This document shows positions 1 to 64,000 of a stretch of 64,000 nucleotides of DNA, in pieces. Under the pieces are notes generated by a model that saw only the letters and a program-made list of their open reading frames with translations, was not told where the DNA came from and did no database searches. The stretch comes from an uncultured Gemmatimonadales bacterium (GTDB taxonomy: Bacteria > Gemmatimonadota > Gemmatimonadetes > Gemmatimonadales > GWC2-71-9), in assembly GCA_963795085.1 (NCBI GenBank), contig CAWCFX010000003.1, positions 224,001 to 288,000 of the forward strand. The letters are read 5' to 3'. The translations under genes and the position numbers were made by a program. Numbering within the stretch: position 1 is the first letter of the stretch; every line of letters begins with the position of its first letter.

Positions 1-1
1 C

Positions 2-697
2 GCCCGTGCGGTGGCCTTTTCCGCCTCCGGCCACCGGATCTTCGTCGCACTGAACCAAGGTGGCCTGCTCGAAATTGACCGGTTCTCTGACCGGGTGCTG
101 CGGACCATCAAGTTACCTGGGACTGCCGTGGCCATCCGTCCCGCGGGGTATGGCCAGTGGCTGCTGATCCGCCCAGCCGATGCCGATTCCCTCTGGATCG
201 TTGACGTCAGCACCGGACAGTATCTTTCCGACTGGGCCACCCGCTGGAGCGCCGACCTTCCTACCGTGGCGGGACTGTCCATCCTGGTCCTCCGCCAGGG
301 AAAGGACATAGTCGCCCACGACCTGGCCGCGACCGGGTGGCCGGAAACTGGCCGCGTCCCCGGGGGCGGGGCGGACCTCTGGCTCCCCATCGCCTGGACC
401 CCGGAAGGCGGCACCGCCCCGACCCGGATCGACAGCGCGCCCCCCGCCACGACGCCGGAGTCCACACCATCGGCCCGGGTGTTCCTCCAGGTCAGCAGTT
501 CGCAGAACCCGAGCTGGGCCGAAGACCTGGCCCGGCAGCTTCGTGATGTCGGGCTCTCGGCCTCGGTGCTCAAACCCGCCCGCCCGGGTGACGGATACCG
601 GGTAGTCCTGGGTCCCTATGACTCCCGTGAAACCGCCGAAGCCGAAGGCCGCAAGCTGGGCCGGCCGTTTTTCATCTATCAGCCGGACCCCCAGTGA
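2..697 (+). CDS. SPOR-domain protein, 5'-truncated by the window edge; beta-propeller-like N-terminal part
   Basis: Frame is open from position 2. C-terminal VFLQVSSSQN...GYRVVLGPYDSRETAE is typical of a SPOR domain and follows a Pro/Thr-rich linker. Confidence 0.7.
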   Translation, partial: ARAVAFSASGHRIFVALNQGGLLEIDRFSDRVLRTIKLPGTAVAIRPAGYGQWLLIRPADADSLWIVDVSTGQYLSDWATRWSADLPTVAGLSILVLRQGKDIVAHDLAATGWPETGRVPGGGADLWLPIAWTPEGGTAPTRIDSAPPATTPESTPSARVFLQVSSSQNPSWAEDLARQLRDVGLSASVLKPARPGDGYRVVLGPYDSRETAEAEGRKLGRPFFIYQPDPQ

Positions 698-815
698 TGA
701 CGCCTGGCGGATGGCCCACGGCCCGGCGACCCCGCCCGATGGGCCACCGGCGATTCGCCCTTTACCACTCGCGCTGCACCATCAGCCATCCGCTTTCCAC
801 GGAGCGTTCCTCGCC

Positions 816-3800
816 ATGAAGCTCACCAAGCTCGAGCTGTCCGGGTTCAAGTCGTTCGCCGATCCAGTCACCCTGCATTTCGAAGACGGCGTGACGGCGA
901 TCGTGGGACCCAACGGGTGCGGCAAGTCCAATGTCTCCGACGCGGTGCGCTGGGTGCTGGGCGAGCAGTCGGCCCGGCTGCTGCGCGGCGGCAAGATGGA
1001 AGATGTCATTTTCCAGGGCGCGGCGACCCGCCGGCCGGTTAACGTGAGCGAGGTGTCCCTGTACCTCGACAACAGCGATGGGGACCTCCCCATCGCCTAC
1101 CGGGAAGTGGTGATCACCCGCCGGCTCTCCCGCTCCGGGCAGAGCGATTACCTCCTGAACCGCGCCCCCGCCCGGCTCCGCGACATCCAGGACCTGCTGC
1201 GCGGCACCGGGCTGGGCAGCGAGGCCGGCGTGGTCATCGAATCGAAGATGATCGACCTGCTGCTCTCCGACCGGGCCGAGGAGCGGCGGTCCCTCTTCGA
1301 GGAAGCGGCCGGGATCGGCCTCTACCGCGACCGGAAGGAAAGCACCGAGCGCCGGCTGGAAGAGACCGGCCAGGACCTCCAGCGGGTGGAGGACTTGATC
1401 GCCGAGGTGCAGTCCCAGTTGCGCAGCCTGGCCCGCCAGCGCGGCAAGGCCGAGCGCTATTACAAGCTGACCGAGGAAAAGTTTGCGGTCCAGCTGACCC
1501 TGGCGCGCCGGCTGCTGCAGGAGATCGACGAGCAGATGGTCTCCATCCGGACTCGGCGCGAGACGCTGGCGGAAGAGCTGCCCCGGATGCGGGAGACCCT
1601 GCACCAGTCGGAACAGCAGCGGGAGGATTCGGCCCGGGAACGGGCCAGCCTGGAATCCCAGCGCACCGATATTGCCCGCCGGCTGGGGGCGGTGCGGGTG
1701 GAGATGGGCAAGTTGGACGGCGACCTGGCGCTCGCCGCCGAGCGGCTGGCCAATGCGTCAGCCCGGAAAGCGCGCGCCACCGACGAGCGGGACCTCATGG
1801 AAACCCGGGCCCTCCAGGCGGTGCGGGAAAAAGAACACGCCGAAGCGGAGCGGGGCGCGGCCCGGGCCGAGCACGCGCGGATCCAGAGCGAACTGGCCGG
1901 CCGCTCCACCGCGGAAGACTACGTTCGCCAGCGTCTCGCGGAACAGCGCAACGCGCTGCGGTCCCTCGAGGAGGACATTCAGCGACACCTCCATACCCTT
2001 CGCAGCCTCGAGGGCGAACGCACGGCGCTGGAGAGCGACCTGGCGTCGCTACGGGAACGGGAAGCCCAGCTGGCCGCCCGGCGCGCGGCCCTGGAGCAGG
2101 AGCTGGAATCGGCGGAGCACCGGCGGGAGGACACCGCCACCCAGGCGGAGAAGCGAATCATGGAGTCACGCCGCGCCGGGTCAGACGCGGACCGGGCTCG
2201 CCACCAGGTGGGGGAGCTTCGCCGCCAGGAGGCGCTGGACCGCTCGACCCTGCGCGATGCGGAGGAACTGGTCGCCCAGCTGGCCGCGCGGCGGCAGGCC
2301 CTGGAAGACCTCGAGCGCGACCGGGTGGGCCTGGCGCCAGGCGCGGCGGCCCTGCTCGCGGTACGGGAGCGATTCAACGGCGCCGTCTTGGGCCCCCTGT
2401 CCGATTTCATCGAGACCGGCCGGGGCGATGCCGAACTGGCCGAGCGGCTGCTAGGCGAGTGGGTCCATGCCGTGCTGGTCCAGGACCGGGACGTCATTCC
2501 CGAGATCCAGCGCTGGCACGCGGAGAACCCGATCGGAGCCCTGGTCCTTCTCCCGGTATCTCCCGGTCCCTCGGCGGCCGTGGGGAGCGATCCTCTCGAG
2601 GACCGGCTTCGAGCGGGCCACCCGGCCCAGGACTGGGTCCGCGCGCTGCTCGGTGGGTCCGAGATCCTGGAATCCAGTGGCCGCGTGCTGCGCCGTGCCA
2701 ACGGCGCCATCCTGCTGACCGGAGCCGTTGCTCCGACCGGGCCACTGCGGCGCCGCGCCGAACTGCAGGAACTGGGCGAAGAGCTGAACCGCTCCCGGGC
2801 CCAGTTGGCGGAAACCGAGACGACGCTGCGGGTCACCATGGAGCGGCTGTCCCACGCAGAAAGTGAACTGGAGCGGGCCACCGCCGGCGCCGACCAGGCC
2901 CGGGAGGCCGAACGGCAGGCCGTGGCCGCGCGGGAGGATGCCAGCCGGGTCGCCGGAAACCTCCGCCGGGATCACGAGGAGGCCGCCGCCCAGCACACCG
3001 CGCTGAGCGAACGGATCCTCAAGTCCGAGCAGCGCCTATCGGAGATCGATGCCGCCATAACCGAAGGAGACCTGGGACGGGCCCAGCTGGAAGAACACCT
3101 GGGAGCCGCCCGCGCCCACCTCGCGGAGTTCGAGGTGGAGCAGGAGAGCGCCCGGGAAAGCCGGGTCCATTGGCAAGTCCAGGAAGCCCACGTCGCGGCC
3201 CGCGTCCAGGCCGCCTCCGAACGGCTGGAACGGGCTGTCCAGATGGGAACCGATGCGGAGCAGCAGTCGGAAACCCTGGCGGGGGAATTGTCGCGATTGG
3301 AGGCGGATACCGGGTTTCTCATGGCCCAGCAGGCCCAGTGGCACGACATGCGTGCCGAGCGGCGGATCGCACTCCTTGAGCTGGAGGCCGCCGCGGGCGA
3401 TGCCGAGCTCGAACTCGCTACCGCCGAGGACGCCCTGGCGACCGCCGAGGCCGACCTGGCAAGTTACCGGCACCGGCTGGAATCCATGAGCGAGGAGTAC
3501 CATGGGCTGGAGCTGCGGGTCACCGAAGAAGGCGCCCGCAAGCGGTCGATCATCGAGCGGGTCGAAGCCGAGTGGAAGAAACCGATCGACGCCCTGCTGG
3601 CGGATGCCCCCGAACTGGACCTCGATCGCGAGTCGTTGGAGGGCGAGTCAGCGCGTATTGCCAGCAACCTGGAACAGATTGGCCCCATCAATCCCCTGGC
3701 GGTCGAGGAACATGCCGAGGAAAGCAAGCGGCTCGATTTCCTCACGACTCAGCGGGATGACCTGGTCGCGGGCCGGCAGTCCCTGCAGCAGGCGATCCGG

Positions 3801-4286
3801 GAAATCGACGGCACCGCCCGCAACATGTTCCTGGAGACCTTCACCGCGGTACAGGCCAACTTCAACAAGGTCTTCCAGACGCTGTTCGGCGGCGGCGAAT
3901 GCGAACTCCGGCTCGCCAACCCCGATGAGCCGCTGGACAGCGAGATCGACATCCACGCCGCCCCCCGCGGGAAGCGGACCCAGCGCATCCACCTGCTCTC
4001 CTCCGGCGAACGGACCCTGGTCGCCGCCTCGCTCCTGTTCAGCATCTACCTGACCAAGCCGAGTCCCTTCTGCCTCATGGACGAAGTCGATGCGCCGCTC
4101 GACGATTCCAACGTGGGACGGTTTACCCGCCTGCTCGACGAGTTCAAGCACACCACCCAATTCATCGTGATCACCCACAATCCACGGACCATGCAGGCCG
4201 CAGACGCGGTCTACGGGGTGACCATGCAGGAGCCCGGCTGTTCCACCATCGTCGGGGTGCGGCTGGGCGAAAAAGAGACGGTATAG
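816..4286 (+). CDS. smc: Chromosome segregation ATPase SMC
   Basis: Start moved to ATG 816 (MKLTKLELSGFKSF). Walker A GPNGCGKSN, long coiled coils, hinge region, signature LSSGE, Walker B/D-loop CLMDEVDAPLD, ITHN. Confidence 0.97.
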   Translation: MKLTKLELSGFKSFADPVTLHFEDGVTAIVGPNGCGKSNVSDAVRWVLGEQSARLLRGGKMEDVIFQGAATRRPVNVSEVSLYLDNSDGDLPIAYREVVITRRLSRSGQSDYLLNRAPARLRDIQDLLRGTGLGSEAGVVIESKMIDLLLSDRAEERRSLFEEAAGIGLYRDRKESTERRLEETGQDLQRVEDLIAEVQSQLRSLARQRGKAERYYKLTEEKFAVQLTLARRLLQEIDEQMVSIRTRRETLAEELPRMRETLHQSEQQREDSARERASLESQRTDIARRLGAVRVEMGKLDGDLALAAERLANASARKARATDERDLMETRALQAVREKEHAEAERGAARAEHARIQSELAGRSTAEDYVRQRLAEQRNALRSLEEDIQRHLHTLRSLEGERTALESDLASLREREAQLAARRAALEQELESAEHRREDTATQAEKRIMESRRAGSDADRARHQVGELRRQEALDRSTLRDAEELVAQLAARRQALEDLERDRVGLAPGAAALLAVRERFNGAVLGPLSDFIETGRGDAELAERLLGEWVHAVLVQDRDVIPEIQRWHAENPIGALVLLPVSPGPSAAVGSDPLEDRLRAGHPAQDWVRALLGGSEILESSGRVLRRANGAILLTGAVAPTGPLRRRAELQELGEELNRSRAQLAETETTLRVTMERLSHAESELERATAGADQAREAERQAVAAREDASRVAGNLRRDHEEAAAQHTALSERILKSEQRLSEIDAAITEGDLGRAQLEEHLGAARAHLAEFEVEQESARESRVHWQVQEAHVAARVQAASERLERAVQMGTDAEQQSETLAGELSRLEADTGFLMAQQAQWHDMRAERRIALLELEAAAGDAELELATAEDALATAEADLASYRHRLESMSEEYHGLELRVTEEGARKRSIIERVEAEWKKPIDALLADAPELDLDRESLEGESARIASNLEQIGPINPLAVEEHAEESKRLDFLTTQRDDLVAGRQSLQQAIREIDGTARNMFLETFTAVQANFNKVFQTLFGGGECELRLANPDEPLDSEIDIHAAPRGKRTQRIHLLSSGERTLVAASLLFSIYLTKPSPFCLMDEVDAPLDDSNVGRFTRLLDEFKHTTQFIVITHNPRTMQAADAVYGVTMQEPGCSTIVGVRLGEKETV

Positions 4287-4310
4287 GCAGCCCGGCGGGG
4301 CCACCCCCGG

Positions 4311-4339
4311 TTGGCGAACCGGTAAGGGTAGCTTAGGCT
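4311..4339 (+). promoter_or_regulatory. Putative sigma-70 promoter for aroF-lolA
   Basis: TTGGCG-N17-TAGGCT. Confidence 0.5.
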
Positions 4340-4442
4340 TTACCCTGGGCGGGAGCTTTCCGGACCACCGGACGGCCCGCCCGTTGTCTCGGGAGGGAGC
4401 CCCAGGCGGCTCCCGGTTTCTCCAACCAAGGAAGCGCGTCGG

Positions 4443-5489
4443 ATGCTGGTGGTAATGCGGCAGGGCGCCACTGAAGATGAAATCCGGGCGGTGACCCGGG
4501 CCATCGAGGATCTGGGATTCGAGGCCCGGGTCATGGCCGGAAAACAACGGACCACCGTCGGCGTGCTCGGCAACGAGAACCGGGTGGACCCGTCCCGCGT
4601 TTCCGCCCTCCCGGGCGTCCTCGAAGTGATCCATGTCACTCCGCCGTACAAGCAGGTCTCCCGGGAATGGAAAGCGGAATCGTCCATTGTCCGGCTGCCG
4701 GGCGGGTTGACCCTTGGCGGGGACGATATCGTAGTCATGGCGGGGCCCTGTTCGGTCGAATCCGAGGCCCAGATCATGGCTGCGGCCGCCGCGGTCCGCG
4801 AGGCGGGGGCCACGATCCTCCGAGCCGGAGCCTACAAGCCCCGGACCAGCCCCTATTCGTTCCAGGGGCTGGGAAAGCCCGGGCTGGCGCTCCTGGCCCG
4901 GGCCAGGGAAGAGACCGGCCTCCTGATCGTGACCGAGGCCATGGATGCGGAATCGGTGGACCTGGTGGCCTCGGTCGCCGACATCATCCAGGTTGGCGCA
5001 CGGAACATGCAGAACTACTCGCTGCTCAAGCGAGTGGGGCGGTCCGGAAAGCCGGTGCTGCTCAAGCGGGGGATGTCGGCGACGGTCCAGGAGCTGTTGC
5101 TCTCGGCGGAATATGTTCTCGCCGAAGGCAACCCCGATGTCATTCTCTGTGAGCGAGGAGTGCGGGGGTTCGACGCCTCGACCCGGAACCTGCTCGACCT
5201 GTCCGCCATTCCGGTCGTGCACGCGCTGTCGCACCTGCCGATCGTGGCGGACCCGAGCCATGGCACCGGCCACCGGGACATGGTAATCCCGATGGCCCGT
5301 GCTGCAGTAGCGGCGGGAGCAGATGGAATCATGGTCGAGGTGCACCCGGCCCCCGAGCGGGCGATGTCGGATGGCGCCCAGAGCCTGTACCCTGAACAAT
5401 TTGACCGGATGATGCGGGAAACCCGGCTGATCGCCGAGGCCATTGGCCGGCGGATCGCGGAACCCGCGGAATCAGGAGCCGATAGATGA
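4443..5489 (+). CDS. aroF: 3-deoxy-7-phosphoheptulonate (DAHP) synthase, type I-beta, with N-terminal ACT-like regulatory domain
   Basis: [46 protein letters not shown] motifs. Confidence 0.95.
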
Positions 5490-6151
5490 AAATCTCTTCA
5501 CTGCTGACCGTACCGGGCCCGCTGGCGCTGGCCCTCTTTCTTGCGTTTCCCGCCGTCCTGCCGGCGCAGTCGCCGGCCGAGGCGCTGGATCGCGCCGCCC
5601 GGACGTACCAGGACCTGCGCTCGTTCAGCGCCGACTTCTGGCAGGTGATCGACGACCCGATGCTGGGCAACTACCGGAGCCGGGGACGGCTGGTGCAGGC
5701 GGCCGATGGCCGGCTGTCGCTTCGCTTCACCGATCCCGCCGGCGAGGTCATCGTGCTGGACGGAGAGCACGTCTGGATGTACCTGCCCAGTACCGAGCCG
5801 GGCCAGGTCCGCAAGATCCCGGTCACCAGTCTCCCGGACTATTTCAATCCGCGCAGCCTGCTGACCCAGCCGGGGCGCCGTTTTGAGGCAACCGGCCTGC
5901 GGCGAGACCAGTTGAACGGCCGTCCTGCCGACGTCATCTCCCTGGCGCCCAAAGGCACTGACGTCCCGTTTTCGCAGGTGACGCTGTGGATAGACCGGGG
6001 AGACGGCCTGCCCCGGCGCCTTCAGTTCAAGGAGCGCTCCGGTGCTCTGCGGACCTTCACGTTCGCCGACGTCCGGACCAACCAGGCAGTGCCCGACCGG
6101 ACCTTCAGGTTCGAGGTTCCGGCCGGGGTCCGGGTGGTGACGTCGAGGTAG
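5486..6151 (+). CDS. lolA: Outer-membrane lipoprotein carrier LolA family protein
   Basis: Signal peptide; [21 protein letters not shown]-terminal [16 protein letters not shown] overlap with aroF. Confidence 0.85.
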
Positions 6152-6998
6152 TCGGACCGGCCTCGAGCGCGGCCTGCACCTGCTGGGCCCGCTCTTCGGC
6201 GAGGCCGGCCGTCCGGGCCAGGTTGAGCACCGCCAGACCCACCGTGCGATACAACATCTGGTCCCGGGCACTGAGGGCCGCGAGGTGCAACCGGACCGTC
6301 GCCAGGTCCCCCCGGCGAATAGGCCCGGTGAGCGAGACGGCCGGCCCCAGGGCCGCAAGGTTGGCCACTGCCCCCTCCAGCAGCGGCAGGTAAATCCGCG
6401 CCGCGACCTCGGGATCAATCCCTGCCTCTACCGCAAGCCGCTCTGCGGCCCCGAACAATCCCACCGTGAAATTGCCCGCCAAGACCGCCCCCGCGTGGTA
6501 CTTTGCCTTGCCTCCCGCAGGAATGACAATCGGGCTCATCTGGAGAAGCCTGGCCAGCCGTTTCCCCATATCGATGGCCCGCTCGTCCCCTTCCAGGCCC
6601 GCGTACGCCCCCATCAGGCGTTCACTGGCGCTGGCCGGGTCAGCGACGGTCTGCAGCGGGTGAAAGGAGCCCAGGCCGGCGCCGCTGGATGACAATGCCG
6701 CTAGGGCGTTTCGGTCCAGGGGTCCGGCGAGGTGCAGCACGACATGGTGGGCTCCAATGACCCCGAGCCCGGCCACCTCGGAGGCGACCGGCTCCACCGC
6801 CGAGTCCGGGGTGGCGATGAGAACGACCTGGGCCGAACGGAGAGCCGGCGCCCAGGCATCCCCCAGCGAAAACGGCGGGCCCACGTCCTGGGCGCGGCGC
6901 CCCAGGAGCGTGACGTGCTGGCCCCCAGCCGCAAGCGCATTGCCCAGCCCCTGCCCCATCCTCCCCGCCCCGATGATCGCGATTCTCAGATTCGGCAT
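6105..6998 (-). CDS. Rossmann-like/DUF2520 oxidoreductase (PanG-like ketopantoate reductase family)
   Basis: IAIIGAGRMG dinucleotide-binding motif, SFHPLQT, YHAGAVLAGN, LTGPIRRGD; start at ATG 6998. Confidence 0.85.
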   Translation of the reverse strand: MPNLRIAIIGAGRMGQGLGNALAAGGQHVTLLGRRAQDVGPPFSLGDAWAPALRSAQVVLIATPDSAVEPVASEVAGLGVIGAHHVVLHLAGPLDRNALAALSSSGAGLGSFHPLQTVADPASASERLMGAYAGLEGDERAIDMGKRLARLLQMSPIVIPAGGKAKYHAGAVLAGNFTVGLFGAAERLAVEAGIDPEVAARIYLPLLEGAVANLAALGPAVSLTGPIRRGDLATVRLHLAALSARDQMLYRTVGLAVLNLARTAGLAEERAQQVQAALEAGPTTSTSPPGPRPEPRT

Positions 6999-7091
6999 GA
7001 CACCCGTATGTGAAAGTGGACAGCCTTGGTCATAGATCACGCCCTTCAGGGAGTGTGGCCCCTAGAATGGCAAGGCGCAAGCGGCGGCGGG

Positions 7092-7108
7092 TTGGCACCC
7101 GTCGTGCC
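7092..7108 (+). promoter_or_regulatory. Putative sigma-54 (-24/-12) promoter
   Basis: TTGGCAC-CCGTC-GTGC with exact GG-N10-GC spacing, about 80 bp upstream of 7187. Confidence 0.5.
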
Positions 7109-7186
7109 TTTCAGCAGTGCCTGGATGGCGACGTCTCCACCAACCGCGCGCATCCATGGGGAATAGCCTGATCACTGGAGAATATT

Positions 7187-7972
7187 ATGCTGCGATTCAG
7201 CCGTAACCTCGCCTCTGCGGTCTTCCTGGGAACGGCCATTGCCGCCACCCCCCTCTATGCCAGCGCGGACTGGGAACTGCTTGGCACCCGGAAGGTCAGT
7301 TTTAACAAGGAGACAGACGTCATTGAAGTGAGCAGGCGAGAAGGCCGCTTTACTGCCCTGCGAATCGAAGTCGATCATGGACCGCTCGAGATGCACGATA
7401 TCCGGGTGGTCTTCGCCAATGGCGAGAGTTTCTCTCCCTCTACCCGATTTGCCTTCGGCGACGGCGGCGAGAGCCGGACCCTGGATCTGCCTGGCGACGC
7501 CCGCAGCATTACCCGCATCGTCTTTCGCTACAAAAGCCGGATGCGGCTGGGGTCCGCCGAAGTAAAGGTGTATGGCCGCCAGGGTGGCGCGGACGATGAC
7601 CACGGCAACGGCCATCATGACGGGCAATATGGCCGGCCATCGGGAGACGAGTGGACTCATCTCGGCGCCCGGGAGGTGGATTTCCGCCGCGACCACGACG
7701 CCATGCAGGTGGAGGGAACCCGGCGCTTTACCCGTATTCTGCTGGCGGTCGAGGGGGCAGACATCGAGATTTACAACGTCAGCATCAACTTCGCCAATGG
7801 GGAACACTACGATCCTGACGTCCGTCTCCGGTTCGAGGCGAATTCGCGCAGCCGCTTCATTGATCTGCCCGGGACCGACCGGGACATCAGGAACATTGAG
7901 TTCAGTTATCGCACCCTGCAGCGCGGCAATGCCGGGAAAGCCGTCGTGCACGTGTACGGGAAGACCAGGTAG
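7187..7972 (+). CDS. Secreted protein with two tandem DUF2541/YaaI-like beta domains
   Basis: Signal peptide ending ASA; two repeats W-x-x-LG-x-R-x-V-x-F...FANGE...DLPG joined by a His/Asp/Gly-rich linker; SD GGAG. Confidence 0.7.
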   Translation: MLRFSRNLASAVFLGTAIAATPLYASADWELLGTRKVSFNKETDVIEVSRREGRFTALRIEVDHGPLEMHDIRVVFANGESFSPSTRFAFGDGGESRTLDLPGDARSITRIVFRYKSRMRLGSAEVKVYGRQGGADDDHGNGHHDGQYGRPSGDEWTHLGAREVDFRRDHDAMQVEGTRRFTRILLAVEGADIEIYNVSINFANGEHYDPDVRLRFEANSRSRFIDLPGTDRDIRNIEFSYRTLQRGNAGKAVVHVYGKTR

Positions 7973-7990
7973 GTTCCCGGACGGCGGAGA

Positions 7991-8022
7991 GAGCGGGCGG
8001 CTTTGGCCGCCCGCTTTGTTCT
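7991..8022 (+). terminator. Intrinsic terminator
   Basis: AGCGGGCGGC-TTTG-GCCGCCCGCT followed by TTGTT, between convergent genes. Confidence 0.7.
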
Positions 8023-8025
8023 GTC

Positions 8026-8844
8026 CTAGAGCCAGGTCTGGGCGATAAACCGGATACCCAGCACCAGCAGGAGGGCCGAAAAGACCCAGTACAGGGTGGC
8101 CGGTTTCGAGGCCCGGTTGAGATGCACGCCAAAGGGCACCGTGAGCACCGCGCCGGCCGCGATCGGGAGCGCCATCCGGAAGTCCACCCACCCCGCCATG
8201 AGGGGAGAAATGGCGGGCGCCCCCGATGCGGTCAGGTAGCCCAGCGTCCCCGACAGGGTGGCGAAGCCCACCGAGGCCAGTGAGGTCGGGGCCACCGTAC
8301 GGATCGGGAGGCGCGCAACGTAGAGCAGCGCGGGCACCGCGATCAGCCCGCCGCCGATCCCCAGTGTACTGGTCATGGCGCCGCCAAACAGGCCGATCAG
8401 CACCAGGAGGGCGGGCGAGGAGCCGTGCGCTTCGCGCGGCTCACCCAACTCCGAATGAGTGGCCGCCCGGCGCGCCATATCCGCCGCCGAGAGGAGGAGA
8501 AAGAGTCCAAAGACGCCGCGTACCCACTCGGCCTCCTCGGCATGGGCCACGATCCGGGCCACAAGAAATGAGGATAGCACCCCGGGGAGGCCGTACAGCA
8601 GCGCGATGCGCCAGGCGATGGCGCCGGTGCGGGCGTAGCGGCGGATGCCGAGCAGCGCGGCCACCAGCGCCACGCTCAGGCTGGTGGCATGGGCGACCAC
8701 GGTCTGCTCGGTCAGGGAGTAGGGAGACCCGCTGTAAACGAGGTACAGAAAGGGGACCATGAGGACGCCGCCGCCAATGCCGGCCAGCGCCGAGACGACG
8801 CCGACCAGCAGACCGACGGCGAAGGCCCCGATGAGCTCGATGAC
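8026..8844 (-). CDS. TauE/SafE (TSUP) family membrane exporter; start codon unresolved
   Basis: Two repeats of GxGGG-x3-VP; hydrophobic helices. The conserved first helix lies upstream of the first ATG (8760). Confidence 0.8.
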   Translation of the reverse strand, partial: VIELIGAFAVGLLVGVVSALAGIGGGVLMVPFLYLVYSGSPYSLTEQTVVAHATSLSVALVAALLGIRRYARTGAIAWRIALLYGLPGVLSSFLVARIVAHAEEAEWVRGVFGLFLLLSAADMARRAATHSELGEPREAHGSSPALLVLIGLFGGAMTSTLGIGGGLIAVPALLYVARLPIRTVAPTSLASVGFATLSGTLGYLTASGAPAISPLMAGWVDFRMALPIAAGAVLTVPFGVHLNRASKPATLYWVFSALLLVLGIRFIAQTWL

Positions 8845-8856
8845 CGGTGCCGCTCC

Positions 8857-10515
8857 CTAGTTGCGGGTCGGAGCCGTCGGCACGGCGCTCGCCGCACTGG
8901 CGAGTTCCAGCAGGGCAGCCGGCGTTGCCGCCCGCGCCAGCAGGCCCAGGGCCGTCTGGACCTGGCGGTCGTCTCGTGACCGGCGGCGGAATTCGGCCGG
9001 CCGGCCAAAGACGTAGCGGGCGATTTCGTACGAAAGGTTCTGGTCCAGGAAGCGGCCGGCCTGGGCGACGGTGCCTGGCTCCAGAGTCACCCCCTTCTGG
9101 CGCAGTCGGCTGACCGCCTCGGCCCGCATTGCGGGGGTGACCGTGAAATCTTCTCCGCTGATGGCCCGGTCCCGCTTGAGATCGAGGGCATAGGCCGTCA
9201 GCACGTCGCGATATTCCTGGACCCGGGAACCCACGGCTTCGATAAATGCCCGCTCCCCTGGGGTAGTGCTGTCCTGCCGCATGACGATGTCCGGCACGAT
9301 CCCGCCGCCACCCACGACGATTCGTCCGGCATCGGTGCGAAAGATGGGGGCGGCGGAATCGGCGCCTGCCGTATCGGGCACCAGCGCCGCCGCGCCGGTA
9401 TCCCCGGCGGCCAGCGCGAACTGCTCTTCCTCATTCCGGGCCACCCGCTGAATAGTGCGGCCGCTGGGGGTGAACCAGCGGGCCGTGGTCAGCTTCAGGG
9501 CCACGTTTTCGCCCAGATTGAACAGGGTCTGCACCAGGCCCTTCCCGAAGGTGGGGGTTCCGACCACTACCGCCCGGTCATGGTCCTGCATCGCGCCGGC
9601 GATGATCTCGGCGGCACTGGCGCTGCCCTCGTTCACCAGCACGACAATCGGCAGATTGGGCCAGACCTGGCGGGCCTCATCCACGAACTGGCGGCTGGAG
9701 CCTTTGGCCCGCCCGCGGGTGGAGACGATCTCCTGCCGCGAATCGAGGAAAAGGTCGGCAACTTTGACACCCTGGTCAAGCAGCCCGCCGGGGTTGCCCC
9801 GCAGGTCGAAGATCATGGACTTCATGCCCTTGCCGATCATCGCCGTAATTTCGGCCTGCAGTTCCGCCGCCGAGGATTCGCTGACCGGGTTGAGCGAGAT
9901 ATACCCCACGCCGCCGGGGAAAAGGGTACCGGCCGGCACCGACTTGAGATGGATACGGGCCCGTACCAGGTCGTAGATCAGGGGCTCCGTGATGCCGGCC
10001 CGCTCGACCTTGATGCGCACCTTGCTGCCCGGCTCGCCCCGGAGGGCATTCACGGCCCGCTCGTTCTTCCAGCCTTCGGTATTCTTGCCGTCCACTTCGA
10101 TAATGCGGTCGCCAGTCTCGATACCGGCCCGTTCCGCCGGGGTTTCCGGGAGGGGAGCGACCACCGTGATCCAGCCATCGCGCACGTCGATCTGGATGCC
10201 GAGGCCGCCGTAGTTCCCGGTGGTCGTCTCGGTCAGTTGTTTGAAGTCGTCCTCGACCAGCAGGACGGAGTAGGGATCATGCAGTTCGGCGAGGAGTCCG
10301 TCGGTCGCCTTCCGGTAGAGCGAGCTTTCGCTCAGCGAGTCCACGTAATACTGGCTCACATGGGACAGGACGTCATCGAACAGGCGTGCCTGCTGGTACA
10401 CGTTGCCGTCGGCCGCCGCTCCCCGCTGGAGGAGCCAGCCTCCGCTGAAGAACGACACCACCGCGACCAACCCGATCACTCCCCAACGCTGCCGCATAAG
10501 ACCTCGCTCAATCAC
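8857..10515 (-). CDS. ctpA: Carboxyl-terminal processing protease, S41A family, with PDZ domain
   Basis: DPYS, YGGLGI, PDZ region, DLRGNPGG, SASAAEI, TFGKG, TPSGRTIQ. Confidence 0.93.
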   Translation of the reverse strand: MIERGLMRQRWGVIGLVAVVSFFSGGWLLQRGAAADGNVYQQARLFDDVLSHVSQYYVDSLSESSLYRKATDGLLAELHDPYSVLLVEDDFKQLTETTTGNYGGLGIQIDVRDGWITVVAPLPETPAERAGIETGDRIIEVDGKNTEGWKNERAVNALRGEPGSKVRIKVERAGITEPLIYDLVRARIHLKSVPAGTLFPGGVGYISLNPVSESSAAELQAEITAMIGKGMKSMIFDLRGNPGGLLDQGVKVADLFLDSRQEIVSTRGRAKGSSRQFVDEARQVWPNLPIVVLVNEGSASAAEIIAGAMQDHDRAVVVGTPTFGKGLVQTLFNLGENVALKLTTARWFTPSGRTIQRVARNEEEQFALAAGDTGAAALVPDTAGADSAAPIFRTDAGRIVVGGGGIVPDIVMRQDSTTPGERAFIEAVGSRVQEYRDVLTAYALDLKRDRAISGEDFTVTPAMRAEAVSRLRQKGVTLEPGTVAQAGRFLDQNLSYEIARYVFGRPAEFRRRSRDDRQVQTALGLLARAATPAALLELASAASAVPTAPTRN

Positions 10516-11168
10516 CGGATTCCCTCAGAACGGGTCCCGGATCTGAAAATTTCAGGCCACGCCTCCCCGATCACGTCCCACGCCTCGCGGAGCACCTCAT
10601 CGGGGCCCCGGGTACCGTCTAAATGTCGCACCGCCGGGCCGTCCGCCGCCAGATAGGCCGCCACCACCCGGTCCTGAAATGCCGCATCCTCGAGATCCAG
10701 CCGGTCCTGGGCCTTGGCGGAGGTCCGCTGCCGCTCCATCCCCACCCAGGCCGGCACGTCGATGACAATCGTCAAGTCCGGCTGGAGACCGCCGGTGGCC
10801 GCCTGGTTAAACAATTCGGCGGTACCCCGGTCCACCCCCCGCCCGGCCACCTGGTAGGCAAAGGTGGAAAGGTCGAACCGATCGGATAGTACCGTCCGAC
10901 CCTGCCCCAGTGCGGGCTCGATGACATGATGCACATGATCGGCCCGGGCGGCGGTGATGTACAGCAGTTCGGCGAGGGGACGGAAAGAGCGGGACCGGTC
11001 CAGCAGTTCGTGCCGGAGCGCCTCGGCCACCCGGGTGCCCCCCGGCTCCCGGACCACAACCGGATCGTCGCCCGCCGCTCTCATCCGCTCCGCCAGGCCC
11101 CGGACCAGCACCGACTTGCCCGCACCGTCGGGTCCTTCCACGACGATGAAGCGGCCTGGCGGAATCAT
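10512..11168 (-). CDS. tmk: Thymidylate kinase
   Basis: EGPDGAGKS P-loop, REPGGT, DRF-x2-ST-x-AYQ, PDLT. Confidence 0.95.
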   Translation of the reverse strand: MIPPGRFIVVEGPDGAGKSVLVRGLAERMRAAGDDPVVVREPGGTRVAEALRHELLDRSRSFRPLAELLYITAARADHVHHVIEPALGQGRTVLSDRFDLSTFAYQVAGRGVDRGTAELFNQAATGGLQPDLTIVIDVPAWVGMERQRTSAKAQDRLDLEDAAFQDRVVAAYLAADGPAVRHLDGTRGPDEVLREAWDVIGEAWPEIFRSGTRSEGIR

Positions 11169-11515
11169 CCGAGCGTAATGATACTGCTCTGCGAGCCCTT
11201 CTCCATGCCTTCGCTGATCTGCTGGTTCACCTTGCTCATCACCTTCTCGAAGTTGGCGCGGGCGACCACGTAGGCCTGGCCGGCCGTACTCATTTCGAGA
11301 TCGCGGACCGCCTGCTCGTATCCCTGGGCAGTGGTCTCGTCGGGTTCCTGGCCGCTGGCCAGCTGAGTTTCCATCTGCTTGGCGTACAGCTGGATATTCT
11401 CGAGCAGCTTCATGCTTTCCTGGTCCTCCCGGAGACTGGCCTCCGCCCGACGCAGGCCCTTGTACTCCGGCGTCTGCCCGATCAGCCTGCCCAGCTCCTG
11501 TGCTTTATCCCACAT
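11165..11515 (-). CDS. YlbF/YmcA (Com_YlbF) family protein
   Basis: [17 protein letters not shown] and Y-x2-A-x3-FEKVMSKVNQQI; all-helical, about 116 aa. Confidence 0.7.
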   Translation of the reverse strand: MWDKAQELGRLIGQTPEYKGLRRAEASLREDQESMKLLENIQLYAKQMETQLASGQEPDETTAQGYEQAVRDLEMSTAGQAYVVARANFEKVMSKVNQQISEGMEKGSQSSIITLG

Positions 11516-12368
11516 CGCGATCCTCGCTTCTCCGGGCCACCACATACCGGGCCCGGCCAAAAAGGTCATCCTTCACCAGAACATCGCTCCAGCCCAGTCC
11601 GCTCGCCAGGGAGGCCACCGATGCCGCCCGCGCGCAGTCCACTTCCAGCACGATCCAGCCACCCGGCCGGACCACCTTCCACCCCTCGGCAAGGAGTTGC
11701 CGTGTCGCGTCGAGGCCATCGTCTCCGCTGACCAGCGCCATCGCCGGTTCCCAGCTTTTCACCGAGCCGTCGAGGGCCTGGTACTCCGCCGTGGTCAGGT
11801 AGGGCGGGTTCGACACGATCACATCGAACTGTCCGGTACCCAGGCACTGGCACAAGTCCCCTGCCACCAGCGCAACCGGGCCATTGGCCTCCCCAATATT
11901 GGCCCGGGCCAGCGCCAAAGCCTCGCTGGACCGCTCGACTCCCACGACCAGCTGGAAAGATCCCTCCCGCGCAAGGCTGAGCGCGACGCATCCGGTGCCG
12001 GTCCCGATATCGGCCACCCGTCCGGTAGGCTGGCAGGCCAGGACCAGGTCCACCAGACCTTCGGTTTCCGGCCTCGGAATGAGTGCGCGGCGGTCGGACC
12101 CGATGGCGAGGTGCCGGAAACCGGCCTCGCCCAGTACGTGCGCCAGCGGCTCGCCCTGCGCCCGACGGGCAACCGCGGCCGCGAACCTGTCCCGGATGGC
12201 GTCGGGTACGGGCGCCATCGGCCGGACAATAACGCTGGCCCGGGACTGCCCGCTGATCCGCTCCCATATCCACCAGGCTTCCCGGCCCGCGGGTTCGATG
12301 GCCGCCGCGCCCAGCCGGCGGACGGCGTCCGCGACCAGGTCGGCGGCCATCACCGGGGCCTCAGTCAC
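11505..12368 (-). CDS. prmC: Release factor glutamine methyltransferase
   Basis: [29 protein letters not shown]; directly follows prfA. Confidence 0.95.
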
Positions 12369-13419
12369 TCAGCATCTCCTGCCGGCTGGCCATTCGGAGC
12401 GCGGTCACCAGTTCGTCGATCCGGCCGTTGATCACCTCATCCAGATTATACACCGAGAGGTTGATACGGTGATCGGTGACCCGGCTCTGGGGGAAGTTAT
12501 AGGTCCGGATCTTGGCCGAGCGGTCGCCGGTGCCCACCATGGCTCGCCGGCTCCGGGCCCGCTTGGCTTCCTGTTCGGCGATCATCCGGTCCAGCAGCCG
12601 GGCCCGCAATACCTCCATCGCCTTGAGCTTGTTCTGCAACTGGGATTTCTGGTCCTGCTGGCTCACCACCAGCCCGCTCGGCAGGTGGGTGATCCGCACC
12701 GCGCTGTCGGTGGTGTTTACGCTTTGGCCGCCGGGCCCGGAGGACCGGAAGACATCGATCTTCAGCTCCTGGGGTTCGATCTTAAGGTCCACTTCTTCCG
12801 CCTCCGGCAGCACCGCGACGGTGGCCGCCGAGGTGTGGATGCGGCCCTGGGTCTCGGTGTCGGGCACCCGCTGGACCCGGTGGACGCCCGATTCCCGCCG
12901 CAGCAGGCCGTAGGCTTCTTCCCCGCGCACCGCGATGATGGCTTCCCGGATGCCGCCCATGTTGCCGTCGCTGAGCGAGATGGTCTCGACATTGAGCCCC
13001 TGCCGCTCGGCGAAGCGGGTGTACATCCGGAGCAGGTCGGCGGCAAAAAGGGAGGCCTCGTCGCCGCCGGTACCGGCCCGGATTTCCATGATCGCGTCGC
13101 GGTCGTCGTGGGGGTCGCGGGGGAGCAGCAATTCGTGCAGGTCGGCCCGGAGCGCCTCGATTTCGCCGGGGAGACGGGCGAGGTCGTCGCGCACCAGCGC
13201 GGCCATCTCCGGATCGTTTTCTTCCTCGAGCTGCCGGGCCTGAGCCAGGTCGTCTTCGAGACGGGCCAGCCGTTCGGCGAGGCGCGTGATAGGAGTCAGC
13301 CTGGCGTGCTCCCGTCCCAACGCCTTCAACCTGGAAGGATCCCGGGCGGTCTGGGGGGCGGCCAACTCCCCGGCAACCAGCTCCGCGCGGGCCAGGGCCT
13401 GGCGGAGTCGCGCCTCCAT
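12361..13419 (-). CDS. prfA: Peptide chain release factor 1
   Basis: [19 protein letters not shown] (PxT recognition motif), [15 protein letters not shown]. Confidence 0.96.
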
Positions 13420-13421
13420 GC

Positions 13422-13643
13422 TCAGGACGTGGGAGTCTTGGCCGGCTCGCTCTGATACTTGCGCCGGAACCGGTCCACCCGGCCCGCCGTGTCCACCAGC
13501 CGCTGCCGCCCGGTGAAGTAGGGATGGCACTTGGCGCAGACTTCCACGTGAATCGAAGGATTGGTGGAGCGGGTCTCGAACTCGTTCCCGCAGGCGCACT
13601 TCACCGTTACCTTCATGTACTTGGGATGCAGGTCCGGCTTCAC
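13422..13643 (-). CDS. rpmE: 50S ribosomal protein L31, zinc-binding type
   Basis: GTG start after [32 protein letters not shown]. Confidence 0.96.
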
Positions 13644-13820
13644 GTTCGACTCCTCTTTCTTCGGAAACCCGTTAAACTGGCACAACGTGGGAAAAGCTGC
13701 CAGCCCAACAATTTAGCTCGTAGCCCCGAGGCAGGGCAAGCCTCGGTAGGCCAGCCCGGGAGAGTCCTCCGGACCGACCGGTGGTCGGGCCGGTGGCGGG
13801 GGCGCCCCCGAAGCGGCGAA

Positions 13821-13849
13821 TTGACACTGCAACATCTCGCAAGTAACGT
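13821..13849 (+). promoter_or_regulatory. Putative sigma-70 promoter of the crp-like gene
   Basis: Perfect TTGACA-N17-TAACGT. Confidence 0.7.
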
Positions 13850-13881
13850 ATTCACACAAACTTCCGACTGTGAGGGGCTCC

Positions 13882-14559
13882 GTGGCTCTTTCTCCACTAG
13901 ATGTGCTGAATCGGGTACCACTGTTCGAGAGTCTCCCCGAGAACGAGCTGGCGCATTTCGCCGAACTGACCCGGGAGAAGACCTACCCCAAGGGCAGCGT
14001 GATTCTCTTCGAAAATGACCGCGGGGATTCACTTTTCCTGGTTGCTTCCGGCCAGGTGAAGGTGGTCCTGATCGGCGAGGACGGCCGGGAGGTCATCCTG
14101 TCGGTACTCGGACCGGGGACCTTCTTTGGCGAGATGGCGCTGATCGACGATTCCCCCCGCTCCGCCCATGTCATCGCGATGGAGGATGCGACGCTCCTGG
14201 TGCTGAGGCGGGAGGATTTTCAGCAGCGGCTGCGCACCTCCCCCGAGGTGGCGATTGGGCTGTTGAGAGAGCTGTCGCGGCGGCTTCGCCGTGCCGACGA
14301 GAAGATCGGGAGCCTGGTGTTGCTGGACGTCAACGGCCGGGTGGCCGATCTGTTGCTCCGGGCTGCGGCGGAAGAGGGGGGCGAGCTGATTCGCCGCAAA
14401 CTGACGCATCACACCATCGCCCAGATGATCGGCTCCAGCCGGGAGACCGTTTCCCGGACCATGCGGGATTTCGTGGAGCGTGGGCTCATCACGGTGACCC
14501 GCAAGGACATAACCATCACGGACCGGCCCGCCCTCTTGGCCGCCGCCGGGCGTTCGTGA
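13882..14559 (+). CDS. Crp/Fnr family transcriptional regulator, cNMP-binding CRP type
   Basis: Phosphate-binding cassette FFGEMALIDDSPRSA; HTH IAQMIGSSRETVSR. Confidence 0.93.
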   Translation: MALSPLDVLNRVPLFESLPENELAHFAELTREKTYPKGSVILFENDRGDSLFLVASGQVKVVLIGEDGREVILSVLGPGTFFGEMALIDDSPRSAHVIAMEDATLLVLRREDFQQRLRTSPEVAIGLLRELSRRLRRADEKIGSLVLLDVNGRVADLLLRAAAEEGGELIRRKLTHHTIAQMIGSSRETVSRTMRDFVERGLITVTRKDITITDRPALLAAAGRS

Positions 14560-14593
14560 GGACACTCACCACCCGCAAGTGACCCTGCTCACA
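14555..14593. promoter_or_regulatory. Two tandem CRP-like boxes
   Basis: CGTGA-GGACAC-TCACC (14555-14570) and AGTGA-CCCTGC-TCACA (14578-14593). Confidence 0.65.
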
Positions 14594-14644
14594 CGATTTC
14601 CGCCCTCCCGGGGCGGCACAGATCTCGCTAGCTGAGGTAGGCAA

Positions 14645-15517
14645 GTGACCTACACAATTACCTTCTGGGGCACCCGGGGTTCGATCCCGACGCCGGGACC
14701 GCACACGGCCCGTTACGGAGGTAATACGTCCTGTGTCGCAGTGGCCGGCGGCAAGGATGAGTTGGTCATCCTGGATGCCGGCAGCGGCATCCGCCCCCTC
14801 GGGCGAGAGCTGCACCGGATCGGGAATGGCAGCGGCGGCATGAGCGCGGATATCCTGGTTTCCCATACTCACTGGGATCACATTCAGGGATTGCCGTTCT
14901 TCCAGCCGCTCAACGTGAAAGGCAACTCGGTCCGGATCTACGGCTCCGCCCAGGAGGGCGTCGGCCTGGAAAGCATCCTCGACCGGCAGATGGACCCGAT
15001 GGTGTTTCCGATCCCGCTGCGCGCGCTGGCCGCGGAGCTCACGGTCACCGAAATCGCGGGCGGGGCGTTCGAAATCGACGGGTTCACGGTGGAAGCGTTT
15101 CGCCTGCGGCACCCGGGCACCACCCTCGGCTACAAGCTGGTGCCGGTGCGCGGCGGTCAGACCATGGCGTACCTGACGGACAACGAACTGGGTCCCGGCG
15201 GGAATTACGACGTCCCCGCAGACTGGCGGCAGCAACTGGTAAGATTTCTCGACGGCGTGCATACCCTGATTCACGACGGGATGTACTCCGAGGAACTGAT
15301 GGAACAACGGGCTGGCTGGGGCCATTCGACCCCGCAGCAGGCGGTGGACCTGGCGCATGAATGCGGTGCGGAACGGCTGATCATTTTCCACCACGAGCCG
15401 GAGCACGACGACGATACGATCGACCGCCTGGTCGCCGAGACCCGGCGCGATGCGAAGCACCTGGCGCCCCGCCTCGTGGTGGAGGCCGCCAGCGAAGGGA
15501 TGCACCTCAACCTCTAG
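14645..15517 (+). CDS. MBL-fold metallo-hydrolase (RNase Z/cyclic-nucleotide phosphodiesterase-like)
   Basis: FWGTRGSIP, YGGNTSC, DAGSG, HTHWDH (HxHxDH), WGHST, FHHEP. Confidence 0.88.
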   Translation: MTYTITFWGTRGSIPTPGPHTARYGGNTSCVAVAGGKDELVILDAGSGIRPLGRELHRIGNGSGGMSADILVSHTHWDHIQGLPFFQPLNVKGNSVRIYGSAQEGVGLESILDRQMDPMVFPIPLRALAAELTVTEIAGGAFEIDGFTVEAFRLRHPGTTLGYKLVPVRGGQTMAYLTDNELGPGGNYDVPADWRQQLVRFLDGVHTLIHDGMYSEELMEQRAGWGHSTPQQAVDLAHECGAERLIIFHHEPEHDDDTIDRLVAETRRDAKHLAPRLVVEAASEGMHLNL

Positions 15518-15529
15518 CGAGGAGTGGAT

Positions 15530-16219
15530 ATGCGCGGGACCATGCTGTTGGCGTTGGCTCTGACTGCCACGATGCCGGCGCTGGCCGAGGCCCAGGACAC
15601 CCGGCCCGGCATCGCGGTGATGCCGTTCCAGAACGGTGGGTCCTACGGGCGGGACAAGGAAGATTTCGACGCGCTCCAGGTCGGGATCCCGGCCATGGTC
15701 ATGAGCGAACTCGCCCAAAACCCGGGCGCCCGGGTGGTGGACCGGAGCGACATCAACCGGATTCTGGACGAGCAGAACCTGGCCACGGATGGCCGTGTGG
15801 ATGCCTCGACCGCCGCCCGGGTGGGCCGGCTGGTGGGCGCCCGCTACATGATCATGGGCACCTTCATCGACCACTACGGCAAGATGCGGATCGACGCCCG
15901 CATTGTGGACGTGGAGACCAGTGAGATCCTCAAGGTGGTGCAGTCGGGCCCCCGCGAGCGGGACAAGCTGTTCGACATGATCAGCGAACTGTCCACCTCC
16001 ATCATGGCCAACACCAAACTGCCACCGCTTCCGGTCCAGCAGGCCCAGGCCGAGCCGCGGCGGATTCCGACGGAGGCGCTGACCTTCTACAGCCGGGCCC
16101 TGCTCTATGAGGATCGGGGGGATGCGGCCAAGGCCGAGGAGTATTACAACCGGGCCCTGGAAGTCTTCCCGACCTACGCGGAAGCCCGCGAAGGGCTGCG
16201 AAAGATCCGGCCCTCCTGA
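15530..16219 (+). CDS. Secreted CsgG/FlgO/TolB-N-like domain protein with C-terminal TPR
   Basis: Signal peptide ending AEA; IAVMPFQN, VVDRSDINRILDEQ, AARVGRLVGA, DARIVDVET; TPR-like AEEYYNRALEVFPTYAEA. Confidence 0.75.
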   Translation: MRGTMLLALALTATMPALAEAQDTRPGIAVMPFQNGGSYGRDKEDFDALQVGIPAMVMSELAQNPGARVVDRSDINRILDEQNLATDGRVDASTAARVGRLVGARYMIMGTFIDHYGKMRIDARIVDVETSEILKVVQSGPRERDKLFDMISELSTSIMANTKLPPLPVQQAQAEPRRIPTEALTFYSRALLYEDRGDAAKAEEYYNRALEVFPTYAEAREGLRKIRPS

Positions 16220-16223
16220 CCTC

Positions 16224-17003
16224 GTGAGCGCCCCGATTGCCGGGATCGGGCGCTCAACGGCGCGCTGGCTCGCCCGGATGGGCGCGCTGGCGCGTTTCGC
16301 GTTTGAGGCAGTGCGGGCCATCCCCACCCTGCCCGGCGCGGGCCGCCGGGTCGCGGGCCGCATCCTGCTCGACCAGGTCCGCTTTACCGCACTCGAGGCG
16401 GTCGGCCTGGTCGTCCTGTTGAGCGGCATCTTCAGTTTCCTGGTCATCAAGATGGCGGTGCGCGAGCTGGGTAACATCGGGGCCTACGACCTGATCGGCC
16501 GCCTGATCGTAGTGATCATCGTGCGGGAACTCGGCCCTATCCTCACTGCGCTGGCGGTGCTGGGCCGGAGCGGCACCGCGATCACCGCTGAGCTGGCCAC
16601 CAATACCGTGCTCCGCGAAGTGCGGGCCCTGGAAGGCATGGGCATCGACCCCTTTCACTACCTGGTACTGCCCCGGCTGGCCGGGTGCATCATCTCGGTC
16701 ACCGTGCTCATCGTGCTCTTCGACACCGTCTCGCTGACCAGCGGCTTTCTCGCCGCCGGCGCCGAGGGCATGAGCGGCGACCGCTACTGGGGGGTGGTCC
16801 TGGCGTCGCTCACGGCCCGCGACGTCGGGGTGACCTTCGGGAAGGGAATCCTCTTCGGGTTGGTGATCGGGTTGTGGCCCAGCTATCACGGACTGGCGGT
16901 GCGCCGGGGTCCCACGGAAATCCCCCAGGCCGTCATCCGGTCCACGGTCGGGGCCATCGTGATGATCTTCGTGGTCAGCGCCCTGTTCGTGGTGGTGCAA
17001 TGA
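16224..17003 (+). CDS. MlaE family ABC permease
   Basis: VRELGPILTA, GRSGTAITAEL, EVRALEGMGIDP-x2-YLVLPR motifs. Confidence 0.88.
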   Translation: MSAPIAGIGRSTARWLARMGALARFAFEAVRAIPTLPGAGRRVAGRILLDQVRFTALEAVGLVVLLSGIFSFLVIKMAVRELGNIGAYDLIGRLIVVIIVRELGPILTALAVLGRSGTAITAELATNTVLREVRALEGMGIDPFHYLVLPRLAGCIISVTVLIVLFDTVSLTSGFLAAGAEGMSGDRYWGVVLASLTARDVGVTFGKGILFGLVIGLWPSYHGLAVRRGPTEIPQAVIRSTVGAIVMIFVVSALFVVVQ

Positions 17004-17692
17004 GCGGCCCCGACCTGTCGACCGCGCCGCTGGTGTTTCAAGGCATCACCACGACCGGCAGCGCCGCCGGGATCTTCGAGCTGGAGGTGCTGCCGCACCA
17101 GACGGTGGTCCTGGTCGGGGACGAGAACAGCGGGGTCGACAGCCTCTGCGAGTTCGCGCTGGGGCTGGAAACACCGGTGGCCGGGCAGGCCCTGGTCTTC
17201 GGCACCGCCATCGGCGCCCTTCCCCGCCGGGAGCAACTCGCCTTCCGCCGGCGTTTGGGATACCTTCCTGCCGGGGATGGACTGCTCAGCAACCTGAGCC
17301 TCCGGGACAACATCCGGCTGCCTCTCCGGTTCGGCAGCAACTTCAAACCAGACGAAATCGAAGGCCGGGTGGACGTCATCCTCGCGATACTGCGGCTGCA
17401 GCGGATCGCGGGGGAGCGCCCCGCCCAGGCCAATGAAGAGCAGCGCCGCCGGGCGGCGCTGGGCCGCGCGCTGGCGTTCGACCCCGACCTGGTCCTGCTG
17501 GAACAGCCCTTCGTAGGGCTCACCGACCGGGTGTCCGCCGAGTTGCTCGAAGTGGCCCGCGGCGGCGAAACCGCCGAGGGCGCCCGCCGCACCGTGTTCA
17601 TCACCGGACAGGGAATACCGATGCTCCTTCGCACCAGAGTGGAACAGGTGGTCCAGATGGCCGACAGCCGCCGGATGCCAAGCCGGGTATGA
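17000..17692 (+). CDS. MlaF-like ABC nucleotide-binding-domain protein with degenerate catalytic motifs
   Basis: NBD scaffold is recognisable (RRRLGY, NLSLRDNI-x-LPL, RALAFDP). Walker A reads GDENSGVDS, signature ANEEQ, Walker B LLEQP. Confidence 0.8.
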   Translation: MSGPDLSTAPLVFQGITTTGSAAGIFELEVLPHQTVVLVGDENSGVDSLCEFALGLETPVAGQALVFGTAIGALPRREQLAFRRRLGYLPAGDGLLSNLSLRDNIRLPLRFGSNFKPDEIEGRVDVILAILRLQRIAGERPAQANEEQRRRAALGRALAFDPDLVLLEQPFVGLTDRVSAELLEVARGGETAEGARRTVFITGQGIPMLLRTRVEQVVQMADSRRMPSRV

Positions 17693-18636
17693 TCGGCCAG
17701 CGCATGACCGACGTGATGATCGGCGCCCTGGTCGTCGGCGCCGTAGCCGTACTGGTCGGGGCCTTCGTGTTCACCAAGGGGTGGAACAAGCAGCAGTTCG
17801 ACCTCTTCATGCGCACCGAATCGGCCCGCGACCTTACCTCCGACACCAAGGTGTTGTTGCAGTCGCTCCCGGTCGGCGAAGTCAAGGCGATTTCGCCCCA
17901 GGTGGACTCCACCAGCGGCCGGCTCCGGTTCGTCGTGCACCTGCGCATCGACGAACGGTACCAGGACGGAACCGAACTCCATCTGCCGCTGGGCACCCGG
18001 GCCGAGATCGTCCAGTCCAACGTGCTGGGCGGCGTCAGCATTGAGTTGCGCACCCCGGAGCGGGCCATCGGCCGGCTGGCGCCGGGAGACACGGTGGGCT
18101 CGGCCCGGCTCTCTTCCGGGCTCGACGCGATCGCCCAGATTGCCGACTCGCTCCGGCAGCAGATCGCCCTGGTGCTGACCGATACCCGGTCGCTGATCGA
18201 GAACCTGAATTCCACGGTGGTGATGGCCCGGCGGGAACTGCAGCTCACGGCGCCCGAGGCCCGCGCCACGATGGACGAAATCCAGGCCTCCCTGACCCAG
18301 TTGCGACCCACGTTGGCCCGGGCCGATACCCTGATGGCCACCGCGACCGGCCGGATGGACGGGGTCAGCGACTCCATCGCCGCTACCCTGTCCCAGACCC
18401 GGACCATGATCGCCCACCTGGACAGTCTCGCGGTCACCGCCACGAGCATCGCGGGAGAGAACCGGGAGGTCGTCCGCACCACGGCCGAGAACCTCTACAT
18501 CATCTCCGCGAAGCTGGAACACTTCCTCGACCAGGTCAGCCGGCGCCCGCTCCGGATGATCTATGGCGTCCGCCCGCTGGCGGACAGCGCCCGCCGACCC
18601 GCCGAAAGCGGCGGGGAGACCGACACCGCGCCATGA
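17689..18636 (+). CDS. MlaD/MCE domain protein with C-terminal helical region
   Basis: N-terminal TM; L-x3-TKV-x4-LPVGEV-x2-I; AEI-x4-LGG-x2-IEL; ends RRPLRMIYG. Confidence 0.85.
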   Translation: MIGQRMTDVMIGALVVGAVAVLVGAFVFTKGWNKQQFDLFMRTESARDLTSDTKVLLQSLPVGEVKAISPQVDSTSGRLRFVVHLRIDERYQDGTELHLPLGTRAEIVQSNVLGGVSIELRTPERAIGRLAPGDTVGSARLSSGLDAIAQIADSLRQQIALVLTDTRSLIENLNSTVVMARRELQLTAPEARATMDEIQASLTQLRPTLARADTLMATATGRMDGVSDSIAATLSQTRTMIAHLDSLAVTATSIAGENREVVRTTAENLYIISAKLEHFLDQVSRRPLRMIYGVRPLADSARRPAESGGETDTAP

Positions 18637-20573
18637 AATACCGCCTGTTGCACACTTCCGGCTGGGACCCCGCGGGGGTCGGTGACGCCCTCGCCGCGGA
18701 ACAGGTGGAAACCGCCCTGTTTCCGGCAGCGCTGACCCCGGCGGCCGACGGGCTCCCCACCGTGCTGATCCTGGATCCCGAGGGCCGCCGTCTGCTGCCC
18801 GCCTCGCTGCTTGAATCACTCCGGGAAAACGGCACCCCGATCGTGGCACTGGGCGCCCCCGGCGAAGCGGACGTGCCCGGAGACCTGCCGGTGGACCTGC
18901 TGAGCGGGTTCGTGAAGGCGCCGGTGCCGCCGCGTGAGCTGCTGGTGGCGCTCCGCTCGGCGTACCGCGAGGCGGTGGCCCGGCAGGAGGCTGCCCGTGT
19001 CCGGAAGGAGATCGCCACCCGGACCCGCGAGGTCACCGAACTAGCCGAAATCGGGATCAAGCTCACCACCGAGAAGAACTACAACACCCTGCTGGACCTG
19101 ATCCTGTTTCAGGCCCGCCGGATCACCCAGTCGGACGCGGGCAGCCTGTACCTGGTCGAGATGGATGAGGCCGGCGTCCGCCGGCTCCGATTCAAGCTGA
19201 CCCAGAACGACAGCCGCCCCGATATCCCGTTCGTCGAGTTCACCATGCCGATCAACCATTCCAGCCTCGCGGGGTACGCGGCGGCGGAAGGGGAGCCGCT
19301 GGTGTTCAACGACGTGTACCTCCTGCCCCCGGACGTCGCCTACTCGTTCAACCGCTCGTTCGACGAGCGATACGGCTACCGCACCCGCTCCATGCTGGTG
19401 ATTCCCATGCAGAATCACAGCGGCGAGGTGATCGGCGTGGTGCAGCTGATCAATCGGAAGCAGGACCCGGCGCACAAACTGGAGACCCCCGCCGATACCG
19501 ACCGCTACGTGCAGCCGTACAGCCCCCACCTGGTCAAGCTGGTGCGCTCGCTGGCGGGCCAGGCCGCCGTGGCGCTGGAGAACAGCCAGCTATATGCCGA
19601 GATCGAGCGGCTGTTCGAGGGGTTCGTGCGGGCCGCGGTGACCGCGATCGAGCAACGGGACCCGACGACGTCCGGTCACTCGGAGCGGGTAGCCAACCTG
19701 ACGGTGGGACTGGCCCGGGTCGTGGACCGGGTGGACCAGGGTCCCTACCGGCTGGTCCGGTTCAATACCGAGCAGATCCGGGAGCTGCGCTATGCCGGAC
19801 TGCTGCACGACTTCGGGAAGGTCGGGGTCCGGGAAAAAGTGCTGGTCAAGGAGTACAAGCTCTACCCGGCGGACCTGACCCTGATCCGGCAGCGGCACGC
19901 CTTCCTGCTGCGTACCGCCCAGTGGGAATACGAGAAGGAACGAGTCCGCTACCTGGAAGAGAAGGGAACCAGCGGCTATCCCGGGTTCATGGAAGGGCTC
20001 AAGGCGCGGTTCGCGGAGGAGCAGGCCAACCTGGACCGATTTCTCTCCCTGGTCCACGATTCCAACCGGCCGACGGTGCTGGCCGAAGGGAACTTCGAGG
20101 CGCTCAAGGAGTTTGCCGACCGCAGCTACCAGGCGATCGACGGCACCTCCCTGCCCTTTCTCACCTCCGACGAGGTACGCTACCTGAGCATCCGGCGGGG
20201 AACCCTGGACGAACTGGAGCGGGTCGAGATCGAAAGCCACGTGAATCACACGTTTAATTTCCTGCGGGACATCCCCTGGACCCGGAACCTCAGCCGGGTA
20301 CCCGATATCGCCCACGGGCACCACGAAAAGCTGGACGGCAGCGGGTACCCCCGCAAGGTGGGCGCCACGGAAATCCCGGTGCAGACCCGGATGATGACCA
20401 TCAGCGACATCTTCGACGCGCTGACCGCGAAGGACCGGCCCTACAAGCGGGCAGTGCCGACGGACCGGGCGCTCGACATCATGAGTTCGGAGGTCAAAGG
20501 CGGGATGCTGGACCCGGAACTGTTCACGATGTTCGTGGAGGCGAAAGTGTTCGAGGAACAGGCAGAAGGATGA
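18633..20573 (+). CDS. GAF + HD-GYP cyclic-dinucleotide phosphodiesterase with receiver-like N-terminus
   Basis: GAF (DAGSLYLV...FDERYGYRTRSMLVIPM...GVVQLIN); RDPTTSGHSERV, LLHDFGK, HHEKLDGSGYP, DIFDALT, RPYK. Confidence 0.9.
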   Translation: MKYRLLHTSGWDPAGVGDALAAEQVETALFPAALTPAADGLPTVLILDPEGRRLLPASLLESLRENGTPIVALGAPGEADVPGDLPVDLLSGFVKAPVPPRELLVALRSAYREAVARQEAARVRKEIATRTREVTELAEIGIKLTTEKNYNTLLDLILFQARRITQSDAGSLYLVEMDEAGVRRLRFKLTQNDSRPDIPFVEFTMPINHSSLAGYAAAEGEPLVFNDVYLLPPDVAYSFNRSFDERYGYRTRSMLVIPMQNHSGEVIGVVQLINRKQDPAHKLETPADTDRYVQPYSPHLVKLVRSLAGQAAVALENSQLYAEIERLFEGFVRAAVTAIEQRDPTTSGHSERVANLTVGLARVVDRVDQGPYRLVRFNTEQIRELRYAGLLHDFGKVGVREKVLVKEYKLYPADLTLIRQRHAFLLRTAQWEYEKERVRYLEEKGTSGYPGFMEGLKARFAEEQANLDRFLSLVHDSNRPTVLAEGNFEALKEFADRSYQAIDGTSLPFLTSDEVRYLSIRRGTLDELERVEIESHVNHTFNFLRDIPWTRNLSRVPDIAHGHHEKLDGSGYPRKVGATEIPVQTRMMTISDIFDALTAKDRPYKRAVPTDRALDIMSSEVKGGMLDPELFTMFVEAKVFEEQAEG

Positions 20574-21804
20574 ACAGTCCGGCGGCGAGTCCCAGGTAAA
20601 CCGGCAGGATCAGGGCGATGATCTCGAGGTTCACCTGGCCGAACCCGGGGAAAATCTTGAGGAGCAGACCCGCGACCGCGACCGCCGCGACCACGACGCT
20701 GGCCCGCAGGGCACTCCGTCCCCAGCCGCCGCCTCGCCGGATCCCCGCCGGGAGCAGAACGACCAGGGGGAGTGCCAGCAGGTTCAGTTGCAGCACGTTC
20801 TCGTTGGCCCGGGCCACCAGGTGGTCAGTAAATCCCCAGAGACCCAGCAGGATCAGGCCCCCCACACCCATCAGCAGGTACCAGAAGACCCCAAAAACGG
20901 TAAACGCGGTGCGGGCACCCCGCCGGCCGATGCCCAGACGGGCCAGCAGCAGGGCCAGCCCACCCAGCAGCGTGCCCGCCAGCAGGTATACGGGAACCCA
21001 GCCGGGCGGCTCGGCCCGGAACGTGTACACGTCGCTTTCGTAGACCGTCCGTTCCTCCCGGACCAGCGGCACCGGACGCCCACCGTTCCCCGGCACGGTC
21101 ACCTCGCGCAGGCGCTCCCGTACCTCCAGGGGCAGGAACATTTCCTCCCACGCGGAGATGGGGCGGTCCACGGGGTGGCCCATGCCGGCCTCGATCCCGG
21201 TGTACATGAAGGGGTTGTTGGTGGTAAGCCGGCGGGTGTGGGACCGGAAGGTGGCACCGTCATAGACGGTATCGGTACGGCCGCGCAGCATGCCGCCCAG
21301 CAGGCGGTCCAGTGCGTCCCGTACCCGGGTGGAACAGTTGTCAAGGTAGTAGTCGTAGCGGTAGAACTTGTTCTCGTCCCGGGCATTCCATTCCAGGAAC
21401 TCCTTCATCTCCCGCCGCTTGAGGGGCAGCAGATTGAGCTCCTGGATGTACACCGACCGGTGGCGCCGGTCCCGGTAGAAGCGGATGGTCGCGTCCGCAT
21501 CGGCCACATCCAGCCAGTAGACCATCCGTCCCTGTAGAAAATTGGTGACGAAGCCGGGCGCCGCGAAGTCGAAGGTGCCGTAGTTGTAGACCAGGTCGGT
21601 GCCCCGGGCCAGGTCCCGCACCCCGATGGCATTGTGGCCGAACCGCTCCCAGATCTCCGAGCCGACGCCCATGGTCATGACGTAGATCTGCAGTTCCGAC
21701 CCCGGCTCTCCCGGCTCGCCAGAGGCATCCTGGGCGTGGCCGGAAAGCGCCGCGACCGCCGCGAGGGTGACGCCCAGCAATCCCGCGCGAACCCCCAGGT
21801 TCAC
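20524..21804 (-). CDS. DUF4105 (Lnb-like lipoprotein N-acyltransferase) membrane protein
   Basis: FGHNAI, YNYGTFDF, YDYYLDNCSTR, EMFLP, followed by about five C-terminal TM helices. Confidence 0.75.
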   Translation of the reverse strand: MNLGVRAGLLGVTLAAVAALSGHAQDASGEPGEPGSELQIYVMTMGVGSEIWERFGHNAIGVRDLARGTDLVYNYGTFDFAAPGFVTNFLQGRMVYWLDVADADATIRFYRDRRHRSVYIQELNLLPLKRREMKEFLEWNARDENKFYRYDYYLDNCSTRVRDALDRLLGGMLRGRTDTVYDGATFRSHTRRLTTNNPFMYTGIEAGMGHPVDRPISAWEEMFLPLEVRERLREVTVPGNGGRPVPLVREERTVYESDVYTFRAEPPGWVPVYLLAGTLLGGLALLLARLGIGRRGARTAFTVFGVFWYLLMGVGGLILLGLWGFTDHLVARANENVLQLNLLALPLVVLLPAGIRRGGGWGRSALRASVVVAAVAVAGLLLKIFPGFGQVNLEIIALILPVYLGLAAGLFILLPVPRTLSPPRTS

Positions 21805-22811
21805 AGGGTCACGTCCCGGCCATCGCTGGCAGAGCGGTAGATGGCGTCCAGCACCTTGTGCAGGGTGAGATGCTCGTCGAGCTCCGGCGGCCTGGCCTCC
21901 TTGTTGATCGCCGCGATGAAATGGGCCCACTCGGCGCGAAAGGACGCGTAGAAGGCGTTCTCGCGGCCGGCCGCACCGGTCGGAGCCACGTCGGTGGGGA
22001 CGCCGTGCAACTCCTTCCAGACGTGCATCGGGTTCACGCCGGCGGTCCCCTTGCTGCCCCGCAGGCCGACACCGAAGCGCTCCCCGGCTCCCACGTGGTG
22101 CCAGGTGACGTCCACGAAGATCGAGGTACCGTTCTCGCAGACGACAAAAGCGCTCCCGGATTGCTCGACCGCGCGGTCTTTGCCCCGGGTATCGAGGTTG
22201 GCACTGACCCGGACCGGCTTGGGCGTCCCGGCCAGCCAGAGGCCAAGGTCGAGGATCGACAGCCCCAGGTCGAGCATGGCACCGCCGCCGGATTGTTCCC
22301 GCCGCTGCCGCCAGCCCAGCTGGGCCCGGCTGGGCCGGAATACGTGCCAGCTGCCCCGCACGCTTTCGATCTGGCCCAGCTCGCCATTCTGGACGAAGCT
22401 GCGGACGATCTGCACGTCGGTCCGATAGCGGTGGTTCATGCCCACCATCACGATGCGGTTGCGCTTCTCGGCGGCCTTCATGATCCGCTGGACACTGGCC
22501 GTCGAAATGGCGACCGGCTTCTCAACCAGCACATGGAGGTTGGCCGACAGGGCCGCGAGGATGTGGGCTTCGTGGAGGTGGTTGGGGGTGCAGATGACGA
22601 CGGCGTCGAGGTGCTCGAACTGGAGCAGCTCGTCGATGTCGTCGAAGGCATCGGGGATCTGAAACCGGTCGGCCAGCGCCCGAGCCTTGAGCAGGTCGCT
22701 GTCGCAGATGGCCGCGACCTCTACGCCCTTGAGCTTCTTGAGGACCGGCAGATGACCTACCTGGGTGATGGCCCCCGCCCCGACGACTCCGATCTTCAAC
22801 TGTTCGGCCAC
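21801..22811 (-). CDS. Gfo/Idh/MocA family oxidoreductase
   Basis: IGVVGAGAI, ICTPNHLH, HVLVEKP, GGGAMLDLG. Confidence 0.9.
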   Translation of the reverse strand: MAEQLKIGVVGAGAITQVGHLPVLKKLKGVEVAAICDSDLLKARALADRFQIPDAFDDIDELLQFEHLDAVVICTPNHLHEAHILAALSANLHVLVEKPVAISTASVQRIMKAAEKRNRIVMVGMNHRYRTDVQIVRSFVQNGELGQIESVRGSWHVFRPSRAQLGWRQRREQSGGGAMLDLGLSILDLGLWLAGTPKPVRVSANLDTRGKDRAVEQSGSAFVVCENGTSIFVDVTWHHVGAGERFGVGLRGSKGTAGVNPMHVWKELHGVPTDVAPTGAAGRENAFYASFRAEWAHFIAAINKEARPPELDEHLTLHKVLDAIYRSASDGRDVTL

Positions 22812-22821
22812 GGCTCCCCCC

Positions 22822-23460
22822 TTATCGGCGATAGCCCAGTCCCACGCTGAGGCCCACGGTCTGCAGGTCGCTCCCGAACACCGCGCGTCCTCCGATATTC
22901 AGCACCAGCACCCGTCCCATACGGACATCCATGCCGGCCGTCGCCGAGATCCCCGCGCCCAGCATGTCCAGCGCGTCCTCCACGAAAGTGCCGTTGATCG
23001 CCTGGCCGGACCCGTTCCGGATGTGCATGCCCGCCCCCAGTCCCAGGTAGGGCTGGTACCGGGTGGTCGCCGGGGTCAGCATGTACTGGAGGTCGAGCTC
23101 GATCGCGATGTCCGACCAGCGAATATCGCCGAGGTCAATCGAGAAATCCTGGGTCGGGTCGGTGACGACCTCTTCCAGGGCGGCCTCGAAATCCGCAATC
23201 TCTTTCGACTTGAAATCGCTCCGGAAATAGGAGACGCCGGCGAGCATCCGGAGCCGGGGCGCGAATTGCCCCAAATCGACCCGGGCGCCGTAGGAGACGG
23301 TGCCCTCCAGGCGGTCGGAGGTAAGAATCCCGACCTCGGGCCAGAATCCGTAGAATCCGAGGTTATCGTAGCTGAACCGGTCCAGCGGCCGCTGGGCAAG
23401 CGCCGCCGAGGGGAGCGAGGCGAGCAGCAGCCCCGCGAGCAGGTATCGGAATCTGGGCAT
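22822..23460 (-). CDS. Outer-membrane beta-barrel protein (8-stranded OMP-like)
   Basis: Signal peptide ending ALA; amphipathic strands, PYLGLGAG, C-terminal GLSVGLGY. Confidence 0.65.
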   Translation of the reverse strand: MPRFRYLLAGLLLASLPSAALAQRPLDRFSYDNLGFYGFWPEVGILTSDRLEGTVSYGARVDLGQFAPRLRMLAGVSYFRSDFKSKEIADFEAALEEVVTDPTQDFSIDLGDIRWSDIAIELDLQYMLTPATTRYQPYLGLGAGMHIRNGSGQAINGTFVEDALDMLGAGISATAGMDVRMGRVLVLNIGGRAVFGSDLQTVGLSVGLGYRR

Positions 23461-24716
23461 CAGTAGAGTCGCTCGAGGTCGGTGTGAGGGTAGTAGGCGG
23501 CCAGGATCGCGGAATAGCGCTGGCCTTCCCGGGCGCGGCCCACGGCGCCCCACTGGCACAGGCCCACCCCGTGGCCAGCGCCATGGCCATCGGCCACCAG
23601 CCGGGTCACGCTGCCCCGGGCCGATAGTTCGCTCAGCGTAAACATGCTGCTTCGCAACAGCTCGCCGCGCGCCGGGCGAAGCACCTGCCGCACCGCGGCT
23701 CCGCTGGCAGTCAGTTCCCGTCCGTCGATGGCCAGGACCAGGCGGGCCACCCGTCCCGACGGCGAGACCTCGCGAACCCGCACCGACTGGACCACGGCGC
23801 GGGCCGCGATGGTCGGGCCCAGCGCGGCGGGAACGCTCTCGCGCAATATGTCCCGAAGGGCCTCTCCCGACCACTCCTGCCGCCAGTTGAATCGGGGCGA
23901 GATCCGGCAATAGGCCTGGCCTGCCGCGTCGGTATCGGCCATGGAGACCAGGTAGGGGCGCTCGGCGCCGCTGAAGACCTCGGTGCCCTTGGCCGTCTGG
24001 CCGCCGCAGGTGGAGAAGAAGAACCCGTCGATCGGCGCGCCGTCGAAGGTCAGGATCTGCCCTGCCGTCCCCAGCACCGCCTGCCACCCCAGAGGCGTCT
24101 CAGCGGCCACCCCGCCATACACCTGGTCGGCCACCGTGGCCTGGAGATCGAACCCCTGGGCTCGCCACCGCCCCCGGTTTCGCATGGCGTAGGTGCGGCT
24201 GATCACCGCCTGGGCCTTTACCGCTTCCACTTCGCTGCTATCGCGGCGTCCCATTTCAGCGGAGACCACCCCGGCGAGGTAACTTTCGAGGCTCACCCGG
24301 TTCACCACGGTGAGGCCTCCGCTCCCCCGAAACAGGAGCAGTGCCCCGCGATACTCCCTGCCGCCCACCCGGACGAAGCCGTCCGGAGCGGCGGCGGAGA
24401 ATGCCAGCGAGTCGCCCGCGGCCGGGCTCCAGCTGAGCGCCCCGGTGAACTGCAGGCCGCCGCCGGCTCCGCTGGCAATCAGCTGGGCGCCGGCCGGGAC
24501 TTCGGCGCGGGGGACCCCGTCCAGGCTGGAAACGATCAAGGCCGCCCCGCCTCCCAGCGTTACCCGGGAGAGGCCGGTCCCCAGCCCCACCAGCATCTCC
24601 GGTTCGGTGCTGCGGGGGCCGATGGTGACGGTGGAAGCGGATTCGGGGGGAGTACAGCTGCCGACCAGACCCACCAGCGCGCACAGCCAGAGGATGGCGA
24701 GCGGCGCCGCTTTCAA
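23460..24716 (-). CDS. SpoIID/LytB domain lytic transglycosylase-like lipoprotein
   Basis: YRG, LESYLAGVV-x-AEM, KAQAVISRTYA, DQVY, GHGVGLCQWGA; lipobox-like LVGSC. Confidence 0.9.
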   Translation of the reverse strand: MKAAPLAILWLCALVGLVGSCTPPESASTVTIGPRSTEPEMLVGLGTGLSRVTLGGGAALIVSSLDGVPRAEVPAGAQLIASGAGGGLQFTGALSWSPAAGDSLAFSAAAPDGFVRVGGREYRGALLLFRGSGGLTVVNRVSLESYLAGVVSAEMGRRDSSEVEAVKAQAVISRTYAMRNRGRWRAQGFDLQATVADQVYGGVAAETPLGWQAVLGTAGQILTFDGAPIDGFFFSTCGGQTAKGTEVFSGAERPYLVSMADTDAAGQAYCRISPRFNWRQEWSGEALRDILRESVPAALGPTIAARAVVQSVRVREVSPSGRVARLVLAIDGRELTASGAAVRQVLRPARGELLRSSMFTLSELSARGSVTRLVADGHGAGHGVGLCQWGAVGRAREGQRYSAILAAYYPHTDLERLY

Positions 24717-25216
24717 CTGCGGTAGTTCCCGAACTTGAGTTCGAGCCCGAAATCCTGCCCCCGCAGGAAAGCCATGACCTCCTGCAGATCGTCCCTGGAC
24801 GGGCTGGAGACCCGGATTTCCTCCCCCTGGATCGCGGCCTGCACCTTCTTAAAACCCTGGTCCCGGATCGCCTTGACGATCTTCTTGGAGGTTTCCTGGT
24901 CGATCCCCTGCTTCAGGTCGATCGTCTGCCGGACACTGCTGCCCGACGCCTGTTCCACCTCGGCAAACTTGAGGTTCTGCACCGGGACACCGCGCTTGAT
25001 CATCTTGGTCTGCAGGACATCCACCAGGGCCTTCAGCCGGTAGTCGTCATCCGCGGCCAGCTTGATGACGGCCTTCTCCCGGTCGAACTCGATAGTGCAA
25101 TGGGTGCCTTTGAAGTCGTACCGCTGGCCGATCTCCTTGAGCGCCTGGTTGACGGCGTTGTCTACTTCCTGGAGATCGGCACCGGTGGATACATCGAAGG
25201 AGGGATTGGCTGCCAT
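24713..25216 (-). CDS. yajQ: YajQ family nucleotide/c-di-GMP-binding protein
   Basis: PSFDV, QEVDNAVNQA, RYDFKG, KVQAAIQG, RDDLQ, FGNYR. Confidence 0.93.
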   Translation of the reverse strand: MAANPSFDVSTGADLQEVDNAVNQALKEIGQRYDFKGTHCTIEFDREKAVIKLAADDDYRLKALVDVLQTKMIKRGVPVQNLKFAEVEQASGSSVRQTIDLKQGIDQETSKKIVKAIRDQGFKKVQAAIQGEEIRVSSPSRDDLQEVMAFLRGQDFGLELKFGNYRS

Positions 25217-25230
25217 GACGGGGGAGCCCT

Positions 25231-26100
25231 TTACGTGAGGAAGCTTTCCAGTGCCTTGGCCCGGCTGACGTGGCGGAGGCGGGTCAACGCCTTTTCCTTG
25301 ATCTGGCGGACTCGCTCGCGGGTGATGCCGAGGCGGCTGCCGATCTCCTCGAGCGTCATCGGTTCGGGGCCGTCGAGTCCGAAATAGAGCCGAAGGATCT
25401 TGGCTTCACGCTCTTTGAGGGTCGACAGCACCTCCTCGATGGACTCGCTGAGGGCATGCTCGAAGGTTTCAAAGTCGGGGCCGGGGTTCTGGTTGTCCGG
25501 CAGGTAGTCGAGGAGCTTGTTATCCTCGCCCGGGGTCAGCGGCGCATCGAGCGAGAGATGGTTCTGGGAAATGGAGAGGGTTTTCTGGACCTCCTCCATC
25601 GAGATGTCCATGCCCTCGGCGATCTCCGAAGGCGTCGGCTCCCGGCCCAGTTCCTGGAGGAGCGCGGACGACCGCTTGCCGATCCGGTGCAGGGTTCCCG
25701 CCCGGTTCAGCGGCACCCGCACGATCCGGCTCTGCTCCGCCAGGGCCTGCAGGATGGCCTGGCGAATCCACCAGACCGCGTAGGAGATGAACTTGATGCC
25801 TTTGGTTTCGTCGAACTTGTGGGCGGCACGGATCAGGCCAAGGTTCCCCTCGTTAATGAGATCGGCGAGGCTGACACCCTGGTTCTGGTACTTCTTGGCC
25901 ACCGACACCACGAAGCGGAGATTGCTGCGGACCAGCTTGTCCAGGGCTTCCGCCTCGCCGGTGCGGATCCGCTGGGCGAGGTCGACTTCGTCGTCCTGGG
26001 AGATCAGGGGGTACTTGCTGATCTCCCGCAGGTACTGGTCGAGGGAGCCTTCGTCCGACGTGGGGCCGCGTCTTCCCGGGCCGATCTGCATTGGACGCAT
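25231..26100 (-). CDS. RNA polymerase sigma-70 factor, RpoD/SigA family, lacking region 1.1 (about 289 aa)
   Basis: Region 1.2 SLDQYLREI; region 2 NLRFVVSVAKKY...KFISYAVWWIRQAI; region 4 TLEEIG...TRERVRQI; SD GAGG. Confidence 0.93.
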   Translation of the reverse strand: MRPMQIGPGRRGPTSDEGSLDQYLREISKYPLISQDDEVDLAQRIRTGEAEALDKLVRSNLRFVVSVAKKYQNQGVSLADLINEGNLGLIRAAHKFDETKGIKFISYAVWWIRQAILQALAEQSRIVRVPLNRAGTLHRIGKRSSALLQELGREPTPSEIAEGMDISMEEVQKTLSISQNHLSLDAPLTPGEDNKLLDYLPDNQNPGPDFETFEHALSESIEEVLSTLKEREAKILRLYFGLDGPEPMTLEEIGSRLGITRERVRQIKEKALTRLRHVSRAKALESFLT

Positions 26101-26154
26101 GGTGCAATACCTCAGCGCGGCTGCTGCATGGACGAAACGAAAACGGATGGTTTG

Positions 26155-26182
26155 AAAAAAGCGGCGACTGACCCAGTCACGC
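26155..26182 (-). terminator. Possible intrinsic terminator upstream of the sigma gene
   Basis: Minus strand GCGTGACTG-GGT-CAGTCGCCGC-TTTTTT. Confidence 0.45.
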
Positions 26183-26240
26183 TTCACCAGAACCTTACCC
26201 ACTCCCCGAGAGGAGCGCAACGGGTCTCCGCGACGATGTA

Positions 26241-26256
26241 TGTGAACTGGATCACA
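26241..26256. promoter_or_regulatory. Perfect CRP-consensus box
   Basis: TGTGA-ACTGGA-TCACA. Confidence 0.7.
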
Positions 26257-27745
26257 CTTCGTAAGTGTCGATCTGGGCCCGCTGGAGCTGGCCCGAGTAA
26301 TCGGCGTAGCAGACCTTGGTTTCCGAGTAGAAATGGAAGACCTCCCAGCCGCCTTCCCGGTGCCCGTTCCCGGTCTGCTTGACCCCGCCGAACGGCAGGT
26401 GCGCCTCGGCACCGATGGTCGGGGCATTGACGTAGGTAATCCCGTTGTCCAGGTCCCGCATCGCCCGGAAGGCCGCGCTGACATCCGCGGTGTAAATGGC
26501 ACTGGACAGCCCATAGCGAACGCCGTTGTTGACCCGGATCGCCTCGGCCAGGGACCCGACCCGGATGACGCTGAGCAGCGGCCCGAAGATTTCCTCCTGG
26601 GCCAGCCGGGAGCCGGGCTTGACCCCGGCAAACACGGTGGGCTGGTAGAAGAAGCCGTGCCGGGTGGCGGCGCTCCGGGGACGTTTTCCTCCGGTGACCA
26701 GTTCCGCCCCCTCCGCGCGGCCGATCTCGACGTATCGCTCGACCTTCTGGCGGGCCGCTTCATGGATCAGGGGCCCGACGTCGGTGCGGAGCTGGTGCCC
26801 GTCGCCCAGCCGCAACGCCTCGGCGGCCTCCACGACCCGACGGAGGAGGCGATCATGCACGGCGCGATGGACAATGAGCCGGCTGGTGGCGGTGCAGCGC
26901 TGCCCGGTGGTGCCGAAGGCACCCCACAGGACGCCCTCCAGCGCCAGGTCCAGGTCGGCATCGGCCATCACGATCATGGCGTTCTTGCCGCCCATTTCCA
27001 GCGAGAGCCGCTTGTGCATCCGGCCGCAGGTCTCGCCGATCATGGCGCCCGTCGCGGTGCTGCCGGTAAACGAAATCACCGGGACTTCGGGATGCTCGAC
27101 CAGGGCCCGGCCGGCAACCGCTCCCCGCCCGTGGACCAATTGAACCACGTCGGGCGGGAATCCCGCTTCCAGGACCAGTTCCACCAGGCGGTGGGAGGTA
27201 TGCGGGACGTCTTCGGACGGCTTGAGCACCACCGGGTTTCCGCACAGCAAGGCGGGGAACATCTTCCAGGTGGGGATGGCCAGGGGGAAGTTGAACGGCG
27301 TGATCAGCCCCGCCACGCCGATGGGCCGGCGATAGCTCATCGCCCACTTGTCCTGGAGTTCGGAGGGAACAGTATGGCCAAAGAGCCGCCGGCCCTCGGT
27401 GGCCGCATAGTAGGCGGTGTCGATGCCTTCCTGAACGTCGCCGCGGGTCTCGGCGAGCACTTTACCCATCTCCCGGGTCATGGACCGGGCCAGTGTTTCC
27501 TTGTTGGCGAGGAGCAGGTCGCCCAGCCGGCGAAGCAGGTCGCCACGAACCGGGGCCGGCGTGCGCGACCAGGCCGGGAAGGCGGCCTGGGCTGAGCGGA
27601 CCGCGGCGCGGACATCGGCGGGACCCGACTCCGGAAAACGCCCGACCAGGTCCCGGGTGTCCGCCGGATTCCGGTTCTCGAACCACGCCCCGGTGGAGGG
27701 ATCGACCCACTTGCCGCCGATCAGATTCTTGAAGGTCTTCGCCAC
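26252..27745 (-). CDS. NAD(P)-dependent aldehyde dehydrogenase
   Basis: ITPFNFP, KPSE, FTGS, LEMGGKN, GQRCT, EEIFGP, PFGG; GTG start at 27745. Confidence 0.95.
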   Translation of the reverse strand: MAKTFKNLIGGKWVDPSTGAWFENRNPADTRDLVGRFPESGPADVRAAVRSAQAAFPAWSRTPAPVRGDLLRRLGDLLLANKETLARSMTREMGKVLAETRGDVQEGIDTAYYAATEGRRLFGHTVPSELQDKWAMSYRRPIGVAGLITPFNFPLAIPTWKMFPALLCGNPVVLKPSEDVPHTSHRLVELVLEAGFPPDVVQLVHGRGAVAGRALVEHPEVPVISFTGSTATGAMIGETCGRMHKRLSLEMGGKNAMIVMADADLDLALEGVLWGAFGTTGQRCTATSRLIVHRAVHDRLLRRVVEAAEALRLGDGHQLRTDVGPLIHEAARQKVERYVEIGRAEGAELVTGGKRPRSAATRHGFFYQPTVFAGVKPGSRLAQEEIFGPLLSVIRVGSLAEAIRVNNGVRYGLSSAIYTADVSAAFRAMRDLDNGITYVNAPTIGAEAHLPFGGVKQTGNGHREGGWEVFHFYSETKVCYADYSGQLQRAQIDTYEV

Positions 27746-27802
27746 GCTGCCCTTTCTCCCGCTCGCGTCTCGCACGTTCCGCACCCCCGTGTCCGTCACT
27801 CC

Positions 27803-28233
27803 TCAGGGGCACAGCCAACTCGCCGACTGCCGGGCATAACCGGTCCGCGGCAGCACCTCGCGGGCCACCAGGACCAGGCCCGCAAGCACGACCAGCATCG
27901 CCATGGTGTGGGCCAGCCCCATGCGGCGGCGCCAACTGGACAGCGCGCCCCAGAGCCCGGCGATCACGACCACGCCGGCCGCGCCCAGGTACAGGAAGAG
28001 CCAAAGGCCGCAGCCGTGGCTGTAGGGCCACTGGGTCATGCCCGCGGCCAGCAATCCGCCGAGGAGGACCTGGAACCAGGTGCCCAGGGCGGCCTTGCGC
28101 CCGCCCGGCGCCGGAAGGGTCCGGCCGGACGATGGAGCGGCGGGCACCGGGGCCGCCGCACCGGTCGGAGCCGGGCCCCGGGCGATGACCTTGTCGATCT
28201 CGGCCATTTCCTTGTCCCAGTCGCGGCCGGCGC

Positions 28234-28237
<4 letters not shown>
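27803..28237 (-). CDS. Small membrane protein (three TM helices), unknown function
   Basis: RDWDKEMAEIDK N-terminus; GTGA overlap with the upstream regulator gene. Confidence 0.6.
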
Positions 28238-29600
<1,363 letters not shown>

Positions 29601-29604
<4 letters not shown>

Positions 29605-30245
29605 GATTCGGTCGTCGATCCAAAGAGAGACACACCGCCGGGCCGGATCCGGACGGCTCGCAGGCCGCGGGGAACGACCAGGGGAACTTCCGACGAGTGC
29701 GACCCGAGCGCCTGCTCCAGGAGCCGGGGGATCATTTCACGGGGGAAAGGAAACCCGCCCAAGGCGAGACGGTCCACGATCCACACCGCCCGGCCTGGTT
29801 CAACCAGCTCCACCGTTCCCTCCGCGCTCAGGTGCTCCCGTTCGTCGACCATGGATTCGAGGGGGCCCAGCGCGTTCCGGGGAATCCGGTCGGTGAGCAG
29901 CGACGCCTCGATGCCGATCCGTCCCTCTTTCAGCACCACGGAGATGGAATCGACCTGGTGCCGAAAGGCCGGATCCAGCCCGGCGTGAACCAGCGACGCC
30001 ATCTCGGCGGCGGTCAGAACCACGGAGTCTGCCCGCCAGGCATTCAGCGAGTCAATCTTGTCGAGCGCACGCCGGGCCCCGCCATCGCTGGGATGGCCCA
30101 CCGCGTCCGCGGCAGCCGGGCCCCGGCCGGGGAATCGCTCGACGTAATCAAAGATCCGGTCCCGGTAGAGGTAGCCGGCGGCGACGACCAGGACCAGGCC
30201 CAGGCAGCCGAGCAGCCTGAAGGGAAGCGTCAGGCAGCCGCGCAT
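29601..30245 (-). CDS. Hypothetical membrane-anchored protein
   Basis: N-terminal MRGCL plus TM helix; ATGA overlap with the regulator gene. Confidence 0.6.
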
Positions 30246-30799
30246 GGGGTCAGGGCGAAAGTGTGGAGAGCGCTGTACACGGATCCGCGGGAGCCCGGCC
30301 GGCTCTGGAACAGGACGATTTGGTCGGCGAGGAAGGGAATATCCGCCGGCTGGCTCACGCCTGCCATGGCCTCACGAGTGAGCCGGCTGCCCTCCTTCAC
30401 CCGGCCCAGCGTAATGTGGGGGCGGAAGGGCCGGCCCTCCACCGGGAATCCCAACGGCACACAGGCTCGCTCAATCGCATCCTGCAGCAATTCCAGGGAG
30501 CCGGGCGCTTCCAGCCCGATCCAGATGACCTTGGCCCGCTGCCCCAGGGGAAAGGTGGCCAGTCCGGTGGCGTTGAGCGCCATGGGGCCGATACCCTCCG
30601 TCGCCGACCGCAGCACGCCAGCCAGCGCTTCGGCCTGGTTCGGCTCGACGGAACCGAAGAACTTGAGGGTAAGGTGCAGCCCCTCCGGCCGAACCCAGCG
30701 CACCGGCCAGTCGCGGGAGGCAAGGTCTTCCAGGATGGCCGCCAGGAGAGAACGGGCCGGCTCCGGCACCGGCAATGCCGCGAAGAGCCGGATGCTCAC
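30230..30799 (-). CDS. thpR: RNA 2',3'-cyclic phosphodiesterase (2H family)
   Basis: RLFAAL; two HxT motifs (LHLTLKF, PHITLGR). Confidence 0.9.
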   Translation of the reverse strand: MSIRLFAALPVPEPARSLLAAILEDLASRDWPVRWVRPEGLHLTLKFFGSVEPNQAEALAGVLRSATEGIGPMALNATGLATFPLGQRAKVIWIGLEAPGSLELLQDAIERACVPLGFPVEGRPFRPHITLGRVKEGSRLTREAMAGVSQPADIPFLADQIVLFQSRPGSRGSVYSALHTFALTPCAAA

Positions 30800-31599
30800 G
30801 GGGCGCCGAGCACGGTCAGCAGCGATCCCCGCCGGTACCCTCGCGGGTCCAACTCGACACCGGCGAGGCCCAGGCCGGTAAAGAACCGCTGGATGCGGTC
30901 CCAATCGGCTCGCATCGCCTGCTGCCCGGCAGCGCTCGCCTCGATGCGAACCCGGTCGCCATGATGGCGGACCCGGAGATCGCCCTCGATACCCAGGTCC
31001 CGGAGAAACGTCTCGCCCGCTTCGACCTGCTGGAGCCGTGCGGGCGTGACCGGGAGACCGTACTGGATCCGGCTCGATAGACAAGGGGAAGCAGGGGCGT
31101 CCCAGCATGGCAGATCGAGTTCGCGGGCTGCGGCGCGAACATCGTCCTTGGACCACCCCAGCTCCGCCAGCGGAGAGCGGACCGCGGTCTCCGCGGCAGC
31201 CTTGAGCCCGGGGCGGTGCTCGCCCAGATCATCCAGGTTGGTGCCATCGATAATGGTGTCGAAGCCGATCTCCCCAGCCACCCGGGCAAGCACCGACCAG
31301 AGTTCGCTCTTGCAGAAGTAGCAGCGGTTGACCGGGTTGGCGAGGTAGCGGGGATCTTCCATTTCGCGGGTTGCCGCTTCCCGCACCGGAACGCCGAACC
31401 GTTTCGCGATGGCGAGCGCCGTGGCGTACTGCGCCTCCGGGTAGGATGGACTCCGGCCGATGACCGCGAGGAAATGTTGCGGGCCGAGCGCCCGGGTCCC
31501 CGCCACGGCCAGCACCGCGGAGTCCACGCCGCCGGAGTAACCGAGCAGGATGCGGCCCAGGGTGGCCAGGTGAGATTGCAGGTCCGCGAGCGCGCGCAT
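30796..31599 (-). CDS. larE: LarE-family ATP-dependent sulfur transferase
   Basis: PP-loop YSGGVDS, NRCYFCK, DGTNLDD, RPG, SPCLSSR, LRVRHHG, GYRRGS. Confidence 0.9.
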   Translation of the reverse strand: MRALADLQSHLATLGRILLGYSGGVDSAVLAVAGTRALGPQHFLAVIGRSPSYPEAQYATALAIAKRFGVPVREAATREMEDPRYLANPVNRCYFCKSELWSVLARVAGEIGFDTIIDGTNLDDLGEHRPGLKAAAETAVRSPLAELGWSKDDVRAAARELDLPCWDAPASPCLSSRIQYGLPVTPARLQQVEAGETFLRDLGIEGDLRVRHHGDRVRIEASAAGQQAMRADWDRIQRFFTGLGLAGVELDPRGYRRGSLLTVLGAP

Positions 31600-31674
31600 G
31601 GCTGAAACGTAATCCTCCACCCCCGGTACGGAAGCGCCGTGCGACACCTCCGGTTCCCCGTTACGTTTCCGGTC

Positions 31675-32091
31675 GTGATCATTACTCCGGATCTCTCGGT
31701 CAGCGACGATGAACTCGTCTACCGGGCCACCCGTTCCGGCGGGCCTGGCGGCCAGCATGTCAACACCTCCTCGACCCGGATCGAGCTCCGGTGGGACCTC
31801 GACGGCAGCCCCAGCCTCGGCGAGGAGCAGCGGGCCTGGCTGCGCCAGCGGCTGGCTTCCCGGCTCGACTCTGCCGGACAGCTCCGCCTGGTGTCCACCG
31901 GAAGCCGGAGCCAGCTGCAGAACCGGAAAGACGTTACCGAGCGGTTTCGCGACCTCCTGGCCCGGGCAATGGTGGTGCCCCGTGCCCGCAAGAAGACCCG
32001 GCCGACCCGGGCGGCCCGGGAACGGCGCCTCACCGGCAAGAAGAAGCAATCCGCGAAGAAGGCCCTGCGGCGGCCCCCCGACGACGAATAG
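31675..32091 (+). CDS. arfB: Alternative ribosome-rescue peptidyl-tRNA hydrolase
   Basis: RSGGPGGQHVN, RSQLQNR, basic C-terminal tail RKKTRPT...KK. Confidence 0.93.
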   Translation: MIITPDLSVSDDELVYRATRSGGPGGQHVNTSSTRIELRWDLDGSPSLGEEQRAWLRQRLASRLDSAGQLRLVSTGSRSQLQNRKDVTERFRDLLARAMVVPRARKKTRPTRAARERRLTGKKKQSAKKALRRPPDDE

Positions 32092-32103
32092 AAAGGGAAG
32101 ACG

Positions 32104-32610
32104 GTGGCGGTCACCGAAGTGCTGCGCACCTACCTGGAAATGCGGAATCCGGGCGACCTGGCCGGGGCGGCCCTGCCGGCCACCGGCACCCTCCAGCCGG
32201 TGCGGGACTGCCCGGTTTCCTTTTATCGCTTCCTGTATCGCGAAGTGGGCCGGCACTATCACTGGCGCGACCGGCTGGCCTGGACCGACGACCAGGTCCG
32301 GGCCTGGCTGGCCGATCCGGCCAATACCCTCCACGTCCTCTACATGCACGGCGCCCCAGCCGGATATTTCGAGTTGCGCATGGACACCGAGCAGAACGTG
32401 GAGATAGCCTATTTCGGATTGCTGCCCGAATATCTCGGCCGCGGGCTGGGCAAGGGGATGCTGTCGGAAGCGGTCCTGGCGGGGTGGGGCCGCGGGGCGC
32501 GCCGGGTATGGCTCCACACCTGCTCGCTGGACGACCCGGCGGCGCTGCCCAACTACCTCAAGCGGGGATTCAAGGCCTTCAAGGAAGAGCGGTACGAGAC
32601 CACCCTCTGA
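32104..32610 (+). CDS. GNAT family N-acetyltransferase
   Basis: YFGLLPEYLGRGLGK, WLHTCSLDDP-x-ALPNY-x2-RGF. Confidence 0.88.
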   Translation: MAVTEVLRTYLEMRNPGDLAGAALPATGTLQPVRDCPVSFYRFLYREVGRHYHWRDRLAWTDDQVRAWLADPANTLHVLYMHGAPAGYFELRMDTEQNVEIAYFGLLPEYLGRGLGKGMLSEAVLAGWGRGARRVWLHTCSLDDPAALPNYLKRGFKAFKEERYETTL

Positions 32611-33778
32611 GCCTGGAAATGGCCCAGATGCCCCCAGCGGGACCGGCTGCCAGGAGAACAAAGGCCCAGCGCCAACCCAGCGCGCCGGCCGCCACCGGCA
32701 CCAATTGAATGGTCGCCATCGTCAGGAGAAAACCGAGGGAAACCTGCAGGGTCAGAGCGGTGCCGACGGCGTGGGGCGGTGTCACCTCGGTGATCATGGC
32801 ACTGAATTGCGCCGAATCGGAGACGATGAAAAACCCCCACACCATGGCGAGGGGAACCAGGACCCAGAAGCTGGCGCCGAAGACCAGGCCAATACCCAGC
32901 GAGACCGTGCCACTGACTGCCATGGAAACCGTCACGACCCGGGCGTACCCCCACCGCCCCGCCATCCAGCCGCCCCAGACGGCGCCGGCGCCCCCCGACG
33001 CGATGATAAGAAACGATGCAAGATCCACCAGTCCAGGGGGAACGGGTGACCCCCGCTCCGACAGGCTGGCGCCGAGGAAGGCAGGAATCCAGGTCCACAT
33101 GGCGTAGAGTTCCCACATGTGGCCCAGATACCCTCCGGTCGCCAGCTGGGTGGGCCGATGGCGGAGCACGGTCAGGGCCAGACTCCAGGAAAAGGGGCGC
33201 CGGGGAAAGGGGAAAGGCCCATCGCGGTACCCGGCGCCGACCAGGACGGCCGACAGCACGGCGCCGGCGGAGGCGGCCAGCAGGACACCGTCGGCTCCGA
33301 TAGCAAACGAGCGAACGAGATAGGGGAAGGCCTTCCCGGTGGTGAGCGCGGCGACCAGGATGCCAATGGCGAGCCCCCGCTGGGCCTGGAACCAGGTGGC
33401 CAGCATCTTCATGGCGGGCGGATAGACGCCCGCGAGGAAGAAGCCGGTCAGGAATCGGAGCAGCAGCCCGGCCTCGTACCCGGGTGCGATAGGGAGGAAC
33501 GCATTGGCCAGCGCGGCCAGCAGCGCGGAGGCGGCGAAGTAGCCCCGCGCCGGGAGGATGTCCGCCAGGTTGAGCAGCGCGGCGGCCGCGGTGCCGGCCA
33601 CGAACCCGACCTGCACGACCGCGGTGAGCCAGCCAGCCTGGGCGGCGGACAGATGCCATTGCGCCCGCAGGTCGGGCGCGGCCGCGTTAGCCCCGAACCA
33701 GAGCGACATCCCCAGGAATTCCGCCACTGCCAGCAGGGCAAGGATCCGCCAGCGGTCCCGGTCCGCCGGCGGGCTCAT
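32579..33778 (-). CDS. MFS transporter
   Basis: About 12 TM helices; RFLTGFFLAGVYPPAMK, GYLGHMWELYAMW, DSAQFSA. Confidence 0.88.
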   Translation of the reverse strand: MSPPADRDRWRILALLAVAEFLGMSLWFGANAAAPDLRAQWHLSAAQAGWLTAVVQVGFVAGTAAAALLNLADILPARGYFAASALLAALANAFLPIAPGYEAGLLLRFLTGFFLAGVYPPAMKMLATWFQAQRGLAIGILVAALTTGKAFPYLVRSFAIGADGVLLAASAGAVLSAVLVGAGYRDGPFPFPRRPFSWSLALTVLRHRPTQLATGGYLGHMWELYAMWTWIPAFLGASLSERGSPVPPGLVDLASFLIIASGGAGAVWGGWMAGRWGYARVVTVSMAVSGTVSLGIGLVFGASFWVLVPLAMVWGFFIVSDSAQFSAMITEVTPPHAVGTALTLQVSLGFLLTMATIQLVPVAAGALGWRWAFVLLAAGPAGGIWAISRLRGWSRTALP

Positions 33779-35703
33779 GACTCCAGTTCGTCCTGCGCCG
33801 CTGCCCACGACTCGAAGGCCCGGTCCAGTTCCGTCTTGAGCCCGTCCAGTTCCTGGCCCATCTGCGCGGCCCGCTTCCCTCCCTCGGCCGTGGTGTAGAG
33901 GTCGGGCTGCTCCAGCTCCGCCGTCAGTTCCGCAATCGCCGATTCCAGGGTCGCCACCCGGGCTTCGGCCTCCTCCAGTTTTCGGCGGCTGGCTCGCCGT
34001 CCGGCCTGCTGTTCTTTCCCGGCGGCCTGGGCCCGGCGCGTCCGCTGTTTTTCCGCCAGCAAGCGGCGATGTTCTTCTTCCTCCGCGGCCACCCGGGCGG
34101 CGTGGGCCCGCTCCCCGCTGACGGTCTCCCACTCGCCGAAACTGCCGTCAAAATCGGTGATCCGCCCTTGATGGAGCACCCACAGGCGGGTGGCAAGACC
34201 ACGAAGCAGTGCCCGGTCGTGGCTGACCAGCAGGACGGTGCCGTCGTATTCGTCAATCGCATCTTCGAGCGCCTCGATGGTCTCGACGTCGAGGTGGTTG
34301 GTCGGCTCGTCGAAGATGAGCAGGTTGGCGCCGCTCAGCATCAGCATGGCGAGGGCGACCCGGGCCCGCTCTCCGCCGGACAGCGTGCCGCCCTTGCGTT
34401 GCACGGTATCGCCGGAGAATCCGAAGCGGCCGAGGTGACCCTGGATCTGGCCCCGGTTCCATTGGGGCCGCAGGTCGTTGATGATGTCGTAGAGGGTGCG
34501 GTCGGCCGGAACCTGGCTCAGGTCCTGCCGGTAGTACGCCACCGTCACGGCGTTTCCCACCCGCAGGGTGCCTTCGTCCACCGGCCGCTCGCCCATCAGG
34601 GCCCGCAGCAGGGTGCTCTTTCCCGCCCCGTTGGGGCCCAGCAAGGCGAGCACTTCCTCCCGTTCCAGCCGGCCCGAAAAATCCCGGACCAGCGAGCGGT
34701 CGCCGATCCGGATGGTGGCCCGGTCCGCTACCACCACCTGGTCGCCGCCCCGGGCATCGGCCGCAAGGCGCAGCGACATCACCGCCCCCTCGCCGGGGGG
34801 AGGACTCAAGCGGGAGACCCGCTCCAGCCGGCGCCGCCGTCCCTTGGCCTGCCGGCTGCTGCCCCCCGCGATGTTGCGGCGGATGAAATCCTCCTCGGCG
34901 GCCAGCGCACCCCGCTGCTTGTCGAAGGCGCGCTGCTGGGAAAGCCGCCGCTCGGTCCGTTGCCGGACGAACGCATCATACCCCGCCGCGTAGGCGACGG
35001 CGGTGCGGTCTTCAACGTGGAGAATGTGGCTCGCAACCGCCTGCAGGAAAGCCCGGTCGTGACTGATCACCAGGATGGTGGCGTCGCTGCCCCGGAGATA
35101 CCCCTCGAGCCAGGCGGTGGTTTCGAGGTCGAGATGATTGGTCGGTTCGTCCAGCAGCAGCATGTCGGCGGGCGCGACCAGCTGGCGGGCCAGGCCCAGC
35201 CGCCCGCGTTCCCCCCCGCTCAGCGTATCCACCAGCCGGCTGCGCGCCTCCTCGGGATCGAACCCGAGGCCGTGGAGGACCGCGTCCACCCGGGGAGCAA
35301 ACGTGTAACCGCCCTCCCGCTCGAATCGCTCGAAGTCGCGGTCGTAGCGGGCCATCGCGGCGGGGGACGAATCGTGGGCGAGATCGTGGGCCTGATCGGC
35401 CAGGGAGCGTTCCAGCGCCAGCAACTCCCGGAACGGCCCCGCCGCCACTTCCCACACCGTCTCCTCATGCCCGAACGAGCGGTGTTGGTCCAGCACCGTC
35501 ACGCGCAGCCCGGAATCCCGCACCACCGAACCTCGGCTGGGTTCGAGGGTTCCCATGATGAGGTTGAAGAGCGTGGTTTTGCCGGATCCGTTGCGCCCCA
35601 CGACGCCCCAGCACTGGCGCCGCTCGACGGAGAAGGACACGTTCTCCAGGAGGGTGGTAGCCCCGAAGATGACGGCAACGCCGCTCAGTGCGAGCTGCGG
35701 CAT
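33775..35703 (-). CDS. ABC-F family ATPase (Uup/YheS-like) with C-terminal coiled coil
   Basis: Tandem NBDs: GRNGSGKT and GPNGAGKS, two LSGGE, two DEPTNHLD; no TM segments. Confidence 0.93.
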   Translation of the reverse strand: MPQLALSGVAVIFGATTLLENVSFSVERRQCWGVVGRNGSGKTTLFNLIMGTLEPSRGSVVRDSGLRVTVLDQHRSFGHEETVWEVAAGPFRELLALERSLADQAHDLAHDSSPAAMARYDRDFERFEREGGYTFAPRVDAVLHGLGFDPEEARSRLVDTLSGGERGRLGLARQLVAPADMLLLDEPTNHLDLETTAWLEGYLRGSDATILVISHDRAFLQAVASHILHVEDRTAVAYAAGYDAFVRQRTERRLSQQRAFDKQRGALAAEEDFIRRNIAGGSSRQAKGRRRRLERVSRLSPPPGEGAVMSLRLAADARGGDQVVVADRATIRIGDRSLVRDFSGRLEREEVLALLGPNGAGKSTLLRALMGERPVDEGTLRVGNAVTVAYYRQDLSQVPADRTLYDIINDLRPQWNRGQIQGHLGRFGFSGDTVQRKGGTLSGGERARVALAMLMLSGANLLIFDEPTNHLDVETIEALEDAIDEYDGTVLLVSHDRALLRGLATRLWVLHQGRITDFDGSFGEWETVSGERAHAARVAAEEEEHRRLLAEKQRTRRAQAAGKEQQAGRRASRRKLEEAEARVATLESAIAELTAELEQPDLYTTAEGGKRAAQMGQELDGLKTELDRAFESWAAAQDELES

Positions 35704-35704
35704 G

Positions 35705-36052
35705 CTACTTCCCCACCCACTGTTTCCAGGTGTCTTCCGCCAGCCCCACGGTGACCTGGTGCTGCTGCCGCACCAGCGGATTCACCAGCAGGCCCGGCTC
35801 ATCGGCCAGTTTCTCCAGCCAGCGATCCTCGGACAGGCGAGACGCGTGCAACCCCAGGTCGGCAAAGCGCCGCCCCCCCCGGTCCACCAGCGTCTCGACC
35901 CCGAACTTCTGGGCAAACCGGCGAAGTTCGCCGATGGATGCCGCCCGCTCGGACAGGTCCACGAAATGCACCTTGACTCTCCGTTCCGCGAAGAACCGGA
36001 GCGCCTTTCTGGTGTCGGGGTTTTTCTTGAAGCCGAAAATCTGGACGTCCAT
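35705..36052 (-). CDS. ArsC/Spx/MgsR-family thioredoxin-fold protein, no CxxC
   Basis: VQIFGFKKNPDTRKALRFFAERRV, GELRRF, PLVR, VTVG. Confidence 0.75.
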   Translation of the reverse strand: MDVQIFGFKKNPDTRKALRFFAERRVKVHFVDLSERAASIGELRRFAQKFGVETLVDRGGRRFADLGLHASRLSEDRWLEKLADEPGLLVNPLVRQQHQVTVGLAEDTWKQWVGK

Positions 36053-36235
36053 GCCGGAGCCGAGTGCCGGGAGCGGGGTGCAGGGGTGGTCGGGCCGGAA
36101 AGTAATCGCCCCGCGCCACCGGTGAGAATGCCGCGACAGCCGCCGGCCAGGCGATAGGGGACAACCACTTAGCTCCCTGTGCAAGTCTCCCCCCTCCCCG
36201 CATCTCCTGCCCGGTCGCCAAACCGGAGGATCCCC

Positions 36236-38458
36236 ATGCGCCCGATGCTCGTCGCCGCGGCTCTCGCCGCCAGTGTCACCGTCCCGCTCTCGGCCCAGGG
36301 ATGGATCGACGTGGAACGCCGGCCCAATCTCACCCTGCCTGCCACCTCGGTGCTCCGGGTGAGCTCCCAGGTGCGGGTCCAGATCGAGGGCCGGGTTGCC
36401 CGGGTGGAAGTGGAGGAACAGTTTCGCAACAGCGGCAGCGGAATCGCCGAGGGCACCTACCTCTACCCCATGCCGGGCGAGGCCGTGTTCACCGATTTTT
36501 CGCTATGGATGGGAGAACAGGAGGTCCGCGGCGAGATGATGCGGGCGGAGCAGGCGAGGGGTATCTATGAAGAGATCGTCCGCCGCCTCAAGGACCCTGC
36601 CCTGTTAACCCTCGAAGGACATGGTCTGATGCGCGCCCGGGTTTTCCCCATTCAGCCCGGAGAGACCCGGAAGGTCGTGCTCCGCTACACCCAGATGCTG
36701 GACCGGTCGGGTGACGCGTTGCGCCTTCGATACGCCATTGGCAGCCGCGACCGGGGGCGGGACCGGGGCCAGGGCGACGAAATCGCCGGCCAGTTCCGGG
36801 ACCAGTTCTCCCTCCGGGTCACCCTGCCGGAGACCGCCGACCTGGGCACCCCGTACTCTCCCACCCACCAACTGACGACCCGGCGGATGGGTGAACGGCT
36901 CGTCGTTTCGCTGGACCCCGAGGCGTCCGGCGACGTCGAACTGTTCATTCCACTCCGCCGCGGCCTGGTCGGGACCAGCCTGGTCACCCACGCGCCCGGA
37001 AGCGAGCCCGGCTTCTTCATGCTGCTGCTGGCTCCACCGGGACGGGAAGAGGCCAGCGTCATTCCGCGGGATCTTTCCCTGGTCGTGGACGTATCGGGCT
37101 CGATGTCCGGTGACAAGATCGAACAAGCCCGGGCGGCAATTCTGCAGACCCTGGGCACGTTGCAGGCGACCGACCGCTTCCGCCTGGTCGCGTTCTCCTC
37201 AGCGGTGCGCAATTTCCGGCCGGGCTTCGTACCGGCGACCGCGGAGAACCTTTCCGCCGCCCGCCGCTTTGCCCAGAACCTGTCCGCCAACGGGGGCACC
37301 AATATTGAAGCCGCTCTCAATGCGGTATTGACCGAGACTGCCGCGGCAGAACGACTTTCCATCATCATCTTTCTCACCGACGGCATCCCCTCCGTCGGTG
37401 AGCAGGCGCCCGACCGGATCGCCGAAGCCGCCGGGAGCCGAATCGGCCAGAACCGGATCTTCACGGTGGGTGTCGGCCACGACGTGAACACGTATCTGCT
37501 CGACCGGCTGGCCCGGGAAGGGCGCGGTAGCGCCGCGTACGTGGCACCCGACGCGGACGTCGAGGTGGCGGTTGGCTCGCTGGCCGCCAAGATTCAACAC
37601 CCGGCACTCGTCAACCTCCGGATCGTCGGCAGTCCCGTGCAGCTGGTCCAGTCCTTCCCCGCCACCCTGCCCGATCTGTTCTACGGCGAGGAGCTGGTGA
37701 TCTTCGGGCGCTATCGTGGCACCGGGACCGGCAACGTGGTGGTCGAGGGGGAACGGAACGGGCGGCGGGAGCGCTTCACGGCCCGGGCCGTCTTTCCCCT
37801 CAGCGAAGACGGCAACGAGTTCATACCCAAGCTCTGGGCCTCCCGGCGGATCGGCGAGTTGACCCGGCAGATCCGAATCGAAGGCGCGACCCCCGGTTTG
37901 ATCGAGCAGGTGCGGGACCTGGGACTCCGCTATGGCATTCTGACGGAGTACACCTCCTATTTGGTGCTGGAGCCAGGCATGGGGGGTGACCGGCCGATGC
38001 GGGAGGAAGCCCGGGCAGGGGCTGGCGCCCCGGTCGCCGCGGCACCGAGACTGCAGACCGGGGCCAATGCCTTCGCCGCCGCCGATGCCAGCGCGAAGAT
38101 GTCATCCGCGGGCACCGTCGCCGAAAGCGATCAGCTCGCCGAACGGCGGATGCGAGACCTGGGCAACGCCGGGTCCCAACCCCTGCGGCGGGCCGGTTCC
38201 AAGATGTTCCGGCTGGTGGGTTCGGTCTGGACCGATGTGGCCCACCGGGACAGCCTCGCGGTGATGGACGTCGCGCCCTTCAGCGACGCCTACTTCGCCC
38301 TGGTCCGGGCACTGCCGGAACTGAGCCAGTACCTCACCGTTGGCGACGAGATACTGGTCGCCGGGCACCGGGGCAGTATCAGGATTTCCGCCGGCGGGAG
38401 AACCCAGTGGCCGTCCGGCCAGCTGGAACGGGTAGTCCAACTGTATCGGGGTCGATGA
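36236..38458 (+). CDS. Secreted VIT + vWA domain protein (inter-alpha-trypsin-inhibitor heavy chain-like)
   Basis: Signal peptide; VIT (EGTYLYPMP...DPALL...VFPI); MIDAS DVSGSM, GGTNI, LTDG; SD GGAGG. Confidence 0.88.
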   Translation: MRPMLVAAALAASVTVPLSAQGWIDVERRPNLTLPATSVLRVSSQVRVQIEGRVARVEVEEQFRNSGSGIAEGTYLYPMPGEAVFTDFSLWMGEQEVRGEMMRAEQARGIYEEIVRRLKDPALLTLEGHGLMRARVFPIQPGETRKVVLRYTQMLDRSGDALRLRYAIGSRDRGRDRGQGDEIAGQFRDQFSLRVTLPETADLGTPYSPTHQLTTRRMGERLVVSLDPEASGDVELFIPLRRGLVGTSLVTHAPGSEPGFFMLLLAPPGREEASVIPRDLSLVVDVSGSMSGDKIEQARAAILQTLGTLQATDRFRLVAFSSAVRNFRPGFVPATAENLSAARRFAQNLSANGGTNIEAALNAVLTETAAAERLSIIIFLTDGIPSVGEQAPDRIAEAAGSRIGQNRIFTVGVGHDVNTYLLDRLAREGRGSAAYVAPDADVEVAVGSLAAKIQHPALVNLRIVGSPVQLVQSFPATLPDLFYGEELVIFGRYRGTGTGNVVVEGERNGRRERFTARAVFPLSEDGNEFIPKLWASRRIGELTRQIRIEGATPGLIEQVRDLGLRYGILTEYTSYLVLEPGMGGDRPMREEARAGAGAPVAAAPRLQTGANAFAAADASAKMSSAGTVAESDQLAERRMRDLGNAGSQPLRRAGSKMFRLVGSVWTDVAHRDSLAVMDVAPFSDAYFALVRALPELSQYLTVGDEILVAGHRGSIRISAGGRTQWPSGQLERVVQLYRGR

Positions 38459-38955
38459 GCCACGATCTGACCGAGCTGTATCACAGCTATCACGATTCGC
38501 TGGTCCGGATGGTCTATCGCCGGACCGGCGATCGTGATCGCGCGGAAGACATTGCCCAGGAGACGTTCGCGCGGGCGATGACGGCGCCCCCGGACAACCC
38601 GCGCCCCTGGCTCTTTGCGGTGGCGCTCAACCTGGTGCGGGAGGATGGCCGGAAGTCGGTCCGGCAGGGCCGCCGGCTTCAGTTGTTGAAGGCCGAATCA
38701 CCCCAATCCGCGCCGATGCCGGACGCGGAGTTTGACCGGGAGGAGCGCACCCGGTCGGTCCGCGCGGCGCTCGACCAGTTGTCGGAGCGCGACCGGGAGG
38801 TCCTGTTGCTCAAGGCCGAGGGATTCAACTACGACGAGATCGCCGCCACCCTGGGATTAGCCAAGGGGGCGATTGGAACGACCTTGGCGCGGGCGCGCCG
38901 CCGGCTGGTCGAGGCGTACCGCGCCGATGAGAAGGAGAATCATGCCGCATCTTGA
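38455..38955 (+). CDS. ECF sigma factor
   Basis: AEDIAQETF, WLFAVALN, LSERDREVLLL, YDEIAATLG, LARARRRL. Confidence 0.92.
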   Translation: MSHDLTELYHSYHDSLVRMVYRRTGDRDRAEDIAQETFARAMTAPPDNPRPWLFAVALNLVREDGRKSVRQGRRLQLLKAESPQSAPMPDAEFDREERTRSVRAALDQLSERDREVLLLKAEGFNYDEIAATLGLAKGAIGTTLARARRRLVEAYRADEKENHAAS

Positions 38956-39979
38956 TGAAGGCCACCTGATGGCGCTGCTCGACGGCGAACTCGCCGCCCT
39001 GGAGGAGCAGGAGACCCACGCTCACCTGGCGGCCTGTCCGGAATGCCGTGCCCGGCTCCAGGAACTCAGGGGATTTATGGTCGAGGCCGATGGCCTGGTG
39101 GGGGGCATTACGGTGCCCCCCGCTGCGTCCGCGCCGGCTGCCCCGGTAGCCGCGGGCAGCCGCCGCAGGCTCTCCCCACGGACACTCGCCTGGGCGGCGA
39201 CGGTTGTGGCGGCTACCGGGCTGGGTTTCGCGGGGTCCAATCTGCTGAGAAGTCCCGCCACGGAGCCCGCACACCAGGTTTCCGAGGCCAACCGATCTGC
39301 CGCCTCCGCACCGCCGGCCCCGGCAACCCAGTCTCCCGCCGCGGCGGCACCCCCGCTGGCTCCGCCGGAACAGGAACTTGCGGTCCGGCAGGTTCCCGCC
39401 CGCCGGCAGGACGAATCAGCCTCCACCTCCGGCCTCGCGGTGGCGGAGACGGACGAGGCAGCCGACCGGGTGGCCGGACAGCGAGCGGGTGTCCAGGCCA
39501 ACCAGACGCCGGTGGTAGGACGGATCGGGGAACCGGATACCCGGCCGCTCAGCCTGGCGCCCTCCGAGCCGCAGGCCTTTTCCGCCAAGTCGGCGGAACG
39601 CAGCCGCGCCGAGGCGCCGTCCTTGACGGCTCGCGATCAGGCTACCGTGACCATGGAGGAGGCGGTCCGAAGCCTTTCTGGGGTGATCCGGTTGATTGAC
39701 GGTCTGACGCCCGAACAATTCGAGGTGACTGCAAACGATAGCATCACCCCATCCGTAAGGGTCACCTACCGGGTGGGTCCGGGTGAGACCCCCCTGATCC
39801 TGGAGCAGAGCCGCGGAGTCAGACGTACTCCGGATGATGCGGTCTCCGCCGGGGCAGCCATGGCCCCCGTTCAGAGTCCCAATCAGTTGGAGTGGAAGGA
39901 CTTAGATGGTTTTTCCCTGCGGCTCATCGGAAATGTGAGCAAAGACTCGCTTAAACTCTTCAAGGCACGGGTAAAATAG
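38942..39979 (+). CDS. Zinc-binding (zf-HC2/ZAS) transmembrane anti-sigma factor
   Basis: HLDEG...LLDGEL...HLAACPEC (HxxxCxxC); single TM; Ala/Pro-rich stalk; C-terminal domain. Confidence 0.85.
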   Translation: MPHLDEGHLMALLDGELAALEEQETHAHLAACPECRARLQELRGFMVEADGLVGGITVPPAASAPAAPVAAGSRRRLSPRTLAWAATVVAATGLGFAGSNLLRSPATEPAHQVSEANRSAASAPPAPATQSPAAAAPPLAPPEQELAVRQVPARRQDESASTSGLAVAETDEAADRVAGQRAGVQANQTPVVGRIGEPDTRPLSLAPSEPQAFSAKSAERSRAEAPSLTARDQATVTMEEAVRSLSGVIRLIDGLTPEQFEVTANDSITPSVRVTYRVGPGETPLILEQSRGVRRTPDDAVSAGAAMAPVQSPNQLEWKDLDGFSLRLIGNVSKDSLKLFKARVK

Positions 39980-40026
39980 GTCCCGAGGATTGGGACAAAT
40001 TCCTGCAGCACTTGGCTTTTCCTCAC

Positions 40027-40055
40027 TTTACCTACCCCCCATGGCTCCATATATT
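40027..40055 (+). promoter_or_regulatory. Putative sigma-70 promoter of the OMP gene
   Basis: TTTACC-N17-TATATT. Confidence 0.55.
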
Positions 40056-40140
40056 GTAGCCGGGTCCGGCGGGGGGGTGGGTATTCGCCGGTTCGAGGCG
40101 GGAAAGTCTCCCGCATCATTCACTCAATCGGAGGTTCCTG

Positions 40141-40707
40141 ATGAAGCGGATCGTGAGAAGCGCTGCGGTTCTGGGCATGGTGGCCATGGTAAGTGTTGCA
40201 TCCGCCCACGCGCAGGCTCCAGGTCGGGCCAGCTTCCATGTGGCTGGTGGCGTCACCCTCCCCATGGGTGATTTTGGGGATTTCTTTGGAACCGGGTTCC
40301 AGGGTCTGGCCGGCGTGAACTTCGGGCTGGGCAGCATTCCGTTCGCCCTTCGGGTGGACGGCTTCTATGGCCAGAACAGCGGCGATGAAGCCGTGACCGG
40401 TCCGGACGTGAAGGTCAAGATGTTCGGTGGCATGGCGGGTGGCCAGTTCAACTTCGGCTCCGCCGCTTCGCCGGTGAAGCCCTACATCCTGGCCCAGGTC
40501 GGCATGGTGAACAACAAGGTCAGCGGCCCGGGTGGCAGCACCGACGGCGAGAGCGACTTCGCGTTCGGCGGCGGCGGCGGCGTCGGGTTCGGTCTCGGCT
40601 CCATGGCGGCGTTCGTGGAGGGCCAGTATGTCTCGGTCCAGACCGAGGGGAGCTCCAGCAACTTCATCGCGGCCCGCTTCGGCATTCGCTTCGGCGGCGG
40701 CATGTAA
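40141..40707 (+). CDS. Outer-membrane beta-barrel protein (OmpA/OmpW-like 8-stranded)
   Basis: Signal peptide ending AHA; alternating strands, VKPYIL, terminal FGIRF; strong SD GGAGG. Confidence 0.8.
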   Translation: MKRIVRSAAVLGMVAMVSVASAHAQAPGRASFHVAGGVTLPMGDFGDFFGTGFQGLAGVNFGLGSIPFALRVDGFYGQNSGDEAVTGPDVKVKMFGGMAGGQFNFGSAASPVKPYILAQVGMVNNKVSGPGGSTDGESDFAFGGGGGVGFGLGSMAAFVEGQYVSVQTEGSSSNFIAARFGIRFGGGM

Positions 40708-40722
40708 TTCGTGGCAGTACCA

Positions 40723-40760
40723 GAAAGGCCGGCATCGTCCAGATGCCGGCCTTTTCTTTT
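40723..40760 (+). terminator. Intrinsic terminator
   Basis: AAAGGCCGGCATC-GTCCA-GATGCCGGCCTTT followed by TCTTTT. Confidence 0.85.
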
Positions 40761-40783
40761 ATGGACCATCTCCCGAGGCATCC

Positions 40784-42346
40784 ATGCGCGGCCTGATGAT
40801 GAACTACTTACTCACCATCCCCGCACTGCTCCGCCGCTATTCCGCGCTCTACCCCGGCCGGGAGATCGTCAGTCTCGGGCCGGATGGGACAGCCATCCGG
40901 TCCACCGCGGCCGCCTGCGTCGAGCGGGCCCTCCGACTGGGGCGAGGGTTGCGGCAGTCCGGGTTGGCCCCCGGAGCGAAAGTGGCTACCCTGTGCTGGA
41001 ACCATGCTCCGCATCTTGAGGCATACTTCGGGGTGCCCTCTGCCGGCCTGGTGCTGCACCCGCTGAACCCGCGCCTGCCGAGCGAAGATATCGAGTATAT
41101 CATGCAGGACGCGGGTGACGAAGTGGTCATCGTCGATGCCGACCTCGAGCCGCTCCTCGGCCGGTGGCCGGGGCGGCGCATCATCAACGGCGAAGGCCGG
41201 GCGTCTGCACCAGAGTCGTACGAGTCATTGCTCGCCTCAGCTCGGCCCGACGACCCCTGCCCCGACCCTCCTGAATCTCATGCCGCGATCCTGGCCTACA
41301 CATCCGGGACGACGGGCCGGCCCAAGGGGGTCGCCATTTCCCACCGGGCAATCGTGCTGCACAGCCTGGGGACCGCCCTGCCCGATGGGTTCAACCTCGG
41401 CGAGCGGGACACCGTGCTGGCCGCGGTCCCCATGTTCCACGCCAATGCCTGGGGCCTGCCGTTCACGGCCGCCATGGTCGGCGCACGCCAGGTGCTGGTC
41501 CGGAATGCATTCGACCCGGTGACCCTTCTCCGCATGATCGAAGCGGAGCGGGTAACCGTGGCAGCCGGAGTTCCCACGATCTGGCTCGGGGTACTGCGGG
41601 AACTGGAACAGAACCCGGGGCAATACGATATCGCGTCCCTCAACACCGTCATTGTCGGCGGCGGCGCTTGTCCGCCCGCCTTGATCAGGGCCTTCGAGGA
41701 ACAGTACGATGTCGCGGTCGTCACCTCCTGGGGCATGACCGAACTCTCGCCGGTCGGAACGGTCGGGCGGCCCGAGGTGACGCGCCCGGTTGCCGAGCGC
41801 TGCCGGCCGGGCCGCCCGCTTCCGCTGGTGGAGTTGCGAATCCGGCAGGATGGCCGCCTGATGCCGTGGGACGGGCAGTCCATGGGTGAACTGGAGGTTC
41901 GCGGGCCCTGGATCGCCATGGAGTATCACGGGGGGGCCGATCCTTCGGCCTTTACCGCCGACGGCTGGTTCCGAACCGGCGACATCGCCACCATAGACCG
42001 GTCCGGCGTGCTGGAAATTCGAGACCGGGCCAAGGACGTGATCAAGTCGGGCGGCGAATGGATCAGCTCGGTCGCGCTGGAACAGGCGCTGCTGGCCCAT
42101 CCCGGCGTCGCCGATGCCGCGGTCATCGCGGTGCCCCATCCGCAATGGCAGGAACGCCCGCTGGCCATCATGGTCCTGCGGGAAGGCGCCGAAACAACCG
42201 GAGCCGACCTGAAGGCCAGCCTCGAGAAGCGATTCCCCTCCTGGTACTTGCCGGATGACTTTGTCTTCGTGCCGATGCTGCCGCGGACGGCAACGGGGAA
42301 AGTCCAGAAGGCGCTGTTGCGCCTGCAGTATGGCGGTCAGCGCTGA
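40784..42346 (+). CDS. Acyl-CoA synthetase (medium/long-chain fatty acid--CoA ligase)
   Basis: YTSGTTGRPKG, PMFHANAWG, WGMTE, GWFRTGD, DRAKDVIKSGGEWISS, TGKVQK. Confidence 0.92.
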   Translation: MRGLMMNYLLTIPALLRRYSALYPGREIVSLGPDGTAIRSTAAACVERALRLGRGLRQSGLAPGAKVATLCWNHAPHLEAYFGVPSAGLVLHPLNPRLPSEDIEYIMQDAGDEVVIVDADLEPLLGRWPGRRIINGEGRASAPESYESLLASARPDDPCPDPPESHAAILAYTSGTTGRPKGVAISHRAIVLHSLGTALPDGFNLGERDTVLAAVPMFHANAWGLPFTAAMVGARQVLVRNAFDPVTLLRMIEAERVTVAAGVPTIWLGVLRELEQNPGQYDIASLNTVIVGGGACPPALIRAFEEQYDVAVVTSWGMTELSPVGTVGRPEVTRPVAERCRPGRPLPLVELRIRQDGRLMPWDGQSMGELEVRGPWIAMEYHGGADPSAFTADGWFRTGDIATIDRSGVLEIRDRAKDVIKSGGEWISSVALEQALLAHPGVADAAVIAVPHPQWQERPLAIMVLREGAETTGADLKASLEKRFPSWYLPDDFVFVPMLPRTATGKVQKALLRLQYGGQR

Positions 42347-42939
42347 GGCTGCTGAGCGGGCACCGGGTTGGGAATGGGAGGAGGCGCGGATACGGTCACC
42401 GCGGGCATGTACCCCGGAAGGGTCGAGCGTCCGGGACGGCAGGGGCGGCCCGCCCCGGGGATGTAGGCCACTTCGTTGCGGGGCTTGAGCACCACCTGGC
42501 CCCGCTGGAACAGGGCGACCCGCCGAGCGCCGATCGGCGTCTGCAGCATGGTCTGGCCGGTGAGCACGAAGGAACTCCGGCCGGCGCGCCGCACGGAATG
42601 CGCGGCCAGCACGACGGGGACCGTGAGCTTGGTGCTGTCCCGCGTCTGCAGCATGACGGGCTGCGCCATCCGTACTGAGCCCATGGTGTCGCCATTCATT
42701 TGCAGGGACACTTCGAAGCCATCGGCCTGGATGGGGAAGTCGTTCCGGTTACAGGCGGTCAGCACCATCTCCAGGGTATCGGCCGGGTTTCCGCTGCCCC
42801 GAATGGTCATTTCCGAGACCACGAACGTGGGGTCGTCGTACAGCCACCCGCCGAATGGCACACAGGCGGCGAGCCCGCATACGAGCAGACCTGCCGCCGT
42901 AAGCCCCGGCGGTATGAACGTGCGTCGGATGAATGTCAT
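42337..42939 (-). CDS. LEA type 2/WHy-domain lipoprotein
   Basis: Lipobox LAAC; N-x-N motif (CNRNDFPI); beta-sandwich pattern. Confidence 0.6.
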   Translation of the reverse strand: MTFIRRTFIPPGLTAAGLLVCGLAACVPFGGWLYDDPTFVVSEMTIRGSGNPADTLEMVLTACNRNDFPIQADGFEVSLQMNGDTMGSVRMAQPVMLQTRDSTKLTVPVVLAAHSVRRAGRSSFVLTGQTMLQTPIGARRVALFQRGQVVLKPRNEVAYIPGAGRPCRPGRSTLPGYMPAVTVSAPPPIPNPVPAQQPQR

Positions 42940-43058
42940 CAGGCTGACAGGACCAATGATGGGTTGGGGTATGACGGCAAAATATAACCAGCCCACGGGA
43001 TATACCTACTGGTGCACGTCGAACGGGATGGAGACGTCCCACGGCGCAACGCCTGCAC

Positions 43059-44612
43059 TCACTGCATCCCCTGCGCCACCGGGGCCCGCATCCGGTCCAG
43101 GCTTCGGTACTGGATCGCCTCGCTGACATGTTCGGGGGCCAGGTCTTCGCTGGAGGCGAGATCGGCGACGGTGCGGGCGATCTTGAGGACGCGATGATAG
43201 GCGCGGGCCGACAGCCCCAGCCGGGTGATGGCCTTCCGCAACAGGGTCTCGACCGGCTCGCTGAGCCGGCAATATCGGCGGAGATCACGCGAGGACATGT
43301 GGGCGTTGGCGTAGATTCCCGGCTGGCCGGTGAAGCGGGCACGTTGCAACCGGCGCGCCGCTTCGACCCGGCGACGAATGTCGGCGCTGCTTTCCTCGGC
43401 CTGATCGCCGGCCAGGTCGCGGTAGGCCACGGCGGGCACCGCGAGGTGGATGTCGATCCGGTCGAGCAGGGGGCCGGAGATCCGCGAGAGATAGCGTTCG
43501 ACCGTCAATGCATCGCAGCGGCAGGTGTGCGTCGGGTCGCCGTGGTAGCCGCAGGGGCAGGGATTCATGGCTGCCGCGAGCATGAACCGGGCGGGATAGG
43601 TCAGGCTCACCAACGCGCGGCTGAGGGTAACGACGCCATCCTCCATGGGCTGCCGCATGACCTCCAGGACGTTTTTGCGGAACTCGGGCAGCTCGTCGAG
43701 GAACAGGACGCCCCCGTGGGCGAGACTGACTTCGCCGGGCCGCGGGTTGGAGCCGCCGCCGATGAGGCCGGCATCGCTGATGGTGTGATGGGGCGCCCGG
43801 AAGGGCCGGGTGGCGCAGAGCGCCTTGCCGGAGGCAAGCACCCCGGCCACGCTGTGAATCTTGGTTGTCTCCAGCGCTTCATCCAGGCTCATGCTGGGAA
43901 GGATGGTCGGAAGCCGCCGGGCCAGCATCGTCTTTCCCGCTCCCGGCGGTCCCAGCAGCAGAATGTTGTGCCCTCCGGCCGCCGCCACCTCGAGGGCCCG
44001 CTTGGCGGCCGCCTGGCTGCGCACGTCCGAAAAATCCACGAGATCGTGGGACCGCTCCGCCATGAGCGCGGCGAGATCCACCTGGGCCGGTTCGATTGCC
44101 AACTCGCCGGTAAGATGGCGGCAGACCTCCGTCAGGGTGCGGGCGCCGCGAACCTCGAGCCCCTCCACCACCGCGGCTTCAGGGACGTTGTGATGGGGCA
44201 GGATAATCCCCCGGCAGCCCGCGGTACGGGCCGCGACGGCCATGGACAGGGCGCCCCGCACCGGCCGCAGGTCTCCCTCCAGCCCGACCTCGCCCAGGAT
44301 GAAATGCTCCCGCAGGATGTCAGCGGGGAAATGGCCGCTGGCCGCGAGGATCCCAATCGCGATGGGGAGGTCGAACGCCGAGCCGTCCTTGCGGACATCG
44401 GCCGGGGCGAGATTCACGGTGATGCGCTTGAGGGGAAAGGCGAGGCCGGCGTTGCTGAGCGCGGCGGCGACCCGCTCGCGCCCTTCTTTTACCGCGCCAT
44501 GGGGCAGTCCAACGGTGGAGAACGATGGCAGGCCATTGGCGATGTCCACCTCGACATCGACGGGGTAGGCCTCGATGCCCAGGACGGCGGCGGATCGGAT
44601 ACGGGCAAGCAT
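43059..44612 (-). CDS. comM: YifB/ComM Mg-chelatase-like AAA+ ATPase
   Basis: NLAPAD, FDLPIA, GPPGAGKT, FRAPHH, FLDELPEF, NPCPCG, SGPLLDRID, LSARAYHR. Confidence 0.93.
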   Translation of the reverse strand: MLARIRSAAVLGIEAYPVDVEVDIANGLPSFSTVGLPHGAVKEGRERVAAALSNAGLAFPLKRITVNLAPADVRKDGSAFDLPIAIGILAASGHFPADILREHFILGEVGLEGDLRPVRGALSMAVAARTAGCRGIILPHHNVPEAAVVEGLEVRGARTLTEVCRHLTGELAIEPAQVDLAALMAERSHDLVDFSDVRSQAAAKRALEVAAAGGHNILLLGPPGAGKTMLARRLPTILPSMSLDEALETTKIHSVAGVLASGKALCATRPFRAPHHTISDAGLIGGGSNPRPGEVSLAHGGVLFLDELPEFRKNVLEVMRQPMEDGVVTLSRALVSLTYPARFMLAAAMNPCPCGYHGDPTHTCRCDALTVERYLSRISGPLLDRIDIHLAVPAVAYRDLAGDQAEESSADIRRRVEAARRLQRARFTGQPGIYANAHMSSRDLRRYCRLSEPVETLLRKAITRLGLSARAYHRVLKIARTVADLASSEDLAPEHVSEAIQYRSLDRMRAPVAQGMQ

Positions 44613-44705
44613 GGGACCACGATAGCACGAACCCGGGGCCGGTCGTCACCCGAAAAGCCCGATCGTCGCCCGGGAAAACGCGGTTCTCAGCCAGCGGTCA
44701 GGTGG

Positions 44706-45525
44706 TCACGCGAGGAATCCCGCCGGCACCGATTCCACCACCGTCACCGCCTGCCCCACCCGCAGCACGCCCGCCTGCCGGTGCACCACGTTCTGGCCGA
44801 AATAGACCTGGCCGTTCCATTTCCGGAAGGTGGCCAGGGTGCGGAGCGGCTCCTTGCCGGCCACGCCGGTCTGCTGGTCGATGGTGGTCGTCACGCAGCG
44901 GTCACAGGGCTTGACCACGGCGAACTCGACCGCCCCGATCCGGAATTGTTTCCACCGATCCTCGTCGAAGGGCGTGCTGCCGCTCACCACCAGGTTGGGG
45001 CGAAACCGGTTCATCGGCAGCGCCGTCTCCATCCGCTGGTTCAGGTCCACCAGCGAACTCGATCCGATCAGCAGCAAGGGATAGGCGTCGGCGAAGCTGA
45101 CCCGACGCCGCGCCGCGACATAGCCGGGATTGGCCCGCCGGAAGGTGGACTCCGGCATGTACACCAGCCGGGCCGGGAAACCCAGGCAGCCGGTGAACCA
45201 GGCGGCCGCTTCCTCGCCTCCGTCCTGGGCCTCGCAGCGATCGCCCCAGATCACGACCGGGACTCGCGGGGCGTGCGCCGGCGGGGGGGCCACCCGGAGC
45301 CGGCGGCGTCGGGCCGATGCCGACCAGCATGGTGTCGCCCTCCAGGGCGACCTCGACCAACGCCATGCGATGGCTCTCCCGCTGGCTCACGAATCTCCCC
45401 GCGCCATCGACGACCATCCAGCGCCGGTCACCCACGATGCCGAAGTCATCGAGGGAGGCGCTGGCCAGGGGAACGCCCCGGGCCGATTTCAGGGGATAGA
45501 CCGTGAGCGCACTCAGCTCGATCAC
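44706..45525 (-). pseudogene. MOSC-domain protein (YcbX-like) split by a frameshift, or assembly error
   Basis: MOSC_N (VYPLKSARG, DRRWM) is in one frame and MOSC (FADAYP, RFRPN, KPCDRC) in another; junction near 45295-45330. Confidence 0.75.
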
Positions 45526-45977
45526 GGCGCTTCCTCCCTGGCGTAGACATCGGACCGCTGAATTTCCATGAAGCCCTCCGGATTGGCGACCGCCGTAAAT
45601 CCCGCTTTCCGATAGAGCGCGTGGGCATCGCGCGTCACCAGCAGCCAGCGCCGAAGCCCCTGCAGCTCCGGCGTCTCCAGCATGCACTGCATCAGCCAGC
45701 GGGCCAGCCCCCGCTGCCGGTATTCCTCCAGCACGAAGACGTCGGCCACATACGCGAACGTTGCCTGGTCGGAGATCACCCGGCCAAACCCTACCTGGCG
45801 CGCGCCATAGATACCATAGGCCAGCGAGCCACGGATGGCGCGTTCGATGACCTCCCGCCCGATGCCGGCCGCCCAGTAGGACCGGCGCAGGTAGTCGTGG
45901 ATTCCCTCGACATCGAGGCGGGCCGGATCGGTGCTGATGGTCCACCCACCGCGGACCCACTCGTGGACGGGGCTCAC
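45522..45977 (-). CDS. GNAT family N-acetyltransferase
   Basis: ISTDPARLD, QVGFGRVISD, DVFVLEEYRQRGL, TRDAHALY. Confidence 0.9.
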   Translation of the reverse strand: MSPVHEWVRGGWTISTDPARLDVEGIHDYLRRSYWAAGIGREVIERAIRGSLAYGIYGARQVGFGRVISDQATFAYVADVFVLEEYRQRGLARWLMQCMLETPELQGLRRWLLVTRDAHALYRKAGFTAVANPEGFMEIQRSDVYAREEAP

Positions 45978-48900
45978 GGCGCCGGCGGTTTGGCGACAGG
46001 AATGGTGATCACCACCTGGGTGCCCTGCCCCACCTCGCTCGCGACTGTAACCTTGCCGCCCCAGCTCTCCACCAGCCGGCGCACAATGGGCAGACCCAGT
46101 CCGGACCCGCTGGTGGTGGTAGAAAAACGTGGCTCGAAGATCCGGGGCAGCTGGCCGGGCGAGATGCCTGCCCCGTCGTCAATCACCGTAATCCGTCCCT
46201 CGGCCACCTCGACTCGCATCTCCCGGGCGCCGGCGTTCCTGGCATTCTCCAGGAGGTTGACCAGCACTTCCCGGATTTCGTCTCTCCGCGCCACACCCCA
46301 GGCCGGGGCAACCCCGTGCAGGGTGACCCGGGCTCCCTGGTCGGCGAGTTGGTAGAGCTGGATCACCTCGGCAGCCGCGGCGGTCAGCTCGACCGGTTCC
46401 AGCGGAGCGGTCGGTTCGACCGGTGCGCCATAGCGGCTGAAGGCCCGCGCGATGGTATCCAGCCGGTCGATCTCGGCGAGGATGCGCGCCGAGGTCTCCC
46501 CCAGAATGTGGTCGAAATCGCCCCGCTGGTCCCGGTGCACCCGAAGCAGGTGCTGCACGCCGAGCCGGAGCGGGGTCAGCGGGTTCTTGATCTCATGCGC
46601 CACCTGGCGGGCCATTTCCCCCCAGGCCAGCACCCGCTCGGCCCGGGAGACATCGGTGAAGTCGTTGAGGGCCACCACGACGCCCCGTAACCCCGACTCC
46701 AGCCGGCCCAGCTGCACCCGGATGCGGCGGCCCCGGGCCTCCACCTCCCGCGAGAGGGTACGGTCGTCCTGCCCAGCCAGTTCCCGGGTGACCGCATCGA
46801 CCAGCGGCCGCCACTCCACTCCCAGGTGATCGGCGAGCCGATCGCCGGGCCGCACCGTGATGCCCAGCATTTCCTCGGCGCGTCGATTGGCGAGCAATAC
46901 TTTGCCCTGGGTGTCCAGCGCGATCACCCCGGTCGCCACCGTGGCCAGTACCGCCGCGGTGCGCGAACGGGAGTCCTCGAGGGCAGCCTGGCTGGTCCGG
47001 ATGTCCAGAGCCATCCGGTCGAAGGCGCCGAAGACTTCCTCGAACTCGACGGGCGGATCCTGGGCCGGCAGCGTGACACCCTGTCCCCGGCCGACCGCGA
47101 GGGCGGAGCGGCGCAGGTCGGCCACTGGACGGGAGAGTGCACGGGACGCCGCCTGGGCCGCCGACAGGGCCGCGGCCACCCCGACGAACGTGGCCAGCAG
47201 CAGCACGAGAATGAGGTCGGTCTGCTGCTCCCCCAGTTCGGGATCGTGCGCCGGTTGCGGCGTGGCCAGAATGCCGACCTCGCCCGGGTCTCCCGGCCGC
47301 ACGACCCGGTAACCCATCCGGATCTGCGGTTCATCCAGGGCGCCCTCGCTGGTGACATCGAGCTCGTCCTCGACGGCGAGCTGAAGAAACGCTTCCGGAG
47401 GCTGAACCAGCTGGGGGATGATGCCAAGTTCCACGAGCAGCGGCGCCGAAGAGGCGGCCAGGGTCCCGCCGTAATACAGGCCCAGATCCGCATCGATCCG
47501 CCGGCTGAGTTGCACCAGGGCCTCGCGCACCGAGGCGCTGTTGGGCTGACCCAGGCTGCCGGCGGCCAGGACGGCATCGCGCAGCGTCTGGGTGATGACG
47601 ATCGTCTGGGTCCGGTCATCGTCGGCCCGGAGCCGGGCGATGCCCCACCCGGCGAACCCGACCGCGGGCAGAAGAAAGAACCCGCTCAGGGCCAGGGCGA
47701 GCCGGAACTGGTAGGAACGCCGGAGACGGGTCCACTCCGGCAGCTGGACAGCGGACCCCACCAGGAATTCCGTCAGAAACCAGAGAATGAACAGCAGGCC
47801 GATATCGGCCATCACCACGAGGATGCCCCGAACGAAGATGGGAGCCGGTCCCCGCATGTCCACCACCGCGTGCACATGGCGCACGCCGTCCAGCAGTACC
47901 AGCTGCCGCTCCCCGCGGATTCGCCAGCCATCCCGGTACCAGCGGAGCCGCAGACTGTCCACCCTGGCCCCTGGCTCGGGGAGGGAAAGACTCAGGGCAT
48001 AGAGGGGCACGTCCTCAGCCGGACGGCGCAGCAGGCGTCCCAGCCGGGCCGGCATGATCAGCCGGGTCCGGGGCCCGATCACCACGCTCGCCACCGCGCC
48101 ATCGGCCAGCCGCTGGAGAAGGATGGAATGCACGCCGGGCGTGCGCGCCAGCTGGACGGTTTCCCGGGTGTCGGCCGAATCCAGGTTCTGAACCAGCGTC
48201 GCCAGCAGGGAGTGGGGCACATCCATCGAATCGAGCGCCACCTCGACCAGCGGGGTGCCGTCGGGGGACCAGAGGCCCAGGTGGGTGGGATATTCTTCCT
48301 GTCCCAGCGGGCTGGCCTTCCAGCGGGCGTACAGCTCGGCGCCGCTCGCGGGGGGCGGTCCCACGGTCATCGCTTCGCCGAACAACTCGAGCAGCCGGCG
48401 GTCCAGTGGATCGGCCGCCGACCCGAGACCGCCCACATCCTTGCGGGCGACGTTGAGCCGTCCCTCCAGCACAGCGCCCCAGGTGATCAGCGCCGCGGCG
48501 CACCCGGCCACGATCGCGATGCCCGCCGTCGCCCCCCGCCGCGGGGCCGGCCGGGTGACCAGGAAGACCGCGGGCGTCCAGAGGAACGTGTACCAGGGCG
48601 GCCACCCGATGCGGGGTCCCCAGACGTAGATCCCGGCGATGCCGGCGAGGATGGCCATTGCCATGCCCAGCCAGATCGAAGCCGGGGTGCGGGAGATTTC
48701 CCGGGTGCCCCGGAAGAACGCGGCGGCCAGCGCGATGGGCGCGGCGGTCGCGAGGAGGAGCGTCGTTTGCCAGGTCAGCCACAGGCTCAGCGGGACGCCA
48801 TTGGCGGGGGGCGTGATGCCCCGTCCCAGTTCCCGCATCGCATACGGCGCTACCAGGAGGAGAGCGGCGCCGGCCAGCGCGGTGTACCAGCGGACCGGGA

Positions 48901-49993
48901 TGCGGCGCCGCCAGATGGCAATGGCGGCGATGATGACGAGCGTACTGAAGATCACCAGCGCCCCGGCGGAACTGGAGAGGGGACCCAGCAGGGGGCGATA
49001 AAAGGTGGCGGAGGAAAACCAGCCGGCCAGGCCGAGGTAGTCGCCGGCCGGGGCGCGGAGAAACAGCCAGAGTACGGCCGTCAGGAGCAGCAACCGCGCT
49101 ACCGTAGAAGGGGCAAGCAGGATCGCCAGCGCGATGACCCAGAGAAGCAGCGCGGTGACGATCACGCCCGACTCCGCCAGGGCGGCCTCCTTGGAGCGGC
49201 CCTGCTCCGGCGGCAGCGGCTCCGCCGCGAACAACTGCCGCATGCCCGCGGTGGTCGGCTGTTCATACACGAAGACCGAATCGCCGGGCGAAACCCCTGC
49301 CGCGGGGTAGATCAGGAGGCCAACTTTGGTTTTGTGGCGGAACCGCTCGGCCAGGCTGGCGTCGCGGTCGGGCGCCGAGGGCGCGGCCCAGAGGAGCAGG
49401 CTGGCCACGGCGGTCCGGCCGTCACCCAGGTCGCGGCGGGTTTCCAGCACCACGTAGAACGTGCTGGCCCGGACCTGGAGAAAGTCACCCTCCGCCGACG
49501 GGGCGATCCGGAAGCGACCGGCCCAGGCGAAGGGCACGTCATCCGCATCGAGCACGGCGACGCCGATCTCCGTTTCGGCGGCGGCCACGGCCGCGCGCAG
49601 GCGATCGAACGCGGCGTTCCGCTCGCGGCCGGCCGCTTCGCCGGCTGCCGCGACCAGAGCCTCGGTCTGCTGCTGGGCGTCGCGGAGTTCGCCGTCCAGC
49701 GCTTCGAAGGCACGGGTGACCAGGGATTCACGTATCTTTGGCCAGGTCTGATCGATGGCCCGAATGCGCAGGAACTGGAGGGAGACCGCGACGGCGAGGA
49801 GCAGGATCGAGATGAGGGCCGCTCGCCGGGCCCGCGTGGCGGCCGGCTGGAGCGACCAGGCCGCGGCGAGGGCCGCCAGCCACACGGCCAGGACGGGGAG
49901 AATGCCGGGATGGCGAAGCCATTCCGCCGAGGCAACCGCCAGGCCGAGGACAGCCAACACCCAACCACGGGCTCGATGACTCAAGTGGAACAT
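45974..49993 (-). CDS. Very large multi-TM sensor histidine kinase (NtrY-like C-terminus: HAMP-PAS-HisKA-HATPase)
   Basis: WGEMARQVAHEIKNPLTP H-box, NLLENA, DDGAG, FEPRFST, GSGLGL. Start is ATG 49993 or TTG 49984. Confidence 0.88.
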   Translation of the reverse strand: MFHLSHRARGWVLAVLGLAVASAEWLRHPGILPVLAVWLAALAAAWSLQPAATRARRAALISILLLAVAVSLQFLRIRAIDQTWPKIRESLVTRAFEALDGELRDAQQQTEALVAAAGEAAGRERNAAFDRLRAAVAAAETEIGVAVLDADDVPFAWAGRFRIAPSAEGDFLQVRASTFYVVLETRRDLGDGRTAVASLLLWAAPSAPDRDASLAERFRHKTKVGLLIYPAAGVSPGDSVFVYEQPTTAGMRQLFAAEPLPPEQGRSKEAALAESGVIVTALLLWVIALAILLAPSTVARLLLLTAVLWLFLRAPAGDYLGLAGWFSSATFYRPLLGPLSSSAGALVIFSTLVIIAAIAIWRRRIPVRWYTALAGAALLLVAPYAMRELGRGITPPANGVPLSLWLTWQTTLLLATAAPIALAAAFFRGTREISRTPASIWLGMAMAILAGIAGIYVWGPRIGWPPWYTFLWTPAVFLVTRPAPRRGATAGIAIVAGCAAALITWGAVLEGRLNVARKDVGGLGSAADPLDRRLLELFGEAMTVGPPPASGAELYARWKASPLGQEEYPTHLGLWSPDGTPLVEVALDSMDVPHSLLATLVQNLDSADTRETVQLARTPGVHSILLQRLADGAVASVVIGPRTRLIMPARLGRLLRRPAEDVPLYALSLSLPEPGARVDSLRLRWYRDGWRIRGERQLVLLDGVRHVHAVVDMRGPAPIFVRGILVVMADIGLLFILWFLTEFLVGSAVQLPEWTRLRRSYQFRLALALSGFFLLPAVGFAGWGIARLRADDDRTQTIVITQTLRDAVLAAGSLGQPNSASVREALVQLSRRIDADLGLYYGGTLAASSAPLLVELGIIPQLVQPPEAFLQLAVEDELDVTSEGALDEPQIRMGYRVVRPGDPGEVGILATPQPAHDPELGEQQTDLILVLLLATFVGVAAALSAAQAASRALSRPVADLRRSALAVGRGQGVTLPAQDPPVEFEEVFGAFDRMALDIRTSQAALEDSRSRTAAVLATVATGVIALDTQGKVLLANRRAEEMLGITVRPGDRLADHLGVEWRPLVDAVTRELAGQDDRTLSREVEARGRRIRVQLGRLESGLRGVVVALNDFTDVSRAERVLAWGEMARQVAHEIKNPLTPLRLGVQHLLRVHRDQRGDFDHILGETSARILAEIDRLDTIARAFSRYGAPVEPTAPLEPVELTAAAAEVIQLYQLADQGARVTLHGVAPAWGVARRDEIREVLVNLLENARNAGAREMRVEVAEGRITVIDDGAGISPGQLPRIFEPRFSTTTSGSGLGLPIVRRLVESWGGKVTVASEVGQGTQVVITIPVAKPPAP

Positions 49994-50713
49994 CCCTGGC
50001 GATTGAAAGACATGACCCCCGCGGAAGTCCGCAGCCTGCTGGTGGGCCGACCCTGGCTGATCGTGCCGGTGGGCACCACCGAACAGCACGGACCCCACCT
50101 GCCCCTCGGCATTGACAGCATCATCGTCGAGCGGCTGGCCGATGACCTCTCGGCCCGGTTCTCGATTCCCCGGGCGCCGACCCTCGAATACGGCGTCAAC
50201 ACTTCGACCCGCTGGACCTTTACCGGCGGGGCAACGCTCAAACGCAAGACCCTCCACCGGGTCATGAACGAACTGGTCGAGTCCTGGGAAAACTTTGCCC
50301 AGGTCCGCGAGTTCGTGGTCCTGACGGCACAGGGCGGCGAGGCCCACCAGGAGGCCCTGAGCACGATCCGGGTGCTGCAATCCCGGGTCCAGGTGGTCGA
50401 TATCTTTGCCCTGGACTTCTCCCATGTCCTCGAACGGCCGGGCGGGCCGATTCACGGAGGCGAGGTGGACACCTCGCTTCTATTATACATCGCTCCCCAT
50501 CTGGTACGAATGTCGGACGCCCAGGACTATGCGTTGACGCCGAAACAGCTCACCCGCTACCGCCGGGGCGAGAGCCGGCCCATCCCTACCATCGTCGGAT
50601 CGCTGGGCTTCCCCAGCCGCGCCTCGGCCCAGAAGGGGGAGCAACTGTATAGATTCATTCTGGATCGCATCGCCGAGCGGTGTTTCTCGTTCATTCCTGA
50701 AGCGGAAGGCTGA
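49985..50713 (+). CDS. Creatininase/MftE-family amidohydrolase-like protein
   Basis: PVGTTEQHGPHLPLGID, PTLEYG, HGGEVDTS, AQKGE. Start is 49976, 49985 or 50012. Confidence 0.82.
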   Translation: MEHPWRLKDMTPAEVRSLLVGRPWLIVPVGTTEQHGPHLPLGIDSIIVERLADDLSARFSIPRAPTLEYGVNTSTRWTFTGGATLKRKTLHRVMNELVESWENFAQVREFVVLTAQGGEAHQEALSTIRVLQSRVQVVDIFALDFSHVLERPGGPIHGGEVDTSLLLYIAPHLVRMSDAQDYALTPKQLTRYRRGESRPIPTIVGSLGFPSRASAQKGEQLYRFILDRIAERCFSFIPEAEG

Positions 50714-50717
50714 CCTG

Positions 50718-51365
50718 ATGCGACGTCTTCTCCTCGCAGCAGTCCTGGTCCTCCCCCCCACGGCGGAAGCCCAGTCGATCGACAACGGCACCTTCAGTAT
50801 TCGGCGGGCAGGGAGGGAGATCGGCCGGGAGGAGCTGATGATCGAGGAGGGGCGCCGCGGCGTCCCCGGGGGCAGTACCGTCACCTCGAGGGTGCGGATC
50901 CCGGCTGTCGCCCCGACCTTCATCCAGGAATCGGTGATCGAACGCCGGGCGGACGGAAGCTTCGCCAACATGGTGATCAACTCCGCGACGGGATCGGTCT
51001 CGACGCGGATCATCGCCGAAGTCGCCCGGCATGCGCTCCGCATCCATACGGCCGCCGGGGGCACCGAGCGGATCCGGGAACTGCCGGCCGCGGCCAACCT
51101 GCTGGGACTGGCCGACAGCGCTTTTGCGCTCTATGCGCTGGCGGCCGATCTCGCGACCGCGGAACCGCTCGAGGTGACCGGAGTCTATCCGGCAGCCGCC
51201 CGACGGGTTTCGTTCACGGCCCGACGAGTGAGCGACCCGGCCCAGGGAACCCGCATCATACTGGCCGGGGAAATCGCCGGCACCATCTGGCTCGATTCCG
51301 AGGGTCATCTGCAGCGCATCGCCCTGCCGGATGCCGGCCTGGAAATCATTCGCCTGCGCCGGTAA
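50718..51365 (+). CDS. Secreted beta-rich hypothetical protein
   Basis: Signal peptide ending AEA; GREIGRE and IWLDSEGHL patterns. Confidence 0.6.
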   Translation: MRRLLLAAVLVLPPTAEAQSIDNGTFSIRRAGREIGREELMIEEGRRGVPGGSTVTSRVRIPAVAPTFIQESVIERRADGSFANMVINSATGSVSTRIIAEVARHALRIHTAAGGTERIRELPAAANLLGLADSAFALYALAADLATAEPLEVTGVYPAAARRVSFTARRVSDPAQGTRIILAGEIAGTIWLDSEGHLQRIALPDAGLEIIRLRR

Positions 51366-51437
51366 GCGTTCCCGCCGCAGTCCCCATATAGCATAACCAA
51401 TTGACGAACAACTGTTTACCAGCTGTTCGTCGCAGGG

Positions 51438-51465
51438 TGAAACCTCCTGGATTGCCCCCCCGTAT
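51438..51465 (+). promoter_or_regulatory. Putative ECF (SigW-like) promoter of the exporter operon
   Basis: TGAAAC-N17-CGTAT. Confidence 0.5.
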
Positions 51466-51505
51466 GGGGGGCTGTCCTACCTTCCCGTTCCCCGAGGAAT
51501 CTGAC

Positions 51506-53026
51506 ATGGGTCGTGTGCTTGCTCTCAGCGTGCTCCTGGGTTTTCCATCGGTCGTGGCGGCCCAGGATTCAGTCAGAATGGCGATCCCTGCCCCAGCCGT
51601 GACCCTCACCCTCGCCGAGGCTCTGGAGCGGGCCCGGGGCAACAGTCCCGCCTTTCGCCAGGCCACCAATGATGCCGGCCCCGCGCGGTGGGGGGTCCGC
51701 AACGCCTACGGGAATTTTCTCCCGACCGTGAGCGTCAACGGGGGGGTCGGGTACACCGGGAGTGGCCAGTCCAATTTTGGCGGCGGCTTCATTCGGGAGA
51801 CGTCGCCGATCGTGAATTCCAACTACGGCCTGAACCTGAACTGGCAACTGGACGGTTCCGTGCTGAGCGGGCCGGGCCGGGCCAAGGCCAGCCAGCGGGC
51901 CACCGAGGCGGAAATCACCGGGGCCGAATCCAATCTCCGGTTCGATATCACCAACCAGTATCTCACCGCTCTCCAGGCGACGGCGCAGGTCGCCGTGAAC
52001 CGGCAGCAGGTGATCCGGCAGGACGACTTCCTTCGGCTGGCGCAGGCCAAGTACCAGGTGGGCCAGGCCACGCTGATCGATGTGCGGCAGGCCGAGGTGC
52101 AGAAGGGGCAGGCCGAGGTGACGCTGCTGCGGTCGGTGCAGGCGGAATACGATGCCAAGCTGGAGTTGTTCCGCCGGATGGGCCTGGTGCCCCCGGTGTC
52201 GGTGGCCCAGGTCGGGCTGACGGACTCGTTTGCGGTCACCCAGCCGGCGTTCGACCTGCCGCAGCTGCTGGCCCTCGCGGAAGGAGAGAACCCCAGCCTC
52301 CGCGCGCTGCAGGCGCGGGAAGACGCGGCACAGTGGCAGGTGCGCGCGGCCAAGTCGCAGTATCTGCCGACGATCTCGGTCAATGCCGGGTGGGCCGGGT
52401 TCACTCAGCGGGTGACCGATGGGCAGTCGCTGGTGGACCAGGCGTATAACAGTGCCCTGGCCGGAGCCACCCAGTGCGACATCGACAACCAGATCCGGGC
52501 CGGCATCAACCCGCCGCTTTCCCCGCTCAATTGCGATGCCCAGTTCTCCGATCCGACCCGGACCCAGTTGAACCCGACGCTCCGCAACTCGATTCTTTCC
52601 ACCAACGACGTGGGCCTCTTCAACTTCGAGAGCCAGCCGTTCCGGGTCTCCCTGACGGTCTCGCTGCCGATCTTCACCGGCTTCAGCCGGAGCCTGCAGG
52701 TCTCCCAGGCGCGGGCGGCCCAGCTCGACCTCGACGAGAGCGTACGGGCCCAGGGGCTGCTGGTCCGCAGCGATGTCGAGTCGCGCTACCTGTCCATCCA
52801 GACCTCCCACCAGGCGATCCTGGTGCAGCAGGCCAACCGGCAGGCGGCGGAGGACCAGCTCCGGCTGGCGCAGGACCGCTACCGGCTGGGCAGCGGCAAC
52901 TCGCTGGAGCTGTCGACGGCCCAGAGTGACCTGGTTCGGGCGGAAGGCGACTATATCAACGCGGTCTACGATTATCACAAAGCCGTCGCGGCACTGGAAG
53001 CCGCGGTGGGCCGTCCTCTCCGTTAA
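51506..53026 (+). CDS. TolC family outer-membrane efflux protein
   Basis: Signal peptide; LTLAEAL, two OEP repeats (FLPTVSV, YLPTISV), SLPIFTGF, RYRLG. Confidence 0.9.
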   Translation: MGRVLALSVLLGFPSVVAAQDSVRMAIPAPAVTLTLAEALERARGNSPAFRQATNDAGPARWGVRNAYGNFLPTVSVNGGVGYTGSGQSNFGGGFIRETSPIVNSNYGLNLNWQLDGSVLSGPGRAKASQRATEAEITGAESNLRFDITNQYLTALQATAQVAVNRQQVIRQDDFLRLAQAKYQVGQATLIDVRQAEVQKGQAEVTLLRSVQAEYDAKLELFRRMGLVPPVSVAQVGLTDSFAVTQPAFDLPQLLALAEGENPSLRALQAREDAAQWQVRAAKSQYLPTISVNAGWAGFTQRVTDGQSLVDQAYNSALAGATQCDIDNQIRAGINPPLSPLNCDAQFSDPTRTQLNPTLRNSILSTNDVGLFNFESQPFRVSLTVSLPIFTGFSRSLQVSQARAAQLDLDESVRAQGLLVRSDVESRYLSIQTSHQAILVQQANRQAAEDQLRLAQDRYRLGSGNSLELSTAQSDLVRAEGDYINAVYDYHKAVAALEAAVGRPLR

Positions 53027-53038
53027 CAAGGAACGCAC

Positions 53039-54316
53039 ATGTCGCGACGTATGAAGTTGGGTCTCGTGGGTGGCGTGCTCATCGCGCTGATCGGCATTCC
53101 GCTCGCCCTGAGCGCCGCCCGCCGGGGTAACAAGGCGACCGACGTGCGGATCGAAAGTGTGGGACGGCGGGACCTGGTCTCGACGGTGACCGCGAGCGGA
53201 CGGATCGACGCGAAGACGTCGGTCGCGGTAAGCGCCGATATCACCGGCCGGATCACCCGGATCGGCGTGCGGGAGGGCGACCTGGTACGGAAGGGCCAGT
53301 TCCTTCTTCAGATCGACCCGACCACCTATGAGGCCGCGGTGGCGCGGTCTCAGGCGCTGGTGGCCTCGAGCCAGGCCCAGATGGTCCAGGCCAAGGCGAC
53401 CCTGGACCAGGCGGACCGGGCGCTTACCAGGGCGCAGGAGCTGCAGAAATCCGGCTCCACGCTGATTTCCGTGGAGGCGGTGGAGCAGGCCCAGACCTCG
53501 GTGGACGTGGCGCGGGCCAACTACAACGCCGCCCGGGCCCAGGTGGAGCAGGCCCAGGCGGGCCTCCAGGAGGCCCGCGACAACCTGTCCAAGACCCGCC
53601 TGGTGGCGCCCATGGCGGGCCGGGTGGTGCGGCTGCCGGTGGAGGAGGGGGAAGTCGCGGTGCCCGGCACCTTCTCCAGGGAGACAGCGCTGCTGATGAC
53701 CATTGCGGACCTGTCGGTGGTGCTGGCCAAGGTGAAGGTGGACGAGACCGACGTGGTGCGGCTGCACCTCGGCGATTCCGTCCAGGTGAGCATCGACGCG
53801 TTCCCCGACACGTCGTTCACCGGCCGAGTCACCGAGATCAGCAACAGCGCCCAGCTCACCGCTACCTCCACCGCCGGCGGCTCCAGTGACCGGGCCGTGG
53901 ACTTTGACGTCGAGGTGACCCTCGACAATCCCCCGGCGGACATCCGGCCCGACCTGAGCGCCACCGCCAAGATCATCACCGATACCCGGAAGAGCGTGCT
54001 GGCACTGCCGATCATCGCCCTGACGGTACGCGAGAACCAGGTGGTGCCCAACGAATCGGCCCCTCCGGCGGCCCCGGCCGATACCGGCGCCCGGAAGAAA
54101 AAGGAGACCGAGGGCGTCTTCGTGGTCCGCAACGACCAGGCCTTCTTCGTACCGGTCCGGGTGGGCATCGCCGGCGAGGAGCATTTCGAGATCCTGACCG
54201 GCCTCAAGGAGGGCGACCGGATCGTGGCGGGCAGTTACCAGGCCATCCGGGAACTCAAGGACAGCACCCGGGTCCGGGCCAGCAACGACAGCGCCCGCGC
54301 CGGAGGCCCCCAGTGA
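53039..54316 (+). CDS. Periplasmic adaptor / membrane fusion protein (MacA/YknX-like)
   Basis: TM anchor; lipoyl halves [11 protein letters not shown] and APMAG; VDETD; GLKEGD. Confidence 0.92.
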
Positions 54317-55017
54317 GCGACGCCGTGATCAGCGTCCGCGACCTGGCCCGGCAATACACCATGGGGGGCGAGACCATTCACGCCCTCCGCGGGCTCAGTC
54401 TCCAGATCCGGCGCAACGAGTACGTCGCGATCATGGGGCCCTCGGGATCGGGCAAGTCCACCCTGATGAACCTCCTGGGATGCCTGGACACGCCCAGCGC
54501 CGGCGAGTACTGGCTCAACGGCCAGGAGGTCTCCCGGCTCTCGGATACCGCGCTCGCCCGGGTGCGGAACCGGGAGATCGGGTTCGTGTTCCAGACCTTC
54601 AACCTGCTGGCCCGGGCCACCGCGCTCCACAACGTGGAGTTGCCGCTGGTCTATGCGGGGGCCAGCGGCGCCGACCGGCGGCAGCGGGCAGTCACGGCGC
54701 TGACCCGGGTGGGGCTGGCCGATCGGATGCACCACCGCCCCAACGAACTGTCCGGCGGGCAGCGGCAGCGGGTGGCGATCGCCCGCGCGCTGGTGAACCA
54801 GCCGTCCATTCTCCTGGCGGACGAACCCACCGGGAACCTGGACAGCACTACCAGCGAAGAGATCATGCGGGTATTCGGGTCGCTCCATGCCCAGGGCCAG
54901 ACGGTGATCCTGGTGACGCACGAGGCGTCGATCGCCGCCTACGCCCACCGGGTGGTGGTCATCAAGGACGGGCAGATCGCGAGCGACCTCCCCAACTCCT
55001 CCATCGCGGCGGCCTAG
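54313..55017 (+). CDS. ABC ATPase, MacB/LolD family
   Basis: [37 protein letters not shown]. Confidence 0.95.
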
Positions 55018-56260
55018 ATGCGGCTTATCGAAGCGATCCGGATGGCGATGGGGGCGATCCGGGCCCAGAAGCTCAAGAGCTTCTTCTCGCTCATCGGGGT
55101 GCTGATCGGCGTGATGTTCCTGATCGCGGTGGTGTCCATCGTGCAGGGCATGAACGTGTACATCGAGGAACGTTTTGCCAACACGCTGATCGGCCTGAAC
55201 ACCTTCAAGCTGCGGCAGCGGCCGGACTTCACGCCCGGGAATGTCACCGATGAGCAATGGCTGGAATGGCGGCGGCGGCCCCGGATCAGCTACGCCGATG
55301 CCGAATTCGTGACCGATCGGATCACCATGCCGGTCATCGCCGCCAAGTACTGCCGCGACAACGTGACCGTTACCTACGGGAGCAAGCAGGCCAAGGACAT
55401 CGACTTGATCGGCACCGAAGTCAGCTACTTCACGATCAAGGATTACGAGATCACCAACGGCCGGGCCTTTACGGCGCAGGAAGTGCGGGCCGGGATGCCG
55501 GTGCTGGTAGTGGGCAGCGAACTGGGAAGCAAGCTGTTCGAGGGCCAGGACCCGGTGGGCAAGGAAGTGCGGGTCGGCGGGCTGCCCTACCGGGTGATCG
55601 GGGTGGTGGCGGAGCAGGGCAACCTCTTCGGCTTTTCGCTCGACAAGTTCGCCCTGATGCCGTACTCCGCGCAGGGACGCCGGCTGATCTGTCCCATCAA
55701 CATCCTCGACGAGCTGGTGGTGAAGGCCGCCAACACCACCGACCTCCGGGTCGCGATGAACGAGGCCGAGGCCGCCATGCGGGCGCGGCGGGGGCTGCGT
55801 CCCGGGGCAGGAGAACAACTTCTCGCTGGAGACCTCCGAGGGGGTGCTCGATTTCTGGGGCAAGATCTCCCGGGTGCTGTTCATGGCGCTGCCGGGCCTG
55901 GTCGCCATCTCGCTGGTGGTCGGAGGCATCGTGATCATGAATATCATGCTGATGGCGGTCACCGAGCGGACCCGGGAGATCGGCATCCGCAAGGCGCTGG
56001 GCGCCACCCGGCGGGACATCCTGTCGCAGTTCCTGGTGGAATCGGCCACCCTCTCCACGGCGGGGGCGGCCATGGGGATCCTGCTGGGGCTGGGCATGGC
56101 CTTCCTGGTCAAGATGCTCACCCCGCTCCCGGCGGCCGTGGCCCCCTGGTCCATCGCCGTGGGCGTACTCCTCGGCATCCTGGTCGGGGTCACCGCCGGC
56201 GTGTACCCGGCGAGCCGGGCCGCCCGGCTCAACCCCATTGACGCCCTGAGGGCCGAATGA
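55018..56260 (+). pseudogene. MacB/FtsX-family ABC permease A with a +1 frameshift at the G run 55804-55807, or assembly error
   Basis: Removing one G restores GLRPG-QENNFSLETSEGVLDFW...GGIVIMNIMLMAVTERTREIG. Confidence 0.8.
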
Positions 56261-57519
56261 AACCGATTCGTGGCGTAGGCCTGTTCCGCCTCTTCGAAGG
56301 GGTGGGGATGGCGCTGGATTCCCTCGTCGCGAACAAGGTTCGCGCCGCCCTGACCATCCTGGGCGTGGCGATCGGGGTGATGGTGGTCATCGCGATGGCC
56401 TCGGTGATCACCGGCATCAACCGGAGCGTCACCCAGATGCTGGAGGACGCCGGCCCCAAGACCTTCTACGTGTTCAAGTACTGGCAGTCGGGCCTCCACG
56501 TCTCCGACGGCTCGGACGAACTCTCACCCTGGCGGCGCAATCCCTGGATCTCGGTCGCCGAGGCCAACCTGATCCGGGACCTGCCGGGAATCCGCGACGT
56601 CACCGTCCAGGAGGGCACCGGCGGGCCGGTCAGCTACGACGGCACCACCCTCAGCAGCGTGGATATTGCCGGTTTCAGCCCCAGCTGGATCCTGGTCACC
56701 GGCGGGCAGCTGCGGCAGGGGCGCAATTTCACCGAGATGGAGTATGCGTCCCGCGCCCGGGTGGTGGTCATCAACGACAAAGTGGCGGAGACCCTGTTCC
56801 TCAACGTCGATCCGATCGGGAAGCAGATCAAGATCTTCGGCCTGCCCTTCCAGGTCGTCGGCGTCCACGTCGCGGCGGCGACCCTGTTCGGCAACGAGGC
56901 CAGCCCCCGGATGGCGATTCCCCACAGCACCTTCGAGAAGGTGGCGGACTACTGGAAGGGCTGGATGAACCTGGTGGTGACGCCCCACGACGAGGTCACC
57001 GTCGCCGAGGCGCAGGACCAGGTGACCGCGGCGCTCCGCACCAGCCGGGGGCTCAAGCCGTCGGCCGACAACAACTTCACCGTGGTGACCCAGGACAAGT
57101 TCCTGGAGAGCTGGAACTCGATGACGGCGGGGTTCTTCGCGGTCATGTTCGCGCTTTCCAGCGTGGGCCTCATGGTGGGTGGCGTCGGCGTCATCGCCAT
57201 CATGATGATCTCGGTGACCGAGCGGACCCGGGAGATCGGCGTCCGCAAGGCACTGGGGGCCACCCGCCGGGAGATCATGTTCCAGTTCCTGGTGGAGGCC
57301 GTCACCCTGACGCTGGTGGGCTGCCTGGTCGGCATGGCGATCGGGGTCCTCATCGCCTGGACGATCCGGACCCTGATCCCGGTCCTGCCGGCCGCCGTGC
57401 CGCTCTGGTCGGTCGTTGCGGCTCTCATCTCCGCCACCCTGACCGGGGTGCTCTTCGGGCTCTACCCGGCCAACAAGGCGTCGAAGCTGGACCCGGTGGA
57501 GGCGCTGCGGTACGAGTAA
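56257..57519 (+). CDS. MacB/FtsX-family ABC permease B
   Basis: RAALTILGVAIG, VGGVGVIAIMMISVTERTREIG, LDPVEALRYE. Confidence 0.93.
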   Translation: MKPIRGVGLFRLFEGVGMALDSLVANKVRAALTILGVAIGVMVVIAMASVITGINRSVTQMLEDAGPKTFYVFKYWQSGLHVSDGSDELSPWRRNPWISVAEANLIRDLPGIRDVTVQEGTGGPVSYDGTTLSSVDIAGFSPSWILVTGGQLRQGRNFTEMEYASRARVVVINDKVAETLFLNVDPIGKQIKIFGLPFQVVGVHVAAATLFGNEASPRMAIPHSTFEKVADYWKGWMNLVVTPHDEVTVAEAQDQVTAALRTSRGLKPSADNNFTVVTQDKFLESWNSMTAGFFAVMFALSSVGLMVGGVGVIAIMMISVTERTREIGVRKALGATRREIMFQFLVEAVTLTLVGCLVGMAIGVLIAWTIRTLIPVLPAAVPLWSVVAALISATLTGVLFGLYPANKASKLDPVEALRYE

Positions 57520-57521
57520 AC

Positions 57522-57556
57522 GTGAGAGGTGAGCAGTAAGAGGTGAGACGTGAGTG
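57522..57556 (+). repeat. Degenerate heptamer tandem repeat, 5 units
   Basis: GTGAGAG GTGAGCA GTAAGAG GTGAGAC GTGAGTG. Confidence 0.75.
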
Positions 57557-57599
57557 GGGTCGGGGCAGCCGGCAATGGCTGGCGCCGACCCCCCTTTCC
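57556..57599 (+). terminator. GC-rich hairpin, possible terminator between the permease pairs
   Basis: GGGGTCGG...CAGCC-GGCAAT-GGCTG...CCGACCCC, followed by CTTTCC. Confidence 0.45.
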
Positions 57600-57631
57600 A
57601 TTCCGGATTTCTCCCCCGGTTACATTTGGTC

Positions 57632-58876
57632 ATGCCCCTCAGCGAAGCCCTCCTTCTCGCGCTCCAGGCCATCTGGGGCAGCAAGCTGCGCTCGTTTTTC
57701 ACCCTCCTCGGCATCATCGTGTCCGTAGGGTTCCTGGTGGCCGTGGTCGCCATCATCCAGGGCATGAACGCTTACGTCAAGGAGAACATCACCGGCGCGG
57801 TGATCGGCACCAACGCCTTCCAGGTGCGCCGGACGCCGATTGCCTTCGGGCTTCTCGATGACGAGGCGGTCCGGGCCATCAACAAGCGGCCGCTGGTCAG
57901 CCGGCGGGACGCCGAGGTGGTGGCGCGGGCGCTGCCGGATGCCCAGGCCGTCGCGTTCCAGTCCGGCTGGCCCACGCCGACCAATGACATGGTCTATGGC
58001 AACCGCACCGTGGGCGACGTGCTGGTCTTCGGGATCACGCCTCCGTTCCAGATCGTCCGCGATTACCGGTTCGCGGCCGGCGAGCCGCTGGCCGACCCCG
58101 ACATCAACGAGCGACGTTACACCACGGTCATCGGGTTCGACGTCGCCGACAAGCTCTTCGGCGATCCCTACCAGGCGATCGGCAAGCGGGTCCGGTTGGG
58201 CGGGCGGGAACTGGTCGTGAAAGGCGTTATCGCCCGGAAGGGAAAGGTGCTGGGGCAGTCGTTCGACGGGTTCGCGCTGCTGCCCTACTCCACGTTCGAA
58301 GCAATGTATGGCCGCCGCAAGACGACCGTGGTGTCGGTCAAGATGACCGATGCGGACCAGGTGGAAGCCGGGATGGAGCGGGCCGAGGAGGCCATGCGGA
58401 TCGCCCACCGGCTCCGGCCCGGGGAGCCCAATGATTTCACCGTGGACAAGGCCGATTCGCTGGTGGAGTTCTGGCGCAACCTCACCCGGATGCTCTTCAC
58501 GGTGATCCCGGCGGTGGTGTGCATCGGCGTCGTGGTGGGCGGCATCGTCATCATGAACATCATGCTGATGACCGTCACCGAGCGGACCCGGGAGATCGGC
58601 GTCCGCAAGTCGCTGGGCGCCACCCGGGCCGACATCCGGCGCCAGTTTCTCATCGAGGCAGTCACCCTGTCCTTCCTGGGGGGCGTCCTCGGCGTGGCGG
58701 GCGGCTGGATGCTCGCCCTGGGAGTGGCTGCCGCCACGCCCCTGCCCGCCCGGGTCACGCTCTGGTCGGTCAGCCTGGCGCTGGCCCTGGGCGCCGGCAC
58801 CGGAATCCTGTTCGGGGTCTATCCCGCCACCCGGGCGGCCCGGCTGGACCCCATTACCGCGCTCCGGGCCGAATAA
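57632..58876 (+). CDS. MacB/FtsX-family ABC permease A'
   Basis: KLRSFFTLLG, GGIVIMNIMLMTVTERTREIG, LDPITALRAE; ATG 57632. Confidence 0.93.
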   Translation: MPLSEALLLALQAIWGSKLRSFFTLLGIIVSVGFLVAVVAIIQGMNAYVKENITGAVIGTNAFQVRRTPIAFGLLDDEAVRAINKRPLVSRRDAEVVARALPDAQAVAFQSGWPTPTNDMVYGNRTVGDVLVFGITPPFQIVRDYRFAAGEPLADPDINERRYTTVIGFDVADKLFGDPYQAIGKRVRLGGRELVVKGVIARKGKVLGQSFDGFALLPYSTFEAMYGRRKTTVVSVKMTDADQVEAGMERAEEAMRIAHRLRPGEPNDFTVDKADSLVEFWRNLTRMLFTVIPAVVCIGVVVGGIVIMNIMLMTVTERTREIGVRKSLGATRADIRRQFLIEAVTLSFLGGVLGVAGGWMLALGVAAATPLPARVTLWSVSLALALGAGTGILFGVYPATRAARLDPITALRAE

Positions 58877-60111
58877 TGCTCGACCGGGTGAGCGAGGGGT
58901 TCTTCATCGCCCTCGACGCGATGCGCGCCAACAAGGCCCGCTCCGCCCTCACCGTGCTCGGCGTGGTGATCGGCGTCTCCACCGTGATGACCATGGCCTC
59001 CCTCGTCCAGGGCCTCAAGAACCAGATCCTCGGTACCCTCGAGGTGGCCGGCCCCACCACGTTCTACGTGGTCCGCTTCTTCTCGCAGACCCCACTCAAC
59101 CCGGACGACCTGCCCTACGAAGTACGCATCCGCCCGGTGATCAGGGAGGAGGACGCCGAAGCCATTCGCCGAATCCCGGAGATCCGGTATGCCGGCGTGT
59201 GGATTCAGCTCTTTCAGCGGGTCGAGTACCAGGGGATCCGGACCCAGGCGCTCACCGTGTGGGCCGCGGACGACCAGTACATGGAGGTCCAGGGAGGCAC
59301 CCTGCTGGCAGGCCGGTTCTTCAGCCGGGCCGAACTCACCGGCGAACCGGTGGCCGTCCTGGAGGACGCCGTCGCCACCCGGTTGTTCGGACAGGTGAAC
59401 CCGCTGGGTAAGCTGGTGCGGATCGGGGGCAGTGCCCTCAAGGTCATTGGGATCTACCAGAAACCGGAGAATATCTTCGAGCCCCCCGGCCAGGTGACCG
59501 GCGCCATCATCCCCTACCAGATGGCGCGGTACAATTACCGGTACGACGAGACCAACGGGCTGTTCCTCACGGTCAAGGGCCGGCCCCTGGTCCCGGTGGA
59601 CCGGGCCCAGGACCTGGTCACCGTGGCGCTCCGCAAGGCCCGCCGGCTCCGGCCCGGCATCCCCAATACGTTCGACCTGGTGACCCAGGACCAGATTCTC
59701 GATACCATCAACAGCCTGACGGGGGCCTTTTTCGGGGTCATGGTCGCGCTCTCCAGCGTGGCGCTGCTGGTGGGCGGGATCGGCGTGATGGCGATCATGA
59801 TGGTGTCGGTCACTAATCGGACCAGGGAAATCGGGCTCCGCAAGGCGGTAGGGGCCACCCGGCGGGAAATCCTCTGGCAGTTTTTGGTGGAGGCCGCCAC
59901 CCTGACACTCCTGGGCGGGCTCCTGGGCATCGCCGTTGGGCTGGGTGCCGGGCAGATACTCAAGTCGGTCATCGGCCTCCAGTCCGGGGTGCCACTGTGG
60001 AGCGCCGTGGTCGCCTGCCTTGTGAGCGTCGCCATCGGGCTTACGTTTGGCATGTACCCCGCCAACCGGGCCAGCCGAATGGACCCGGTGGAGGCGTTGC
60101 GCCATGAGTGA
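58876..60111 (+). CDS. MacB/FtsX-family ABC permease B'
   Basis: TAATG overlap; RSALTVLGVVIG, VGGIGVMAIMMVSV, MDPVEALRHE. Confidence 0.93.
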   Translation: MLDRVSEGFFIALDAMRANKARSALTVLGVVIGVSTVMTMASLVQGLKNQILGTLEVAGPTTFYVVRFFSQTPLNPDDLPYEVRIRPVIREEDAEAIRRIPEIRYAGVWIQLFQRVEYQGIRTQALTVWAADDQYMEVQGGTLLAGRFFSRAELTGEPVAVLEDAVATRLFGQVNPLGKLVRIGGSALKVIGIYQKPENIFEPPGQVTGAIIPYQMARYNYRYDETNGLFLTVKGRPLVPVDRAQDLVTVALRKARRLRPGIPNTFDLVTQDQILDTINSLTGAFFGVMVALSSVALLVGGIGVMAIMMVSVTNRTREIGLRKAVGATRREILWQFLVEAATLTLLGGLLGIAVGLGAGQILKSVIGLQSGVPLWSAVVACLVSVAIGLTFGMYPANRASRMDPVEALRHE

Positions 60112-60120
60112 GACAGGGGC

Positions 60121-60216
60121 AAGGGGGCAAGGGGGTATGGGGGTATGGGGGTATGGGGATATGGGGGGATGGGGGGATGGGCTGGACCACTGGACCACTT
60201 GACCACTTGACCACTT
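60121..60216 (+). repeat. Octamer-period tandem repeat of 12 units, G-rich then GACCACTT
   Basis: AAGGGGGC AAGGGGGT ATGGGGGT ATGGGGGT ATGGGGAT ATGGGGGG ATGGGGGG ATGGGCTG GACCACTG GACCACTT GACCACTT GACCACTT. Confidence 0.9.
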
Positions 60217-60223
60217 ATGACAA

Positions 60224-60940
60224 ATGCCCGTTGACATTCTGGCCATCGCGGCCCACCGGGACGACGTCGAGCTCACCTGCGCCGGTACCCTGATCAAGGC
60301 GGTGGATGCCGGCTACCGCACCGGAATTCTGGACCTGACCGCCGGAGAGAGTGGCACCCGGGGCAGCGCCGCGCTGCGGGCCGAGGAAGCCGGGCGGGCG
60401 GCGACGATCCTGGGCGCGAGCGAGCGGAGAAACGCCGGCCTGCCGGACGCGCACCTGCAGAACACCGAGGAGACCCGGCGGATGGTGATCGAGCAGATCC
60501 GCCACTTCGCGCCCCGGGTCGTCATCCTGCCGTTCGCGGTGGGCCGGCACCCCGACCACCGGGTCGCGTCGGAACTGGGACGGGACGCCTGTTTTCTCTC
60601 GGGACTCGCGCGCTACCCCGCCGACGGGACGCCGCACCGTCCCCACAAGATTCTCTACGCCCTGTCCTACCGTGAGGACCCGCTCAAGCCCACCTTCGTG
60701 GTGGACATCTCGGCGGAATTCGACCGGAAGCTCGCCGCGATCAAGTGCTACGCCAGCCAGTTCGACGGCGCCAAGGCCGCGGGGGAGATCTTCCCCACCG
60801 GGCAGGACCTCTACGGCCTGGTGGAGACCCAGAACGCGCATTACGGGTCGCTGATCCGGCGGCGCTACGGGGAACCGTTCTACACCCACGAAACGGTGCT
60901 GGTGGAGGATGTCGTGACGCTGGACGTTCAGAGCATGTGA
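60224..60940 (+). CDS. bshB1: PIG-L family deacetylase, BshB1-like (bacillithiol biosynthesis)
   Basis: AAHRDDVEL, DLTAGESGTRG, RHPDH, CYASQF, YGEPF. Confidence 0.8.
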   Translation: MPVDILAIAAHRDDVELTCAGTLIKAVDAGYRTGILDLTAGESGTRGSAALRAEEAGRAATILGASERRNAGLPDAHLQNTEETRRMVIEQIRHFAPRVVILPFAVGRHPDHRVASELGRDACFLSGLARYPADGTPHRPHKILYALSYREDPLKPTFVVDISAEFDRKLAAIKCYASQFDGAKAAGEIFPTGQDLYGLVETQNAHYGSLIRRRYGEPFYTHETVLVEDVVTLDVQSM

Positions 60941-61009
60941 CGCTGCGCTCTGTATCCAGCACGGGGTCCTGAGTCTTACCCCCGCCCCCCCGCCGGGCTA
61001 TTTTCCAGC

Positions 61010-62188
61010 ATGTCCCGAAAGCCGGTTTACCTCGACCACGCCGCCACCACGCCCGTCCGCCCCGAGGTGCTGGAGGCGATGATGCCGTTTCTGACCGACT
61101 CGGCCTTCGGAAACCCCTCCAGCGCCCACCGGTTCGGGCGGGCCGCCCGGGCAGGAATCGAGCAGGCCAAGCGGCAGGTGGCAGCGGCGGTCGGCGCCGA
61201 GCCCAACCAGGTGGTATTTACCTCCGGCGGCACCGAGGCCGATAACCTGGCGATCATCGGGGCTGCGCTGGCGGCCCGCGATGCCGGGAAGCCGATGCTG
61301 GTGGCGGTCTCGGCGACCGAGCACAAGGCGGTGCTGGCGGCGGCGCACGCGGTGAAGCGCATGGGCGGCGAAGAGGAGATCCTGCCGGTGGACCGCCAGG
61401 GTATCCTCGACCCGGCGTCACTGGACCGGGTGCTGGCCCGCTCCCCCGCGGCGGTATCGGTCATGTGGGTGAACAACGAGACCGGGGCCATTCAGCCGAT
61501 CCGGGAGATCGCGGCGCGCTGCCACGACGCCGGGTGTTACTTCCATACCGACGCCGTCCAGGCCTTCGGCAAGATCCCCACCGCGATCCGGGACCTCCCC
61601 TGCACTCTCGTGACCATTTCCGGCCACAAGATCGGCGCTCCCAAGGGCATCGGGGCGCTCATCGTGCGCGACCGCAAGGCGGTCGAGGCGATCATCCACG
61701 GCGGCGGGCAGCAATTCGGGATCCGGCCGGGGACCGAGAACGTGGCGGGTGCAGTCGCCCTGGGCCGGGCCGCCGAGCTCGCCGCGGCGGAACAGGATAG
61801 CCACGCCAGGCGATTGGGGGAGCTCCGGGACGGCCTGGCGCGGCGTTTCCGCGAGCTGGTGAGCGACGTCATCGTGAACTGCGAGGACAGCCCCCGGGCG
61901 CCGCATGTCCTCAGCATCATCGTGCCGGGCGCCGACAGCGAAGCCCTGCTGATGCATTTCGACCTGGCTGGCGTCGCCGTCTCCAGCGGCAGCGCCTGCT
62001 CCACCGGCGCCGTGGAGCCCTCTCATGTCCTGACCGCGATGGGCGTGCCCCGGGAACTCGCGCTGGGCGCCATCCGCTTCAGCCTGGGGCACGAGACCAC
62101 CGAGGCGGACATCGACCGCGCGGTGGAGGTGTTCCCGTCCGTGGTGGAGAAGGTTCGCAAGCTGGCGGGGGTGCTGGGACGTGCCTAG
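61010..62188 (+). CDS. iscS: Cysteine desulfurase (IscS/NifS family)
   Basis: [42 protein letters not shown]. Confidence 0.93.
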
Positions 62189-63317
62189 CCAGTCGAGCGC
62201 AGGGGCGGACGCTCCCCGGCGGGTCCTCGTGGCCATGTCGGGCGGGGTGGACAGCTCGGTGGCGGCCGCGATCCTGGTCGAGCAGGGATACGATGTCGTC
62301 GGCGCCACCATGAAGCTCTTCTGCTATGGCGACGAGGTGCCGGACCGGCCCTGCTGCTCGCTCGATTCCATCAACGACGCCCGCGACGTGGCGCACCGCC
62401 TTGGCATTCCGCACTACGTGCTCAACCTGGAGGACCGGTTCAGCCGGTTCGTGATCCAGGATTTTGTCGGCGAGTACCGGCAGGGGCGCACCCCGATTCC
62501 CTGCGTGCGGTGCAATTCGTTCACCAAGTTCCGCGACCTGCTGGCCCATGCCGACGCATTGGGCTGCGACTATATCGCGACCGGGCACTACGCGCGGGCG
62601 GTGGACGGCGCGCTCCGCCGGGGACAGGATCGCAACAAGGACCAGAGCTACTTCCTGTGGGGAGTCGGCCGCGAGGTGGTGGCGCGGATGCTCACGCCGG
62701 TTGGCCATCTGACCAAGGAGGAGACCCGCCGATACGCGCGGGACCTGGGCCTCACCACCGCCGACAAGCCGGAGTCGGTAGAGATCTGTTTCGTTCCCGA
62801 TGGCGATTACGTGGCCGTGCTGGAGCAGCACCTGCCCGCGGACGATCCCGCGCTCACGCCAGGCCCCATCGTCACCACCACGGGCGCGGTGATCGGCCAG
62901 CACCGGGGGTTTGCCCGGTACACCATCGGCCAGCGCCGGGGGTTGCCGGGGGGCGGCACGAAGCCGCAGTACGTGGTCGCGCTCCACCCGGAACGGCGTG
63001 AGGTCGTCGTCGGCAGTCTGGAGGATCTGGCCGGCCATACGGTCCACCTCGACGAGGTGAACTGGCTGGCCGATCCGCTCAGCGCCGGCGATCCGTGCGA
63101 GATCCAGATCCGCTATCGTTCCCGGCCCCTGCCGGCCACCGTCATCAGCGCGGACGGCGCCTCGCTCTCCCTGGCCCTCGGGGTACCGGGGCGCGCCATC
63201 ACGCCGGGCCAGTCGGGTGTCCTCTATCGCGGGGAATCCATGCTGGGCGGCGGGGTGATCGCCAGGGCCGGGGAGCCGGGCCGGACCCGGACCCTGCCGG
63301 TCATGCAGTCGGCCTGA
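62181..63317 (+). CDS. mnmA: tRNA-specific 2-thiouridylase
   Basis: [51 protein letters not shown]. Confidence 0.96.
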
Positions 63318-63340
63318 ACGCTCCTCTCACACCGGTCACC

Positions 63341-64000
63341 ATGGCCTCAAACCCAGGCGCCCTCACGAGCATCGGTCTAGCCTGCCTCCTCCTGGTGCAA
63401 GGGGCGGGCACCCTGTGGGCCCAGGGCCGGCGCGCGATCACGGTAGACCAATTCCTGGCCCTCAAGACTGTAAGCGATCCCCGGCCGTCGCCGGATGGGA
63501 CACTGGTCGCCTACGTGGTCTCGGACGTGTCCCTGCCCGAGAACCGGACCGTTTCGCGCATTCACCTGGTGGAAGTGGCCAGCGGCCGAAGCCGCGAACT
63601 ACCGACGGGCGCCGGGAACGCGCGGGCGCCGCGCTGGTCCGCCGATGGCAAGACCCTGGCCTTCGTGTCCACCGCGGAGGATGGATCCCAGGTCTGGCGC
63701 ATGGCGATCGACAGCGCGAGGCCGGTCCGGGTCACCCGGGATTCCGGCGGGATCGGGGAGCTGGTGGCCGCTCCGGACGGCCGGTCGTTCTATTTCACGA
63801 GGGACGTGACATGGCCGGCGGTCCAGGAGCTGGACCGGCGGCATGGCGCATTCCCCACCAGCGCCCGGATCTGGACCGATCTTTTCTACCGCCACTGGAA
63901 TGAGTGGCGGGTGGGGACCCGGCAGCACCTGTTCCGGGTCACGCTCGCCGACGGGAAGGTCACCGACCTCACCCCGATCGACCGCGACGTCCCGACCCTG
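63341..64000 (+). CDS. Secreted S9-family peptidase N-terminal beta-propeller, 3'-truncated by the window edge
   Basis: Not in the ORF track because it has no stop in the window. Signal peptide; SDPRPSPDG-x2-VAYVV and PRWSADGK-x-LAFVS (PD40-like); YRHWNEW...RQHLF. Confidence 0.75.
   Translation, partial: MASNPGALTSIGLACLLLVQGAGTLWAQGRRAITVDQFLALKTVSDPRPSPDGTLVAYVVSDVSLPENRTVSRIHLVEVASGRSRELPTGAGNARAPRWSADGKTLAFVSTAEDGSQVWRMAIDSARPVRVTRDSGGIGELVAAPDGRSFYFTRDVTWPAVQELDRRHGAFPTSARIWTDLFYRHWNEWRVGTRQHLFRVTLADGKVTDLTPIDRDVPTL

Follow-up and report, generated by a model that had tools for sequence, protein, structure and literature searches.

Clusters that join a CHASE2 cyclase, a CRP-family regulator and a phosphodiesterase, such as Sinorhizobium cyaD1-clr, also encode a secreted protein, and to our knowledge none contains an MCE component. 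MCE systems without an ATPase exist (PqiABC, LetAB), and ABC complexes in which one site has degenerated are familiar. In E. coli MlaFEDB, the homologues of MlaE, MlaF and MlaD are encoded in one operon. A minimal MlaEFD of Veillonella parvula, described in excerpts of PMC10665443, is a three-gene core with start/stop overlaps, a long MlaD and no MlaA, MlaB or MlaC; it moves phospholipid and has tolC and tamB downstream, and the same excerpts present MlaEFD alone as the ancestral norm. The locus analyzed here lies in a 64,000-nucleotide stretch of Gemmatimonadales DNA (phylum Gemmatimonadota; hereafter the window) and shares with both systems a MlaE–MlaF–MlaD operon, and with that of V. parvula also the overlaps, the long MlaD and the missing MlaA, MlaB and MlaC. 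In contrast to E. coli MlaFEDB, all ATPase motifs and the C-terminal handshake extension are lost, MlaD is long, the operon lacks MlaB, MlaA and MlaC were not found in the genome, and the setting is a signalling operon. From the V. parvula system, as excerpted, it differs in its dead ATPase, in being a supernumerary copy and in having CsgG-TPR and HD-GYP proteins as neighbours, and unlike the CHASE2 clusters it has no cyclase.

All seven genes lie on the + strand, and Pfam matches every label proposed for them in the earlier note. They encode a CRP-family regulator (13870..14559; cNMP_binding and HTH_Crp_2; start placed to within about 8 codons), an MBL hydrolase resembling RNase Z and class II phosphodiesterases (14645..15517; Pfam and structure comparison), a predicted secreted protein with a CsgG/LpoB/FlgO-like domain and one TPR hairpin (15530..16219; Pfam, signal peptide read from the sequence), an MlaE-type permease of a divergent subfamily (MlaE*, 16224..17003; Pfam MlaE, 1.8e-51), an MlaF-type pseudo-ATPase (MlaF*, 17000..17692; motif tallies and structure model), a long MlaD with an N-terminal transmembrane helix and one MCE domain (MlaD*, 17689..18636; Pfam) and a cytoplasmic GAF/HD-GYP protein composed of an N-terminal domain, a GAF domain and an HD-GYP domain with a long insert (18633..20573; Pfam). 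The ATGA overlaps previously described at the MlaE–MlaF, MlaF–MlaD and MlaD–HD-GYP junctions were read at 17000, 17689 and 18633. A consensus scan of the window for promoters and terminators called no promoter; a candidate sigma-70 promoter of crp (13821..13849, + strand; TTGACA, 17 nt, TAACGT), missed by that scan, was recognized by eye. A terminator-like match on the + strand within hdgyp was rejected, with 2 matches in all against 4.2 expected. The window contains no cyclase gene, as had been stated; the one class III cyclase of the genome is on another contig.

The CRP of the locus matches the CRP/GlxR regulators (M. tuberculosis CRP, C. glutamicum GlxR and E. coli CRP) in its phosphate-binding cassette, recognition helix and GTGA-N6-TCAC sites, and its nearest solved relative is M. 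tuberculosis CRP (3d0s). Its cNMP pocket is intact (G87, E88, R97, S98) and its recognition helix is of the CRP type (R191, E192, R196), each position of the G-E...R-S cassette and the R-E-x3-R helix being kept in 83 or 84 of 84 orthologues. However, where CRP/GlxR regulators have T-S or T-N in the C-helix (T127 and S128 or N, adenine contacts conferring cAMP specificity), the locus CRP has A or V followed by an aspartate that is invariant in 84/84 orthologues.

Two CRP-like boxes had been reported before the MBL gene, and both are present: box 1 (14555..14570, + strand), which overlaps the crp stop codon, has 2 mismatches, and box 2 (14578..14593, + strand) has 1. Within the window alone, CRP-like matches are not above chance (6 against 11.9 expected). 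Across relatives, box 1 is kept as GTGA-N6-TCAC at 58 of 81 crp–MBL junctions, with a shuffle rate of 0.0006 and 0 matches in a control of 29,970 bases of crp coding sequence; it occurs at 53/65 loci with HD-GYP and at 5/16 without. The proposal that box 1 is merely the crp stop codon was rejected, the box remaining where that codon lies elsewhere. Of box 2, it is chiefly the upstream GTGA half that is kept, 23 nt beyond box 1 (51/58 loci). This half-site lies around -42.5 relative to a putative internal promoter, whose start is predicted for the family about 72 nt past the first G of box 1; by the CRP position rule and comparison with CRP/GlxR the second site sits near the class II position. 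Elements of the promoter are in register, with TTG at +36 in 25/51 loci and TAnnnT at +60 in 30/51; a consensus -10 at the family offset is absent from the window's own sequence. Genome-wide, 49 of 86 boxes fall in non-coding space (17.7 expected), and a box lies upstream of the sigma-factor gene in only 3 of 13 valid relatives, 6 further rows having been left out as invalid. Since the box is enriched in non-coding space across the genome, a dedicated circuit does not follow from CRP control, and this CRP resembles a global regulator. The earlier picture of a CRP-controlled module is thus borne out in the conserved box and the downstream promoter but not in the regulator, which appears to be global.

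The MBL protein shares its fold and metal ligands with RNase Z and with the class II MBL-fold cNMP phosphodiesterases B. subtilis YhfI, Apyc1 and yeast PDE1; HxHxDH and the distal His and Asp ligands are all invariant. It is about equally similar to RNase Z, which ranks first, YhfI, PhnP and yeast PDE1 (TM 0.6–0.7), with 14–20% identity to any solved member, and it scores far too low for the NCBIfam models of RNase Z and of cNMP-degrading enzymes (NF041851, 27.7 bits where 400 are required). YhfI prefers cAMP and cGMP according to excerpts of PMC9117128. The MBL enzyme is a candidate cNMP phosphodiesterase.

In the GAF/HD-GYP protein, the metal ligands (H, HD, H, HH, D), GYP and RxY[K/R] are invariant in 81/81 sequences. 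With motif meanings and definitions taken from excerpts of bioRxiv 10.1101/2021.11.05.467447, it shares HD, HHExxDGxGYP, RxYK and all binuclear ligands with the PmGH-type HD-GYP described there, and differs in having K-A-K-K for KPG, an insert of about 140 residues, an N-terminal domain and no equivalent of E185. The latter position, an acidic residue in the trinuclear subclass and placed here by spacing from H349 rather than by structural alignment, is occupied by T, A or I at 345 and T at 346. The protein is predicted to be a binuclear phosphodiesterase that converts c-di-GMP to pGpG, the missing E185 equivalent predicting pGpG as end product.

The CsgG-TPR protein lacks a lipobox Cys (0/76 with Cys in residues 12–40), and no PqiC was among the best 60 of its 96 PDB matches. 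CsgG and PqiC folds are related at clan level. PqiC of PqiABC and of Mla-Pqi chimeras is an outer-membrane lipoprotein (ABC_trans_aux, PF03886), and PF03886 was not found in the host genome. The candidate role of a PqiC-like cap is weak, as the CsgG-TPR protein is also kept where the trio is absent and carries no lipobox.

The central feature of the locus is MlaF*, whose pseudo-ATPase nature the earlier note overlooked. Its motifs read GDENSGVD (Walker A), ANEEQ (signature), VLLEQP (Walker B), VGLT (D-loop) and TGQG (H-loop). Among 160 group A MlaF* sequences, GK[ST] of Walker A and the SGG signature occur in none (0/160 each), the Walker B Asp and the H-loop His occur in 3 each, and the D-loop Asp is nearly always lost. 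The C-terminal tail is short, with 25–33 residues beyond the H-loop versus 52–70. The structure model (pLDDT 92) retains the ABC fold, with TM 0.83 to MlaF in 6xbd. At E ≤ 1e-30, the family counts no fewer than 1071 database proteins. In E. coli, the MlaF variants K47A and E170Q do not complement, as stated in excerpts of PMC7367683. The sequence shows that canonical ATP binding and hydrolysis are out of reach for MlaF*, and consequently MlaE*F*D* should not be an ATP-driven lipid pump.

MlaF* is maintained nonetheless. Its dN/dS across 10 pairs is 0.075–0.29, similar to that of neighbour genes and indicative of purifying selection, on which ground a decaying pseudogene was rejected; all three trio genes are under strong purifying selection. 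Near-invariant residues occupy 41 of 230 positions of MlaF*, among them acidic residues conserved where the P-loop once was. In several of the nearest Walker A-positive relatives the H-loop His is already absent, suggesting that the motor was lost gradually. A working heterodimer of MlaF* with canonical MlaF was rejected by inference, because both composite ATP sites would be impaired. In the open-access PMC and bioRxiv literature, we found no MCE system whose sole ATPase is stripped of every catalytic motif yet conserved across many genera.

The trio otherwise meets the MlaEFD parts list, with an MlaE permease, an ABC-fold MlaF and an MCE-domain MlaD in an operon. The family cores are kept in MlaE* and the long MlaD*; MlaE* can be aligned to E. 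coli, Acinetobacter and Pseudomonas MlaE and to YrbE1, and the MlaD* tail of about 170 residues ends in a conserved RRP-x-R-x-x-x-G-V. The host genome holds two canonical mlaEFD operons elsewhere. MlaE* is 26–32% identical to their MlaE proteins and MlaF* likewise diverges from its canonical paralogues, both deriving from a different MlaEFD lineage. Another mlaE is present in 40/40 trio-bearing relatives tested (at least 2 mlaE each). The reported absence of mlaA, mlaC and pqiC genes from the window is correct and extends to the genome (93% complete), where MlaA, MlaC and PqiC were not found. It is not a distinctive sign of repurposing, since both canonical operons lack these partners too and MlaEFD alone is ancestral according to the excerpts of PMC10665443. 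The non-transport role proposed earlier is plausible on account of the dead ATPase, and not on the ground originally given.

The mlaE-mlaF-mlaD trio occurs in 38 of 251 genomes and is retained in 21 genera of two families. Synteny extends well beyond close relatives, the seven genes standing in order at 36/40 loci and the other 4 ending at contig edges; the loci counted are kin and hence not independent. The flanking housekeeping genes rpmE, prfA and prmC are just as syntenic. HD-GYP directly follows the group A trio at 40/40 genome loci and at 38/38 metagenome loci with room for it, and the mlaD–hdgyp junction is a 4-nt overlap in 37/38 loci, stricter than the junctions within the trio. A search of species genomes with MlaD gave only 3 loci, and the range beyond the phylum is drawn from metagenome contigs without taxonomy.

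The notion of a module built around the Mla complex did not survive this comparison. Of 40 HD-GYP loci taken from trio-less genomes, 28 have crp-MBL-CsgG-HD-GYP, and about 11 losses of the trio left HD-GYP in place (some nodes are weak), so HD-GYP does not need the trio. The deletions are clean with differing breakpoints, and clear mlaE or mlaD scars were seen in 6 of 22 gaps tested and in L086; one of 37 genome loci (L070) carries a truncated mlaE and a frameshifted mlaF. The locus is thus nested and not a single unit: a crp-MBL core, then CsgG-TPR, GAF-HD-GYP and the optional trio. Two more distant relatives (L102, L103) have the same MBL and HD-GYP genes flanking a CHASE2 cyclase. Eight lost-versus-kept comparisons revealed no relaxed selection in HD-GYP or CsgG regions after trio loss (mean difference within 0.02), and there was no signal of trio-dependent conserved sites in HD-GYP, CsgG, MBL or CRP, the first pair giving no CRP value because the L071 row was unusable. 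Related dead clades occur in other lineages. A third one (group C, 33 proteins) is head-to-head with a multi-GAF GGDEF protein at 3/3 loci seen, sister (group B) trios adjoin unrelated genes (FHA and PP2C, M48 peptidase, MFS and rpoC), and the dead trio L166 has no signalling neighbour. In three genomes the sister trio is unlinked, and each of them carries an orthologue of this HD-GYP elsewhere.

Our main reading, with a probability of about 0.4, is that a non-pumping MCE complex feeds envelope state into c-di-GMP turnover, as an optional motorless trio in a conserved second-messenger operon. Here, cNMP-bound CRP would occupy both sites at the crp–MBL junction and drive the internal promoter of mbl-csgG-mlaE*-mlaF*-mlaD*-hdgyp, steps whose sites are visible in the sequence. 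The MBL enzyme may degrade cNMP as negative feedback and HD-GYP may cut c-di-GMP to pGpG, such that a rise in cNMP would lower c-di-GMP. With canonical MlaEFD copies elsewhere able to do the pumping, MlaE*F*D* would still span the inner membrane, its long MlaD reaching into the periplasm. Lipid load or envelope state could then set the shape of MlaE*, and folded MlaF* could serve as a cytoplasmic docking face that localizes or tunes the translationally coupled GAF-HD-GYP; the last three steps are the least certain. We infer the coupling of the trio to c-di-GMP turnover, the trio being an add-on input without which the remaining operon works. The dead motor under selection, the ever-present spare mlaE, the HD-GYP and GGDEF associations and the CRP box speak for this reading. 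Against it, trio loss should relax selection on a dedicated interface, yet no HD-GYP or CsgG region shows this, some losses being recent; co-loss of trio and HD-GYP may be simple adjacency; group B trios and L166 have no c-di-GMP neighbours; and MBL is equally near RNase Z and PhnP. Complex prediction of full-length HD-GYP (27-row alignment) with MlaF* (28 rows) scored 0.00 in both runs and counts neither for nor against this reading. More speculatively, an entire MCE/Mla ABC complex may have become a transmembrane receptor, in which the long MlaD and MlaE sense lipid or envelope state and MlaF* signals by contact to GAF-containing c-di-GMP enzymes. These would be a multi-GAF diguanylate cyclase in one of two clades and, in the other, an HD-GYP phosphodiesterase under cNMP-CRP control.

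Some of the observations that weaken the main reading fit a trio acting as an ATP-independent conduit for lipids or hydrophobic ligands, or as an inner-to-outer membrane bridge, with MlaF* purely structural, holding MlaE* together, and CRP co-regulating it in some growth state without any contact with the phosphodiesterases. The family cores kept in MlaE* and MlaD*, the varied settings of group B trios, the unrelaxed HD-GYP, the H-loop His already missing in Walker A-positive relatives and the precedent of PqiABC and LetAB all agree with such a role. However, it leaves the rigid hdgyp coupling (37/38) and the second, GGDEF association unexplained and sits poorly with the near-invariant positions of MlaF*, including the former P-loop acidic residues, and we consider it possible but doubtful. 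A passenger caught between csgG and hdgyp since an ancestor, with a minor unrelated job and now being lost from an ordinary CRP-regulated signalling cluster, would account for the frequent clean deletions with their differing breakpoints and scars, for the general synteny of the region and for the damaged genes of L070. We regard this as improbable, as it is at odds with the strong purifying selection on three genes, their retention in 21 genera and two families and the dead clades in other lineages.

The ubiquity of a second mlaE (40/40) also invites the idea that the trio provides regulatory or poison subunits, MlaF* or MlaE*F* swapping into canonical Mla and halting lipid transport when CRP is active. 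From ABC architecture, a mixed MlaF/MlaF* dimer with both composite ATP sites impaired would suit an inhibitor, but the 26–32% identity to the canonical paralogues, the separate MlaEFD lineage, the lack of the C-terminal extension and the fact that MlaF* travels with its own MlaE and MlaD make this unlikely.

A spare, motorless lipid transporter kept under selection in many Gemmatimonadota suggests a transporter turned sensor or scaffold. It offers a natural test of what MlaE and a long MlaD are capable of when no ATP is used, a point of relevance to the debate over the direction and energy use of MCE transport. If the coupling to HD-GYP is true, it would add a new way for envelope lipid state to act on c-di-GMP, and would link cNMP to c-di-GMP in a phylum that is abundant yet little studied. 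Comparison is practical, since close relatives with and without the trio occur within single genera.

The seven co-oriented genes proposed for this locus were borne out in the sequence: genes for a CRP-family regulator, a metallo-beta-lactamase-fold (MBL) hydrolase, a CsgG-TPR protein, MlaE, an MlaF-like protein, MlaD and a GAF/HD-GYP protein lie on the plus strand at 13870-20573 of the window, each label being backed by Pfam, and the three ATGA overlaps are as first given. The two CRP-like boxes are present at 14555-14570 and 14578-14593; counted over the window by itself, matches of this kind do not exceed the chance level (6 versus 11.9 expected). The divergent rpmE-prfA-prmC genes and a convergent downstream gene border the cluster.

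The earlier note had argued that the MlaEFD complex was repurposed because its usual partners are missing. This argument fails, since G000, the genome of the window, has two more mlaEFD operons, canonical and with intact ATPase motifs, yet no MlaC, PqiC or MlaA was found anywhere in this genome (93% complete). According to PMC10665443, MlaEFD is the ancestral core and MlaABC the exception, and MlaD proteins are mostly long. The main oddity of the locus is its divergent MlaF copy (MlaF*), not the missing partners. The MlaF* model shows a confident ABC domain (pLDDT 92; TM 0.83 to E. coli MlaF) and the protein is devoid of the C-terminal extension. ATPase motifs were scored in MlaF* and its close homologues (group A, n = 160: the window, 39 loci excluding the frameshifted L070, plus the top 120 of at least 1071 database matches). 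None of the 160 proteins carries Walker A GK[ST] or the SGG signature. The Walker B Asp is replaced by Glu in 155 and the D-loop Asp by Thr in 148; at the H-loop, 139 proteins have Gln instead of His and 3 keep the His. In E. coli MlaF, K47A or E170Q singly is enough to abolish function, as stated in PMC7367683. Across 10 pairs, dN/dS of MlaF* was 0.075-0.29, similar to that of neighbouring genes.

Two sister clades of ATPase-dead MlaF, groups B and C, were also analyzed. Group B was scored on the 61 of 63 matches that are 190 residues or longer, and none of these has GK[ST]. It occurs in 3 of 251 genomes, next to FHA and PP2C genes, an M48 peptidase gene, or an MFS gene and rpoC, and in each of the three the HD-GYP orthologue is located elsewhere. 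At L133:4451-10378, group B mlaEFD lies immediately 3' of, and co-oriented with, a PP2C phosphatase gene and a gene for a multi-FHA protein. In group C (n = 33), Walker B D-to-E and H-loop H-to-Q replacements were seen in every protein where the pattern matched, and GK[ST] within the first 110 residues in one. In all 3 loci seen (L151:2132-9197, L150 and L158; Pfam run on L151 only), the group C trio and a gene for a multi-GAF GGDEF protein are arranged head-to-head. Downstream of the trio, L150 and L151 have a gene for a xylose-isomerase-like TIM barrel, and L151 also has an MscS channel gene with a cNMP-binding domain. Groups A, B and C lie together on the same side of a branch (94/86) that is neither shown nor rejected. 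Their nearest Walker A-positive relatives, several already without the H-loop His, are mostly encoded in mlaE-mlaF-mlaD operons that have a gene for a TPR protein next downstream. At L195:3340-7268, mlaE is separated from a Walker A-positive mlaF by a gene of the operon's MBL family; this gene is absent from the close relative L206.

Counting G000 itself, orthologues of the CRP, HD-GYP, MlaF* and MlaE* (the divergent MlaE of the operon) were found in 145, 97, 38 and 40 of 251 phylum genomes, respectively, the unpublished genome G157 being included in the first two tallies and in the denominator. Each of the 40 relatives with the trio that were tested carries one or more additional mlaE genes. 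Among 40 fetched loci (all 37 other MlaF* loci and 3 from a separate species-genome search), the order mlaE-mlaF-mlaD-hdgyp was kept in 40 and the full seven-gene order in 36, contig ends interrupting the remaining 4. Since flanking housekeeping genes are equally syntenic, this alone indicates only vertical descent. Seeding with MlaE gave 80 metagenome loci, of which 63 are close relatives; HD-GYP follows the trio in 38/38 with room, and it is preceded by CsgG in 56/56 and by CRP and MBL in 27/27. Two control sets comprised 40 of the 59 HD-GYP loci from genomes without MlaF* and, for CRP, 20 loci taken from genomes that lack the HD-GYP orthologue. A contiguous, trio-free crp-mbl-csgG-hdgyp cluster was found in 28 of the former, and the crp-mbl pair was kept in 19 of the latter. 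The expected co-occurrence holds for gene order in relatives but not for a single seven-gene unit, the locus being nested. On a PrfA+CRP+MBL tree, in which several nodes are weak and good support separates about 8 groups, a single trio gain requires 15 losses, 11 of these keeping HD-GYP. Remnants of mlaE or mlaD with differing breakpoints were detected in 6 of 22 gaps tested, L086 retaining most of mlaD; together with the tree, these indicate repeated deletion of the trio as a block. L070 (genome G142) has a truncated mlaE and a frameshifted mlaF with mlaD and hdgyp intact, which is either early decay or sequencing error. L111 and L115 have neither the trio nor hdgyp in the interval from csgG to the downstream gene; in their place stand other genes, about 2.4 and 5 kb in length, the L115 segment containing a different HD-domain-like match.

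The CRP box GTGA-N6-TCAC was found at the crp-mbl junction in 58 of 81 loci (shuffle rate 0.0006), namely 28/37 with the trio, 25/28 with HD-GYP only and 5/16 with neither. A second GTGA follows 23 nt after the first in 51 of the 58; among these 51, TTG at +36 (25 loci) and TAnnnT at +60 (30 loci) place the two sites near -65.5 and -42.5, the latter agreeing with the class II position of CRP sites. A consensus -10 at the expected offset (+60) is absent from the window sequence itself. In the CRP, both the cNMP pocket and a recognition helix of the CRP type are retained; its C-helix reads A/V-D, and this Asp, by analogy, may favour cGMP. The sole class III cyclase match in G000, a soluble FHA-GAF-cyclase on another contig (L131:1465-3072, contig C1), is a candidate source of the effector, although its residues are, by eye, of the ATP type. 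Throughout G000, 49 of 86 boxes lie outside coding cores versus 17.7 expected (crude gene calls), which suggests that the CRP is probably a global regulator with the operon as one target; some of these sites may be Rex sites. A perfect consensus box occurs at 26241-26256, in the gap between the stop codon of an aldehyde dehydrogenase gene and the beginning of a gene of the sigma-70 family. Among 13 valid relatives, 3 also show such a box ahead of this sigma-factor gene.

The HD-GYP protein retains the complete set of binuclear ligands, together with GYP and RxY[K/R], in 81/81 loci, and no transmembrane segment was found in it. Using the motifs in bioRxiv 10.1101/2021.11.05.467447, c-di-GMP specificity is predicted, with pGpG as the product because E185 is lacking. 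G000 has 13 GGDEF matches. The MBL protein has a complete metal site and a fold about equally like RNase Z, YhfI, PhnP and yeast PDE1. It is a likely candidate for a cNMP phosphodiesterase, since YhfI prefers cAMP/cGMP (PMC9117128), an RNase Z-like gene exists separately in G000, and a CHASE2 cyclase gene is flanked by the same MBL and HD-GYP genes in two relatives that are more distant. In these genomes of other orders (L102:674-5820 and L103:569-5483), genes for the MBL, a caspase-like protein (by eye), a FecR-like protein and the TPR-bearing CHASE2 class III cyclase are found upstream of hdgyp. CsgG-TPR is a secreted non-lipoprotein and is retained where the trio is absent.

The MCE trio has a dead motor yet is under selection, is always a spare copy, is translationally coupled to hdgyp (mlaD-to-hdgyp in 37/38 loci) and lies 3' of a conserved CRP site. 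No operon of this kind and no motorless MlaEFD was described in the search listings and opening lines of abstracts of open-access papers in PMC and bioRxiv. This motorless trio is the solid part of our account, and the signalling mechanism that we infer from it is testable. To the latter we assign a probability of about 0.4: cNMP-CRP would switch on both phosphodiesterases, MBL and HD-GYP, and the trio would contribute an envelope input through the HD-GYP protein docking on MlaF*. Two results count against this mechanism, as 8 comparisons revealed no relaxed selection on HD-GYP or CsgG after trio loss, and no c-di-GMP neighbours were found in group B loci or in L166. Somewhat less probable is that the trio acts as an ATP-independent conduit or bridge merely co-regulated with the phosphodiesterases. 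We consider it clearly unlikely that the trio inhibits canonical Mla, and just as unlikely that it is a passenger.

With respect to docking on MlaF*, a conserved group A insert, ARGGE..EG.RRT, at about residues 186-198 (window 17555-17595) before the H-loop strand is possibly a docking loop. Group B is without such an insert, and group C has one at the equivalent place.
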